From: an uncultured bacterium
Lineage (GTDB): Bacteria > Chlamydiota > Chlamydiia > Chlamydiales > FEN-1388
Length of the DNA: 64,000 nucleotides
Assembly: GCA_964514655.1 (NCBI GenBank)
Contig: CAZEQY010000005.1
Coordinates: 37,589 to 101,588 of the forward strand
Reading direction: 5' to 3'
Below, piece after piece: positions 1 through 64,000 of this stretch. Numbering within the stretch: position 1 is the stretch's first letter; every line of letters begins with the position of its first letter. The notes under the pieces were generated by a model. That model had not been told where the DNA came from. It searched no databases and saw only the letters and a program-made list of their open reading frames with translations. The translations under genes were made by a program, and so were the position numbers.

Positions 1-2395
1 AGAGCGCATCTAAAAATCTGCCAAGTACAAGGGGTTTACCCTCTTGTACAAGCTGTTCTAGGGGGATATTTATCCCTTTTATGTGGGCATGAAGGGTTGC
101 ATTTTTTGCAAGTTTCATCTCTTTTTGTTTTTCACTTTGGGCTAGGCTAAGCATGCTTTGTAGAGCCTGTAGCCTTTCTGGCGTTATCTGCCATTCGATA
201 ATTGCGCCGTCGCGATTTGTTGCTGATGTTATCTCTTTTGCAAGCTGTAGGTTAGTCTCTACGCTCACACCTTCGCCAGCTAGCTTGATAACAAGGGGCT
301 GGCTTGCTAGGGTATTGTCAAAGCCTAGCTTCCAGCTGCCTGAAAGAGTCTTGCCAAGAAGGGTTGTAAGTTCTGGTTTTTTTATAAAATCAGCAATAAG
401 GGCTGTCGGAAAGGCATTCATCTCGCCATCTAGTTGTAGCGACAGGGCCGGGAGCATGCTGTAGTCTGATACGGGTGTTTGTTTTGCTAGGTAGCGACAT
501 TCTAGATTTGTTGTAGCAGAAGTAACTGCTACCTTGCCTGAGACTTCCTTTTCAGCAAGTTTTATGCTAAAGGGAGCTTGTATTGCAAACTCGCCAAGTG
601 GCTTGATGGCAAGCGTACCCGTGATGGGGTCTTTTTCTGTTTCAGGAAGTTGTACATCTACTAAAGCCTTATAAGGGCCAGACTCTACCGATGTTGCTAC
701 AAGATTTGCACCTTTTGCTTTTTCGAGCAGCACAACAGTTTTTGCTACGTCGATATTTTTGCTGCCTTGTACAGAAAATGGCTCTATTGTAAGTGATGCA
801 TCAAGAGCTGTCATTTTTATTGGCTTATTTAAGGGAAACTCAAGAGAACTTACGGTTAGCTGTACGGGGATTTCAGTCGTTGTGATGTTTTTTTCTTGAG
901 GGATAAAGAAGGCAATAACTTCCGGAGAGACTTTGCAGTAGATGCTAGAGGGCTTTACTTTAAGGACGTTGTCTTCAAGCGTTGCTGCAAGGTTAATGTT
1001 TGCAGCATCAGAATGCATCTGAAGTTCACATGATGTTTCTTGATCGCTTATGTTGCTTATTGCTTCAACGCTTGTTGTTTTGCCTAAAAGGCTAGTAAGT
1101 GGTAGCGGCTCTTTAATAAAGCGGGCTATTTGGTTTGCAAGGGGGCCATTGAGGCGAGTCTTGCAGTTTGTTTCTGGCTGCTCTAGTGGGTGGTTGATTG
1201 TGCATAGGGCTTCAAGCGTGCTTACTTCCTTGCCAGTTGCTATAGAGGCATTGACTTTTGCTTCTATACTCTCTTGGAGGGCTAGAGCGCTAATTTGGCC
1301 TTGCATATTGAAGGTGAGGGGAGTGGGCCAGCTTGCGCTTTTTACTGTAAGAGGGGATTCAAGGTTCCATGTGAGGTCGATAGGCATTTTGCCATCTATG
1401 CCAAGTGTGCCGCTATAGGGATTTAGCGTTGCGTGAAGCGTTGTTGCCTTTTCTTGCTCTATGGCAAATGGTAGTAGCGTCGGATAGGCAGTCTGTAGGG
1501 CTTTGATAACATCTGGCTTTATGTTCCATTGTATGGTGCCTTCATCGGGTATTGTGAGGGTGTTGCCTTTAATACTTGCGCGAAGCTTTGTTGTAAGCTC
1601 GGGGCTGTTTAGCAGCATCGTTACGCCAAGTTCATCACCGCGAAGCGTGTGGGATATTTTGGCGTTAAGCTTGTTGCCAACTGCGGGGATTATAAGCTTG
1701 GCAAGGGCAGGGTTTACCATATTGACAAATGGCAGGCTTGCACTTATAGGAAACTGGTCTATATAGCAGTCTAGGCTTACTACGCTAGCAGCAGCTTGCA
1801 GATCTTGTCCGATAGCGTTTTTGTAGGCTTTACTTAGGTCAGCAAAATTTTGTGCTGTTGCGTTTACGTTGAGAGAGCCTTTTTCGTCTTTATTTTCTAC
1901 TTGGCAAGTGAGGTTTACTTTAGCTTGCCCCTGAGGCTGTATGTCGATGGCAATGTGCATGTCGCTAATAGTAAATTCGTTCTTCTGAAGTGGCTCTTGA
2001 GGCGTATTTTCTGGAGAGCCAAAAGCTTCTTCTATCGAAAAGTGGCCAGTATTGCTGTCATCTATAAGGGTGATTTTAGGGGAGTCTACTTCGATTTTGC
2101 CTTCGATAGCCGGGGCATGAATGAGTGAGAGGAGGGCAACGTCGCAGGAGATCTTTTTGAAGAGTGCCACTTTTCGCCCTTGTGGGTCTTGGATCTCAAG
2201 ACCTTTGATAGAGATGCCATCTGTCCAGCCTACGCGAATTTCTTGGGCATTGAGCTTGCCTGCGATACGCTTGTTAACAAATGAAAGCAAACACTGGTTC
2301 ACCTGAGAGATGGAAACGAGCATTGGCAAAAAGGAAATAAAGATGAGGCAGCTTGCGCTCACTATGAGCGTTACTTTAAAAATACGTTTTAGCAT
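1..2395 (-). CDS. AsmA/TamB-like large membrane-anchored protein, N-terminal ~798 codons (3' end lies outside the window)
   Basis: Missing from the ORF track because there is no stop codon inside the window. The reverse complement from the ATG at 2395-2393 reads MLKRIFKVTLIVSASCLIFISFLPML (TM anchor), then IRVGWTDGISIKGLEIQDPQGRKVALFKKISCDVALLSLI, which resembles AsmA/TamB N-termini. I checked the frame by hand for stops only at both ends. The plus-strand ORFs here are short shadow ORFs. Confidence 0.5.
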   Translation of the reverse strand, partial: MLKRIFKVTLIVSASCLIFISFLPMLVSISQVNQCLLSFVNKRIAGKLNAQEIRVGWTDGISIKGLEIQDPQGRKVALFKKISCDVALLSLIHAPAIEGKIEVDSPKITLIDDSNTGHFSIEEAFGSPENTPQEPLQKNEFTISDMHIAIDIQPQGQAKVNLTCQVENKDEKGSLNVNATAQNFADLSKAYKNAIGQDLQAAASVVSLDCYIDQFPISASLPFVNMVNPALAKLIIPAVGNKLNAKISHTLRGDELGVTMLLNSPELTTKLRASIKGNTLTIPDEGTIQWNIKPDVIKALQTAYPTLLPFAIEQEKATTLHATLNPYSGTLGIDGKMPIDLTWNLESPLTVKSASWPTPLTFNMQGQISALALQESIEAKVNASIATGKEVSTLEALCTINHPLEQPETNCKTRLNGPLANQIARFIKEPLPLTSLLGKTTSVEAISNISDQETSCELQMHSDAANINLAATLEDNVLKVKPSSIYCKVSPEVIAFFIPQEKNITTTEIPVQLTVSSLEFPLNKPIKMTALDASLTIEPFSVQGSKNIDVAKTVVLLEKAKGANLVATSVESGPYKALVDVQLPETEKDPITGTLAIKPLGEFAIQAPFSIKLAEKEVSGKVAVTSATTNLECRYLAKQTPVSDYSMLPALSLQLDGEMNAFPTALIADFIKKPELTTLLGKTLSGSWKLGFDNTLASQPLVIKLAGEGVSVETNLQLAKEITSATNRDGAIIEWQITPERLQALQSMLSLAQSEKQKEMKLAKNATLHAHIKGINIPLEQLVQEGKPLVLGRFLDAL

Positions 2396-2460
2396 AAGAG
2401 GTCCTACACCTGATTGAAAAAGAGATAGTATAACGTATCTCTATCAAAAGCACAAGGTCC

Positions 2461-2490
2461 TTGACTCAAATAAGTCCTTATAAGTAATAC
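2461..2490 (+). promoter_or_regulatory. Possible sigma70-like promoter upstream of the SOD gene
   Basis: TTGACT (2461-2466), an 18-nt spacer, then TAATAC (2485-2490), about 28 nt before the ATG at 2518. This is a consensus match only. Confidence 0.25.
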
Positions 2491-2517
2491 TAAAAATTAA
2501 ATATACCAAGAGGATTT

Positions 2518-3246
2518 ATGAGTTCTCGTAAAGTACTAATAGGATTTGGCGTGGCTGCATTACTTACTCTCATATGTGCTATGCAGATGGAGCCAAAAGC
2601 AAGTAGCATTGTTGCTCAGGTAAATCGCGAAGTATGGCCATTTACCTTGCCGCCACTACCTTTTGACTATACTACTTTAGAGCCTGTTATTGACGCTAAA
2701 ACAGTAGATATACACTATAGCCGACATCATAAGGCCTATGTGGATGCGCTTAATAAGGCAATTGGAGGATCCCGCTTTCAAAAGCTGAAGCTAGAAGAGC
2801 TTTTTGCACAAGCAAGCAAACTGCCGGCACCGATTCGCAATAACGCAGGCGGTCACTGGAACCACACCTTTTACTGGAGCATCATGCGAAGCCCTGCCAA
2901 TAATCCTGGCCCAAGCCCAAGGTTGGTAGAAGCTTTAAACAAAAATTTTGGATCTTTTGATGCCTTTAAAGCTAAGTTTAGAGAAGCTGGCCTTACAGAC
3001 TTTGGAAGTGGCTGGTCATGGCTTGTGCTTATGCCGGATGGCACCTTGCAGGTCTATGCCTCTCATAATCAAGATAATCCGCTTATGGACAATGCAGAAG
3101 TTAGGGGAAAACCGCTACTTGCCTGCGATGTTTGGGAACATGCCTACTACCTAAAATACCTAAACAGGCGAGATGAGTACATGGATAGCTTTTGGAATAT
3201 AGTCGACTGGCAGCGTGTTGAAGCGCGCATGCAAGGTGATCAGTAG
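2518..3246 (+). CDS. Fe/Mn-family superoxide dismutase with an N-terminal hydrophobic (export) extension
   Basis: DIHYSRHHKAYV, NNAGGHWNHTFYW and the family signature DVWEHAYYL are all present. The first ~25 aa (KVLIGFGVAALLTLICA) look like a signal peptide or anchor. Confidence 0.9.
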   Translation: MSSRKVLIGFGVAALLTLICAMQMEPKASSIVAQVNREVWPFTLPPLPFDYTTLEPVIDAKTVDIHYSRHHKAYVDALNKAIGGSRFQKLKLEELFAQASKLPAPIRNNAGGHWNHTFYWSIMRSPANNPGPSPRLVEALNKNFGSFDAFKAKFREAGLTDFGSGWSWLVLMPDGTLQVYASHNQDNPLMDNAEVRGKPLLACDVWEHAYYLKYLNRRDEYMDSFWNIVDWQRVEARMQGDQ

Positions 3247-3247
3247 T

Positions 3248-4675
3248 ATGAGTTCGGTAGGGCGTGATAAGCATGTTGCTAGAAGCAATTTTGCCCACGA
3301 AAAGAGTGCGCCAGTTAAAAAGAGGCCTGCCTCTCGTAAAATAGCCACAAAGATTGTAAAGCTAGAGCTTTTGCATACAGCTGAAAAGATGAGAAAATTG
3401 ATTCAGCCACTTTTGCCTATTGAGGGAAGAGATGTCTATTTTGTAAACCAAACAAATCCCCACGCGGTGTTCAAGCCGGGAAAGACAAATACCGTAAAAG
3501 CTATCTTGTGTGCCAAGGTCGCAAAAATCGTTGGGCTTGATGCAAGCGTTCCCAAGGCAATAGAGGCTAGGGTTCCACAGCTTGTCAGTTCTGATGATCT
3601 TGACACTTTTGGTAATCCAATAGAATACGAAGAGGTCCTTGTGAACGGCCAAAAGTGGTTGATAAATCCAGACGATGCTCTTGGCATACGGTATGAACGA
3701 ATAGATTCTGAAGGGCACTTTATAAAGCTAGAAGATGGTTCAAGCTATATTCTTGAACAGGTAGGCGATGCCTACTATGCCAAGGTGACAAGTGATGATG
3801 AGGAGACAGACACTGAAGATAGCTTTGATGATGAGCTTGTGGTCATAGCATCAATAGATGATGAGCCTCTTTTAGTGAGAAAAAGTGGCGCGCACCTTGT
3901 TAGCGAGAATGAAGATAGCCCTCATGTTATGCGAAGGGGAGTGCGGTATGATTTTGAAGAGTCAAAGCTTGTTGCTAAAGATGTTGAAGGCTTTTTGCAG
4001 CCATTTGTAAAAGACGTTGTTACCGAAATTGGAGGCAATAAAGTAGATGTTACGCGATCTTCTACTGTGCGCAATACATTTTATGCCATGATCAACATGA
4101 ATTCGTTTATCGACAGTATGGTGCTTGCCACACTTTTTAGAACGCAAGATGGTAAGGCAACAAGTCTTGAAGAAACGAATTTTCTATTTACTCAAGAGAA
4201 AGATCACCTCAACCTTGTGCTCATAGACCTTGATGAAACCTTTCCAATAGATAATGGAATCACCAAAGATCCGGAACTTGTAAAGCACGGGGATGTTGCT
4301 GCTTTACGTCTTGGGCTAATGGGCTATCCACAAGCTCATCAAAATCTAGAAGGTGAAGCTAAAGAGCATCTAGAAGCACTTTTAACGACTATCGAAGCTA
4401 ATAGAGCTCGTCTTGTACGTGCTTGTAGCAAATACCAGGACAAAGAAGTGCAGGCTGCCTTTATGCAAGTGCTAGACAGGCTCCAAGTCTTTCATGAGAC
4501 TAAAACCCATGAGCCATACACCCTTGCAGATCTAGTCTTTTTTGTATTTCCCGAATATGAAAAACAGTGGCAACAACTAGCCAAAACCAACCTATCAAAA
4601 GAAGAAATTGCCGCCTATATAGGCTACGGCAGTATAGCAGAACTACAAGCCCACAAACCTAAATTATTTGCATAA
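3248..4675 (+). CDS. PI3/PI4-kinase-like protein (type II PI4K-like), candidate effector
   Basis: GRDVYFVNQTNPHAVFKPGK resembles the type II PI4K block GSYFV...AVFKPK. LFRTQDGK...ETNFLF and LVLIDLDETFP resemble DRGNDNWLI and IDNGLAFP. An acidic tract TSDDEETDTEDSFDDE is present. I chose the start at ATG 3248 (AAGGTGA lies 10 nt upstream) rather than 3215, which overlaps sod. Confidence 0.5.
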   Translation: MSSVGRDKHVARSNFAHEKSAPVKKRPASRKIATKIVKLELLHTAEKMRKLIQPLLPIEGRDVYFVNQTNPHAVFKPGKTNTVKAILCAKVAKIVGLDASVPKAIEARVPQLVSSDDLDTFGNPIEYEEVLVNGQKWLINPDDALGIRYERIDSEGHFIKLEDGSSYILEQVGDAYYAKVTSDDEETDTEDSFDDELVVIASIDDEPLLVRKSGAHLVSENEDSPHVMRRGVRYDFEESKLVAKDVEGFLQPFVKDVVTEIGGNKVDVTRSSTVRNTFYAMINMNSFIDSMVLATLFRTQDGKATSLEETNFLFTQEKDHLNLVLIDLDETFPIDNGITKDPELVKHGDVAALRLGLMGYPQAHQNLEGEAKEHLEALLTTIEANRARLVRACSKYQDKEVQAAFMQVLDRLQVFHETKTHEPYTLADLVFFVFPEYEKQWQQLAKTNLSKEEIAAYIGYGSIAELQAHKPKLFA

Positions 4676-4720
4676 ATCATCATGATTCAGGCATACCAAT
4701 CCAAATAAAATGGGGACACA

Positions 4721-5263
4721 ATGTATATCGACAAACTCACTTCGGCAGCATCTTATATAAAGGGCGCTCTTGCGGCTCTTCCGGCGGCAGTTACAAAACA
4801 AGTAACGGACAACGTGGCATGGGTTGCAAGTACATTTTTGCAAAATTCCGCCAATAGCTACTGCCTTGCCCCGCCAGGATCACAATTTACAAGTAATTTA
4901 ACATGTAGTACCCCTGAAATTGCAGTTCGAGAGTTTACATTACTTATGCAAAACTGTAGTGCCGTGCGGGTCACCGGAGAATTCTGCAAAGACCTGCTTA
5001 AAAAAATAACATATGGGGATGGTGCATGCACTCTAGCGTACAACGACCCCATATACGCCTGTTTTGACAGTATCCTAAACGCGACAGTTCCCAGTAGTCC
5101 ACTGCCTAACACATCATCAGTCAACGAAATTATCATAGGCTCGGCGTTGGGCGGTGCGTTGGTACTCAGTGTAGTAGTGGTAGTCGCTTGCGCCTACAAC
5201 CACGAAAAAATCGCTAGGTGTTGCCGAGGCCTCCGCAAAGGAAGCTATGGGGAGATTGTATAG
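4721..5263 (+). CDS. Hypothetical Cys-rich protein with a single C-terminal TM helix and a short basic tail
   Basis: 180-aa ORF with a C-terminal IIIGSALGGALVLSVVVVVACAY followed by NHEKIARCCRGLRKG. It has about 12 Cys in total. Confidence 0.55.
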   Translation: MYIDKLTSAASYIKGALAALPAAVTKQVTDNVAWVASTFLQNSANSYCLAPPGSQFTSNLTCSTPEIAVREFTLLMQNCSAVRVTGEFCKDLLKKITYGDGACTLAYNDPIYACFDSILNATVPSSPLPNTSSVNEIIIGSALGGALVLSVVVVVACAYNHEKIARCCRGLRKGSYGEIV

Positions 5264-5275
5264 GCAAAGGTGAGT

Positions 5276-5510
5276 ATGAACAAAATAAAGAAATTAGCAC
5301 GAGAACAAAGCATTCTAATTTTTTTATGACGGCCCTGTGACAAATGAAAATGAGTCTGAAAGTCGGCAAGTGGCAGCAAAAATGCAAGAAGATTTTCCAG
5401 CAAATGCTATAACCGTAAGGTGTTTACAGGTAGATTATCCGAATGATTTCCCAAAACAAGAAGGAACAAATTCAACTTGGCTTTACGCACGTAAAGAACC
5501 AAGGGAATAG
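5276..5510 (+). pseudogene. Possible frameshifted small ORF (break at a T7 homopolymer)
   Basis: An ATG at 5276 follows AAAGGTGAG. The reading MNKIKKLAREQSILIFL stops at 5327-5329 just after a run of 7 T. The +1 frame continues FFYDGPVTNENESESRQVAAKMQEDFPANAITVRCLQVDYPNDF... to a TAG at 5508-5510. Removing one T would fuse the two frames. Confidence 0.3.
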
Positions 5511-5546
5511 GTTTTAACATGGACATTCTTGAGGATTATGAACAAA

Positions 5547-5963
5547 TTATTCCCAGGGGTTAATGAGGGGGATTTTGGTGGGCTGAAAATCTTTTACGTT
5601 GCGGGTGACGCAAGATAAGCCGTGAGATTTTGCGGTAGCTGCAATGTACAAATCCTGTACGCCCACAATATGGCCTTTCTTAAGTAGGCTTGAATTTAGG
5701 TAAGCCCATTCTTTTGCGACATGATCGTCAATTGGTAGTATGCGGTCTTTAAAGCGAGAATAGACTTCGCCAAACAACCAATTTTCTAAATCTTTTTTCT
5801 TTTTAGAAGGGGGTAGGCGTTCAATGCCATCGAGCAGTTCAGCAATTGTGATAACTGAGATAAAAAAGAGCTCTTGGTCGATGCTCTCAAACCAGCTTCT
5901 CACGTTATCAGGAACGCTTTTTCGTAGTTCACTTATAACACAGGTGTCTAACAGGTAACTCAT
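5547..5963 (-). CDS. vapC: Type II toxin, PIN-domain VapC/FitB family
   Basis: The N-terminus MSYLLDTCVISELRK is typical of a PIN domain. The protein is 138 aa and overlaps the upstream antitoxin gene by 4 bp. Confidence 0.85.
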   Translation of the reverse strand: MSYLLDTCVISELRKSVPDNVRSWFESIDQELFFISVITIAELLDGIERLPPSKKKKDLENWLFGEVYSRFKDRILPIDDHVAKEWAYLNSSLLKKGHIVGVQDLYIAATAKSHGLSCVTRNVKDFQPTKIPLINPWE

Positions 5964-6232
5964 AATTCAACCGATCTGGGCAAATCTTTACGTCTTTCTA
6001 TCTGTAGATCGACATCTCTATGCGGTGATCTTTGAAAAAAGTTGACAAGACTTTCTCGAGATTGGGTGAGCTTATGATAATCTTTATCTGAAATTATCCA
6101 GCATGTTGCTTGACCCCGATGAGTAACCATTTGAGGACCATCGGCGTTTGCAAGGCGAACTACCTCACTGAACTTTTGCTTTGCTTCCTGGACTTGCCAG
6201 GTATTATCACTGTGGTGATGGTGCTGATGCAT
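5960..6232 (-). CDS. Type II antitoxin, Phd/YefM-like (VapB partner)
   Basis: WQVQEAKQKFSEVVRLANADGPQMVTHRGQATCWIISDKDYHKL matches the Phd/YefM N-terminal pattern. The 90-aa protein is translationally coupled to vapC. Confidence 0.8.
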   Translation of the reverse strand: MHQHHHHSDNTWQVQEAKQKFSEVVRLANADGPQMVTHRGQATCWIISDKDYHKLTQSRESLVNFFQRSPHRDVDLQIERRKDLPRSVEL

Positions 6233-6307
6233 ATTTCCTCCTGCCTAGGCTGTCTAGACATATTCTACCAGATATTGATATATAGGTCAACGGTCAAGAT
6301 TTTTATC

Positions 6308-6616
6308 CTATAGATACTTTTTGGGCTTAATTTGTGATGGATCAATTGCAAATTGGACCTTACGTTGTTCGATAATCATTTTGGTAAGTTGATCAGCAGT
6401 AGTTGATGTGCCTGGTTTTAAGTTAATACCCAATTTTTTTAATACTTGCCTGAGTACTTCAGGTCCATAAATTACTGCAGTTTCGACAAATTGGCGAACT
6501 TTTTGAGCACTGCCTTCTTGCTTAGCTTCTTGTATTTTGCTGCAGATCTCTTCGACTGTAAAGGGGCGTGATCCTTGCTCTTCAGGTAGAGGAACTGATT
6601 CTGGGATACTATTCAT
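6308..6616 (-). CDS. Hypothetical protein
   Basis: 102-aa ORF on the same strand as its neighbours. No recognisable motif. Confidence 0.45.
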   Translation of the reverse strand: MNSIPESVPLPEEQGSRPFTVEEICSKIQEAKQEGSAQKVRQFVETAVIYGPEVLRQVLKKLGINLKPGTSTTADQLTKMIIEQRKVQFAIDPSQIKPKKYL

Positions 6617-6693
6617 TGCTAAATCTCCTATTTTGGGTGGTTTAGGAATTCTATCTTACACCCTTGCTCTCTCGTAACGTCTGATAATAGATG

Positions 6694-7263
6694 TTATGTT
6701 GCTTTGCGGCCAGATAGCTTCTCTGCGATCTCTCTGTACTGTGGGTCGGCTCTTCGGATGTTGATTTTGGCGTATCTTGGCTCTTTCCAGTCGTCTGCTT
6801 TATTTAGCTCTTCTTCCAGCTTTGTTTTGAATTGATCGCTTATTTTTACGTGATTCTGGCCTGAGCTAACCCGTAGCTCCCTTGAATTTGTGATGCCTAA
6901 GGCTTCCATGGCAGCATTAAATTGTTTTTCTGATACATCGGCTTCTTTTCCCTCTTTTATAGGAGTTATTACCTCATCAAGGTAATGTTTTTTAAGCTCA
7001 GAAACCATGGTTCTAACGTCACCATCTTTTGCAATATTTTGCTCATTGCAAAATTTTGTAAGGCTTTCTTGATCAACGATATACGTTTTTCCGCCGAGGT
7101 TTAGCTGTGTGCCATCAAAGTTGCTTGCCAAAGCCTTGAAAAACGCTAATACTGGGTGAGCCTTGCCGTACTCCTCAAGGTCAATAGCTTTTACGCCTGC
7201 TTGTTGGTGGACAGTTTTCATGTCTGAAAATAGTGTTACATCATAGGAAATTGACATATACAT
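6694..7263 (-). CDS. Hypothetical protein
   Basis: 189-aa ORF with GAGGAGG just upstream of the ATG on the minus strand. No recognisable motif. Confidence 0.55.
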   Translation of the reverse strand: MYMSISYDVTLFSDMKTVHQQAGVKAIDLEEYGKAHPVLAFFKALASNFDGTQLNLGGKTYIVDQESLTKFCNEQNIAKDGDVRTMVSELKKHYLDEVITPIKEGKEADVSEKQFNAAMEALGITNSRELRVSSGQNHVKISDQFKTKLEEELNKADDWKEPRYAKINIRRADPQYREIAEKLSGRKAT

Positions 7264-7382
7264 CCTCCTCTATAATTACCTAATAATATTTATAAACTAT
7301 TATTGAATTTATTGCAAACTTAAGATGGACCGTAATCCCCGTTGATGCATTACCTGCTGTTCTGATAAAGTATCTGCTTTAT

Positions 7383-9188
7383 ATGATCCAGTTTGAAGAT
7401 GTTACAAAGGCCTATGGTGGCCAGTTAGTTATAGAGCATGTGAGCTTTGCTTTGGCAAGTCGCGAGCGCCTTGCCCTTGTTGGTAGAAATGGTGCAGGCA
7501 AGACTACCCTCTTTCGGCTTATTATGGGGATTGAAGAGCCTGATGAGGGCAAGATTCGGCTGCCAAAAGGCTACAAAGTAGGCATGCTGGAGCAGCACAT
7601 TCACTTTACAAAAGAGACAGTGCTTGATGAAGCCTGTCTTGGGCTTAGCCACGAAGAAAAAGATAATGTCTATAAGGCTGAAAGCATTTTATTTGGCCTT
7701 GGCTTTCAAAAAGATGACCTTGCAAAGTCGCCTTCGCTATTTTCTGGTGGCTATCACCTGCGGCTACATCTTGCAAAGCTTTTACTTTCTCAGCCAGACT
7801 GTTTGCTACTAGATGAGCCTACAAACTATCTTGATATCTTGTCTATACGGTGGCTTGGGCAGTTTTTGCGCAATTGGCCGGGCGAGCTTATTATGATCTC
7901 CCACGATAGACAGTTTTTAGATAGTGTTTGTACGCACACAGTTGGTATTCATAGAAAAGGCATTAAAAAGGTTCAGGGACCAACTGAAAAGCTTTTTGAG
8001 CAGCTTGCACTCGAAGAAGAGGTCTACGAAAAGACGCGCGTTGCTCTAGAAAAAAAGAAGGCTCACCTTCAGTCGTTTATAGACCGCTTTGGGGCAAAAA
8101 ACACAAAAGCAGCTCAAGCTCAAGCTCGCCAAAAAGCGATAAATAGACTTCCCTCACTCTCAGCGTTATGTTCTATAGATAATCTTAGCTTTAGCTTTCC
8201 AGCTGCTCACACAAATTCTAAAGTTCTGCTTAAGGTAAATGAGCTGTCGTTTGGCTACACAACTCCCCTCATCCAAAACTTTTCGCTAGAACTTGAAAAA
8301 GATGCGCGACTTGGCATCATCGGCAAAAACGGCAAGGGAAAGTCCACGCTGCTACGCCTTTTTCTTGGCGATCTTACGCCGGTAAGCGGCACAATAACGC
8401 TTACCTCAGGTATTACCGTGGGCTACTTTGGTCAAAGCCATATTGAGCGTCTGCACCTTGACAATACGGTGATGGATGAAATACGCGCCGCAAATCCAAA
8501 CCTCAGCCAGCAAGATGCCCGCAGCATTGCCGGCAAGATGATGTTTACGCAAGATCGCTCAGAAAAAAAGATAGGTGTGCTCTCTGGTGGCGAGAGAAGC
8601 CGCGTTGTTCTTGGCAAGCTTTTAGCAAAGCCATGTCATATGCTGCTTCTAGATGAGCCCACAAATCACCTTGACGTTGAGTCGATGGAAGCCTTTATGG
8701 ATGCGCTAGAAGAGTTTGAAGGTGCTGTATGTATTGTTACCCACTCTGAGCTTGTACTAGAAAGACTTGCCACAAAGCTTATTGTCTTTCAAAATAACAC
8801 CCAGCAGCTATTTTTGGGCGGCTACGATGAGTTTTTGCAAAAAGGTGGCTGGCAAGAAGAAGTAGAGACTCAAGAAAAAGCTCCTCGTCTACAAAAAGAA
8901 GCAAAAAGAGAGCGTGCAGAACTTGTTAACGAACGCTCGCGCGCCCTAAAGCCACATACAAAAAAGCAAGAAGAGCTAGAAGGGCGCATCATAAAGAGCG
9001 AAGAAGAAGTGGCAGAGTTTAATACACAGCTTCTACAGGCTGTTCAGGAAGGTAAATCTAGCGCTATTGGCGAGTTGTCAAAATCCATTAAGGAGCGGCA
9101 AAATTTGATTGATCAACTTTTTGTCGAGCTTGAAGAAGTTTCTAATAAAATCGAAGAAATCAAGCAGCAATATCAGGCCCGACTTTAA
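7383..9188 (+). CDS. ABC-F family ATPase (two ABC domains, no TM domain, C-terminal coiled coil)
   Basis: Walker A motifs GRNGAGKTT and GKNGKGKST, signature motifs FSGGYHLR and LSGGERSR, and a K/E-rich C-terminal tail. Confidence 0.9.
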   Translation: MIQFEDVTKAYGGQLVIEHVSFALASRERLALVGRNGAGKTTLFRLIMGIEEPDEGKIRLPKGYKVGMLEQHIHFTKETVLDEACLGLSHEEKDNVYKAESILFGLGFQKDDLAKSPSLFSGGYHLRLHLAKLLLSQPDCLLLDEPTNYLDILSIRWLGQFLRNWPGELIMISHDRQFLDSVCTHTVGIHRKGIKKVQGPTEKLFEQLALEEEVYEKTRVALEKKKAHLQSFIDRFGAKNTKAAQAQARQKAINRLPSLSALCSIDNLSFSFPAAHTNSKVLLKVNELSFGYTTPLIQNFSLELEKDARLGIIGKNGKGKSTLLRLFLGDLTPVSGTITLTSGITVGYFGQSHIERLHLDNTVMDEIRAANPNLSQQDARSIAGKMMFTQDRSEKKIGVLSGGERSRVVLGKLLAKPCHMLLLDEPTNHLDVESMEAFMDALEEFEGAVCIVTHSELVLERLATKLIVFQNNTQQLFLGGYDEFLQKGGWQEEVETQEKAPRLQKEAKRERAELVNERSRALKPHTKKQEELEGRIIKSEEEVAEFNTQLLQAVQEGKSSAIGELSKSIKERQNLIDQLFVELEEVSNKIEEIKQQYQARL

Positions 9189-9253
9189 GTATTGATTTTT
9201 TGATTGTGAAAAATCGCAAAAGTTGTCATAGATGTTTCATACAGGAGAAGACT

Positions 9254-17793: not shown

Positions 17794-19782
17794 ATGAAGA
17801 AGGAATGCGAGACGATGAAGAACATATGTTCATGGGGCGTTTTTATGCTGGTTGTAGTTACAGGATTAAGCCTGGAGCTACATGCAGAGCATCATCCAAA
17901 AAAAACAAAAGCGGGAAAAGAACAATCTCCACGCGCTAAAGCTGCAGATAACTTTGCATCTCTTCAGCTTAACCTCGAGCGGCTTAAAGAGCTTGGCCCA
18001 GAGTTTATGGGGCCGCATGACATCCAGCTTAGCAAGCTTATCGGAGATGTGCTCGATCAAGCACAGGCCGTTGTCAACGAAGGAAAACCAAACCCCTATG
18101 ACGTAAATAAAGCACTCAATTCAGTAAAAAAGCTGTTAAGCTACCTTAAACAAAAAAAGGTGCGTGTTAAAGATCACCTCGAAAGCTCAAGTGCCGACCT
18201 TGGCCTAGGGTGTGATTTTTGTTCTGAACTTAGCGACCTTGAATCTGAGGTGTCAAAGTGCTGTAAAACAATTAAGGCACAGATTATCGCTATTTTGCGG
18301 CTGTTGCAAGAAGATCTTCCCTGCGATCCGCCTATAGCAATTTCTTCAGTTCCTGTAACCATTTCTCAGCCGGGAAAATACTGTGTCAAACAAGATCTCG
18401 TATATAATGGCGCTAATGCTGCAATTACGGTGACGGCAAATAATGTTACAATAAATTTCCATAGCCACAGCCTTACCTTAACGAACAGCAGTGCCCAAGG
18501 TATCCTTGTCGAGAGTCTCACATCAACGCCGGTACGAGAGTTTACGCTTGAAAATGACATCATCCAAGGCTCTGGCCTCTTTAAGACAGCAACAAGTGCT
18601 GCTGTCTCACTTGTAAACGTAGAAAAGGCAACACTTCGCGATGTATACACCTTTAATACAACAAAGGGTATTTCAATTACCAATTGTACTGATGTCCTTG
18701 TAGAAAATTCCCTTGTAAGCAACCACGAAGGCTTATCGGTTCCAACAACAGCAAGTGTTGGTGCCGGTATATTTGTAGACTCATCTACGAGCGTAACTAT
18801 TGAGTCTTGCGACTTTGAGGGAGCAGGCCTATCCCCTGTTACGAACCCAAATGAAGCATCAAATGCCCTGATTGTTCAAGGTACATCGCAAGATCTGTCT
18901 GTGCAGAATTGTACCTTCAATAACTGGCTAAATACATTTACGATCAACCAAGTAAATGGCATGCTTATCGATAACTGCTTAGCAGATGCTGCGTCGGTAT
19001 CGACAAGCAACCTACTTGAGCTTGGCTCTACAACCACCCAAGGCCTTGATGTTACAATTCGTAACTCTACATTTACCCAAGACACGCTCGTCCCAGGTTT
19101 TGATGGGCTCTTTTTTATCAATGGCTCCGGCTGTTTGATGGAAAATGTCATCGTTGACGTTACTACAGGTAATGACGGCAATGTAAATCCTTATTTCCCG
19201 GCTGCTATTCACATTGGCTGCGCGGTTAACGGCCACGTAAGCTGCGGGCCTCCATACCTTGCCTTTACAGATCTACTTGCCAAAAACTGCATCATAAAGG
19301 GAGCTAACCAGTATGGGCTTTTAGTTGAAAATGGCTCTTATATTACCTTTACTGACAGCCAGTTTACAGGTGCATCTGTTGCAAACATATTCTTAGATGG
19401 CGCTGTTGATGTAAATCATGTGAGCACATTTGGTGCTTTAGGATGTGTTATCAAAAATTCAATAGTAACAAACGCTGTAGGATCTGGCGTAGGCGTGCTT
19501 ATCAATCCGGGTGCAAATTCCAATGCACTAGTAAATTGTGATGTAAGCAACAATAGCCAAGATGGCGTAGCGATTTCTCAGTACGCCCTCAACAACCTCA
19601 TTACTGGCAATAGTGTCTATGACAATGGCAATCATGGCATCATTAACAGCGAGTCAACATCGATGACCTATTACAATACAAGCTGTCACAATGCTGCTGG
19701 CTTAAGTTGTGTAGGAGTAACCCCCTCTCAAGTGCCGGGCACCACCGAAGTAGCAGGTTCCAACATATGCTGTTCTCCATAA
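17794..19782 (+). CDS. Secreted parallel beta-helix repeat protein, paralog 1 (Cys-capped family)
   Basis: Signal peptide (MKNICSWGVFMLVVVTGLSLELHA; alternative start at 17815). Repeated N-x-x-G-I/V PbH1-like turns. It shares blocks with the next two genes: CD..CC helix, PCDP, PGKYCV, INFHSHSLTLTN and the C-terminal NTSCHN...GSNICCSP. Confidence 0.75.
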   Translation: MKKECETMKNICSWGVFMLVVVTGLSLELHAEHHPKKTKAGKEQSPRAKAADNFASLQLNLERLKELGPEFMGPHDIQLSKLIGDVLDQAQAVVNEGKPNPYDVNKALNSVKKLLSYLKQKKVRVKDHLESSSADLGLGCDFCSELSDLESEVSKCCKTIKAQIIAILRLLQEDLPCDPPIAISSVPVTISQPGKYCVKQDLVYNGANAAITVTANNVTINFHSHSLTLTNSSAQGILVESLTSTPVREFTLENDIIQGSGLFKTATSAAVSLVNVEKATLRDVYTFNTTKGISITNCTDVLVENSLVSNHEGLSVPTTASVGAGIFVDSSTSVTIESCDFEGAGLSPVTNPNEASNALIVQGTSQDLSVQNCTFNNWLNTFTINQVNGMLIDNCLADAASVSTSNLLELGSTTTQGLDVTIRNSTFTQDTLVPGFDGLFFINGSGCLMENVIVDVTTGNDGNVNPYFPAAIHIGCAVNGHVSCGPPYLAFTDLLAKNCIIKGANQYGLLVENGSYITFTDSQFTGASVANIFLDGAVDVNHVSTFGALGCVIKNSIVTNAVGSGVGVLINPGANSNALVNCDVSNNSQDGVAISQYALNNLITGNSVYDNGNHGIINSESTSMTYYNTSCHNAAGLSCVGVTPSQVPGTTEVAGSNICCSP

Positions 19783-19783
19783 T

Positions 19784-21409
19784 ATGAGGAAAAACTCTAT
19801 GAATACACCCATTCGCAAATTATGCCTCCTAGCCATGTTGCTGGGAGGATCTAGCTCTCTATATGCCTCAAGCTCAACGTCGCATAAACCCTGCGACATG
19901 AAGCAAGAAATCGATGAGCTAGATTCTGAGTTTGACTCGTGCTGTAAAGATATTCAAGATGAACTTACCCAGATTGAAGACTTTATTGATACGGCATTTA
20001 CTTGCGATGATGTTCACCCGATAAACCAAGTGCCTATACTCATCAATCAGCCTGGCAAATACTGTGTTATTAAAGATCTCGTTTATCCCGGAACAGATGC
20101 TGCGATAACTGTTGTTGCTGACAACGTTTCCATCAACTTTCATAACCATGACCTTGTCTTGACAAATGGCAAAAGTCAGGGCGTTGTTGCTAAAAATGTG
20201 AGCGAGTTTGTGCTTGAAAATGACGCTATCTTTGCTGAAACGGTGTGTATGTTCGATACGAGTGTTGCGGTTCACCTTATTAACGTCAAAAAAGCAACGA
20301 TCAGCAATATATTCACTAAAAACACTACAAAAGGCATCTGGATTGACAATTCTAGCGATGTGCTTGTAAAAAACTCTCACCTAGATTCTCATGAAGGTAC
20401 TGTTCAAATAGTGTTCCCAAGCCCCGCAACACTTGCAGGGACTGGTAATGGCGCTGGTATCTGGGTAAATAATTCTAGCGGCGTTGAAATTGACACCTGC
20501 ACATTTATAGGAGCGGACTGCCCCTTTGCTGCTACAAGAACAGGCTTTGGCTTGCATGTAGAAGAAAACACAAAAAACCTCATCCTTAAAAATAGCTCAT
20601 TCTCAAATTGGATTGGCTCAATTCACGCTCCAAGCGTTACCGGGATGCTTATTGATGACTGTGTAGCCATAAACTCACTAAATTCGTCCCTCAATGTTGT
20701 GCAGCTTGGCAGCTGTTCTGATGAACAGGCAAATGATGTAATCATCAGAGATTCTACCTTTATCTATAATGGTGGCTTGCCAGGTGTTGATGGCATTCTT
20801 TTGGCAGCTGGTTCTGGCTGCCTTTTAGAAAATCTACTTGTAGACACTACCTCATCAGCGATTGACAATACCTACTTTCCGGGAGGCATCCACGTAGGGC
20901 TCCAAGGATGTGACTCTGGCTACCAAAATGTGCAGGGACTAAACTGCATCATAAAAGGGGTAAACTACAGCAATTTAAACATGGAAAACTGCAAAAATGC
21001 GGTCTTTGAGCGTTGCACAATATCCGATTCTATCTATGCAAATGTACTTATGAACGATCCTACAACAAGCTCTAAGCTAAAAGATTGCACAGTTTTTGAT
21101 GGGCAAAATTATGGCGTGTTTTTAAATACATCTACCGGTGGAGCAAATGCTGTTACCGGCTGCCAGATATACAACAACGCTAATTATGGGTTAACTGATA
21201 GCGTCACGCCGCTAGAGACCAATCTATTTACTGCCAACAACGTCTACAGCAATGGCGCTGGCATCTTTGTTGCAAATTCCGGAATGACCATGACGTTCTT
21301 TAATACCTCATGCCATAATACAGCGACTAACTGCTCGGCGTTTGTTAGCCCTAACCAAGCTCCTGGAGCATCTCCAATCGTTGCGGGGTCTAATGTTTGC
21401 TGCCCATAA
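19784..21409 (+). CDS. Secreted parallel beta-helix repeat protein, paralog 2
   Basis: Starts 1 nt after paralog 1's stop. Signal peptide LCLLAMLLGGSSSLYA. It carries the same conserved blocks (CDMKQEIDELDSEFDSCC, PGKYCV, INFHNHDLVLTN, NTSCHN...GSNVCCP). It lacks the ~100-aa helical linker found in paralogs 1 and 3. Confidence 0.75.
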   Translation: MRKNSMNTPIRKLCLLAMLLGGSSSLYASSSTSHKPCDMKQEIDELDSEFDSCCKDIQDELTQIEDFIDTAFTCDDVHPINQVPILINQPGKYCVIKDLVYPGTDAAITVVADNVSINFHNHDLVLTNGKSQGVVAKNVSEFVLENDAIFAETVCMFDTSVAVHLINVKKATISNIFTKNTTKGIWIDNSSDVLVKNSHLDSHEGTVQIVFPSPATLAGTGNGAGIWVNNSSGVEIDTCTFIGADCPFAATRTGFGLHVEENTKNLILKNSSFSNWIGSIHAPSVTGMLIDDCVAINSLNSSLNVVQLGSCSDEQANDVIIRDSTFIYNGGLPGVDGILLAAGSGCLLENLLVDTTSSAIDNTYFPGGIHVGLQGCDSGYQNVQGLNCIIKGVNYSNLNMENCKNAVFERCTISDSIYANVLMNDPTTSSKLKDCTVFDGQNYGVFLNTSTGGANAVTGCQIYNNANYGLTDSVTPLETNLFTANNVYSNGAGIFVANSGMTMTFFNTSCHNTATNCSAFVSPNQAPGASPIVAGSNVCCP

Positions 21410-21431
21410 ATTTTATAAGAGGAATAGATCA

Positions 21432-23234
21432 ATGAATATCGCACTCTTGACAATACTTCTTAGCGTATTTTCCTTTACAACGCTTTCGGCTCAAGATGCC
21501 CCATCAACACTTGGTGTTGCAAAAACTCGCCTTAAAGCATCTATGAAAGAGGTTAAAGATCCCCAGCTGCAAAAACTTGGACAAGATGCCCTTAAAAAAA
21601 TAGACCGCGCGCACAAAGACCCTAAAAAAGCAGACGCTGCTCTTCATGCGGTAAACAAGGTTTTGGCTGTAATCAAACAAAAGCATATCCATACCGTAAG
21701 CACAAGCTCTTCAGGAAAGTCGTGCGATGTACGAGATGAAATCAGCGAGCTAGACTCACAGGTTAAAGCGTGCTGCACTGACATAAAACGCCTTCTTACT
21801 GAGCTATTAAACTTTGTACATACGGCGTATCCTTGCGATCCTATAATTCCTATAGATACAGTGCCGGTTTTGCTAGCAGAATCCGGCAAATACTGCGTAA
21901 CGACCGATTTAACATACACAGGCCCAGGAGCTGCGATTCAAGTTTCAGCAAGCAATGTGCATATTAACTTTCATAATCATGACCTTACCCTCACAGATCC
22001 TGCAGCTATCGGTATTTTAGTAGAAAATGCGAGCGAGTTTGTGCTTGAAAATGACAGCATCCAAGGAACAAGCATCTTTAAAACTTCTACTAGTGCTGCT
22101 GTAAGTCTATTGGGTGTAAATAAGGCTACTCTTCGCAATGTCTTTACAAAAAATACGACAAAGGGGCTGTTTCTTGTCGATTGCACCGATGTGCTTGTCG
22201 AGTTTTGTCACTTTGACTCTCACGAAGGTACCATCACACCAATCTTTCCTAGCCCTGCAACGTTAGTAGGCACAGGAGATGGTGCCGGCGTCTTTGTAAG
22301 TGGCTCTAACGGCGTTACAGTAGATACCTGCACCTTTGTTGGCGCTAACCTTGGATCAGACCCTACTCGAACGGGCTTTGGCGTACATATCGAGGAAAAT
22401 GCCAAAAATTTTACGCTAAAAGATAGCGCCTTTAGCAACTTACTGGGTTCTATACATGCTGTGAGTGTTGATGGTGTGTTGGTAGAAAATTGTACCTTTA
22501 ATGCATCTACAGTTTCTAACTTTAATATTGCGCAATTTGGAAGTTGCGAGCTAGGAACCGTGGCTGATAATGTCATTATTAGAAATGCGACATTTACCCA
22601 ATCACAAGTTGTACAGGGTTTTGATGGGCTTCTTTTTGTTGCAGGCTCTGGCTGCTTGCTAGAAGATATTGTCGTCAACTCTTCATCACAAGACATACAG
22701 ACCTACAGTCCTGCTGCCATCCACATAGGCAACCAAAGCTGTGGCAACTATTCAAACCTCGTAGGAAGAAATTGCATAGTGACCGGAACAAATGGAAGAT
22801 CGCTCTATATTGACAATGGCTCTAACATAGTCTTTGAAGATTCCCAGTTTTCAGGAGCATCAGTTGCAAACGTCTATATGAATGCAGCAACAAGCTCAAG
22901 CATCAGAAATTCTACGATCTTTAATGGCTCTAGCGGCGTTATTATTTCTAACCCTACTAGCTCTGGCGCTCAAGGAAATGCTATAGAAAACTGCCTTGTC
23001 TATAACAACACAAACTACGGTATTGAAGTGCTAGATCAGAATAAGCACCATCTATCCGGAAATCATGCCTGGTCTAATGCAACAGGTATCTATCTTTTAT
23101 ATGCAGGATTTACTGAGACTTATAACAATACCTCATGTAAGAACACTACCCAAAGCTGCAATAACGTAACTCCAAGCCAGCTTCCGGGCGCATCACCTAT
23201 ACTTGCTGGCTCAAATGTCTGCTGCACACCGTAA
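21432..23234 (+). CDS. Secreted parallel beta-helix repeat protein, paralog 3
   Basis: I prefer the ATG at 21432 (after AAGAGGAA), which gives the signal peptide MNIALLTILLSVFSFTTLSA. The track start at 21342 overlaps paralog 2. Conserved blocks: CDVRDEISELDSQVKACC, SGKYCV, INFHNHDLTLTD, NTSCKN...GSNVCCTP. Confidence 0.75.
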   Translation: MNIALLTILLSVFSFTTLSAQDAPSTLGVAKTRLKASMKEVKDPQLQKLGQDALKKIDRAHKDPKKADAALHAVNKVLAVIKQKHIHTVSTSSSGKSCDVRDEISELDSQVKACCTDIKRLLTELLNFVHTAYPCDPIIPIDTVPVLLAESGKYCVTTDLTYTGPGAAIQVSASNVHINFHNHDLTLTDPAAIGILVENASEFVLENDSIQGTSIFKTSTSAAVSLLGVNKATLRNVFTKNTTKGLFLVDCTDVLVEFCHFDSHEGTITPIFPSPATLVGTGDGAGVFVSGSNGVTVDTCTFVGANLGSDPTRTGFGVHIEENAKNFTLKDSAFSNLLGSIHAVSVDGVLVENCTFNASTVSNFNIAQFGSCELGTVADNVIIRNATFTQSQVVQGFDGLLFVAGSGCLLEDIVVNSSSQDIQTYSPAAIHIGNQSCGNYSNLVGRNCIVTGTNGRSLYIDNGSNIVFEDSQFSGASVANVYMNAATSSSIRNSTIFNGSSGVIISNPTSSGAQGNAIENCLVYNNTNYGIEVLDQNKHHLSGNHAWSNATGIYLLYAGFTETYNNTSCKNTTQSCNNVTPSQLPGASPILAGSNVCCTP

Positions 23235-23295
23235 CGGTTGTAGTGAATAAATAGAGCTTACGATACAATGCGGATAAACGATACTTAGATAAAAT

Positions 23296-25512
23296 ATGCC
23301 CAAAAAACCTCCTAAAGGAGACAAGCCGAGTGCAAAGCAAGAGCGCTTGTTTCAAAACCTGCTTAAAGTAACCTATGAATATATTAAGGGCAGGCATTAC
23401 TCCCCTCAAAATAAAGAGACTCTTATAGAGAGGCTGAGGATACATCCAGAACATCTTGAGATCTTTGACCTAGTGCTCAAAGACCTTAAAACGGCAGGTA
23501 AAGTGGAACAGACTGGCGATAAATTGGTTTCTCAGGAAGAGAGCAAGAAAGAAAAAGTCGTTGTGGGTACTATCAAGATGCATCCACGAGGCTTTGGGTT
23601 TGTTGTGCTCAAGGAGTCATCAGAGCAAGATGTCTTTATTCCAAAACCCTATGTAAATAATGCTATCGACGGCGATGTTGTTGAAGTTGCCATAAACCTT
23701 GAAGCTATATCAGAGCGTGGCCCTGAAGGCAAAGTGTTAACGATTGTTTCTCGAAAGAGAAAGACACTTGTGGGCACCATCTCAGACGTTACAAACCAAA
23801 AAGCTTATGCTTACTGCAGCATGCTTGGAGAAAAGCGCCAGGTAATAATACCAAATGGCGAGCGAAAGTTAAAAGTTGGCGATAGAGTACTTGTAGAGGT
23901 TACTAAATGGGGCGATAAAGAAGAAAGTGCGCAAGGAGATCTTTCAAAGATCATTGGCCACATTTCGGATCCTTTATCAGATATCCCTGCCGCTATACTT
24001 GAAAACGAAATTCGCACAGATTTTCCACAGGATGCTGTTGAAGAAGCCCTTGCCTTTGGCACGCGCGTGAGAAAAGAAGATCTTGAAGGTCGTGAAGATT
24101 TACGCGATCTTGAATGCTTTACGATAGACCCAGATACTGCTAAAGACTATGACGATGCCATATCGCTAGAACATAAAAACGGCCTTTGGGAGCTTGGCGT
24201 ACATATTGCTGATGTATCACACTATGTTCGTGATAAGTCGGCGCTAGATCGCGAAGCATCGCTTCGCTGTAATTCTACCTACTTTCCTGCAAAATGCATT
24301 CCTATGTTGCCCTCAGAGCTTTCTGACAATCTCTGTTCGCTGCGTGAAGGTGTTCTTAGGCTTACTGTGAGCGTCTTTATTGTGATTGACAATCAAGGTG
24401 AAACAAAGAACTACCGCATTAGCCGCAGCGTTATAAAAAGCAAAAAGCGTTTTACCTATAAGCAGGCAAAAAAGGTGCTTGATGGAGAGTTGGAAAGTGT
24501 GCATAAAGAAAAGCTCCACAACATGGTAGAGGCATGTCACCTTCTCAAGAAAAAGCGCCGAGAGCGCGGCAGCGTAGAGCTTTGCATGCCCGAATTTGTG
24601 GTGAAGGTAGATGAAAAGGGCGTTCCTGTTGGCACTGAAGTGATTGAGTATGATATCACTCACCAGATGGTCGAAGAGTTTATGCTTAAAGCCAATGAAA
24701 TTGTGGCAATAGCGCTTACAAAACAGGGAAAAAATGCGACGTTTAGAGTGCACGAAGAGCCTGCTAAAGAGTCTCTTCGAGAGTTTGCAACGCTTGCATC
24801 TTCTTTTGGCTATAACTTGCCGCAAGATCCTACGCCGCAAGATATGCAAATCTTTTTTAGCGAACTTGACGAAGGCCAAACTGCTCAGTATCTAGCTACT
24901 TGCTATATTCGCAGCATGCGCCTTGCATGCTACTCTCCAGATAATATAGGCCACTATGGCCTAAGCCTTGAGCACTATACGCACTTTACAAGCCCAATTC
25001 GCCGCTATGTTGATACAATCATCCATCGCCTACTCTTTGAAGGTAATATAGATCGCGATAAGCTTTTAGAAATTAGCAACGATGCCTCCGAAAAAGAGCG
25101 CATTTCAGCCCGTGCTGAAGGTAGTGTGATATTCTTAAAGAAGCTGCGTTTGTTAGAGAAGTGTTATAATGAAGCTCGCCACAGAACCTTTGAAGCAGTT
25201 ATTACTCGCGTTAAGCCTTTTGGAATCTACTTTGACGTGTTAGAGTTTATGCTTGAGGGCTTTTTGCATGTCTCAGAGCTGGATAGCGACTTTTTTGATT
25301 ATAGCGAACGAGAGATGATGCTTATGGGGCGCTACTTAGGCCTTAGCTATAAGGCCGGAGATAAGCTTGCAGTATCTGTAGGCCATATTGACTTTATCTT
25401 GCAGGAATGCTCGTGGAAGCTTGTTACTCACACTGATGAGGTTGGACAAGTATCAAAGCGCGCCTATGAAAAAGACAGGAAACGGCGTAAAGGAAATAGA
25501 CGCAGGCGGTAA
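23296..25512 (+). CDS. rnr: Ribonuclease R (VacB)
   Basis: RNB-domain motif HYGLSLEHYTHFTSPIRRYVD, an S1-like C-terminal region and a basic tail KRRKGNRRRR. The protein is 738 aa. Confidence 0.92.
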   Translation: MPKKPPKGDKPSAKQERLFQNLLKVTYEYIKGRHYSPQNKETLIERLRIHPEHLEIFDLVLKDLKTAGKVEQTGDKLVSQEESKKEKVVVGTIKMHPRGFGFVVLKESSEQDVFIPKPYVNNAIDGDVVEVAINLEAISERGPEGKVLTIVSRKRKTLVGTISDVTNQKAYAYCSMLGEKRQVIIPNGERKLKVGDRVLVEVTKWGDKEESAQGDLSKIIGHISDPLSDIPAAILENEIRTDFPQDAVEEALAFGTRVRKEDLEGREDLRDLECFTIDPDTAKDYDDAISLEHKNGLWELGVHIADVSHYVRDKSALDREASLRCNSTYFPAKCIPMLPSELSDNLCSLREGVLRLTVSVFIVIDNQGETKNYRISRSVIKSKKRFTYKQAKKVLDGELESVHKEKLHNMVEACHLLKKKRRERGSVELCMPEFVVKVDEKGVPVGTEVIEYDITHQMVEEFMLKANEIVAIALTKQGKNATFRVHEEPAKESLREFATLASSFGYNLPQDPTPQDMQIFFSELDEGQTAQYLATCYIRSMRLACYSPDNIGHYGLSLEHYTHFTSPIRRYVDTIIHRLLFEGNIDRDKLLEISNDASEKERISARAEGSVIFLKKLRLLEKCYNEARHRTFEAVITRVKPFGIYFDVLEFMLEGFLHVSELDSDFFDYSEREMMLMGRYLGLSYKAGDKLAVSVGHIDFILQECSWKLVTHTDEVGQVSKRAYEKDRKRRKGNRRRR

Positions 25513-25515
25513 TGT

Positions 25516-26115
25516 ATGAAGAAGTATTTTGTGACAGGTCTTGTGGTGCTTTTGCCCCTTGCGCTTACCTATTGGGTGGTGAGCTTTATTTTAGGGGTGC
25601 TGACAGAGCCATTTACAGGAATTGCCGGCGCTACGTTAAAGCTATTTGGTGTACAGTCTAAAGAGGCTTTAGAGCTTGGCGAAAAGCTGCTATCTTTAGT
25701 GCTCTTGTTTGCGCTCATCATTGGTATTGGAGCTATTGGTCGCTATTTCTTCTTTAAGTACCTTCTGCAGCTATCTGATGCGATCTTGCATCGCATACCG
25801 GTCGTTTCTGCAGTGTATAAGACCTCTCAGGAGCTTATTCAGTCAGTTTTTAAGCAGGATAGCACGTCATTTCGTCGCGTTGTATTTGTGCCATTTCCCC
25901 ACGCCGGCTCCTACACGGTGGGCCTTGTCACACAGGAAGAGACGTTCGATGGCCGCATGGCAGTGTTTATACCTACAACGCCCAATCCAACATCTGGTTT
26001 TTTGCTTATGTTTAATAAGGATGAGGTAACTGCTGTGGACATGAAGGTAGAAGAGGCTCTTCGCTACGTTATTTCGTGCGGCGTTCTTATGCCTGAGGTA
26101 CAAAAGAGCGAATGA
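25516..26115 (+). CDS. DUF502-family membrane protein, copy 1
   Basis: N-terminal TM segment VTGLVVLLPLALTYWV and the motif PTTPNPTSGFLLMF. Confidence 0.75.
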   Translation: MKKYFVTGLVVLLPLALTYWVVSFILGVLTEPFTGIAGATLKLFGVQSKEALELGEKLLSLVLLFALIIGIGAIGRYFFFKYLLQLSDAILHRIPVVSAVYKTSQELIQSVFKQDSTSFRRVVFVPFPHAGSYTVGLVTQEETFDGRMAVFIPTTPNPTSGFLLMFNKDEVTAVDMKVEEALRYVISCGVLMPEVQKSE

Positions 26116-26750
26116 GAAAGTGCTTTTTGGTAGGGCTGATAACGCTTTTACCGGTTATTCTGACATATGTGATCCTTGCATTTGGTATTGGCATTGTTAC
26201 ATCGCCTTTTGAGCGCCTTGTTAATTTTACGCTAGATAAGTTTCCCCTTTTTGAAGATGGCTTTGGCATTTTTACACACAGGCAGGTGGTTGGTTTTTTA
26301 AGCAAGATACTTATCTTATGCCTCCTGGTATTATTTATAACTTTAATTGGTTTTCTAGCTGCAAGAGTATTTTTTCATACCTGGGGCTACTACTTTGATA
26401 GGCTGATGCGCAAAATTCCTATCGTACGTAGAATCTACGGCCCATCAAAAGAATTAGTTGACGCCCTTTTTAGGCATGAACAAGATGCGCCGCGTAAAGC
26501 TGTTATGGTGCCCTATCCAACCTACAAAAATAAGGCTGTAGGTATCCTTACGGGCGAATTTAACTTAAAGCTCAAAGATAAAAATGAGGCTTTTTGCTCG
26601 GTATTTGTCCCTGCTACGCCAAATGCTACTTCAGGCTTTCTCTGCTCGTTTCGAAAAGAGGACGTAATCCCGCTGGATCTCACTGCGGATGAGGCTCTTA
26701 AATATGTAATGAGCTTTGCATCAACTAACCCAATTGCGATAAAAGAATAA
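26112..26750 (+). CDS. DUF502-family membrane protein, copy 2 (tandem paralog)
   Basis: 4-bp overlap with copy 1. LVGLITLLPVILTYVI and PATPNATSGFLCSF are present. Confidence 0.75.
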   Translation: MRKCFLVGLITLLPVILTYVILAFGIGIVTSPFERLVNFTLDKFPLFEDGFGIFTHRQVVGFLSKILILCLLVLFITLIGFLAARVFFHTWGYYFDRLMRKIPIVRRIYGPSKELVDALFRHEQDAPRKAVMVPYPTYKNKAVGILTGEFNLKLKDKNEAFCSVFVPATPNATSGFLCSFRKEDVIPLDLTADEALKYVMSFASTNPIAIKE

Positions 26751-26788
26751 AATCGCTATACTAGCTCGAAACTTTGTAGGAGTATTCC

Positions 26789-26956
26789 AATGGTACGCTT
26801 AAGCAAAAAATCACGAGATCGGTCAGTAAGTCCACGTAGGACAAAGGCTCCTATGCCAAAAACTGGCCCAAAAAAAGATGCGTTGAATAAAGGGTTTAAA
26901 GAGCATGCAAATGCCCTCACAGGCACTCAGGCTGCGACTTCTGCCTTTATTCCTAA
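26789..26956 (+). CDS. Small basic ORF (55 aa), hypothetical
   Basis: Below the ORF-track size cutoff. An ATG follows GTAGGAG (8-nt spacing). Translation: MVRLSKKSRDRSVSPRRTKAPMPKTGPKKDALNKGFKEHANALTGTQAATSCLYS. Confidence 0.35.
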
Positions 26957-26979
26957 ACTGTAACTGGAGATAAGGAAAT

Positions 26980-27141
26980 ATGTCGCGACACCCAAGTTTT
27001 GGCAAGTCAAACAAATCAGTAAAAAAGCGTAATGTTCTCAAGCGTTTTGAGCGTGTAGACACCCTTAAAAAGCTTGGCCGCTGGAAAGAAGGTCAAGATG
27101 CGAAAGTAACTGGCCTACCAAAGACTCCAGTTGCTCAATAA
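26980..27141 (+). CDS. PVC-type small basic protein (53 aa)
   Basis: Below the track cutoff. An ATG follows TAAGGAAAT. The translation MSRHPSFGKSNKSVKKRNVLKRFERVDTLKKLGRWKEGQDAKVTGLPKTPVAQ matches my recollection of the conserved chlamydial/PVC small basic protein family. Confidence 0.6.
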   Translation: MSRHPSFGKSNKSVKKRNVLKRFERVDTLKKLGRWKEGQDAKVTGLPKTPVAQ

Positions 27142-27183
27142 GTCGGTATCAAGTAACTTCAGCTGTGATGATATGGAGAAGCT

Positions 27184-27642
27184 GTGAAGGTACTTGTTTC
27201 AGATCGCCAAAAAGATCTACCCTTAAAACATGAGCGCTACAAGATAGAAGTTATTGCTATGCTCGTCCTAGACGCTGAAAAGCGCGCTTGTGATGAGGTA
27301 GCAATACACTTAATTAGCGCACCAACTATCTGCAAGTTACATAAACAATTTTTTAATGACCCGGCTATTACGGACTGCATCTCATTTCCTATGGACGAAG
27401 AGGCGCAAGCTGGCTTTTGCTACCTTGGAGATGTCTTTGTCTGCCCAAAACAGGCGCTTCTTTACGCTGATGAATATGATCAAGACCCCTTTCGAGAAGT
27501 TACGCTCTATATTGTGCATGGCCTATTGCACCTTTTAGGCTATGATGATATTGATCCAATAGACCGCTCAAGGATGCGTGCAAAAGAACAAAAGTATATG
27601 AAGATGCTTGAAAAAACTGGAAATATTCTATGTCAGAAATAG
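27184..27642 (+). CDS. ybeY: Endoribonuclease YbeY (rRNA maturation factor)
   Basis: Zinc motif HGLLHLLGYDD, and a GTG start after GGAGAAG. Confidence 0.88.
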   Translation: MKVLVSDRQKDLPLKHERYKIEVIAMLVLDAEKRACDEVAIHLISAPTICKLHKQFFNDPAITDCISFPMDEEAQAGFCYLGDVFVCPKQALLYADEYDQDPFREVTLYIVHGLLHLLGYDDIDPIDRSRMRAKEQKYMKMLEKTGNILCQK

Positions 27643-28529
27643 ACCTTATGTCATTTTTAGGCCTGATAGTTATAGCCTGCCTTATCTTTATTGCCGGCTA
27701 TAAAATTGCGTTAGGACGTAAGAAAAAAGAGCGTAAGGATGAGCCTCTTGCCGTTCTTATCCACGACTTTATAGAAGCTACTCCCCTTAGCGATCACGAC
27801 AAAAAGCTTTTGCAGTCCGTACTTACTTTTCAAGACCGTATTGTGCGTGAGGTTATGGTGCCAAGAGTAGACCTCTTTTGCCTACCGGAAAGCTGCACCA
27901 TTCGACAAGCTGCCTTAAGTATGCAAAAAGAGGGTTATAGCCGCGTGCCGGTGTACAAAAACACGCAAGACCATATTGTAGGCGTGCTTATGTATAAGGA
28001 CATACTAGCCAAGTATATGGAGCATGAGTCTCAAGCTAAAGATACAGACTTTCTCGATGAGCCTATAGAAGACTTGGTAAAAAATGTTCTTTATACACCA
28101 GAAACAAAAAAGATATCGCTTCTGTTGCAAGAATTTTGCAAAAAGCAGATGCACCTTGCAGTTGTTGTGGACGAATATGGCGGCACTGCAGGCGTCATTA
28201 CCATTGAAGATATTTTGGAAGAGATCGTAGGTGAAATTGCCGACGAATATGACGAAGCTGAAGTGCTTGTAATGCCCGCAGGAAAAGGTAGCTGGATTGT
28301 TGATGGACGCATGAACTTGCTAGATCTATCTGAGCAAATAGGTATAAAAATTCCCCAAGAGCGCGAATATGACACGGTGGCCGGCTATATCTTCTTTCGT
28401 CTTGGTACGATACCTAAAAAGGGCGTGGTGCTGCACCACGATGATTTTGATATCGAAATTCTCCATTCTAAAGATCGCTTTGTAGAAAAAGTAAAGATCT
28501 CTACTCATCCGAAAGGTAGCCACTCATGA
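27630..28529 (+). CDS. corC: CorC/YbeX-like CBS-pair plus CorC_HlyC domain protein with an N-terminal TM helix
   Basis: VVVDEYGGTAGVITIEDILEEIVGEIADEYD is present. Its position just after ybeY conserves the ybeY-ybeX synteny. Confidence 0.8.
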   Translation: MSEIDLMSFLGLIVIACLIFIAGYKIALGRKKKERKDEPLAVLIHDFIEATPLSDHDKKLLQSVLTFQDRIVREVMVPRVDLFCLPESCTIRQAALSMQKEGYSRVPVYKNTQDHIVGVLMYKDILAKYMEHESQAKDTDFLDEPIEDLVKNVLYTPETKKISLLLQEFCKKQMHLAVVVDEYGGTAGVITIEDILEEIVGEIADEYDEAEVLVMPAGKGSWIVDGRMNLLDLSEQIGIKIPQEREYDTVAGYIFFRLGTIPKKGVVLHHDDFDIEILHSKDRFVEKVKISTHPKGSHS

Positions 28530-30034
28530 CGATCTTTGTTGTGGCTTTAGTGGGCGTTGTTTCACTTATCTTTCTTTACTGGCGAAGAAAAGCCGAACAG
28601 TCTCAAGAACAGCTTGCAAAAGAGCTTATTAAGCAAGCGGAGCATAAAGCTGCCAAAATCATTGAACAGGCAAAGCTTGATGCAAAACAAGTTGTGATGC
28701 ACGTTGATCTCAATAAAAGCTCTCTTGAAAAAGAGGCTCGCGAGCTTGCTCAAAAAGAAGAGCTGATCGAGCGAGAGAAAGCTAAGCTAAAAACGCTGAT
28801 GCAGGACCTTGAAAAGCGCGAAAAGAAGCTACAGCAAGATCTTATACAGTATAGCAAAGAAGTAAGCCTTACAGCAGATGAAGCCCGCAAGATGCTTTTT
28901 GCAAAAGCTGAAGCTGAAATCGAAGCCGATATTGCCTCTTTATACCAACAAAAGCGTCATGACTGTGAACAGCAAGTAGAGCGATATCAGCACTCTTTAG
29001 TTATTCAAACACTCTCACGCCTACCCCAAAAGGTGCTTCACGACGCTTCAATTAGCGAGGTGTCACTGCCAAGTGAAGAAATAAAAGCAAAAATTATTGG
29101 CCGTGAAGGTAAAAACATAAAAGCCTTCCAGCAGCTTACCGGAGTTACGTTAGTTGTTGATGAAACGCCAGAGGTTATCACCCTTTCATCTTTTGATCTT
29201 GAAAGGCGCGAGCTTGCTAAAATAGCTCTAGAAGAACTTATCAAAGATGGTCGCATTACGCAAGGTCGCATCGAAGAAGAGGTTCAAAAGGCTAAAAGCA
29301 TGCTCGATAAACAGCTTGTGCAGTATGGCCAAAAGGCAGTGGATGTGCTGCATCTTCATGGTGTTCATCCTAGCCTATTGCTCCATCTTGGCCGTTTGCA
29401 GCTACGTACAAGCCTTGGTCAAAACCTGCTTGAGCATTCTATTGAAGTTGCTCAAATTATGGGGCTACTTGCTGCTGAACTTAAGCTTAACATATCAAAA
29501 GCCATGAGAATGGGCCTGCTTCACGATATAGGCAAGGCTGTAACGCAAGATACTCCCCTTTCACATGCCCTTAGTGGATATAGGCTTTGTCTTGATGCTA
29601 ATGAGCCAGAAGAAATTGCAAACGGAGTTGGCTGTCACCACGATGAAATGCCTGCTAGCTCTTTAGAAGCTCAGCTTGTGAAGTTTGCAGACTATTTATC
29701 GGGAGCTCGAAGAGGAGCACGTGCTGGAAATAGCGATAGCTACTTTAAGCGCCTTGAAGATTTTGAAGCCCTTGCCAAAAGTTTTCCCGGGGTAAAAACG
29801 GCATTTAGCGTTTCATCTGGTCGCGAGCTTCAGGTCTTTGTCCGCCCCGAAGTTATCGACGATACCCAGGCTCACATGCTTGCAAAGCAAATTGCCGAAA
29901 AGGCAAAAGCTCTTAGCCCCACCCACCGCATCCAAATTAGCGTCATCAGGGAAACGAAGGCTGTAGAATATACCCATTCAAGTTCAAGAGTTGGCTTTTT
30001 TGCGCGCCAAAGTCCCGCGATTGAAGAGATTTAA
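28526..30034 (+). CDS. rny: Ribonuclease Y
   Basis: N-terminal TM helix and coiled coil, KH motif IIGREGKNIKAFQQLTGV and HD motif LLHDIGKA. The last ~20 codons and the stop lie inside a palindromic element (see findings). Confidence 0.9.
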   Translation: MTIFVVALVGVVSLIFLYWRRKAEQSQEQLAKELIKQAEHKAAKIIEQAKLDAKQVVMHVDLNKSSLEKEARELAQKEELIEREKAKLKTLMQDLEKREKKLQQDLIQYSKEVSLTADEARKMLFAKAEAEIEADIASLYQQKRHDCEQQVERYQHSLVIQTLSRLPQKVLHDASISEVSLPSEEIKAKIIGREGKNIKAFQQLTGVTLVVDETPEVITLSSFDLERRELAKIALEELIKDGRITQGRIEEEVQKAKSMLDKQLVQYGQKAVDVLHLHGVHPSLLLHLGRLQLRTSLGQNLLEHSIEVAQIMGLLAAELKLNISKAMRMGLLHDIGKAVTQDTPLSHALSGYRLCLDANEPEEIANGVGCHHDEMPASSLEAQLVKFADYLSGARRGARAGNSDSYFKRLEDFEALAKSFPGVKTAFSVSSGRELQVFVRPEVIDDTQAHMLAKQIAEKAKALSPTHRIQISVIRETKAVEYTHSSSRVGFFARQSPAIEEI

Positions 30035-30131
30035 AATGCGCCCATATTACAATATGAGCGCATTTTAAATCTTTCAAGCCCGGGCCTTTCGCGCAGCAAA
30101 AAAACCAACTCTTGAACTTGAATGGGTATAT
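29968..30131. repeat. 164-bp near-perfect palindrome (long hairpin element) overlapping the rny 3' end
   Basis: The outer 27 bp are perfect: atatacccattcaagttcaagagttgg (29968-29994) against ccaactcttgaacttgaatgggtatat (30105-30131). Inner pairing is aaaatgcgc/gcgcatttt and catatt/aatatg around a 2-nt centre (30049-30050). The middle of the arms is imperfect. Confidence 0.85.
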
Positions 30132-30217
30132 ACCCACTAAATTGGAAAGTTGCCCACATATTTTGTTGAAAAACAATCGGATTTAGGGCAAAATTTTGCC
30201 CACAAACGGAGAAACTC

Positions 30218-32185
30218 ATGCGCAGATCAATTTGCTACTTTGAACCAGGTTCTGTTTTAGCCGGAGAGGTGAATACCTGGAAGTTTATCTATACCCCTGC
30301 GGTTGCACTTCCAAAAGGGTCATTATTAAAATTTGATTTATGTAGCAAAGGGCGTGCTATTGACTGGGAAACACCTGAAACAAGCCTTAAAGAGCAGTCG
30401 AATATTATCTACGCACAGTTAGAAAATGGCAAGGTGCTCCAGGCAAAACCGGTGGATGTGCCGCAAAGCTATGTGCCTCAATATGAGTTTTCGCTCCCAC
30501 AAGAGATTCCGGGCGGCTCTAGCATTACTATTTCTGTTGGTGCTCCTAAGGGAAAAGACCCTGTAAAGTATGGTAACCGCGCTCAAGCAGCTATCCAGAG
30601 AAGAAGACCCTTTTTGCTTTATATCGACCCATCAGGAAAAGGCAACTTTCAAGATCCAGAGACCTTTAGCATAGATATCAAGGGCAATGTCCTTTCTACA
30701 ATTAGAATCCTAGCCCCCTCTGTAACGACAAAAAACCGTCGTTTTGACGTTGTATTGCGCTTTGAAGATGAGTTTGGCAACCTAACAAATAACGCTCCGG
30801 AACAGACTCTCATAGAACTTAGCCACGAAAATCTACGCGAGAACCTAAAGTGGAAGCTCTTTGTTCCTGAAACTGGCTTTATAGCCCTTCCGAACCTTTA
30901 TTTTAATGAGCCCGGTGTCTATACGATCGAGCTTACGAATGTTAAGACAAAGCAGAAGTTTCATTCATGCCCGATTAAGTGCTTTGGTCACGATGTCAAA
31001 AACCTTTTCTGGGGTGTTCTGCACGGCGAATCTGAGCGCTTTGACTCAACAGAAAATATCGAAAGCTGCCTACGCCATTTTCGCGACGAAAAGTCCGTTA
31101 ACTTTTTTGCTGTATCCCCTTTTGAGAATACTGAAGAGACTTCTAACGAAACTTGGAAGCAGATTTCACAAAGTGTTGAAGAGCTTGATGAAGAAGAACG
31201 CTTTGCAGCACTGCTTGGTGAGCAGTGGGTCGGTGAGCCTAAGGTAGAAGGTATTCGTCAGATTATCTTTGCCAAAGGCGAAAAAGGCATTTTGCGCAAA
31301 AAAGAACAGCGCTCCAATGCCTTGAAGAAGATCTACAAGATCTTTTCACCAAAAGAAATACTTTCAATCCCCTGCTTTACCATGGGTAAGGGTTTTGACT
31401 ACAACTTTGATGATTTTAATCCTGACTTTGAGCGCGTAGTAGAGATATATAACGCTTGGGGATCTTCTGAATGCACCGTGAAAGAAGGAAATACAAAGCC
31501 AATTAAAGGTCCTGCCAAGCGCGGCATCAATGAAGCGCAAGAAGGATCATGTCTTAAGGCCCTTCTTGAAGGCAAACGCTTTGGTTTTGTCGGCGGTGGT
31601 CTTGACGATCGCGGTATATATGCAGATTTTTTTGAAAATGATCAAGAGCAGTACTCACCTGGTATTACCGGTGTCTATAGCGATACATTGTCACGCTCTA
31701 ACATATTTGAAGGCGTATATAACAGAAACTGCTATGCAACTACCGGTGAGCGCATCATCGTAGGTTTGCAGCTAGCCGGCCATCCTATGGGTAGCGAGAT
31801 TGATAGTGCTTTAAAGCCGGGCCTTGCAGTAAACCGCCACCTTTCCGGCTATGTTGCAGGTACAAAACCGCTAACGAAAGTGGAGCTTTTACGTAATGGC
31901 AAGGTGCTAAAGACCTATACGCCGGATGCTCTATCGCTAGATTTTACCTATGATGACATGGACAACCTTGCAGACTGCTGCATTACGGCAAAAGATAAAA
32001 AACCTTTTGTATTTTACTACCTAAGAGTGACGCAAAATGATGGCCACATGGCTTGGACATCGCCTATTTGGGTGGATTTTAAAGATAGCGGCATTCGCTT
32101 TACCAACAAAAAGCCTGCAGAAAAGCCAACAAAACCAAATGAAGCTAAGGTTGCAGTCAAAAAACCAGTTAAAAAGAAGAAATAG
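30218..32185 (+). CDS. Conserved hypothetical protein (possibly DUF3604/PHP-like) with a Lys-rich C-terminal tail
   Basis: 655-aa ORF with RBS ACGGAG. FWGVLHGESERFD weakly resembles metal-dependent phosphoesterase N-motifs. The C-terminus is KKPAEKPTKPNEAKVAVKKPVKKKK. Confidence 0.6.
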   Translation: MRRSICYFEPGSVLAGEVNTWKFIYTPAVALPKGSLLKFDLCSKGRAIDWETPETSLKEQSNIIYAQLENGKVLQAKPVDVPQSYVPQYEFSLPQEIPGGSSITISVGAPKGKDPVKYGNRAQAAIQRRRPFLLYIDPSGKGNFQDPETFSIDIKGNVLSTIRILAPSVTTKNRRFDVVLRFEDEFGNLTNNAPEQTLIELSHENLRENLKWKLFVPETGFIALPNLYFNEPGVYTIELTNVKTKQKFHSCPIKCFGHDVKNLFWGVLHGESERFDSTENIESCLRHFRDEKSVNFFAVSPFENTEETSNETWKQISQSVEELDEEERFAALLGEQWVGEPKVEGIRQIIFAKGEKGILRKKEQRSNALKKIYKIFSPKEILSIPCFTMGKGFDYNFDDFNPDFERVVEIYNAWGSSECTVKEGNTKPIKGPAKRGINEAQEGSCLKALLEGKRFGFVGGGLDDRGIYADFFENDQEQYSPGITGVYSDTLSRSNIFEGVYNRNCYATTGERIIVGLQLAGHPMGSEIDSALKPGLAVNRHLSGYVAGTKPLTKVELLRNGKVLKTYTPDALSLDFTYDDMDNLADCCITAKDKKPFVFYYLRVTQNDGHMAWTSPIWVDFKDSGIRFTNKKPAEKPTKPNEAKVAVKKPVKKKK

Positions 32186-32231
32186 AACTTGATAAACTAT
32201 ATATGAATAGTTTATATTAGGAGCACAAATT

Positions 32232-32501
32232 ATGGCTAAATTAGTATTTCAAAATACCGGCGAAGAAGTAGAAGTTGAAGATGATGGATCTATTGCGCAA
32301 GTCTGCGAAGAGGCTGGCGTCCCCTTTGCTTGTACTGAAGGCGTATGCGGAACCTGTATTGTTGAAGTTGTAGAAGGTCATGAGAACCTTTCAGAGCCTA
32401 CCCAAGCAGAAATTGATTTTCTTGGAGAATCCGGCACAAAGCGCGAGCGTATGTGCTGTCAGGCAAAAATCAAACATGGCCTTGTAAAAATATCATTTTA
32501 G
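32232..32501 (+). CDS. 2Fe-2S ferredoxin
   Basis: CTEGVCGTCIVEV...MCCQAKI gives the CX4CX2C...C ligand spacing. RBS TTAGGAG. Confidence 0.8.
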   Translation: MAKLVFQNTGEEVEVEDDGSIAQVCEEAGVPFACTEGVCGTCIVEVVEGHENLSEPTQAEIDFLGESGTKRERMCCQAKIKHGLVKISF

Positions 32502-32510
32502 GAAGATGTT

Positions 32511-33137
32511 ATGAAAGAATCTATTACACGCGAAATGACAATAAACGAGATTTTTGCCAAGTTTCCTGCCAAGGCGCAAAAGCTTGCTCAAGAACTCACA
32601 CGATCTGGCTTAAACTGCGTTGGCTGTTCGGCTTCGACATGGGAAACCGTAGAATCTGGCGTTCTTCGTCATGGCATGAATGAACAAGACCTTAATGACC
32701 TTTTAGATCGCCTCAATACCGTTCTTCTTCATGAATCAGACCCAACAACAGTAACTCTTACTCCAAACGCTGCTCAGGTGTTTTTGCGCATCAGCAGCCA
32801 GGAAGGTAAAGAAGGCTGGGCCCTTCGTTTTGACGAAAAGCCAGCTGGCTGTAGCGGTTTTGAGTATGTGCTTGGCTTTTCAGAAAAGGCTGGCCCAAAT
32901 GACGAAGTATATCATTCTAACGGCGTAGACATCCACGTCTATAAACAAGCTCTTGGCCGCCTCCAAGGCTGCGAAATCGACTACGTCGATGGCCTACAAT
33001 CAGGCTTTAAAATCACAAATCCAAACGTAAGCACTTCATGCGGCTGCGGCTCTAGCCACGGCTACGACGACGAAGTCATGGAAAACGAAACCGGAGGCTG
33101 CGGCTCCGGCGGTTGTGGTTCCGGCGGCTGCTGTTAA
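32511..33137 (+). CDS. DUF1858-like domain fused to an IscA/HesB-type Fe-S cluster insertion domain, with a Gly/Cys tail
   Basis: The N-terminus TINEIFAKFP...GLNCVGCSAS looks like the DUF1858/ScdA_N type. The IscA core is RFDEKPAGCSGFEY ... NPNVSTSCGCGSS. The tail is GGCGSGGCGSGGCC. Confidence 0.7.
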   Translation: MKESITREMTINEIFAKFPAKAQKLAQELTRSGLNCVGCSASTWETVESGVLRHGMNEQDLNDLLDRLNTVLLHESDPTTVTLTPNAAQVFLRISSQEGKEGWALRFDEKPAGCSGFEYVLGFSEKAGPNDEVYHSNGVDIHVYKQALGRLQGCEIDYVDGLQSGFKITNPNVSTSCGCGSSHGYDDEVMENETGGCGSGGCGSGGCC

Positions 33138-33151
33138 GGTATTTGTTCTTA

Positions 33152-33243
33152 AGCCCGTTAGGGCGACTGCCTATAGCCCACAGCGACCAACGGGAGCTGT
33201 GGGAAATGAAGCTCCATCTCCTTAGAGCCCTTCAGGGCGACTG
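33152..33243 (+). repeat. REP-like composite repeat (52-nt unit + 22-nt spacer + 18-nt partial unit), left flank of the RAYT gene
   Basis: The unit is agcccgttagggcgactgcctatagcccacagcgaccaacgggagctgtggg (33152-33203), with the internal stem cccacagc/gctgtggg. The partial unit agcccttcagggcgactg (33226-33243) overlaps the last codons of the RAYT gene. Confidence 0.85.
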
Positions 33244-33690
33244 ATCTTTATTATTCACATCAGCCATCCATTTGATACCCCAAAGTTTATTCAAGTTATC
33301 TATCTCTTGGTCAAAAGTGTCTGTTTTATGGTGTTCTTTTTGGTTTTCAATGTATTTTGTGAGCGCATCTATATGTGTTACGGAACACGAAAAAGCTCCA
33401 TAACCTTCTTGCCAACTAAAGTCCTTAATACCCTGCGTTTTCATCCAGCTTGTGCTATATGACTTTAATTCTTTCATCAGTGTGCTGAGTGCTACAGAAG
33501 CATGTAATTTTAGCATCATATGAATATGATCACTCATGCCATTTACTTTTAAAATTGGAACCTGTCTCTTACGAGCGATACCTCCAAAATAACTATAGAG
33601 TCTGTTTTCTAGATCAAATGGAATAAGCGGCGACCTATTTTTCGTTGAGAAAATTACATGCAGATAAATTTCTACAGAGCTATGAGACAT
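33232..33690 (-). CDS. IS200/IS605-family Y1 (HUH) transposase-like protein, RAYT-like
   Basis: LHVIFSTKNR, the HUH motif DHIHMMLKL, WQEGYGAFS and the catalytic-Tyr helix TKYIENQKEHH. The protein is 152 aa and is flanked by inverted REP-like repeats. Confidence 0.85.
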   Translation of the reverse strand: MSHSSVEIYLHVIFSTKNRSPLIPFDLENRLYSYFGGIARKRQVPILKVNGMSDHIHMMLKLHASVALSTLMKELKSYSTSWMKTQGIKDFSWQEGYGAFSCSVTHIDALTKYIENQKEHHKTDTFDQEIDNLNKLWGIKWMADVNNKDQSP

Positions 33691-33719
33691 ACGCTATTCC
33701 TTATTCTAGTCTATCTTAT

Positions 33720-33810
33720 CAGTCGCCCTAACGGGCTCCCCTCGTGGATATTCCCTTTCCCACAGCTCCCGTTGGTCGCTATGGGCTATAGGCGGTCGCC
33801 CTAACGGGCT
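33720..33810 (-). repeat. REP-like composite repeat, right flank of the RAYT gene (inverted relative to the left flank)
   Basis: cagtcgccctaacgggct (33720-33737) is the exact reverse complement of the first 18 nt of the unit. A full unit in reverse orientation sits at 33759-33810 with 2 mismatches. Confidence 0.85.
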
Positions 33811-33835
33811 CTTACTTGAGGCCACCTCGAACAAG

Positions 33836-33962
33836 AGCCCGCCAGGGGCGACTGCTTACAGCCCACAGCGACCAGCGGGAGCTGTGGGAAAAGAAGTTGC
33901 CTTCCCCTAGAGCCTGTTAGGGCGACTGCCTATAGCCCACAGCGACCAACGGGAGCTGTGGG
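33836..33962 (+). repeat. Two further REP-like units in direct tandem (75-nt period)
   Basis: Units at 33836-33888 (variant) and 33911-33962 (near identical to 33152-33203). The first unit is head-to-head with the 33759-33810 unit. Confidence 0.85.
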
Positions 33963-33977
33963 GGTGGGGATATTGTA

Positions 33978-34802
33978 TTATTGATGTTTCCAGGTGACGG
34001 AGAAGTCTTTGCCGTCATTTTTTAGGTCTGATGTGGCTGCTTTCATGGTGCCTTTTTTGGCTTCCATGTTTAGTAGCTCTGCTTGCCATGAGCCTTGGTC
34101 GATGTAGCCTGTTTTGCCGTTGATGGTGGCTTGGCAGTCTGTCATCGTTACATTGCTAAAGTTAGCAAGTGGCAATACGCCATCGGCTGTAGCTGGAGCT
34201 TCTACAATCCACTCTGCTGAGCTTCGCTTGGTGCCGGGAGCTACTGTGTGAGAAGTTGGCACGGTTGTTGTTACGCTCTTTGTGTGGTTGTTGAGCACAA
34301 GCTTATAGGTGTTGTTTCCTTGGTAGGTAACACTTGCTGAAATAACATCACCCGGTTCTACAGGAAAGCCTTTTAGCTGGTGAGGATATTTGGGATACAT
34401 CTCAAACCATGCGTAGTGCTCTTCTTTACCGTTATCCCAATCGTGTTCAGTACCAATTTGCTGTACAGAGCCGCTGCCGTAGCCATCAATTCCTACCCAT
34501 ATTGAGCAGTATGTTGCATCTTTTGATGATGTTATATGTGGCACGGTCCATGTTCCAGAGACCATAGAAACAGCGCCTGCTTGAGGATTTTTTAGGCCGG
34601 TAGCTGCAGCGTAGCCGCTCCAGTTTTCGCTTGTACCATCACGTAGTTTTATGTGATGTGGCGTAGGGTTTTTTCTTCCGCGAGGATGTACCTGACAATC
34701 TATTCGACGTAGTACCTTAAAGGGCAATACTTTCTTCTGTTCTGCCCAACCACTCGTAAACGTGATTATAAAGGCAAACGTTAACACGCACAAATTTTTC
34801 AT
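33978..34802 (-). CDS. Peptidase family G1 (eqolisin / former A4) glutamic peptidase, secreted
   Basis: Signal peptide MKNLCVLTFAFIITFTSGWA. Motifs are ENWSGYAA, YCSIWVGIDGYGSGSVQQIGTEHD (catalytic Gln context) and SAEWIVEAP (catalytic Glu context). Confidence 0.6.
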   Translation of the reverse strand: MKNLCVLTFAFIITFTSGWAEQKKVLPFKVLRRIDCQVHPRGRKNPTPHHIKLRDGTSENWSGYAAATGLKNPQAGAVSMVSGTWTVPHITSSKDATYCSIWVGIDGYGSGSVQQIGTEHDWDNGKEEHYAWFEMYPKYPHQLKGFPVEPGDVISASVTYQGNNTYKLVLNNHTKSVTTTVPTSHTVAPGTKRSSAEWIVEAPATADGVLPLANFSNVTMTDCQATINGKTGYIDQGSWQAELLNMEAKKGTMKAATSDLKNDGKDFSVTWKHQ

Positions 34803-34870
34803 GGGAATACTCCATTTTTTTGTTTCACGTTAACGCTTGTAGTGGAACAAAAAAATGAAAGCAATAGAAA

Positions 34871-44161: not shown

Positions 44162-45067
44162 TTGATATATACTAATCTGCTTTTTACTAACGGAGTGTAT
44201 ATTTTGTTTGCTGCTGGTATAACTGCTAATCCAAACGATGTTATTATTGATTTTTCTCAATGGAGCGAAGTAAGTGATGTAGAGCTTGGAGGTTTTCGTT
44301 ACTTGATCAGGTACTTGCATAGGTCTATGCGCGAGAATACGGTATTCTCATATATTCCTGCAGACTATGCACTTGTTGATCAACGCCTTCGTGACCTATT
44401 CTCTAACCATCTTAGAAGTGTGCGAGTTGCAAGTGTTGCTGATCAGGAATTTGCAACGTGTCTTGATGCGTTGCCTTTTGGATGGCGCGTATACAAAATT
44501 TGCTGGGATGAGCACGCGCTTGCGATTACCTTTCCTGGCTTCAATAATACTATTCGTATCATTAATTCTGACGATGCGTATCTGAAGTTTGGAGAGATAT
44601 CACCTCGCATAATAGCCTATGATAACCCACCTGATGAGACGGGTTTACGTTATGAAAATGCAGCTATATTGAGGGCAATGGAGCCTGGCGCTCGGCGTCT
44701 TGCCGTTTCATTAGTATTTTCAAATAACCCAAGACTTGGTGAAGAGACCTGCAAAACACATCCGGCACTTTCTGCCTGGTATCAACAAACTGATATTCCG
44801 AAACACGAGCACGCTCCGTATGCACATTTTTTACTGAGCCATTATAAAGATATGCTTCAAAATAAAACATACTTGAGGCTATCTGAAAAGGCAGAATTAC
44901 TTAGATTTTTTACTAAATACATGGATGGAATAAAACGACCACGCCTTGATGTAAATGACGACTCTGATTTTGTTATGGCTTTAAACGGTGTAATCGATGC
45001 ATTAAATCGGCGAAGAACAGGGTGGCTATTGCCCAGTGTAAAGGAAAAGGATTTTCATGATAAATAA
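44162..45067 (+). CDS. Hypothetical protein (start uncertain)
   Basis: The track start is a TTG. Alternative starts are a TTG at 44204 after ACGGAG, or an ATG at 44327. No recognisable motif. Confidence 0.5.
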   Translation: MIYTNLLFTNGVYILFAAGITANPNDVIIDFSQWSEVSDVELGGFRYLIRYLHRSMRENTVFSYIPADYALVDQRLRDLFSNHLRSVRVASVADQEFATCLDALPFGWRVYKICWDEHALAITFPGFNNTIRIINSDDAYLKFGEISPRIIAYDNPPDETGLRYENAAILRAMEPGARRLAVSLVFSNNPRLGEETCKTHPALSAWYQQTDIPKHEHAPYAHFLLSHYKDMLQNKTYLRLSEKAELLRFFTKYMDGIKRPRLDVNDDSDFVMALNGVIDALNRRRTGWLLPSVKEKDFHDK

Positions 45068-46163
45068 TTTATTAATACTATTTTTTGCGGTTGTTATGTG
45101 TGCAGCTGAAGCTGTGCAAATTGAGAGCATATACCCTAATATGAACTTTGGCTATGGGCAAGTGCATGCCTATTACCTTGCAAATGGTGATATTGCTGAG
45201 GTTCGCTCAGAGTTTTGTTCTGATAATTGGGTTGTAGGAGATGATGTCGAACGCGCTACAGTAAAGAAGAGTGTTTGGAAACACGCTATTATGGGGTATG
45301 GAAGCTGGCAAGAGGTGGATGAGCCAGTGCTTGTGAACAAATATGAAGATGGAGCTAGCATCCCACTTTTACGCTACACAGTATCTCCGACAAAAAGCTG
45401 GCAACAAGGCAAGATTTTAGAGATCGGCCCTTCGTGGATTCGCACAAATACTCGCGGACGTATGGCGGTTCATTCTGGAATCAATCTACAAGAGTGGAAA
45501 TATGGCGACAAGGTGCGCTTTCAAGAACGTGACAGCACAAGTGGCACAAGCTTTATGGTCTACAATGAGTCTACCAAAAAATTCTACTACCCTTTTTGGA
45601 GTGTAGCAGACAATCCTTGGGCGGCCGCTTGCTATCGCGTGATTGCTCGAGAGCATATTGATGAGTATACGTACTATACCTTTGACTTGGGCCTAAAGCT
45701 AAAAGTCCCCAAAAGAAAGAGGCTTGGCGTTATACCTATTCCCCTATTTAATGTTGGTGATTTTGCTATGATAAAGCTGAAAGAATCTTCAACTACAAAA
45801 GGCTACGGCCTTTTGCTTGTAAATCCAAATAGTGGCGAAGAAGTTCTTGCTCGCTCAACTGGAGGCGTTCCTGGCTACAATGGAAAAAACTGCGATAGTC
45901 TTTCTGTTACCATGTACAACTGCCCATACCGCTTAGAGTTTGAATATCCATCACAATGTGACTGGGACTCTGCCCTCATTGCCCTCAATGCCACACATAA
46001 CGGCTACGTTTTGCTGCGCGGCTACGACTTTTGGCAAAATGGCCTCTTATACCAGCCATTTGAGCATGATTCCTATTCGTTTATCCCCCTTAAGGAACCT
46101 GTGCTGAACCTAAACCCAGGTCCGCAAGCCTACGAAGGTATTTTCCCCTACGAGCCGCGATGA
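45057..46163 (+). CDS. Hypothetical secreted protein
   Basis: Signal peptide MINNLLILFFAVVMCAAEA. 368 aa and rich in W/Y. It overlaps the upstream gene by 11 nt. Confidence 0.6.
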   Translation: MINNLLILFFAVVMCAAEAVQIESIYPNMNFGYGQVHAYYLANGDIAEVRSEFCSDNWVVGDDVERATVKKSVWKHAIMGYGSWQEVDEPVLVNKYEDGASIPLLRYTVSPTKSWQQGKILEIGPSWIRTNTRGRMAVHSGINLQEWKYGDKVRFQERDSTSGTSFMVYNESTKKFYYPFWSVADNPWAAACYRVIAREHIDEYTYYTFDLGLKLKVPKRKRLGVIPIPLFNVGDFAMIKLKESSTTKGYGLLLVNPNSGEEVLARSTGGVPGYNGKNCDSLSVTMYNCPYRLEFEYPSQCDWDSALIALNATHNGYVLLRGYDFWQNGLLYQPFEHDSYSFIPLKEPVLNLNPGPQAYEGIFPYEPR

Positions 46164-46220
46164 ATTGCTTGCATATAATTATTATTATTTGATATTTTTG
46201 TTACAAAATTGGAGGGCTTA

Positions 46221-47573
46221 ATGCCAGATTTTATTAGAATTAATAGTCCTATTGTGCCAAATGAATATGCATCTTTATCAGATGCTCCGAAATTTGCAAG
46301 TCAAGGAAGGAGATACACTGTCGAGGGTGTGGAGTATGAATTAGTTATTAAAAAACGTGAGTCATATTCATATGGCAAAATCGCGCTCGCTGCTTTAGCT
46401 GTGATTGTTACATTAGGTAACGCTATGTTGCTAAAATCTATTCGCAGTATTATTTTTAAGCAATACAAGAACGTGCGTTTTGCTATTCCTACAGAGTGTT
46501 TTGATAAGCTAAAAGAGGCTCCAACGCCATATCGACTCGAGGCAAAACTTGAGAAATTAAATTCATTTTATTTTGATTATCTCAAAAGACGAGATCCTGA
46601 TCAACTTAAAGAAATTATCAAAACATACGTTAACTCCACTGCAGAGGAAACAGATGTGCAACTTCTTACTTCGTTTATAAAAGAAAAGTTTGATGACATC
46701 GATTTTCTTATTTCAGATAAGGATTGCGATGAGATACAACGAAGTTTTATTCCTTCTGCTCAAGAAAAAAACACTCGTAAGTTCTGTGCCTGCTTTCTTG
46801 AAGGCCAAGACCTCGCAACGAAAGACCGAATGAAAACGCGCACTGCAAAGTACATGTTATCTGCTAAGCACCTCTCCCCATTAAAAGAAGCTGCAAGTTA
46901 TGCATTTAACCACCCAGAAGAGTTTGATGAGAATGAATATAGAACAGCTGTAGAATATTTTGTTATGTCCAGCGTTTCGGATAGTATTGAAAATCAACGT
47001 AAGGCTATACACTACGTCGCAACTCATTTAGATAAATTTGGCACTAGCTGTAAAGAATGGGCTTTCTTGAGAGCTGCTCAAGCGGCGGCTAGTGGAGATA
47101 ATAGTTTTTTCAGTGATGAAGCTTTTTATGCTGCATTCATCAAACATTATGAAGAGTCAAAAACCAAACCTCGAGCGAATGCGCAAGTCACGCATATTCT
47201 TCTTCCGGTATTAGGTGAGCGATTCAAAAATCATGTAGTTGCAAGCATTCAATCTAGTGATATGATAGATGAAATTGAAGGGTGTATTACTTTACTAAAA
47301 AGACATAAATATGACTCACAAGAGGTCGAAGCCTATCTTGCAAAGAAGCTAATAGAAAGAGTGAAGCAAGGTGTCGGTATTGATGAGAGTTCTAGTGGGC
47401 TGCTTATGGCAAATATCGGTTCTTTATCGTCTGAAGACCAAGTTTTGGTATACCACTATATTTTGTGGAACGCTCGTGATTTTGATCTAAAAGCAAGTGC
47501 AGCAAAATATATCCTAGAAAAGCCAGAAGCTTTTGATGATGAGACTGTTAAAACAGCAAAGACTTTCCAGTAG
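46221..47573 (+). CDS. Hypothetical protein with one TM helix
   Basis: An ATG at 46221 sits 5 nt after GGAGGG. The TM helix is YGKIALAALAVIVTLGNAMLL and the remainder is helical. Confidence 0.6.
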   Translation: MPDFIRINSPIVPNEYASLSDAPKFASQGRRYTVEGVEYELVIKKRESYSYGKIALAALAVIVTLGNAMLLKSIRSIIFKQYKNVRFAIPTECFDKLKEAPTPYRLEAKLEKLNSFYFDYLKRRDPDQLKEIIKTYVNSTAEETDVQLLTSFIKEKFDDIDFLISDKDCDEIQRSFIPSAQEKNTRKFCACFLEGQDLATKDRMKTRTAKYMLSAKHLSPLKEAASYAFNHPEEFDENEYRTAVEYFVMSSVSDSIENQRKAIHYVATHLDKFGTSCKEWAFLRAAQAAASGDNSFFSDEAFYAAFIKHYEESKTKPRANAQVTHILLPVLGERFKNHVVASIQSSDMIDEIEGCITLLKRHKYDSQEVEAYLAKKLIERVKQGVGIDESSSGLLMANIGSLSSEDQVLVYHYILWNARDFDLKASAAKYILEKPEAFDDETVKTAKTFQ

Positions 47574-47578
47574 TAGTC

Positions 47579-47911
47579 AGAAGCCGGTCACAACGTGACC
47601 GGCTTCTCGAGTTAGGACATTTGCGTGTGAAGCCGAAGGTTTCTTTGGAGTGCGGTAATTATTTACCGCTCTCAATTTTCAACCACGCGCTGTCGCAACA
47701 ATTACCTCCAAAGCTAAAAAGCAGGTAATAGTATTTGGCTTTGATGCACGGCATAGTTTGAGGGTATTTATATGTTCTGGACCTTTCCGAAGGCAAGATT
47801 TGTGGTCGAAAATTAAGAGCGGTAAAAAAATTACCGCACTCGGGAGCGAGCTTTAAGCTCGCAAATTGCAAATGTCCTAACTTGAGAAGCCGGTCACAAC
47901 GTGACCGGCTT
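47579..47911. repeat. 333-bp palindromic intergenic element (MITE-like or structured RNA) bounded by identical stem-loops
   Basis: Hairpin agaagccggtcac-aac-gtgaccggcttct at 47579-47607, with a copy at 47887-47911. Inverted pair ctcgagttaggacatttgc (47606-47624) / gcaaatgtcctaacttgag (47868-47886). Inverted pair gagtgcggtaattatttaccgctctcaattttc (47648-47680) / gaaaattaagagcggtaaaaaaattaccgcactc (47808-47841). Confidence 0.8.
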
Positions 47912-47918
47912 AGTGTTT

Positions 47919-48395
47919 TTAGTTCCTTAAATTCACTTCAGCAACGTGTGCAAGGCCGATTGCGCCAAGGGCGGTAATTCCTCGTGATATCCAGATACAT
48001 GCACCGGATATTTTATTCTTAGGAGCGTAGGACTCGATTAACGCGCCAGCTGCGAGACTTCCGACAACTGCTACGGCAGCTATTGGTAATAGTTCCATAG
48101 CAGCGGCTGCGGCGCGCTCTTTATTGAGTTGATAGACAGTGTCTGCTACTGCCCTCACTGTAGAGTTTGCCTGTTCACAAAAATTTGTATTGACGCACTC
48201 AAAGAACGAAAATGCATAATTGCATACTTTTTTACAACCTTCAGCAGCAGCACATAGTGTCTCATTATATGCAATCCAATCTGCGCTAGAGATATCTGCA
48301 TTTGCATCGGCTAGACTAAGGCAGCGTGATTCTGAACAGATACCCCAATGAAATACAGTTTTAAAAGTTTCAATTCCAAGTTTACAATCAACCAT
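47919..48395 (-). CDS. Hypothetical Cys-rich protein with a C-terminal hydrophobic region
   Basis: I prefer the ATG at 48395, which is 4 nt after AGGAGG on the minus strand; the track start at 48452 is an upstream extension. The C-terminus is LLPIAAVAVVGSLAAGALI ... ITALGAIGLAHVA. Confidence 0.55.
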   Translation of the reverse strand: MVDCKLGIETFKTVFHWGICSESRCLSLADANADISSADWIAYNETLCAAAEGCKKVCNYAFSFFECVNTNFCEQANSTVRAVADTVYQLNKERAAAAAMELLPIAAVAVVGSLAAGALIESYAPKNKISGACIWISRGITALGAIGLAHVAEVNLRN

Positions 48396-48641
48396 AATTC
48401 CTCCTGTTAGTTTTTTGTAGCGTATTAAAACCATGCTTTGATTTGTCGTCAATCATAAACTGAAAAGAAGTTGCACAATTTTTAATATTGTTAAGGCATT
48501 TAAGAAAATATTTCAGGTAAATCCTTAAAATATATGAGTACCACTGCCCTTCCGCTTATAATAATACATAGTAATCTGTAAATATGTTGTTAATGAATTC
48601 TATCCTTTAGTAAACTATCCAAAACAAATAAGGTAGAATTT

Positions 48642-49307
48642 ATGAACGCGGTTGGAGCTGCAGCACCGGTTACTGATGCTATTGGTGCAAAATACATAGA
48701 GAATCCTAATACTAATCCCGAAGCTGTTGTGAGCCAGTATCGAGAGCAAGCTGCAGGGTATGATGCCATGATGAAAAAGTGGCAATTTTTGACGCCGGAA
48801 CAAGGTGTTCAGATTCTTACTAGATTTGTTTCTAAGGATGCAAAAATTCTTGAGGCAGGTTGCGGCACGGGCCTTTCGGGTGCAGCACAGTATGAGGCTG
48901 GTTTTGGAAATCTTAATGGGATTGATATTTCGCCAGAAATGCTAGCTGTTGCAAGAACAAAAGGTGCATATAAATCGTTAGTAGAAGGCAACCTCCTAGA
49001 TCCCCTGCCCTATCCGGATAACTCTTTTGACGCTGTTGAATGTCTTGCTGTTTTTACTCATATTGTAGAGGTGGAGCCGGTGCTCTGTGAATTTCACCGC
49101 ATAGTTAAGGCTGGTGGGTTGATCATCTTTTCTCAAAGAAAAGATCTTTATAAAAAGCGAAATATGTCTCTTCTTCTTGATAGATTGGAAGGCGACGGCC
49201 TATTTAAAAAAGTGCACCAATCTGATTGGCTGCCTTACGTTACCAATCACGCAGACTATATCGCACATAACATCACAGTCGGCTATTTTGTTTTTCAAAA
49301 GCTCTAA
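48642..49307 (+). CDS. Class I SAM-dependent methyltransferase
   Basis: Motif I ILEAGCGTGLSG and motif-II-like FDAVECLAVFTHI. Confidence 0.75.
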   Translation: MNAVGAAAPVTDAIGAKYIENPNTNPEAVVSQYREQAAGYDAMMKKWQFLTPEQGVQILTRFVSKDAKILEAGCGTGLSGAAQYEAGFGNLNGIDISPEMLAVARTKGAYKSLVEGNLLDPLPYPDNSFDAVECLAVFTHIVEVEPVLCEFHRIVKAGGLIIFSQRKDLYKKRNMSLLLDRLEGDGLFKKVHQSDWLPYVTNHADYIAHNITVGYFVFQKL

Positions 49308-49376
49308 GCGTTAGCTTTTTTTGTTGCAGCAAACGGACGATAGGCTTATGTCTGTAGGGGATATCTGAGGTATGGT

Positions 49377-50339
49377 GTGTTAGAGGCAATTGGTAACTTT
49401 CTTTTAAGGCGACTTGTTGTATCGGTGCTTACGCTCTTTGCGATAGCAACGGCAACGTTTTTCCTCATGCACCTTGTGCCGGGAGATCCCTTTGCCGAAG
49501 AGTCTTTAACAGTGCCTCCAGAGACACTTAAAGCAATAAAGCACTACTACGGCCTTAACGACCCTATTCATCTACAGTACTCGCGCTATATCCTGCAGGT
49601 CTTTACCTTTGATTTTGGCCCATCACTTAAATACACATCGCAAACGGTAAACCAGATTATCTTTGGAGGCCTGCCAATTTCAGCTACACTTGGTCTTGAA
49701 GCACTTCTTTTTGCTATACCTTGCGGCATTCTTTTTGGCACGCTCTCTGCACTCAACTCTCGGGGCTATTCCAACGTCGCCCTCACATCCTGCGCTGTGC
49801 TTGGCGTCTCTATACCTACATTTGTCCTTGCAGCGGGTTTGCAGTTTCTTTTTGCCTTTTATTTTCCGATATTTCCGGTAGCCCGTTGGGGCACGTTTTC
49901 GCACACCGTGCTTCCGGCCCTTGCTTTAGCGATTGGCCCCACCTGCTATATTGCAAGGCTACTTCGCGTCAATATGCTTGAAGTATTTACAAAAGAATAT
50001 GTGCAAGTAGCACGCCTCAAAGGCCTTTCAGAAAGGCGCGTAGTATTTGTGCACGTTCTTAAAAATGCCATTATCCCCATACTCTCTTACCTCGGGCCCG
50101 TTACAACAAATGTCTTAGTGGGCAGCTTTGCTGTAGAGCGCGTCTTTGGTATACCTGGCCTTGGGTTGTGGTTTGTAAATAGCGTTATAAACCGTGATTT
50201 TCCTGTAATTGGCGGCCTTACGCTCTTTTACAGCATACTGCTTATCTTTAATCACACTGTGATAGATCTATTGTGCGCGCTATTAAATCCGGAGGCTAAA
50301 AGTTTGCTAAAATCTAAAAAGGTGCAAGTAGCTACATGA
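49377..50339 (+). CDS. oppB: Oligopeptide ABC transporter permease
   Basis: GTG start after GAGG. The EAA-loop region is EYVQVARLKGLSERRVVFVHVLKNA. Confidence 0.88.
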   Translation: MLEAIGNFLLRRLVVSVLTLFAIATATFFLMHLVPGDPFAEESLTVPPETLKAIKHYYGLNDPIHLQYSRYILQVFTFDFGPSLKYTSQTVNQIIFGGLPISATLGLEALLFAIPCGILFGTLSALNSRGYSNVALTSCAVLGVSIPTFVLAAGLQFLFAFYFPIFPVARWGTFSHTVLPALALAIGPTCYIARLLRVNMLEVFTKEYVQVARLKGLSERRVVFVHVLKNAIIPILSYLGPVTTNVLVGSFAVERVFGIPGLGLWFVNSVINRDFPVIGGLTLFYSILLIFNHTVIDLLCALLNPEAKSLLKSKKVQVAT

Positions 50340-51274
50340 GAGATGATTTTGCCCTACTCTCGGATGAGATGAAAGAAGAAATCCTTGCCCAAAACGAACC
50401 CAAGGCTCGTCCGCCAGCATCTATTTTTTCAATACTTGTACGCCACAAAAGTATCATGATAGGTCTCATCATCTTAAGTATCCTTATTTCGATGGCAATT
50501 TTTGGGCCTCTTTTAAGCCCCTACTCGTATCAGCAGACAGACCTTCCAAACAAAAACCTACCCCCTTGCTGGGAACATATTTTTGGCACCGACGAACTTG
50601 GGCGCGACATGTGGACACGCGTATGTGTAGGCCTTAGAATATCGCTTGAAATAGGTCTTGTAGCTGCGCTTGTTGACCTTTTTCTCGGGGTAAGTTGGGG
50701 TATGACAGCAGGCCTTTCTGGCGGCAATACCGACCATGTGATGATGCGTATTGCTGAGATGATATTTTGTTTGCCCTATCTTCTCTTTGTTATTCTGATC
50801 ACGGTTATTGTTGGGCCTGGCTTTGCCCCTATTATAGCTGCTATGGTCATCATCGGCTGGATACAGATGGCACGAATTACAAGGAGTTTAGTGATTGGCA
50901 TCAAGCAGACAGAGTACTTTAGGGCAGCTCGCTCTTTAGGTGTTACAACTCCTGGTCTTATTAGGCGCCACATCCTGCCAAATATTTCAGGTCCAGTTAC
51001 ATGCATTGTCATGTTGAGTATCCCTCAGGCAATATTTGCTGAAGCTTTTTTAAGCTTTTTGGGCATTGGCATGCAGCCCCCTTTAGCAAGCCTTGGCTCA
51101 CTTGTGAGCGATGCTCTTGGTGCTATGCGCTTTTATCCATGGCGTCTCTTTATTCCATCGGTTACAATTACTTTTACGATCTTTGCCTTTAACCTACTTG
51201 GCGATGGCTTGCGAGATATGCTTGATCCGCAGTCGCGTCGTTTTTTAAACCAGCGCGTTAAGGAGGCATCATGA
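50336..51274 (+). CDS. oppC: Oligopeptide ABC transporter permease
   Basis: 4-bp overlap with oppB. Motifs HIFGTDELGRDMW and EYFRAARSLGVTTPGLIRRHILPN are present. Confidence 0.88.
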   Translation: MRDDFALLSDEMKEEILAQNEPKARPPASIFSILVRHKSIMIGLIILSILISMAIFGPLLSPYSYQQTDLPNKNLPPCWEHIFGTDELGRDMWTRVCVGLRISLEIGLVAALVDLFLGVSWGMTAGLSGGNTDHVMMRIAEMIFCLPYLLFVILITVIVGPGFAPIIAAMVIIGWIQMARITRSLVIGIKQTEYFRAARSLGVTTPGLIRRHILPNISGPVTCIVMLSIPQAIFAEAFLSFLGIGMQPPLASLGSLVSDALGAMRFYPWRLFIPSVTITFTIFAFNLLGDGLRDMLDPQSRRFLNQRVKEAS

Positions 51275-52242
51275 GTCTTCTTTCGGTACAAAACCTCATT
51301 GTCACACTCGATACATCGCATGGCAGAGAGCCGCTTGTTCGCGATATTTCGTTTGACCTCTATCCCCATAAAACGCTTGCATTAGTGGGAGAGTCAGGTT
51401 CCGGTAAGACGATAACTGCAATGGCGATCATGAACCTCTTTCGCTCTCCGCTCACAAAAGTTACGAGCGGCAAGATACTCTTTGAAGGCGAAAATCTTTT
51501 AGATAAGTCATCCCTTGAAATGCGACGTCTTAGAGGCAAGGACCTCGCCTTTATCCCTCAGAGTCCCCTTAGTTGTTTAAACCCAACACTGCAGATAGGC
51601 ACGCAGCTTATGGAGTCTATGTGTAAAGACATCTACCCTACCTACGATGATCGCTATTTTGCAGCTGCTGAAATGCTGCGCCAGGTAGGGTTTTCAGACT
51701 GCATGAGGCGCCTTTCAGCATATCCTCATGAGCTTTCTGGTGGTATGAGGCAGCGCTTACTTATTGCTATGGCCCTTATAAACCGCCCTAAGGTTGTGAT
51801 TGCTGATGAGCCAACAACGGCTCTTGATGTAACGATTCAGGCCCAGGTGCTAGATCTTCTGATGCAGCTACAGCAAGAGCTTGGTATGAGTCTTCTCTTT
51901 ATCACACACGACATGGGCGTTGTTGCAAAAATTGCAGACTACGTCGCTGTCATGTATGCAGGAAAGATTGTTGAGCAAGCTGATGTTAAGAAGATATTCG
52001 AAAAACCGGAGCACCCCTATACCCAGGCGCTTTTAGCATGTTTACCTCGCCTTAAGGACCATCATGCAAGTGAGCTACGCCCCATTCAAGGCTCGCCTCC
52101 GCATATAGGCCAGTATCTTGGCATGTGTTCGTTTATGCCGCGATGTCCCTATGCGATGAAGATATGTGCAGAAAAAGCACCTTTGTTAGAAGATATAGAT
52201 GATAAGCATCAATGCTGCTGCTTTAGGACAAAAAAACGATGA
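51271..52242 (+). CDS. oppD: Oligopeptide ABC transporter ATPase
   Basis: Walker A GESGSGKT, signature LSGGMRQR, Walker B VVIADEPTTALD and the oligopeptide C-terminal Cys motif. Confidence 0.9.
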   Translation: MSLLSVQNLIVTLDTSHGREPLVRDISFDLYPHKTLALVGESGSGKTITAMAIMNLFRSPLTKVTSGKILFEGENLLDKSSLEMRRLRGKDLAFIPQSPLSCLNPTLQIGTQLMESMCKDIYPTYDDRYFAAAEMLRQVGFSDCMRRLSAYPHELSGGMRQRLLIAMALINRPKVVIADEPTTALDVTIQAQVLDLLMQLQQELGMSLLFITHDMGVVAKIADYVAVMYAGKIVEQADVKKIFEKPEHPYTQALLACLPRLKDHHASELRPIQGSPPHIGQYLGMCSFMPRCPYAMKICAEKAPLLEDIDDKHQCCCFRTKKR

Positions 52243-53189
52243 CACCACTTTATGAAATAAAGCAAGTTGACGTTCAGTACCACCTTAAAAGCTCCAAATT
52301 TTTGGCGCTTAGAGATGTGGACCTTGAGGGCTTTTTGGGGCAGACTCTTGGCATTGTCGGTGAAAGTGGCTGTGGCAAGTCTACCTTGGCAAAAACGCTG
52401 ATGTGCATTCATCCCCCCACACATGGACGTGTCTTTTTTGATGGCAAAGAGCTGACGGGCCTTTCTGCTAAAGAGCAGCGTCAGGCACTTCGCGGCATGC
52501 AGATGATCTTTCAAGATCCGGATGCCTCGCTAAACCCGCGTATGTCTGTCGCAGATCACCTTAAAGAGGCAATACTTACTTCTAAGGTAGAGTTTAGCGG
52601 TAAAATCGAAGACTATATCAAAGATCTACTCGATATGGTGCAGCTTCCGCAAAGTACGGCAAAGATGTACTCCTATCAGCTTAGTGGCGGGCAAAAGCAG
52701 CGGGTAAGTATCGCAAGAGCTTTGAGCGTAAAGCCAAAGCTCCTTATTTGCGATGAGCCGCTTTCATCGCTTGATGTCTCAGTAGTTGCGCAGATTATCT
52801 TGCTTTTAAAGAAAATTCAAGAAGAGCAAGGGATTTCTTATCTCTTTATTACGCACGATCTTGCAACGCTGCGCTACCTAGCGCATCGCCTTTTAGTACT
52901 TTATCTTGGCCGTGTTATGGAAGTAGCGCCAGCTGAAGATGTGTTTAAAGAAGCCTTGCATCCATATACACAAGCGCTTATGGCAAGCATCCCCGTTCCT
53001 GACCCAACGGCAGAGCGAGAGCCTGCCAAGTTATGTATCGTCGGAGACCCCCCTTCTATTGTAGACCCTCCAAAGGCATGCGTTTTTCATACACGATGTC
53101 CTTACGCTACAGAGGCCTGTCGTCATATCGCACCGCGGCTTAAAGAAGTGCGCCCGGGCCATTTTGTTGCATGCCATCTATATAGTTAA
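52239..53189 (+). CDS. oppF: Oligopeptide ABC transporter ATPase
   Basis: Walker A GESGCGKST, signature LSGGQKQR and LLICDEPLSSLD. Confidence 0.9.
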   Translation: MTPLYEIKQVDVQYHLKSSKFLALRDVDLEGFLGQTLGIVGESGCGKSTLAKTLMCIHPPTHGRVFFDGKELTGLSAKEQRQALRGMQMIFQDPDASLNPRMSVADHLKEAILTSKVEFSGKIEDYIKDLLDMVQLPQSTAKMYSYQLSGGQKQRVSIARALSVKPKLLICDEPLSSLDVSVVAQIILLLKKIQEEQGISYLFITHDLATLRYLAHRLLVLYLGRVMEVAPAEDVFKEALHPYTQALMASIPVPDPTAEREPAKLCIVGDPPSIVDPPKACVFHTRCPYATEACRHIAPRLKEVRPGHFVACHLYS

Positions 53190-53371
53190 ACCGTCTTTAC
53201 TGCGTCCCGCCCTTTTAACATACGGTTCTTAATCTCGATCTTGATCTTGGTCTTAATCTTTTTTTTGTAAACGTGTGTGACAAGATCAGGATTAAGAAAT
53301 AGTAGTTTCCCTAAAACGTATTTTTTGGTAAATCACAGTGTAACAACAAATATGGAGTATAAGAGTTTTAT

Positions 53372-54232
53372 ATGAATAAAATGTATTCGCTTTTATGTGC
53401 ACTTGCAATATTTTTCGTAAGTCAAACACCGACAAAGGCTCTCGCTGCTGACACATGCACACTCTCCGGTGTATTTTGGATGCAGCATCTTGAAGTGTGG
53501 CCACAATCTTTTACACCAGATAGTGAAATCTGTGGACTGACTTTCAGTGAAATCATGCAAACACCATCTGATGGAACGCCTTGGTATATCTTAGCTCACG
53601 AGTGGATTCCGGCTCAGCTTAATATTGCAAATGGGGCTGTTTCAGAGTGTGTGCAGGCCGAGTTTCAGCAGGCTACAGCACTTTTAAAAAATTGCGATTT
53701 TTCCCAAAATCCAAGCGATATCTCAGACTATCTCGTTCTTACAGGAGCGCTAGCTGACTACAATAATGGCGTGCTTATTGGCTGCCCAGGTTGTCCTGAA
53801 GGCACTATTGTGATATGCCCACCATGTGTGTGCCCGCAGTGTCCTGCTTGTCCAAGTTGCTGCTGCCCACCATGCCCAGCATGTGAGTGTGGCGACTGTG
53901 GATGTTTCTGCCCTGAGCCTGCTGAATGCGAATGTGGCGACTGTGTATGCCCTCCAGCTGCTCCTTGCCCAGATTGCAACTGCCCTGATCAGACAGAGTG
54001 CATCTGCAACTGCCCAGAGGCGCCAGCTTGCAACTGCCCTCCAGCTCCAGATTGCAACTGCCCAAGCTGTCCTCCGGTTCCGGCTTGCAACTGTAACTGT
54101 GAGCCACAGGTGATTGTAGAAGAGTCTTCATCTTCATCACACTGCCATCATAAGCATCATCACAATGAGGTTAAGAAGACGAGCAAAAAAGCTCCTTCAA
54201 AGCCAAAAGTAAAGCCAAGAACAAAGCATTAA
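53372..54232 (+). CDS. Secreted protein with an extreme Cys/Pro-rich repeat region and a His/Lys-rich tail
   Basis: Signal peptide MNKMYSLLCALAIFFVSQTPTKALA. The ~100-aa stretch CPPCVCPQCPACPSCCCPPCPACECGDCGCFCPEPAECECGDCVCPPAAPCPDCNCPDQTECICNCPEAPACNCPPAPDCNCPSCPPVPACNCNCEPQ is followed by SSSSSHCHHKHHHNEVKK. Confidence 0.7.
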   Translation: MNKMYSLLCALAIFFVSQTPTKALAADTCTLSGVFWMQHLEVWPQSFTPDSEICGLTFSEIMQTPSDGTPWYILAHEWIPAQLNIANGAVSECVQAEFQQATALLKNCDFSQNPSDISDYLVLTGALADYNNGVLIGCPGCPEGTIVICPPCVCPQCPACPSCCCPPCPACECGDCGCFCPEPAECECGDCVCPPAAPCPDCNCPDQTECICNCPEAPACNCPPAPDCNCPSCPPVPACNCNCEPQVIVEESSSSSHCHHKHHHNEVKKTSKKAPSKPKVKPRTKH

Positions 54233-54241
54233 TTTGTTATC

Positions 54242-55381
54242 TTAGCCCTCTTTCAGTTCTTGAGAGAGGGCCTTTTTAAATAAAACATCCCAGGAGTTTG
54301 CAATTTTGTCCCAAGTATATTCTTGGAGGATAAAATCGCGCATTTCACTTCGCTCCTCGAGCGTTATAGATTCTGCCTCTTGCATTGCCTGTAGCAATGT
54401 GTCAAGGTAAACATCCGGCGTATTACATACATAGCCATGTCTCACAGTCTCTTTTAAAGCAGAGCCATCGATGATCACAGGAATGCAGCCAGACATTTGG
54501 GCGCGAAGAGCTGTGATACAGAAGGTCTCCGGGGCACTGCAGGGATAGGTCCAAAAGGATGTTTCTTGAAAGGCTTTATTAAGTTCATCATGACTTACAA
54601 GGCCATGTTCTTTAACATCTATAAGCTCATATACATCAACTTGCGTTCGCATATATTCTTCTTTTTGCTTAGTGAGCAGCCCCCAGTGCTGCCAGCCATA
54701 GTAGATGTCTAGTGTTGCTTTGGGATACTTTTGTTTTACCTTTGGCCATAGCTCAAGCAGCATATCTAGTCCTCTTGCATAGTTAGAGCTATAGATGCAA
54801 GAATAGGGGTTTTTACGTGGCTGTATAGGGCTAAATTGCTCAGGATTTATGCCGTTGCCAAATATATTTGTGTACCTAGTAAAGCCTGGGTTTACGGATA
54901 GCCATGAGCTTCTTTGCCAGTGAGAAATCCAGAGCACATCGGTAAAATTTGAGATCTGACTTTCTTTTAGGGTATAGCCAAATGTGTCGTGAGGCCAAAA
55001 ATAGACAAATTTGGCCCTTTTTTTTAGCTCTAGTGCGTTAAAGGGGTTGCGCCATGATATGGCAATATCTACAGGGGTATTATCATCATCAGCAAAATTG
55101 ATGTAGCGAGGGTTACTCATAAGGCCGCTATGCATAGAGTTTCTAGGTACATCGCCCACAACAAGCACCTTGTAGCCAAGATTTGCAAGCTTTTGTGACA
55201 TATAGATAACAGCCTCTTCAGATCCTGTTATCCCCGACTTTATGCTATCCGGGTCCCAGGGTTTGGCAAGCTCTACCTTATAGGTTATGATGGCAATAGT
55301 GGGCTTTTCTTTGCCATAGAGCGGAAGAACCAAGAAGATGAGTACAAGTAGGTATTGGCACATATTACGGACCTGTAGCAC
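54242..55381 (-). CDS. Glycosyltransferase, GT-B (group 1/GT4-like) with an N-terminal signal anchor
   Basis: PCSAPETFCITALRAQMSGCIPVI resembles the E-x7-E / EAMA-G-PVI region. The N-terminus is MCQYLLVLIFLVLPLYG (alternative start at 55363). Confidence 0.55.
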   Translation of the reverse strand: MLQVRNMCQYLLVLIFLVLPLYGKEKPTIAIITYKVELAKPWDPDSIKSGITGSEEAVIYMSQKLANLGYKVLVVGDVPRNSMHSGLMSNPRYINFADDDNTPVDIAISWRNPFNALELKKRAKFVYFWPHDTFGYTLKESQISNFTDVLWISHWQRSSWLSVNPGFTRYTNIFGNGINPEQFSPIQPRKNPYSCIYSSNYARGLDMLLELWPKVKQKYPKATLDIYYGWQHWGLLTKQKEEYMRTQVDVYELIDVKEHGLVSHDELNKAFQETSFWTYPCSAPETFCITALRAQMSGCIPVIIDGSALKETVRHGYVCNTPDVYLDTLLQAMQEAESITLEERSEMRDFILQEYTWDKIANSWDVLFKKALSQELKEG

Positions 55382-56534
55382 AGACTTCTTCTAAAAGCTT
55401 TTCATTAGCAAAGCCAAGGTTTTGCTCGGCACATTCGCGATATGAGGCGGGAAGATCTGGGATCTTTAATAGGGCGCAAGAGGCATTTTGGCTTTCTTCG
55501 TACTTTCCGATCCAAAATGCGTTGATTGAAAGCTCCATAAGTAGCCCATAGGAATATATCCACTCCTCAATAAAAAAAGTATCTTCCGGAATGGGTATGG
55601 TGACGCCAATCTTTGCAACATGGTAGGCTCTATAGTAGTCGCCAATAGAGCTATAAAAGTGAGCAAGTTGATAATAGGGCTCAGCTCTCATCCTCGCAAG
55701 AGGGACAGCCTTTTTGTAGCTATTGATTATCAGTTCTGCAGGCATTTGTAGCTCTTCTTGCAAAATGCCAACCTGCAACTGAGACCAAAAGGCTTCTGTA
55801 TCGCCTTGAAAGCCCATGTTAGCGCGACGTTGGTAATTTTCTAAGGCTTTTTGTTTGTTGCCGTATGACTCATAGCTTTTAGCAAGATAAAAGACATAAC
55901 GACTGTTATTGGGATCATCTTTTAAGGCAGCTTCTAATACTTCGGCATCTTTTTGGTACTTGAGTGGGTCTTTAGATCGAGCTCCATCTACTGTGTAGAT
56001 GTTTTTTACCTTGTCTAACGTTGCAAAGGTGCGCTCTTGCGGCGGGCAGATGACCTCATGTAGCACCCCTTCCCACTTCCAGCTATGGGCAGTGTTTATG
56101 AGCGATACTTTTTTCCACTGTGATCCCGGCCAGGTAAGGATGAGGTAGTAATAGTCTTTATCAAGTACAGGCTTTGTAAAGTCTTTATCGTAGACGAGGT
56201 ATTCATCGGCATCGATGAATAAGAGATAGTCAGCCTTATCTTTTCCAAGCTGCAGGGCTTCATTGCGATTGTGAGCAAAATTCTTCCAAGGACGCTCATG
56301 AAGCTCGCCGGGAATGTTTTTTTCTTTCATGTAGTTGATGATAATCTGCTGCGTGCCATCTGTAGAGCCAGTATCACAGATTACCCAAGTGTCAATAAGA
56401 GGCAGCACTGACTCTAAGCACCGCGTGATAACAGCGCTTTCATTTTTTACAATCATGTTAAGGCAAACAGTTTTGTGCGATTCGGCCGAGACCTCATGCA
56501 CAACAAGAAGCAATACAAAGAACAGCCAATTCAT
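55365..56534 (-). CDS. Family 2 glycosyltransferase fused to TPR-like repeats, with an N-terminal signal anchor
   Basis: VCLNMIVKNESAVITRCLESVLPLIDTWVICDTGSTDGT and FIDADEY (DxD) are present. The C-terminal half has TPR-like Y/A-rich helices. The N-terminus is MNWLFFVLLLVVHEVSA. Confidence 0.7.
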   Translation of the reverse strand: MNWLFFVLLLVVHEVSAESHKTVCLNMIVKNESAVITRCLESVLPLIDTWVICDTGSTDGTQQIIINYMKEKNIPGELHERPWKNFAHNRNEALQLGKDKADYLLFIDADEYLVYDKDFTKPVLDKDYYYLILTWPGSQWKKVSLINTAHSWKWEGVLHEVICPPQERTFATLDKVKNIYTVDGARSKDPLKYQKDAEVLEAALKDDPNNSRYVFYLAKSYESYGNKQKALENYQRRANMGFQGDTEAFWSQLQVGILQEELQMPAELIINSYKKAVPLARMRAEPYYQLAHFYSSIGDYYRAYHVAKIGVTIPIPEDTFFIEEWIYSYGLLMELSINAFWIGKYEESQNASCALLKIPDLPASYRECAEQNLGFANEKLLEEVCATGP

Positions 56535-56581
56535 AACCCATCTCTATGTTTGTAGATGGGTTACTTTATCGACCTTCCTAT

Positions 56582-57193
56582 TTAGTCGCAAAACTCTATT
56601 TTTTTGCCTTCGAGTTTGAGGTGGTGCGATTTATGGTCAAAGCCCAATGCTTCGCAGTGGAAAGGATGATGCTCACAAGCTAAATCATCAAGGTGCCAGC
56701 GAGTAAGATGAGCTTCCGCTATAAAGCAGCGTCGATCGCGGTGTAGATCGAGCACTCCCTGTACGCGAAGGCGAAATTTTGGGCATGTAGGCTTGTTTTT
56801 TTCTTTAGATGCCTGCAGGGAAACTACCTTGGTAAATACAAAATGGTATTTATGCTTTTTGATCTTTTTCCAGTGGCCTGTGCCAACCGTCGCGCCGAGG
56901 GATCTATGGCAGTGTGGGGCAAGCTGACCAAAAAGATCCAAAGAATCTTCTGTTACAAGCGTACCACCCGCATTAAAGGCGATTACCCCAAAGCTTGTTC
57001 CGCATGCGCTTTTTATGCCAAAGCTGCCGATAATTGGGTCGTAGAGATTATTAAAACGAGGTGTACAGACTGGTTGTCTCGACTCACTTGAACAACTTGA
57101 AGATGATGACCAACTTGAATCTGAAGCATGAGCCTGAGAACCTAAAATTGCTCCTGCAAGTACTGCTGGAAGTAGGAAGTCTTTTATTCCCAT
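56582..57193 (-). CDS. Hypothetical secreted protein
   Basis: Signal peptide LLPAVLAGAILGSQAHA, then a Ser-rich stretch SSWSSSSSCSSES. The protein is rich in His and Cys. Confidence 0.55.
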   Translation of the reverse strand: MGIKDFLLPAVLAGAILGSQAHASDSSWSSSSSCSSESRQPVCTPRFNNLYDPIIGSFGIKSACGTSFGVIAFNAGGTLVTEDSLDLFGQLAPHCHRSLGATVGTGHWKKIKKHKYHFVFTKVVSLQASKEKNKPTCPKFRLRVQGVLDLHRDRRCFIAEAHLTRWHLDDLACEHHPFHCEALGFDHKSHHLKLEGKKIEFCD

Positions 57194-57231
57194 GTTATAA
57201 AATCCTTTTATAGTAATTTAAAATACATTGT

Positions 57232-57247
57232 GGCAGCTATAGCTGCC
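57232..57247. promoter_or_regulatory. 16-bp perfect palindrome in a divergent promoter region
   Basis: ggcagctatagctgcc lies between the divergent genes 56582-57193 (-) and 57339-59180 (+). Confidence 0.25.
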
Positions 57248-57338
57248 TGTATACTTTCATATAATAAATTACAGGATTATTGAGTATGATTATTTACTGA
57301 TTGACAGTTTCTAGTCTCTGCTGTACATCTGATATCTT

Positions 57339-59180
57339 ATGAGCACGATAAGTTCTTGGAATGAGACAATACGGCAAGTAGAAACTGGCCTTGCCGATAT
57401 TCAGGGCGAGCTTGTAGCCATTCGTAACCCTATTCAGTGGAGAACGGCTACTAAGAGAGACTTCTTTTCGTCTGCCGAGCGGACAATTACAGCCATGCCT
57501 GGACGCTTATCATCTCTTAGAGACACTCTCTATGATGCGTGCAGGCAGATGACAGCTCAGATAGATATTGCCTCAATTCCTAAATGCATACAGCAAGTAG
57601 ATGCTCTTGACTTTCGCCTACTACTTGCCGAAAAGCAGGTAAAGGAGCTTCGGCCCTACTGTGATACTAAGGATTATCTACCGCTCTATGAAGTTGCCTG
57701 TAAGCTTAAAAAAGGTGGGCCCTATTGCGACATAGAGCCATTTTCACACTTGCTACAAGAGCCAAATGTACCGGATAAAGCGGAAAGAAAAAGGCTTTTT
57801 GTATGTACAGAGCTCTTTTGTGAAGTGTTACAACTTACAAGCGTAAGAAGTGTTGTCTTTGGTATTGATGCGCAAATACAACAGGCACAACGAAACCTTA
57901 AGGGTCTAGAAAAAAGACCCCTTAAAGAGGCCTCTAACGAAGAGGTCAATCTTACTAATCTTGTCGTTACTGTTAAAGCACGTCTCTTAGAGCGCAAATT
58001 TTCTAAAGATGAGCTTGATGGCTATCTAGCGCTACTTTCGGCTACAGACTCTTTTGCAACTCGATTTGACATAAGATACATCCAGTCCCTTGTTTCAACG
58101 GCAAATAAGCTGCTTTCAATAGAGAGCAAGGCAACTCAAGTTGCAGTCCAGGAGCTTTTACAGCATCGTACTGCCTTAGAACTGTACGAGTCAGCAAAAA
58201 GGGTGCAAGAGGCTATAGAAGCTACCACAGCTGAAACAAAAGTTTGTGCCTACTTGCGGCGCATACAGGGTGTTCTACAAGATGTATACACTAAAAGGGC
58301 AAAAGAGCTTCTTGTGCTTTCTAAAGAAGAGGAAGCGGCAAAAGAGGCATTTTTGCGCGGTGATGCTGTAGACCAAGAGCGCTTGATCTGCTATATAGAA
58401 AAGCGCATGGTGCTCTCTTTACTCCAATTAGGATCTTACGATACAGAGCTAGAGATTGTTTTAGAGCTCTTTCAGGGCGATCTAAGCCATCTTCCTGTTG
58501 CTGCATATGAAGCTGCCTTAGGAGAAAAACGGGTAAAAGAATTAGAAGTGCCCGCTCAAATTCTTGTCTCGAGTATCAAAGATGTTAATATTCGTGCCTA
58601 TGCAGCAAATTGTCAGCGCCTTTTAGCATATACGGGCAATCAAGCAGTCCGCAACTTTTTGGTAGAAGCACTTAATAAAGTGGCTCCTAAAGTTGGCCTT
58701 TTGCGATATGCTGATGGTGATTTTGATACTATGATTCTTAATACCCTGGCTAGTGCTCTTTATTCAGAAACCCCAGAAGAGCAGGCAGCTAGCCATCTAG
58801 AGCTAATGCAGATTTTTGAGAATAGGGAATATGATGCACGTGTAAATAAACTTCCAGAGGCATTAAGAGAGCTCGTCGTGGACGCAAGCATAGATCGCCT
58901 AAGCGCTACCTGCTTTGAAGATGGTGCTGACTTGCCTCTTACCACCTATGAAAAAATACTCCTTTATTCACCAAATGGCCCCATCGAGAACTATATACAG
59001 TCTACTGAGGTGACTAAAGAAAAATCCACAATTAGATTTGTCCTTTACAAGCTGCTTAAATATGAGCGGTCACTTCTCCCAGACGATCAGGTGCTTACCA
59101 AGCGCTTTATTTCCCATAGAGGTACTCACTATGTTACTGATTGGATCACAACTCACGAAGAGTTTAGAGAAAAGGAATAG
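57339..59180 (+). CDS. Large orphan alpha-helical protein (operon gene 1)
   Basis: 613-aa ORF with no recognisable domain. Its C-terminal third is alignable to gene 2. Confidence 0.65.
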   Translation: MSTISSWNETIRQVETGLADIQGELVAIRNPIQWRTATKRDFFSSAERTITAMPGRLSSLRDTLYDACRQMTAQIDIASIPKCIQQVDALDFRLLLAEKQVKELRPYCDTKDYLPLYEVACKLKKGGPYCDIEPFSHLLQEPNVPDKAERKRLFVCTELFCEVLQLTSVRSVVFGIDAQIQQAQRNLKGLEKRPLKEASNEEVNLTNLVVTVKARLLERKFSKDELDGYLALLSATDSFATRFDIRYIQSLVSTANKLLSIESKATQVAVQELLQHRTALELYESAKRVQEAIEATTAETKVCAYLRRIQGVLQDVYTKRAKELLVLSKEEEAAKEAFLRGDAVDQERLICYIEKRMVLSLLQLGSYDTELEIVLELFQGDLSHLPVAAYEAALGEKRVKELEVPAQILVSSIKDVNIRAYAANCQRLLAYTGNQAVRNFLVEALNKVAPKVGLLRYADGDFDTMILNTLASALYSETPEEQAASHLELMQIFENREYDARVNKLPEALRELVVDASIDRLSATCFEDGADLPLTTYEKILLYSPNGPIENYIQSTEVTKEKSTIRFVLYKLLKYERSLLPDDQVLTKRFISHRGTHYVTDWITTHEEFREKE

Positions 59181-59182
59181 CT

Positions 59183-60976
59183 ATGGAACCTCTAAGTGTA
59201 TTTACAAGAGTGTTAGATGCTCAAGTCGCTCCACACAAGGCAAAAAATGACATACTGACGAATATTCAAAGTCTTGCGGGTATAGTAAAAGAAAAAAGGA
59301 CAAATGCCCAAAAGGCTGAGGTTGTAGCTTCTCAACTAGATGTCGTTCAAAAATCATTTTTTAGGCAATTTGGAGATGCAGATAAGTATGAGCTCCTTCG
59401 CATCTATCGCAGGGTGTATGTGCTTGTTGATTCACCTATTCAAGTAGTGGCTGTGGATGCAATGTTGCGTACTTTGGGCTATAAAAAAACTTTTAGCAAG
59501 GTGTCGTGGCAGTTGCCAGTAGAAGATACTCCCCTTCGGGCTTTTAGTCCAAGACAAGATGAGTCCCTGAAATTTCGCCAAAAACATAATACTCCGGCAA
59601 GTCTGGGCATGGAGGTGCGGGTTGGAAATGGCACTGCGAGCGTAAAAGCTGCCATACGATCAACTTTTGAGCGTCTAGTTACAACGCATGATCCTGTACT
59701 TAAAGGTGAGCTTACTGCTGAAGCTGTAGCTGTACGCGTTCTTCAAGGTCATCTTGCTGAGATATACGAGGAGCTATTTGCCCTTCCTATTGATGATACT
59801 ACAAGCGCCTTATTTGCATACGCACATAGGCTTGAGCATGCCCTTGATGATCTTGTGCGCATTTTAGACTTTGCCTATATGCTCACAGAGCCAAAGGGGC
59901 AGCTGGTCCTAAAGCTAGAGCGCTTTGTTAAGGGGTTTATTCAGACAAAAGATGCCTACTCCTTTTTTTCTGCAGCAAGGATAATTTCTGAAATTGGCGA
60001 TGATGATACTGCCAAGCCAGTAGTTGACATGTATAACGCATTAGCAAAAGAGTGTATGCCAAAGGCAGTTTTTTTTGAACCTATGGCAGTTAGCGAAAAG
60101 AAGCGCGTTATAGTGTTGCGCATTACAAGAGCGCTCTATGGTGTCCCTAAAAAGCAGGATATAGAGCTTGATCTTATGCTCCATGTGTTTAAGTCCGATC
60201 AAATTCCGGTAGATGAACAGTTTGCTGAGGTAGCAAATTCCTATACATCTACTCTTGATAGGCCGTCGTTAGATCTTGCTTATGTCATCTATAAAGCTCT
60301 TGGCGAGTTTTGTGATCCTTTTGCCTACGCTCATGCCTGGCAGCTCTATCTTTTACTAAAGAAAACATCGCCTCAGCTAGCAGTCCATCTTCTGCCGCTA
60401 CTACAGGCCTATAAATTTGTACAGCTGCCCCCCGAATTTCAAGAAGATGTCCTCCCAGATCCTGGCGCTACATTAGAGACCTTTCAGCCCTATCTTTTGC
60501 GCCTATTTGCTGCCTATTTTTATGGTGAAGATAGAGCGGTGGCCAAGGGCACATTAAGCGCACTATTTCAAAATCGAGCGTACGATGAGCTGCGAGAAAA
60601 GATAGCCCCTGAGCTTGTGCTTATGTCCAATAAGTACCTTGCCCAAAATCGAACTAGCAGTATTGCCGAATACAGCCACTTTATCAGCAAAGTAGAAAAG
60701 GCCTATGTCCATGAGCCATTAGTGACTACTAAGGCCCATCACGCAGTAGACCACGCGGTTTTTGATATAGTTCGCCAAGAGCAAGAAAAAGAACTTCGCC
60801 CCATTACCGACCATTTTGGTGATGTATGCACTTTTGATGAGCTTGATAAGTGGTATTCTGCCCATAGTATGTTTTTAGCAAGCTCTAGGCAACACCTTGA
60901 AAGAAGCGGCGCTAGCGATGCTTTTACGCATAAAGCTCGTGTCTTCACAGCCATGTTACAAAAGAAAAAGGAATAA
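59183..60976 (+). CDS. Large orphan alpha-helical protein (operon gene 2, distant paralog of gene 1)
   Basis: Starts 2 nt after gene 1's stop, following AAGGAA. 597 aa. Confidence 0.65.
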   Translation: MEPLSVFTRVLDAQVAPHKAKNDILTNIQSLAGIVKEKRTNAQKAEVVASQLDVVQKSFFRQFGDADKYELLRIYRRVYVLVDSPIQVVAVDAMLRTLGYKKTFSKVSWQLPVEDTPLRAFSPRQDESLKFRQKHNTPASLGMEVRVGNGTASVKAAIRSTFERLVTTHDPVLKGELTAEAVAVRVLQGHLAEIYEELFALPIDDTTSALFAYAHRLEHALDDLVRILDFAYMLTEPKGQLVLKLERFVKGFIQTKDAYSFFSAARIISEIGDDDTAKPVVDMYNALAKECMPKAVFFEPMAVSEKKRVIVLRITRALYGVPKKQDIELDLMLHVFKSDQIPVDEQFAEVANSYTSTLDRPSLDLAYVIYKALGEFCDPFAYAHAWQLYLLLKKTSPQLAVHLLPLLQAYKFVQLPPEFQEDVLPDPGATLETFQPYLLRLFAAYFYGEDRAVAKGTLSALFQNRAYDELREKIAPELVLMSNKYLAQNRTSSIAEYSHFISKVEKAYVHEPLVTTKAHHAVDHAVFDIVRQEQEKELRPITDHFGDVCTFDELDKWYSAHSMFLASSRQHLERSGASDAFTHKARVFTAMLQKKKE

Positions 60977-60980
60977 GTTC

Positions 60981-61766
60981 ATGAATCGTTGTTGTGCTCT
61001 TGCGGTGGATCTTGTTGCGACAAATTTTGGGGCATATATTGATGGGGCTCTTCGCAGCGTAAGCGCTCTGTATTCAAAAGAGCAAGTAGATATTGTCCAG
61101 GAGCTTTTTGCGATAAAGATGCAAAAGGAAGAACAAGAATGGAATAGGCGCCATCAACTGGAGCTTGATGCTGTTGCGGCAAAAAATTTTGCAACCGAAA
61201 AAGAAAAGGCGCGAGCGGTATTTGCAAAAGAGTGTGAGCTTTGGGAAAAAGAGCGTAAAGAGCGCTTTTCTTCAGCAAAAGTTGGCCTTCTATTTTTAAA
61301 GGAAGATTCCAAAACCTTTACACCAAATCGCTGGGAGCGCGTACTTAAAGGCAGGCAAGTGCCTGTTTATTCGGTCGTCCAGTGGGGTATGGATACCAAT
61401 GTAGTGCCAGATCCGCGCGTACTCAAGCAAATAAAGGCGATTCTTGATGTGCAGGCTGCACTTAATAGTGTTAAAAAGGCGCTTGAGGCCTATAAAATAG
61501 AGCCGCTAGACTCGTCGCTTCAGGATTTTCACACCCTCGTAGATACGCACAATATTATCGCAGAGCGAGCAGCGCTACATCCTCATTCGCGTCTTGTCGT
61601 AAAGCCTTTATACTATCTTGAAGAACCGGATGTATCTGGTGAAACAAAAGTGTTTATGGCAGAAGTTGCCAGTCTTGCGGCACATGTAGCTACCTTTGTA
61701 CGCCTATATCCTCAAGAGCTAAAGGATTTAGATGCCCTCTTGCAACGATTTAGGTTTAATGCTTGA
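60981..61766 (+). CDS. Orphan protein (operon gene 3)
   Basis: An ATG at 60981 follows AAGGAATAAG, 4 nt after gene 2's stop. The track start at 60897 overlaps gene 2. 261 aa. Confidence 0.6.
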   Translation: MNRCCALAVDLVATNFGAYIDGALRSVSALYSKEQVDIVQELFAIKMQKEEQEWNRRHQLELDAVAAKNFATEKEKARAVFAKECELWEKERKERFSSAKVGLLFLKEDSKTFTPNRWERVLKGRQVPVYSVVQWGMDTNVVPDPRVLKQIKAILDVQAALNSVKKALEAYKIEPLDSSLQDFHTLVDTHNIIAERAALHPHSRLVVKPLYYLEEPDVSGETKVFMAEVASLAAHVATFVRLYPQELKDLDALLQRFRFNA

Positions 61767-63026
61767 GAAGACTTCGCAGGTAGTCTTTAGAATTTCAAAG
61801 TACTCTCTTCGCTTTTTTGTAAGCTCTTGAATTACTTCAGCACTTCGTGGAGAGCTTCTTGGACTTAAAGGAACAAACTTTGATTGCGATGAAGCAAGTG
61901 TGCCTCTAACAGATAGTCCCCTCGGGGATGCTTGTCCTGTTGATTTTCTTAAAGATGGCCTTGGAGACACTGTCAATTGGCTAAATTCATTTTCAAGGGG
62001 CATTTGTATGCAGTCTATTTCGAGCAGCGTCAAAAAATCAGAAAGCGATGTAGCAAGTAGTTCACATTCTAAAAAAAATGTTCGTGTGTATGTTTGAATA
62101 AGATCGAGTGTTTCGTTTTTATATGACCGCTCGCGAAACTGCTTTGGCACTCTGTCCTTTGAAATGCGGGATAGAAAGAGTGCTTTATAACGAGAAAATG
62201 TGCCTTTACATGTATGCGGGCGCATTATACCGCTAGTAGCCATTTCAGTTTGTTTTGCAGCAAGGAGTATAGATAGCTGTTTTATTGTTCCACCAGAGAC
62301 GGCATTATTAAAGTTGGTAAGAACATCATAGAGGCTATTTATCCACACGATATTTCGAGAATCAGCCGCAAGTACACTAAGCGCCTCTTTATGCTTATGC
62401 AGCTCTCCTGCCTCTAAAGATATGCCGGCATCTTGTAAAATTGCGTTTCGTCTATTTTTTATAAGACTAGAGACTTCCATGGCAAATCTGCCTAAGGCTG
62501 ATCTTCCTCCTGATCGGTCGTCATCGCAGCATATATTTGCTTTACAAAGTGCTTCATCATCTGCACCGAGTATCTCTGTAACATCATTTTGGTGATACTG
62601 ACCATGAAGACCATTAAGAAATACCTGTAACCACCTATTTGCATATGTTGCATCATCTTCTTTTAACCGGACATAGCCGCAATCTTGTCCCGGATAGCGG
62701 CTTTCTAGCTCTTGCTGCAGGCATTTTGCCTCTTCTTCAAATTCTACGCGAAATCGCCTATCTTTATAGGCTTCTGGGTCTTTTTGTCTAAGAGCATCAG
62801 CTTCTACTGCCTCAAAGAGGCGTATTCTATCGCGTATTTGTTCTTCGTGCCTTTCGTTTGGTATCTGTTTTGCGTTGATAAAGGCCTGGCGCATCACGGC
62901 TTTATCGCCTATTGGGCAGTCGGCAAAAAAGCCAAAGAGCAGGTCGCGGTTACATCGCATGAATTCAAAGTATGCCTCCTCCTCTTTAAGAAACGATAGA
63001 GGTAGTGCGGCACCTTGGGGGATCAT
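61728..63026 (-). CDS. Orphan protein translationally coupled to pfp
   Basis: 432-aa ORF whose ATG overlaps the pfp stop by 4 bp. It has an S/R/P-rich segment, SPRPSLRKSTGQASPRGLSVRGTLASSQSKFVPLSPRSSPRS. Confidence 0.6.
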   Translation of the reverse strand: MIPQGAALPLSFLKEEEAYFEFMRCNRDLLFGFFADCPIGDKAVMRQAFINAKQIPNERHEEQIRDRIRLFEAVEADALRQKDPEAYKDRRFRVEFEEEAKCLQQELESRYPGQDCGYVRLKEDDATYANRWLQVFLNGLHGQYHQNDVTEILGADDEALCKANICCDDDRSGGRSALGRFAMEVSSLIKNRRNAILQDAGISLEAGELHKHKEALSVLAADSRNIVWINSLYDVLTNFNNAVSGGTIKQLSILLAAKQTEMATSGIMRPHTCKGTFSRYKALFLSRISKDRVPKQFRERSYKNETLDLIQTYTRTFFLECELLATSLSDFLTLLEIDCIQMPLENEFSQLTVSPRPSLRKSTGQASPRGLSVRGTLASSQSKFVPLSPRSSPRSAEVIQELTKKRREYFEILKTTCEVFSSIKPKSLQEGI

Positions 63027-64000
63027 GCGCCTTGCCTGTTGAGCTGTAGGCTTACAGGAACGCTGTCGGTGATCTCTTGCGGGCCAAAGTACTGTATGGC
63101 ACCAGGCTGGCGGTATTGGTCTTTAAGCCGCCACGATGTGCGGTTTTTGCTAAAGGTTGTAAAGGCCTTGCTTTGCAGGTCTACAAGGGCTTTTTGGATA
63201 ACGGTTTTTGCTTTGCCATCGCGCTCTTCTATAGTGAGCATGGAAACAAGCGGCGTAAGCTGTGGCTGCCACTCTTCTGTTCTCTTTGCAAGGCCTGTAA
63301 ATGAAGCAATGTAGCCTGATCGTTTGCGGGCGATGAGTAGTGCTGAGAGCCTTCCAAGGCTATAGCAGTAGTTTGCATCAAAGTTTGAGGGCATGCATGA
63401 GCGGCCTTCATAGCCACAGAATATAGGCTGGCAGGCAAATTTTATTGATGGATCAGTTCGCTTTAGCTGATCGAGTGTAAGCTGCATGAGCAGGCGCTCA
63501 GAGTCTATTTTAGACACCTGTACGTTGCCGTGTGGGTCGCGATCTATAAGCAGCTGTAGCTGTATTTCTCGCGGAAGTATCTCGTAGGCTTTTTGAGATT
63601 GAGGGCTAAGGTTTGATGCAACAAAGGTGATTTTTTCTTTATTATCAAAGATCTGGATAAGCTTTGCGGCGTTTTCTGTGCCGTGGGCTAAAAGCTTGTT
63701 AAGTTCTTTAATAAGCTGGCTAAAGTCCGGCATAAATTCAACAATGCCTTCCGGCACTAGTACAACGCCATAGTCAAAGCCAAGCTTTGAGCGGTCTTGA
63801 ACTAGGTCTACAAGCTGCTGCACAACATCGCCAAGATTCATCCGCTTTTGCATGATCTCTTCGCCAATAAGTGCGAGGTTTGGCTGAGTTTCTAGTGCGC
63901 ATTCTAGGGTGATGTGGGAGGCAGATCGCCCCATGAGCTTTATAAAGTAGTAGTATTTTTTAGCTGAAAGGCAGTCTCGGCAGATGTTGCCTATCGTTTC
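63023..64000 (-). CDS. pfp: Pyrophosphate-dependent phosphofructokinase, C-terminal part (5' end lies outside the window)
   Basis: KLMGRSASHITLECALETQPN is typical of PPi-PFKs, as are the long inserted helical domain and the FCGYEGRS context. The ORF stays open to the window edge. Confidence 0.8.
   Translation of the reverse strand, partial: ETIGNICRDCLSAKKYYYFIKLMGRSASHITLECALETQPNLALIGEEIMQKRMNLGDVVQQLVDLVQDRSKLGFDYGVVLVPEGIVEFMPDFSQLIKELNKLLAHGTENAAKLIQIFDNKEKITFVASNLSPQSQKAYEILPREIQLQLLIDRDPHGNVQVSKIDSERLLMQLTLDQLKRTDPSIKFACQPIFCGYEGRSCMPSNFDANYCYSLGRLSALLIARKRSGYIASFTGLAKRTEEWQPQLTPLVSMLTIEERDGKAKTVIQKALVDLQSKAFTTFSKNRTSWRLKDQYRQPGAIQYFGPQEITDSVPVSLQLNRQGA

Follow-up and report, generated by a model that had tools for sequence, protein, structure and literature searches.

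Attachment and envelope proteins are, to our knowledge, poorly known outside the Chlamydiaceae, and environmental chlamydiae infect protists. [quoted passage not shown] An adhesin role is plausible for the Pmp proteins and for the array described here alike. Our analysis of a 64,000-nucleotide window from an uncultured member of the Chlamydiales indicates that three adjacent genes encode a family of exported, cysteine-rich, barrel-less right-handed beta-helix proteins, as predicted from sequence and structural models, and that this family is without prior characterisation; no publication on it was found in the literature.

Gene layout and the A-B cassette

All three genes lie on the + strand. 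The A-type gene, paralog 1 (17794..19782, 662 aa in the ORF list), encodes a predicted signal peptide at approximately aa 1-31, a helical region (aa 51-129), a cysteine-bracketed helix (C140, C143, C156, C157 ... C177), a beta-helix (aa 181-659) and a putatively Cys-stapled C-terminal cap ending at 19779. The first B-type gene, paralog 2 or 'B2' (19784..21409, 541 aa), has a signal peptide, Cys helix, beta-helix and a C-cap that ends at 21406, while the second, paralog 3 (21432..23234, 600 aa), comprises a signal peptide (aa 1-20), a helical region (aa 27-89), the Cys helix, a beta-helix (aa 139-597) and the C-cap, and matches database protein P0001 at 100%. This third ORF was called as 21342-23234 from a TTG at 21342; its start is most likely the ATG at 21432, because a Shine-Dalgarno-like AAGAGGA can be read from the sequence 8 nt upstream (21417..21423, + strand). 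With this start, the intergenic distances reported in the initial annotation, 1 nt and 22 nt, are borne out. Terminator-like matches on the + strand of the array showed no excess over shuffles (7 vs 9.3 expected region-wide).

The three translations share 41-50% pairwise identity (41-44% to paralog 1, and 49% between paralogs 2 and 3), which is not the level of random sequence, and between-paralog tblastn E-values of 1e-88 to 1e-152 lie far beyond chance. Every motif that had been picked out by eye in the initial annotation is found in the alignment of the three proteins, namely the C..CC helix, PCD/TCD, GKYCV, NFH.H, KAT...T.NTTKG, HEG, G[FV]DG..GSGCL.E and NTSC..AGSN[IV]CC. Each protein indeed ends 1-2 residues past the CC, and in paralog 2 about 100 aa are missing from the N-terminal helical region, as described (alignment gap, columns 29-129).

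The proposed tandem triplication holds insofar as there are three paralogs, but not as a simple local event, since the unit is an older A-B gene pair. Adjacent pairs in 12 related loci run A then B in 19/19 cases, with an A-to-B gap of 1-30 nt in 18 of the 19 (the remaining pair, in L008, has an ambiguous start) and B-to-A gaps between cassettes of 10-4190 nt; each locus holds 1-3 cassette copies, often adjoined by RNase R. Because pair order and close spacing are constant across related loci, the sequence evidence indicates a bicistronic A-B unit of old origin, in place before these MAGs diverged from one another, and the array here reads as A-B-B with the B gene duplicated. An A-B2-B triplet in this order is also found on Logan contig L019. 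In an NJ tree the members split into clades A and B, with paralog 1 in clade A; bootstrap values for this split are modest (A 28/50, B 39/50), and indels specific to the A or B type are present. Clade A orthologues of paralog 1 are 55-77% identical to it, and orthologues of paralog 2 occur as P0009 in L019 (75% identity) and at L004:5078 (73%).

Relatives numbered 23 in a word-limited search of 5.8 billion proteins and 318 representatives at E<=1e-30 in an exhaustive profile search. The suggested lineage restriction agrees with the origin of the genome loci, 16/16 of which belong to uncultured MAGs carrying the labels Chlamydiales, Parachlamydiaceae, 'Verrucomicrobia bacterium' or 'uncultured bacterium'. 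Divergence, also part of the original proposal, is faster than in a housekeeping neighbour: relative to L001, RNase R is 82% identical, the A copy 56% and the B copy 48%. All three genes have a dN/dS of 0.07-0.11, a sign of purifying selection.

The flanks of the array contain leuS, two unknown ORFs, rnr and DUF502 genes. RNase R (rnr; 23296..25512, + strand, Pfam RNB E 5e-104) lies downstream, and an 82%-identical rnr directly follows the array in L001, L005, L007 and L010; in L001 and L007, effector-like genes stand between cassettes. Upstream, outside the family, an 848-aa secreted repeat protein with 24% Gly (15134..17680, + strand) carries two GGA[ILV] motifs and could represent a further protein of the envelope or solenoid type; it has no Pfam or NCBIfam match, and the flanks of L001-L016 contain nothing equivalent. 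Elsewhere in the window, a secreted 286-aa protein with 14% Cys is encoded at 53372-54232.

Predicted beta-helix fold and cysteine pairing

Signal peptides can be recognised by eye in the three genes, as had been noted, from a hydrophobic core that is combined with a basic n-region and a small-x-small site; nearly all of 44 relatives show the same pattern. The expected PbH1-type body corresponds to Pfam Beta_helix PF13229, with scores of 66.2, 78.7 and 82.4 bits where the gathering threshold is 25.9 (E 3e-18 for paralog 1). The proteins also appear to be free of an autotransporter barrel, in keeping with the initial description: they have no Autotransporter Pfam domain, and the last beta-helix strand lies 1-2 residues before the protein end. 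A Pfam search of the three proteins at E<=1 returned no autotransporter, Pmp or any other extra domain. Neither a lipobox, a barrel nor a known sorting signal is evident in the proteins, and surface exposure is an assumption because no anchor is evident.

AlphaFold2 models predict approximately 13 rungs of right-handed beta-helix with three strands to a rung, most of them at pLDDT >90 and unbroken up to the last residues. The paralog 3 model has a pLDDT of 84.8 and a pTM of 0.75, that of paralog 1 a pLDDT of 80.7 with a high-confidence beta-helix, and the Cys-bracketed helix is predicted at low to moderate pLDDT. Foldseek against the PDB gave generic beta-helix matches only, the best 50 of 92 at E<=0.001 all being beta-helix proteins. 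Conservation is greatest in rungs 1-5 (aa 136-266) and in the cap (aa 561-600), with a mean top-residue frequency of 0.61-0.65 at these ends vs 0.45-0.52 in the more variable middle. Rungs 1-5 contain a polar set (K153, H183, E202, D208, K231 and H264) present in 67-82% of 105 representatives.

In paralog 3, the C-terminal cap (23127..23231, + strand, aa 566-600: NNTSCKNTTQSCNNVTPSQLPGASPILAGSNVCCTP) is modelled with strands at 567-569, 574-577 and 595-597, and its four cysteines covary as C576-C597 (phi 0.97) and C569-C598 (phi 0.94) across 176 relatives (paralog 3 numbering). Seven sequences with partial Cys loss fit exactly these two pairs, their patterns being ACCS, YCCA, CYSC, CQVC, CAVC and CVDC. 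The best reading of this covariation is that the terminal Cys pair forms two intramolecular staples, C569-C598 and C576-C597. More distant relatives have the same C-terminal cap with zero cap cysteines, and because the cap is retained without Cys it would be a structural module. At the N-terminal cap, C135 is probably bonded to C155 in the first rung (phi 0.74). The tail after the CC ranges from 0 to ~47 residues across relatives. Rab-type prenylation had rightly been discounted: the proteins have Sec-like signals, this tail is variable, and the terminal cysteines covary with upstream ones as disulfide partners.

These pairings bear directly on the model put forward in the initial annotation, in which the proteins belong to a disulfide-cross-linked chlamydial outer-membrane complex and are tethered intermolecularly via the terminal Cys pair. 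The three genes are indeed rich in cysteine (3.0-4.1% Cys vs a median of 1.5% among window ORFs >=250 aa), and among these ORFs only the one at 53372-54232 (14% Cys) ranks above them, joined in the case of paralog 3 by a second ORF at 3.1%; the former makes Cys-rich exported proteins a theme of the genome. The one-to-one covariation of the terminal cysteines with upstream cap cysteines, with which the partial-loss sequences agree, and the existence of Cys-free caps nevertheless disfavour the terminal CC as a cross-linking handle. In addition, many body cysteines remain in relatives with a Cys-less cap (1.8% vs 2.35%), a persistence that fits interior stack positions rather than cross-links, and OmcA, OmcB and MOMP homology is absent in Pfam and NCBIfam searches. 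The Cys-bracketed helix of paralog 3 (aa 98-135; 21723..21836, + strand) holds C98, C114, C115 and C135; covariation resolved no partner for the first three, and with no inferred intramolecular partner the helix pair C114/C115 is still a possible intermolecular handle. On balance, we regard membership in a cross-linked outer-membrane complex as improbable. These observations caution that a Cys-Cys at the end of a chlamydial protein need not mean a cross-linking handle.

Candidate functions outside the cytoplasm

We tentatively favour, at slightly short of an even chance, a role for the A and B proteins as an exported ligand- or glycan-binding, adhesin-like pair directed toward the host and working outside the cytoplasm. 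The operon-like cassette would yield an A-type and then a B-type protein, made together and probably working as a pair, each built from a long Cys-bearing helix, ~13 rungs and a C-cap, with ~70-100 aa of helical region and a Ser-rich linker optionally in front. Cleavage of the signal peptide would accompany Sec export, and periplasmic oxidation of the two C-cap disulfides and C135-C155 could then produce rigid, protease-resistant rods. These may act at the cell surface or be released into the inclusion or vacuole, where, as modules that bind ligands and most likely glycans, they would act like adhesins toward a protist host, the conserved ends mediating folding, assembly and docking and the variable middle rungs conferring specificity.

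The main rival to glycan binding is that these proteins are secreted carbohydrate-active enzymes, such as a polysaccharide lyase, glycosidase or epimerase, that act on host, cyst-wall or own glycans, with A and B differing in specificity. The top PDB folds are AlgE4/AlgG epimerases, phage tailspike depolymerases, a fucoidan lyase and a GH87 glucanase, yet these are generic resemblances, and weak ones (TM 0.2-0.45, E ~1e-6). AlgG was matched in a profile search at E 2e-5; PDB profile matches, however, have E>=1.9e-5 and cover ~110 residues of C-terminal PbH1 repeats outside the AlgG catalytic region, and NCBIfam AlgG scores 13 bits vs a cut-off of 700. No alignment reached a known catalytic motif of AlgG/AlgE, pectate lyase or GH28, and among curated family models no characterised enzyme family claims these proteins, in line with the initial expectation. 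Polar residues do occupy consecutive N-terminal rungs (K153, H183, E202, D208, K231, H264, D398, H431), and the part of this set in rungs 1-5 could have a catalytic function instead of forming a patch for binding or structure. In a comparison over the wider family, however, no column with D/E/K/R from residue 130 on attains 80% within the Cys-capped set: the columns at or above that level are occupied by G, N, I, V, A, L, P, F, Y, S, T, Cys and H183, the latter at 82% vs 49% in Cys-less relatives. The central rungs, the usual cleft site of beta-helix enzymes, are moreover the most variable part. Taken together, these features make an enzymatic role unlikely.

Annotation by fold also raises the possibility of a NosD-like periplasmic accessory, a beta-helix partner of an ABC-type system for metal or sulfur species, which we consider very remote. 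A Pfam NosD domain (PF05048) is matched at 27-47 bits vs a cut-off of 23.6 and the top viral-library fold match is annotated 'NosD', but the PF05048 match overlaps generic PbH1 repeats only, NCBIfam TIGR04247 scores 10.9-23.4 bits vs a cut-off of 300, and no nosZ, nosF or nosY stands beside the array.

An extension of the adhesin reading, quite improbable as a whole, is that A and B form a hetero-oligomer, a barrel-less beta-helix adhesin that replaces the Pmp autotransporters in Pmp-poor environmental chlamydiae. In this picture the adhesin would be tethered reversibly, through the unpaired C98, C114 and C115, to an envelope under redox control. Relatives with a Cys-free cap would have lost the stapled form, a stabilising module particular to the lineage, and the same scaffold would move among protist-associated bacteria and giant viruses.

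Given a common fold and a putative function only, the value of these observations is at present descriptive. The family nonetheless has a recognisable signature, consisting of the Cys-bearing helix, the beta-helix body and the FNTSCNN...AGSN[IV]CC cap, and comes with a specific, testable disulfide map. The strict A-then-B pairing was unexpected and is conserved over many uncultured lineages. Should the A-B pair turn out to act as an adhesin on the surface, or as an enzyme on host glycans, it would become a candidate determinant of host range and could serve to recognise these lineages in metagenomic data.

Relation to described beta-helix systems

Like the chlamydial Pmp adhesins, the array genes are multi-copy and tandem, with signal peptides and a predicted beta-helical passenger-type body. 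Unlike Pmp, they have 0 GGA[ILV] and 1-4 FxxN motifs each, give no Chlam_PMP Pfam match at E<=1, and appear to lack a C-terminal barrel because the beta-helix continues to the last residues; no sequence homology to Pmp was detected. Pls1 and Pls2 are likewise adjacent paralogous genes for passenger-like proteins without a barrel, and set a precedent for the exit of such solenoid proteins from chlamydiae; the array proteins differ from them in their Sec-like signals, Cys staples, distinct cap and lack of similarity to Pmp models.

Relatives with a Cys-less cap in other intracellular-type bacteria (e.g. P0098, P0141; loci L017, L018) have the same length, both caps and adjacent multi-copy genes, with the four cap cysteines replaced, typically by F/Y, Y, S/N and A, and the N-terminal Cys helix missing. 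One such locus, L017, has the synteny TLC-TLC-[array]-dnaX-der in common with the Cys-capped L015. The best structural match found is Klosneuvirus A0A1V0SKK2 ('NosD'; E 1e-18, target-normalised TM-score (TMt) 0.79, 20% identity). Fold and repeat type are those of generic PbH1/CASH proteins (PF13229), among them AlgG/AlgE epimerases and phage tailspike depolymerases, and the N-terminal cap motif VP..I...G.Y....L.....AI.I.A.NV.L recurs in proteins by the thousand, with 3783 representatives at E<=1e-10. In contrast to generic PbH1 proteins, the array family possesses its own C-cap, FNTSCNN..NC..V.P.Q.PG....AGSN[IV]CC, together with an N-terminal Cys-bearing helix and A-B gene pairing.

The three-gene array and its predicted fold

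The three-gene, cysteine-rich beta-helix array described in the initial annotation is confirmed here. The genes occupy 17794-19782 (paralog 1, 662 aa), 19784-21409 (paralog 2, 541 aa) and 21342-23234 (paralog 3) of the forward strand, with the ATG at 21432 being the likeliest start of paralog 3 (600 aa) because an AAGAGGA sequence (21417-21423, forward strand) lies 8 nt upstream of it. This start yields intergenic gaps of 1 nt and 22 nt, matching the spacing originally given for these same-strand genes. Aligned over their full length, the proteins share 41-50% identity; the alignment contains every motif that had been listed and bears out the absence from paralog 2 of about 100 aa in the N-terminal helical region. 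Pfam searches of the three proteins returned Beta_helix at 66-82 bits (cut-off 25.9), a weaker overlapping NosD domain and nothing else, with no match to Pmp or autotransporter models. Each paralog has a Sec-signal-peptide-like N-terminus when judged by eye, consistent with the signal peptide that had been proposed for each gene; family-wide lipoprotein anchoring was rejected, as an LLGGC box is present in one orthologue and in none of the window genes. An Rfam search of the window gave no match, and a scan for promoters and terminators was uninformative, with counts not above those of shuffled sequence.

Cysteine content is 3.0-4.1% in the three paralogs versus a median of 1.5% among window ORFs of at least 250 aa. 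All three are exceeded by a 14%-cysteine ORF, paralog 3 also by one ORF at 3.1%, and by no others. The 14%-cysteine ORF (53372-54232, forward strand, 286 aa) has no Pfam match and follows closely after a set of opp-like ABC transporter genes (49377-53189). It combines a signal-peptide-like N-terminus with a C-terminal half made of a Cys/Pro repeat of CP.C type (CPPCVCPQCPACPSCCCPPCPACECGDCGC...CNCP...), after which come a run of Ser, a His-rich stretch and a Lys-rich tail, and it could be a cysteine-rich envelope or metal-binding protein. Immediately 5' of the array, at 15134-17680 on the forward strand, an 848-aa repeat protein with 24% Gly and a signal peptide carries two GGA[ILV] motifs and long tracts of GGxGG type; its C-terminal part is rich in repeats, and it has no barrel. 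Its gene overlaps the stop of a 272-aa ORF of unknown kind (14316-15134), neither Pfam nor NCBIfam gives a match for the protein, and the flanks of related loci contain nothing equivalent to it.

AlphaFold2 models built with family alignments (paralog 3, pLDDT 84.8 and pTM 0.75; paralog 1, pLDDT 80.7) both predict N-terminal helices, a low-confidence linker that is Ser-rich in many relatives, one long helix bearing conserved cysteines, and a right-handed beta-helix with some 13 rungs. This beta-helix stops no more than three residues short of the C-terminus, leaving no space for a barrel, and together with the Pfam result the models uphold the original description of a beta-helix body without an autotransporter barrel. 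Resemblance of the helical region to syntaxin or coiled coils was dismissed, the profile matches (E 0.03-0.5) being judged helix-composition noise.

The best structural neighbour found, in a comparison of model m17345e51568c with BFVD, is a Klosneuvirus KNV1 'NosD' protein (A0A1V0SKK2, 457 aa; E 1e-18, target-normalised TM-score 0.79, 20% identity), followed in rank by giant-virus beta-helix proteins of Barrevirus, Fadolivirus and Hyperionvirus. These model-based matches hint at a scaffold common to protist-associated bacteria and giant viruses. Scanning IMG/VR viral contigs with the family profile recovered no relative, and PHROGs contained no matching family. One relative, P0172, is likewise 457 aa long, and its identity with the Klosneuvirus protein was rejected because its contig is bacterial, with ECF sigma and kinase genes.

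A-B cassettes and their genomic setting

Among 5.8 billion proteins, a word-indexed search recovered just 23 relatives, all of them unnamed. Of 1.84 billion cluster representatives, 318 matched the family profile at E<=1e-30 and 3783 at E<=1e-10 in an exhaustive search. A pattern-limited scan, with each GTDB species represented by one genome, located 16 loci, all in uncultured MAGs assigned to Chlamydiales, Parachlamydiaceae, 'Verrucomicrobia bacterium' or 'uncultured bacterium' and none in a named cultured genus. Our literature search found nothing on this beta-helix family.

From these 16 loci and the window together we collected 44 family genes and built a neighbour-joining tree from the 43 longer than 400 aa, which resolved into two clades, A with paralog 1 and B with paralogs 2 and 3. 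Bootstrap support is only moderate (28/50 for A, 39/50 for B), and the A/B split is supported independently of the tree by positional alternation and by type-specific indels. All 19 adjacent pairs, across 12 loci, read A then B. Residues 273-277 of paralog 3 mark an insertion specific to B proteins, and residues 479-489 of paralog 1 one specific to A proteins. Within a cassette, A and B lie 1-30 nt apart, with one exception whose start is ambiguous, and the gaps between cassettes span 10-4190 nt. Arrays hold one to three cassettes (three in L002; two each in L001, L006, L007 and L010). Thus, of the tandem triplication first proposed, the three adjacent, related paralogs stand, and the repeating unit is an A-B cassette rather than a triplication, the window itself reading A-B-B. 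The same triplet, A (663 aa), paralog 2-type B (538 aa) and B (614 aa), separated by 16 and 21 nt, occurs on a Logan contig (L019) and in part at L004, so the extra B copy has been passed down within a sub-lineage.

In the window and at L001, L005, L007 and L010, the gene directly downstream of the array encodes RNase R (rnr, 82% identical). Relative to L001, identity is 56% for the A copy and 48% for the B copy against 82% for rnr, so by sequence comparison the family diverges faster than its neighbour. For the three window genes against their L019 orthologues, dN/dS is 0.07-0.11, ratios that are rough because dS (about 2) is saturated and that indicate purifying selection on all three. Directly 3' of rnr in the window are two DUF502 membrane-protein paralogs (25516-26750, forward strand; 199 and 212 aa, 4-nt overlap). 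The spacers of about 4 kb between cassettes at L001 (3935-7644) and L007 (4005-7990) hold unrelated effector-like genes, among them a 504-aa protein with an HCxxGxxRTG (CX5R phosphatase-like) motif at L001 and a protein at L007 that by eye resembles the endonuclease/exonuclease/phosphatase type. The rnr-adjacent site may be a variable host-interaction island.

Probable cysteine pairing in the C-terminal cap

The cap is a conserved C-terminal module containing C569, C576, C597 and C598 (paralog 3 numbering). A search for this terminus beyond the window found it retained in closer relatives as FNTSCNN..NC..V.P.Q.PG....AGSN[IV]CC. Cysteine co-occurrence, scored in 176 family sequences aligned to the family profile, was strongest for C576-C597 (phi 0.97; both, first only, second only and neither present in 109, 1, 0 and 18) and C569-C598 (phi 0.94; 110, 1, 0 and 8), followed by C135-C155 (phi 0.74; 108, 11, 4 and 29). 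Loss of C569 accompanies loss of C598 with the other two cap cysteines kept (ACCS twice, YCCA), loss of C576 accompanies loss of C597 in the same manner (CYSC, CQVC, CAVC, CVDC), and two sequences, CCCG and CCAC, depart from this rule. The last strand of the paralog 3 model (595-597) becomes part of the final rung, beside the strands bearing C569 and C576, and since adjacent strand residues point to opposite sides, C597 and C598 could each reach a different partner.

Distant relatives retain this cap and are of equal overall length, with the cap cysteines absent (..YN.AYNN..NY....PG....G.N[IL]SA). Taken together, cap pairing, last-strand placement and these cysteine-free caps suggest that the terminal CC is best read as part of two intramolecular disulfide staples, and the covariation and cysteine-free caps likewise disfavour the envelope cross-linking handle for which this CC was initially proposed. 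Cross-linking of the envelope through the CC of the long helix is a possible alternative. Covariation gives no clear partner for C98, C114 and C115 (98-437 is weak, phi 0.4-0.56), C101-C434 covaries weakly in A-type proteins (phi 0.56-0.61), and the helix itself is modelled at low to moderate pLDDT in paralogs 1 and 3. Body cysteines are retained in relatives with cysteine-free caps, at 1.8% versus 2.35%, and fall at NC.I-type repeat positions, which fits interior stacking.

Two relatives with cysteine-free caps lie on contigs L017 and L018 as adjacent multi-copy genes, and L017 additionally encodes two ATP/ADP translocases (TLC) and one ankyrin-repeat protein. The order TLC-TLC-[array]-dnaX-der is common to L017 (6636-21533) and the cysteine-capped L015 (848-20425) and is a second conserved location for the family. 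With the cap stapled at L015 and cysteine-free at L017, the cap cysteines were apparently gained or lost at this orthologous locus.

Putative function and comparison with known systems

Conservation peaks in rungs 1-5 (136-266) and the cap (561-600) and is lower in the central rungs. In a comparison of 105 cysteine-capped and 45 cysteine-less representatives over columns from residue 130 on, the residues reaching at least 80% in the cysteine-capped set are G, N, I, V, A, L, P, F, Y, S, T, the four cap cysteines and H183 (82%, against 49% in cysteine-less relatives); no D, E, K or R does so among these columns. A polar set conserved at 67-82% within the cysteine-capped family (K153, H183, E202, D208, K231, H264, D398, H431) could bind a ligand, be catalytic or serve as a structural ladder. 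As the leading reading, and with no more than moderate confidence, we propose that the beta-helix proteins would be exported and stapled by oxidation into rods, and that A and B would act as a co-expressed pair binding a ligand, probably a glycan, at the bacterium-host interface.

The leading alternative is that these proteins are carbohydrate-active enzymes. The top Foldseek matches in the PDB are to generic beta-helix enzymes (E ~1e-6, TM 0.2-0.45), comprising AlgE4/AlgG epimerases, the HK620, Sf6 and CBA120 tailspikes, a fucoidan lyase and GH87. By sequence, phmmer found no PDB match, and a PDB profile search gave matches at the level of PbH1 repeats, outside catalytic regions. NCBIfam enzyme and NosD models scored far below their cut-offs; the window proteins are not NosD and fall within no curated enzyme family. 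Nor are they Pmps, whose GGA[ILV] motifs and barrel are both absent. The nearest chlamydial functional analogies are the Pmp adhesins (PMC2997323) and Pls1/Pls2, barrel-less Pmp-like proteins whose route into the inclusion lumen is unknown (PMC6717882). The fold and the concept of a secreted beta-helix are ordinary; the novelty lies in the signature of the family, in its inferred disulfide map and in its strict A-B pairing.

Follow-up and report, generated by a model that had tools for sequence, protein, structure and literature searches.

Does a small Y1 transposase gene that lies between mirror-image hairpin repeats in a chlamydia-like genome belong to the domesticated REP/RAYT systems, or is it served by a different kind of enzyme and still mobile? 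The question is raised by a locus of an uncultured chlamydia-like bacterium (GTDB Chlamydiales; FEN-1388; GCA_964514655.1, CAZEQY010000005.1), whose closest relatives are MAGs titled Chlamydiales or Parachlamydiaceae, in keeping with the type of host first read from the DNA. All coordinates given here are positions within the window, the 64,000-nt stretch of DNA that was analyzed (contig positions 37,589 to 101,588, forward strand). The initial annotation saw in this locus the signature of a REP/RAYT system. We find that one part of that signature, a single-copy gene with inverted and dispersed repeats, is present, but that the class of the protein and the copy number of the repeat, only 13 in the host genome, do not agree with it. 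What stands out is the combination of a REPtron-like layout with a transposase subclass that is listed as 'REP: no' (PMC6006769).

Identity of the transposase

The tnpA-like ORF (33232..33690, minus strand) encodes a protein of 152 aa and has a ribosome-binding site, AAGGAA, 7 nt upstream of its ATG; a sigma-70 promoter scan upstream of the gene found nothing, and chlamydial promoters may differ from the model used in that scan. The ORF matches Pfam Y1_Tnp (PF01797) with E=3.9e-27, and the protein has the HUH motif (H55-I-H57), W93-Q94, the motif Y113-x3-Q117-x2-H120-H121 and a C-terminal tail of ~30 aa, counted as 31 residues past HH and including a helix at 126-137 in the AF2 model. In the PDB sequence alignment Y113 falls on YIENQ, the tyrosine motif of the IS608 transposase, and H55/H57, Y113, Q117 and all of the subclass 1.2 motifs are invariant in 38 homologues. 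The HUH motif, the single catalytic tyrosine and the fold are those of the HUH/Y1 superfamily, as had been claimed from the start, and judged from its sequence the protein is an intact HUH/Y1 enzyme with conserved catalytic residues. The dN/dS of tnpA is 0.09-0.13, indicating purifying selection, and no tnpB lies beside the gene.

The more specific claim, that the protein is a RAYT, has to be given up. The protein passes the NCBIfam IS200 equivalog (73 bits, cut-off 55) and fails REP_Tyr_transpos (NF047646; 26.4 bits, cut-off 80), and its tyrosine motif is YIENQKEHH and not Y..NP. A PDB sequence search matches the TnpA proteins of IS608 and ISDra2 and, up to E=10, gives no match to 4ER8, the E. 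coli TnpA_REP, while the AF2 model of the 152-aa protein (pLDDT 88.5) has ISDra2 and IS608 TnpA as its best Foldseek matches (E=3e-9) and 4ER8 only in 30th place. The tree, which separates class 1 from class 2 and not subclass 1.1 from 1.2 (its only subclass 1.1 candidate is a remnant on C4 that is truncated and has a very long branch), separates the protein, at 100/100, from the class-2 Y1 proteins of the same genome. The NCBIfam score, the tyrosine motif, the PDB sequence search and fold rank, and the tree together rule out a classical RAYT, and at the level of sequence the protein fits TnpA_Y1 subclass 1.2, not the RAYTs (TnpA_REP, class 2).

Anatomy of the repeat arms

The gene is enclosed by two inverted arms of ~92 nt each, in which a 4-bp head hairpin is followed by an 8+2-bp hairpin, a spacer and a second head. 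The left arm, on the plus strand, starts with unit 1 (33152..33203), which is supported by the CM R1 (83 bits), by DNA folding and by covariation. Its head hairpin GCCC-GTTA-GGGC (33153-33164) is joined by the linker GACTGCCTATAG to the main hairpin CCCACAGC/GACCAACGGGA/GCTGTGGG (33177-33203), the stem of which pairs CCCACAGC at 33177-33184 with GCTGTGGG at 33196-33203 across an 11-nt loop. A 22-nt spacer (33204..33225) leads from unit 1 to the inner head, the 18-nt sequence AGCCCTTCAGGGCGACTG (33226..33243). On the minus strand this inner head encodes the end of the transposase, as already recognized in the initial annotation: the ORF closes with GAT CAG TCG CCC TGA, that is (D)QSP and the stop codon TGA, with QSP and the stop provided by the head, and several chlamydial orthologues also end in ..SP inside their own head.

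The right arm (33720-33810) is the reverse-complement arrangement of the left. Its inner head (33720..33737, minus strand) stands 29 nt upstream of the ATG and is 100% complementary to 33152-33169 over the 18 nt of the heads, and its unit 2 (33756..33810, sense on the minus strand; R1 80.5 bits) is the mirror image of unit 1, with a T.G wobble in the stem (CCCATAGC/GCTGTGGG) and a 55-nt arm that is 96% complementary to 33152-33206. Two further units with their sense on the plus strand follow, unit 3 (33836..33888; R1 73 bits), which is tail-to-tail with unit 2, and unit 4 (33910..33962; R1 78 bits), whose head is at the same time the inner head that follows unit 3 and whose end lies 15 nt before the stop of a Peptidase_A4 gene. 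The mirror-image structured arms, the two additional units and the neighboring genes for a G1 peptidase (Peptidase_A4, family G1; E=1.8e-40) and an OTU protein (E=4.8e-9) had all been read correctly. The 27-nt hairpin core has four matches in the window and none in any of 100 shuffles, and an Rfam search of 32800-34300 matched no known RNA family. Outside unit 1 and directly 3' of the stop codon of an Fe-S carrier gene, the stretch GGTATTTGTTCTT (33139..33151, plus strand) bears a weak likeness, seen by eye when it is set against the doublet alignment and the sequences that border the gene-bearing elements of relatives on the outside, to the terminus TTGTTTT of the doublets without a gene that are described below.

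Hairpin structure and base conservation

The unit is a 57-nt two-hairpin composite, and covariation supports both hairpins. Among 75 distinct units the paired fraction of cells is 98.8%, with compensatory changes at four pairs (91 cells); when the 3' side is shifted by 1-3 columns as a control, the fraction is only 32-51%. In the unit alignment T.G wobbles account for 27 cells and mismatches of every other kind for 13, which hints that one strand folds. Invariant unpaired bases are found at the foot (AG), in the loop (GA..A) and after the head (GAyTG). The GT[AG]G-like motif for which a check had been suggested is not there: among 76 units the tetranucleotide 5' of the hairpin foot is not conserved, the four bases preceding the main stem being ATAG in 27, GAAG in 26, TTAG in seven and GTAG in one, and it is the final AG that is near-invariant (A in 76/76, G in 74/76). 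No T-run was seen 3' of the hairpins, where the termini are TAAAACA, and a terminator scan gave nothing on the units but a weak 5-bp call.

Dispersal of the repeat

The repeat is indeed a dispersed one and, as the gene is single-copy and lacks an adjacent tnpB, the conditions that were named at the outset as refuting a REP/RAYT system do not apply. The host genome (2.89 Mb) has 13 unit CM matches at six loci, all of them extragenic and mostly abutting the 3' ends of genes, and four of the 13 units lie within 0.8 kb of the tnpA-like gene; this number is far below that of classical REPs. The unit is present in 9/9 genomes of the genus, at 2 to at least 137 copies in each of the eight congeners searched, and is essentially absent outside the genus. 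Genomes with a close tnpA orthologue have 13, 35, at least 137 and 45 units, and the five congeners in which no close orthologue was detected, which are 81-90% complete drafts, have 2-16, so that in the latter the units have either persisted longer than the gene or are served by a different paralogue.

Most of the dispersed copies are gene-less palindromic doublets of ~215 nt, in which two arms are joined by a center of 15-25 nt in place of the gene and which have the common termini TGTTTTAGAGCCC...GGGCTCTAAAACA. No target-site duplication above chance was found at 20 doublets (a flanking direct repeat of at least 4 nt in 1/20 versus 7% of controls), which fits Y1 chemistry and sets the doublets apart from classical (DDE-derived) MITEs. 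At the C18 site the unit is absent in five congeners, a comparison in which the neighboring orthologues, at ~52% amino acid identity, are too diverged for base-precise pairs of filled and empty sites and which therefore reveals the absence of the unit and not the exact junctions; for the gene next to the C20 doublet, five congeners contain no orthologue. The palindromes at C20 and C8 continue into the flanking sequence. The units of the host genome are only ~78% alike and, together with the low copy number, this means that activity in this genome may be old. Several unrelated families of palindromic repeats, some of them nested, crowd the host and congener genomes.

Position and inheritance of the gene

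The gene was described initially as domesticated, and its position and divergence speak against this. The neighbors of tnpA differ in G005, G003, G001, L001, L003 and L130, and synteny was looked for and not found in any relative examined. The site after the Fe-S carrier gene has no Y1 gene and no clear unit in G001, G002, G003 and G005, with two sub-threshold unit matches in G002; the contig of G008 ends at this site and is uninformative. The tnp dS relative to G005 is 0.86 versus 1.47 for the adjacent genes, an incongruence that is measured against two adjacent housekeeping genes only and near saturation, and the distribution of the gene within the genus is patchy. RAYTs, by comparison, are mostly inherited vertically at a fixed locus (Bertels 2017), a trait against which the differing neighbors and the incongruent dS speak here. 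We propose that the gene-bearing unit itself changes place, as part of an explanation that as a whole is the best one available and in our estimate a likely one, and that the unit probably also moves between host lineages of the genus. A low-copy mobile element accompanied by REPIN-like satellites is a better description of it than a domesticated RAYT passed on vertically.

The changing neighborhoods, the lower dS of tnp and the patchy distribution would also suit an ordinary autonomous IS200-family IS with inverted ends and MITEs, a selfish element that has no particular single-copy lifestyle and whose low copy number is a chance effect of sampling or draft assemblies; such an element would account as well for the score above the IS200 equivalog cut-off and for the length of the gene-bearing element, which at 656-757 nt in six of the seven copies measured is of IS200 size. 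We nevertheless regard this reading as unlikely, given that every genome examined has one close tnpA copy, including two near-complete assemblies (7 and 10 contigs) that contain several distant paralogues and no second close copy, that the arms are symmetric and inverted and not the same-strand LE/RE hairpins of IS200/IS605, and that the gene-less form is far commoner, with at least 137 units versus one gene in G003. Assignment to IS200/IS605 subclass 1.1, which is characterized by multiple copies and asymmetric LE/RE, was rejected on the single copy and the mirror-image arms.

Pairing of gene and repeat

The mobile, REPtron-like reading that we prefer implies that gene and repeat belong together, and the relatives bear on this directly. 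Of nine chlamydial homologues examined, with identities of 45-87%, eight likewise have units on both sides, and the order of plus-sense unit, gene and minus-sense unit recurs in G005, G003, L003, L130, L031 and L032 and, weakly, in L065. In the four relatives that were read row by row for stem variants (G005, G003, L130 and L003), the flanking units carry the variant of their own genome; in G003, for example, CCCACCGT/ACGGTGGG is found beside the gene and in the dispersed copies alike. Units are more alike within genomes (0.78-0.85) than between them (0.67-0.78), and across genomes their divergence follows that of the protein. The second Y1 copy of the host genome, a 43%-identical paralogue on contig C10, is flanked by inverted arms of 217 nt that belong to another multi-hairpin family, which is dispersed at ~9 other loci and also brackets the orthologues of this paralogue in G005 and G004. 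In other phyla, only 13 of 80 loci were positive for bracketing repeats, and the pattern of residues by which these loci had been picked contains the Y motif itself. Among plasmid and phage carriers, the best match has 42% identity (a Persicobacter replicon) and the phage matches have at most 31%.

It could be argued that gene and repeats are unlinked and that a pre-existing palindrome family merely served as the insertion target of a minimal Y1 gene. There is precedent in IS that target REPs (PMC1525189), unrelated palindromic families abound in these genomes, and the gene is exactly at the center of a doublet-like structure. We consider this very improbable: one inner head overlaps the stop codon and the other lies 29 nt before the ATG, which leaves no space for IS ends of its own, several orthologues also have the end of their ORF within the head, eight homologues retain the bracketing, with variants that diverge with the gene in the four that were read, and the C10 paralogue is paired with another family in three genomes. 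That the doublets serve the host in regulation, as bidirectional terminators or as mRNA stabilizers copied by recombination or template switching, has hardly any probability in our view, for although their extragenic location mostly at gene 3' ends, the palindromes running into the flanks at C20 and C8 and the excess of T.G wobbles would suit such a role, the hairpins are followed by no T-run (the termini are TAAAACA), show one weak terminator-like call and no Rfam match, and would be left with an unexplained pairing with two Y1 paralogues.

Comparison with known systems

Subclass 1.2 is described as having DH[IV]H, WQ and Y---Q--HH motifs, a median length of 148 aa and a ~30-aa tail (PMC6006769, Table 1; BMC Genomics 19:475), at ~1.7 copies per genome with ~36% identity (PMC6006769). 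The protein described here is alike in motifs, length and tail, and its genome has two copies at 43%. The same source gives 'REP: no' for the subclass, which it reports mostly from Cyanobacteria and Bacteroidetes and as a rule lacking secondary structures at the ends. The absence of repeats is there a descriptive and not a defining property; here, by contrast, both paralogues have cognate structured repeats, and this in Chlamydiales. The REPtrons (PMC2817692, Nunvar 2010; PMC3333891, Ton-Hoang 2012; PMC3116915, Bertels & Rainey 2011; structure 4ER8) share with our locus a single-copy Y1 gene, inverted flanking hairpins, extragenic doublets and paralogue-specific, co-varying families, but the locus differs from them in its class 1 protein, the lack of GT[AG]G, the two-hairpin unit, the non-syntenic gene and modest copy numbers in most genomes.

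The TIRtrons, with a moderately abundant and partly self-complementary repeat family (PMC3733652; Di Nocera, De Gregorio & Rocco 2013), are similar in having a Y1 gene between long inverted repeats of a dispersed family, dimers and clusters, and an arm that overlaps the 3' end of the gene. Their TIRYT proteins are described as RAYT-like with RAYT motifs (PMC3733652), while the motif here is the IS200-type Y...Q, so that the two are set apart by description; that paper contains no example from Chlamydiae and names Chlamydiales three times, only within the name of the PVC superphylum. Subclass 1.1 of IS200/IS605 (IS200, IS608, ISDra2) provides the nearest solved structures and sequence model and also has ~0.7-kb tnpA-only elements with hairpin ends and no target-site duplication, but its LE/RE are asymmetric and on one strand and its IS have several near-identical copies, with a mean of 4.8 per genome (PMC6006769), in contrast to the symmetric arms, one copy and many doublets found here.

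Proposed mechanism and implications

We propose that the locus belongs to a REPtron/TIRtron-like system whose enzyme is an IS200-proximal Y1 protein (TnpA_Y1 subclass 1.2) that cuts hairpins in trans and is still mobile, and we think it probable that this is correct. The system would exist in two forms: a ~0.66-kb unit present once per genome, with tnpA between two inverted ~92-nt composite arms, and the dispersed form, in which the same arms enclose a 15-25-nt center in place of the gene to give the ~215-nt palindromic doublet. The HUH/Y1 protein would bind the hairpins when the DNA is single-stranded, recognizing them together with the invariant unpaired bases (the AG foot, the GA..A loop and GAyTG after the head), and would cut and rejoin the DNA via Tyr113 with a His55/His57/Gln117 metal site, in the manner of IS608 and ISDra2 TnpA. 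Binding, cleavage sites, strand preference and actual mobilization are in this sense predictions of the model. The protein is further expected to act in trans on the doublets, which would thereby behave as non-autonomous elements.

Subclass 1.2 has had no tested function, and its sole description found in the literature searched (PMC6006769) reports no repeats. The locus now offers a candidate substrate, the 57-nt two-hairpin unit with its covariation and invariant unpaired bases, and the C10 pair is a second, independent enzyme and repeat in the same genome, which makes the biochemistry directly testable with oligonucleotides. The relation of the REP/REPIN lifestyle to IS200-like elements has been left open in published work (PMC8266576), and the system described here joins REPtron architecture, an IS200-type catalytic motif and non-vertical inheritance. 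More tentatively, we put forward the possibility that each of the subclass 1.2 enzymes, as a group, mobilizes a hairpin-doublet family of its own. The lifestyle of one gene plus many gene-less palindromic satellites would then have arisen a second time, independently of the class-2 RAYTs, and the gene-bearing unit would here still be moving and passing between lineages. If true, this would be a living intermediate between IS200 and the REPtrons, even in obligate intracellular Chlamydiae. The repeat itself is a genus-specific marker and, since its copy number varies between 2 and at least 137 and assemblies break at it, a probable contributor to genome rearrangement.

The locus and its repeat unit

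The tnpA-like open reading frame of the window (33232-33690, minus strand) encodes a 152-aa HUH/Y1 protein and, as the initial annotation described and re-reading of the sequence confirmed, it sits between two mirror-image arms, followed by two extra, directly oriented units at 33836-33888 and 33910-33962. In the left arm (33152-33243), a 12-nt linker joins the head hairpin (GCCC-GTTA-GGGC) to the main hairpin (CCCACAGC / 11-nt loop / GCTGTGGG), and 22 nt of spacer separate the latter from a second, inner head. This inner head encodes the final residues of the ORF, QSP, and its stop codon. The right arm (33720-33810) is the reverse complement of the left: the two match at 96% across 55 nt, and at 100% within the 18-nt head. 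The 27-nt hairpin core occurs four times in the window and in none of 100 shuffles. The adjacent Fe-S carrier (DUF1858 and Fe-S_biosyn) ends with a 22-aa Gly/Cys-rich tail (33066-33137; ..GGCGSGGCGSGGCC) that stops 14 nt short of the repeat element and is absent in five of five congeners, where the frames end at residue ~186-188; this tail may have arisen by rearrangement at the junction with the element.

A profile search of the 2.89-Mb assembly (81 contigs), in which the window occupies C5:37589-101588, placed 12 units at six loci. Four are those of the window, contigs C7 and C20 carry complete gene-less doublets (two inverted arms around a short centre), C18 has two units arranged tail to tail, and C8 and C54 have one each. 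All six loci lie outside genes, for the most part directly beside gene 3' ends. The earlier expectation that the unit is dispersed beyond the locus is borne out by a covariance model, R1, built from the 57-nt unit (head plus main hairpin), which gave 13 matches in this genome, 35, 16, at least 137, 5, 45, 10, 2 and 15 in the eight congeners (G001-G008), and essentially none in the 32 genomes that represent other genera and families. Across 75 distinct units, pairing is kept in 98.8% of cells, with compensatory changes at four base pairs, compared with only 32-51% when the 3' partner is slid by 1-3 columns. The near-invariant unpaired bases (AG at the main-stem foot, GA..A in the main-stem loop and GAyTG after the head) look like a protein-recognition surface; the conserved GT[AG]G motif, which the initial annotation had proposed to look for, is not present in the units. 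At C8:47150-47330, one unit is nested inside a CTCGAGTTTGGACAT palindrome.

Pairing of the gene with its repeat

Inverted units bracket homologues of 45-87% identity in G005, in G003 and at the fetched loci L003, L130, L031 and L032, and weakly at L065, while a truncated gene copy in G001 has the upstream unit only. In G005, G003, L130 and L003, the four where unit rows were read, the bracketing units are of the genome's own stem variant, and that of G003 (CCCACCGT/ACGGTGGG) is found both next to the gene and in dispersed copies. Unit likeness is 0.78-0.85 within genomes versus 0.67-0.78 between them, and the unit distances between the window's genome (G000) and G005 or G003 run in step with protein identity (82% and 60%). 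Unit counts are 13, 35, 45 and at least 137 in the four genomes that have a close orthologue and 2-16 in the five that do not, a comparison that is descriptive only, since these are related genomes and incomplete drafts. At L001 (4469-4830, on a 3.12-Mb contig), a 72%-identical orthologue has diverged heads (GAGTCCGTAGGAC) and, downstream, a 136-nt perfect-type inverted repeat with a head nested in the main-hairpin loop; an upstream unit was not detected there.

Independent support for the gene-repeat pairing is provided by a paralogue with its own repeat family (C10:93725-94971; locus L019, 2725-3971). This second subclass 1.2 Y1 gene (150 aa, YISNQKEHH, 43% identical to that of the window) is flanked by inverted arms of 217 nt (95% identical) that belong to another multi-hairpin family, whose hairpins include CAGCC-TGAAG-GGCTG and CCTAGGGC-AAC-GCCCTAGG. 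The family occurs at about nine other dispersed loci, often as inverted pairs, and it also brackets the orthologues of this paralogue found in G005 (79%) and G004 (73%). At L016 (G005:C5:924000-942000), orthologues of both paralogues lie just 5 kb apart (2796-3245 and 8529-8972), each with its own repeat family, and the second family is tandemly amplified at 2263-2772.

When 20 copies lacking the gene, taken from G003 and G005, were aligned with those of C7 and C20, the dispersed form proved to be a palindromic doublet of ~215 nt whose termini are TGTTTTAGAGCCC...GGGCTCTAAAACA and whose centre spans 15-25 nt; that is, the gene-bearing unit with a short centre in the gene's place. The TTGTTyT-type outer flank is also found on gene-bearing units of relatives. 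A direct flanking repeat of at least 4 nt occurs at one of 20 doublets versus 7% in controls, so target-site duplication is not above chance, which disfavours their being DDE-type MITEs and fits single-strand Y1 chemistry. We propose that the doublets would be mobilised in trans through single-strand cleavage at the hairpins.

Class of the Y1 protein

Y1 proteins have been divided into class 1 (1.1 and 1.2), class 2 and class 3, with subclass 1.1 comprising the IS200/IS605 transposases and class 2 the TnpA_REP/RAYT-like proteins (Quentin et al., 2018; PMC6006769). Subclass 1.2 proteins are characterized by DH[IV]H, WQ and YIKNQKEHH (Y---Q--HH) motifs, have a median length of 148 aa with a tail of 30 aa, and number 1.7 per genome, with 36% identity between copies; the subclass is listed as lacking REPs and as coming mainly from Cyanobacteria and Bacteroidetes (PMC6006769). 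The initial annotation regarded the window's protein as RAYT-like, a reading rejected by the NCBIfam REP-associated tyrosine transposase model (26 bits, cut-off 80). The protein matches Pfam Y1_Tnp (E=3.9e-27) and passes the NCBIfam IS200/IS605 equivalog (73 bits, cut-off 55). Its PDB sequence matches are the IS608 and ISDra2 TnpA, its YIENQ aligning with the IS608 tyrosine motif YIENQ, and no match to E. coli TnpA_REP (4ER8) emerged even with E values up to 10 allowed. An AlphaFold model (38 homologues, mean pLDDT 88.5) gave ISDra2 and IS608 TnpA as top Foldseek matches (E=3e-9), with 4ER8 ranked 30th. Because it has DHIH, WQ and YIENQKEHH, 152 residues, a 31-residue tail and a single paralogue at 43% identity, we assign the protein to subclass 1.2 and not to the RAYTs. 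A dN/dS of 0.09-0.13 against four orthologues shows that it is under purifying selection. In the tree, 100/100 support separates it from the class-2 Y1 proteins of the same genome. These are encoded by four long genes (225-341 aa, YIHLNP or YVEANP; C14:78751-79077, C30:161-493, C35:1334-1657 and C64:492-827), and a truncated IS200-like remnant is fused into a 253-aa frame (C4:18259-18552); thus three Y1 classes or subclasses are present in one genome.

The same motifs occur at 80 loci from other phyla, a count biased by their retrieval with peptide patterns including ENQKEHHK. At 13 of the 80, comparison of the two sides of the gene gave inverted repeats above the highest value of a mismatched-flank control, one of them a 172-nt inverted pair in a Candidatus Berkiella MAG. 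The architecture is a known one, resembling the REPtron (Nunvar 2010; Ton-Hoang 2012) and the TIRtron (Di Nocera 2013; PMC3733652), and the protein is IS200-proximal by sequence; in the searchable literature we found no description of a subclass 1.2 enzyme with cognate repeats or of any such system in Chlamydiae.

Inheritance and neighbourhood

The gene has different neighbours in each of the relatives examined, even at L130 (87% identical) and in G005 (82%). Upstream of it is a genus-wide conserved block (a 655-aa protein, a ferredoxin and the Fe-S carrier), after which G001, G002, G003 and G005 have neither a Y1 gene nor a clear unit, with just two sub-threshold unit matches in G002; G008 is uninformative on the insertion site as its contig ends ~60 nt past the Fe-S carrier gene. 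Between G000 and G005, dS is 0.86 for the transposase gene and 1.47 for two adjacent housekeeping genes, a small sample; between G000 and G003, the former is saturated and the latter is 1.3-1.6. Plasmid and phage searches returned no close relatives of the protein. The differing neighbours, the site lacking the gene in congeners and the dS mismatch argue for a gene that moves rather than a fixed domesticated locus, and the earlier description of it as domesticated is at odds with its non-syntenic position in relatives and with the dS of the two housekeeping genes. Transfer within the genus is probably part of this movement, and its mode of inheritance is like that of a low-copy mobile element.

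In G001, G002, G003 and G005, other DNA lies after the conserved Fe-S carrier gene, and the same intergenic slot holds unrelated palindromic families (CTCGAGTTTGGACAT..., GGAGTGCGGT..ACCGC) at L026 (G003), L027 (G002) and L029 (G005). In the window, 33140-37100 is a variable block in which the Y1 element is joined by the genes for Peptidase_A4 (G1) and OTU, and synteny with G003 returns ~4 kb further on, with similarity from about 37103.
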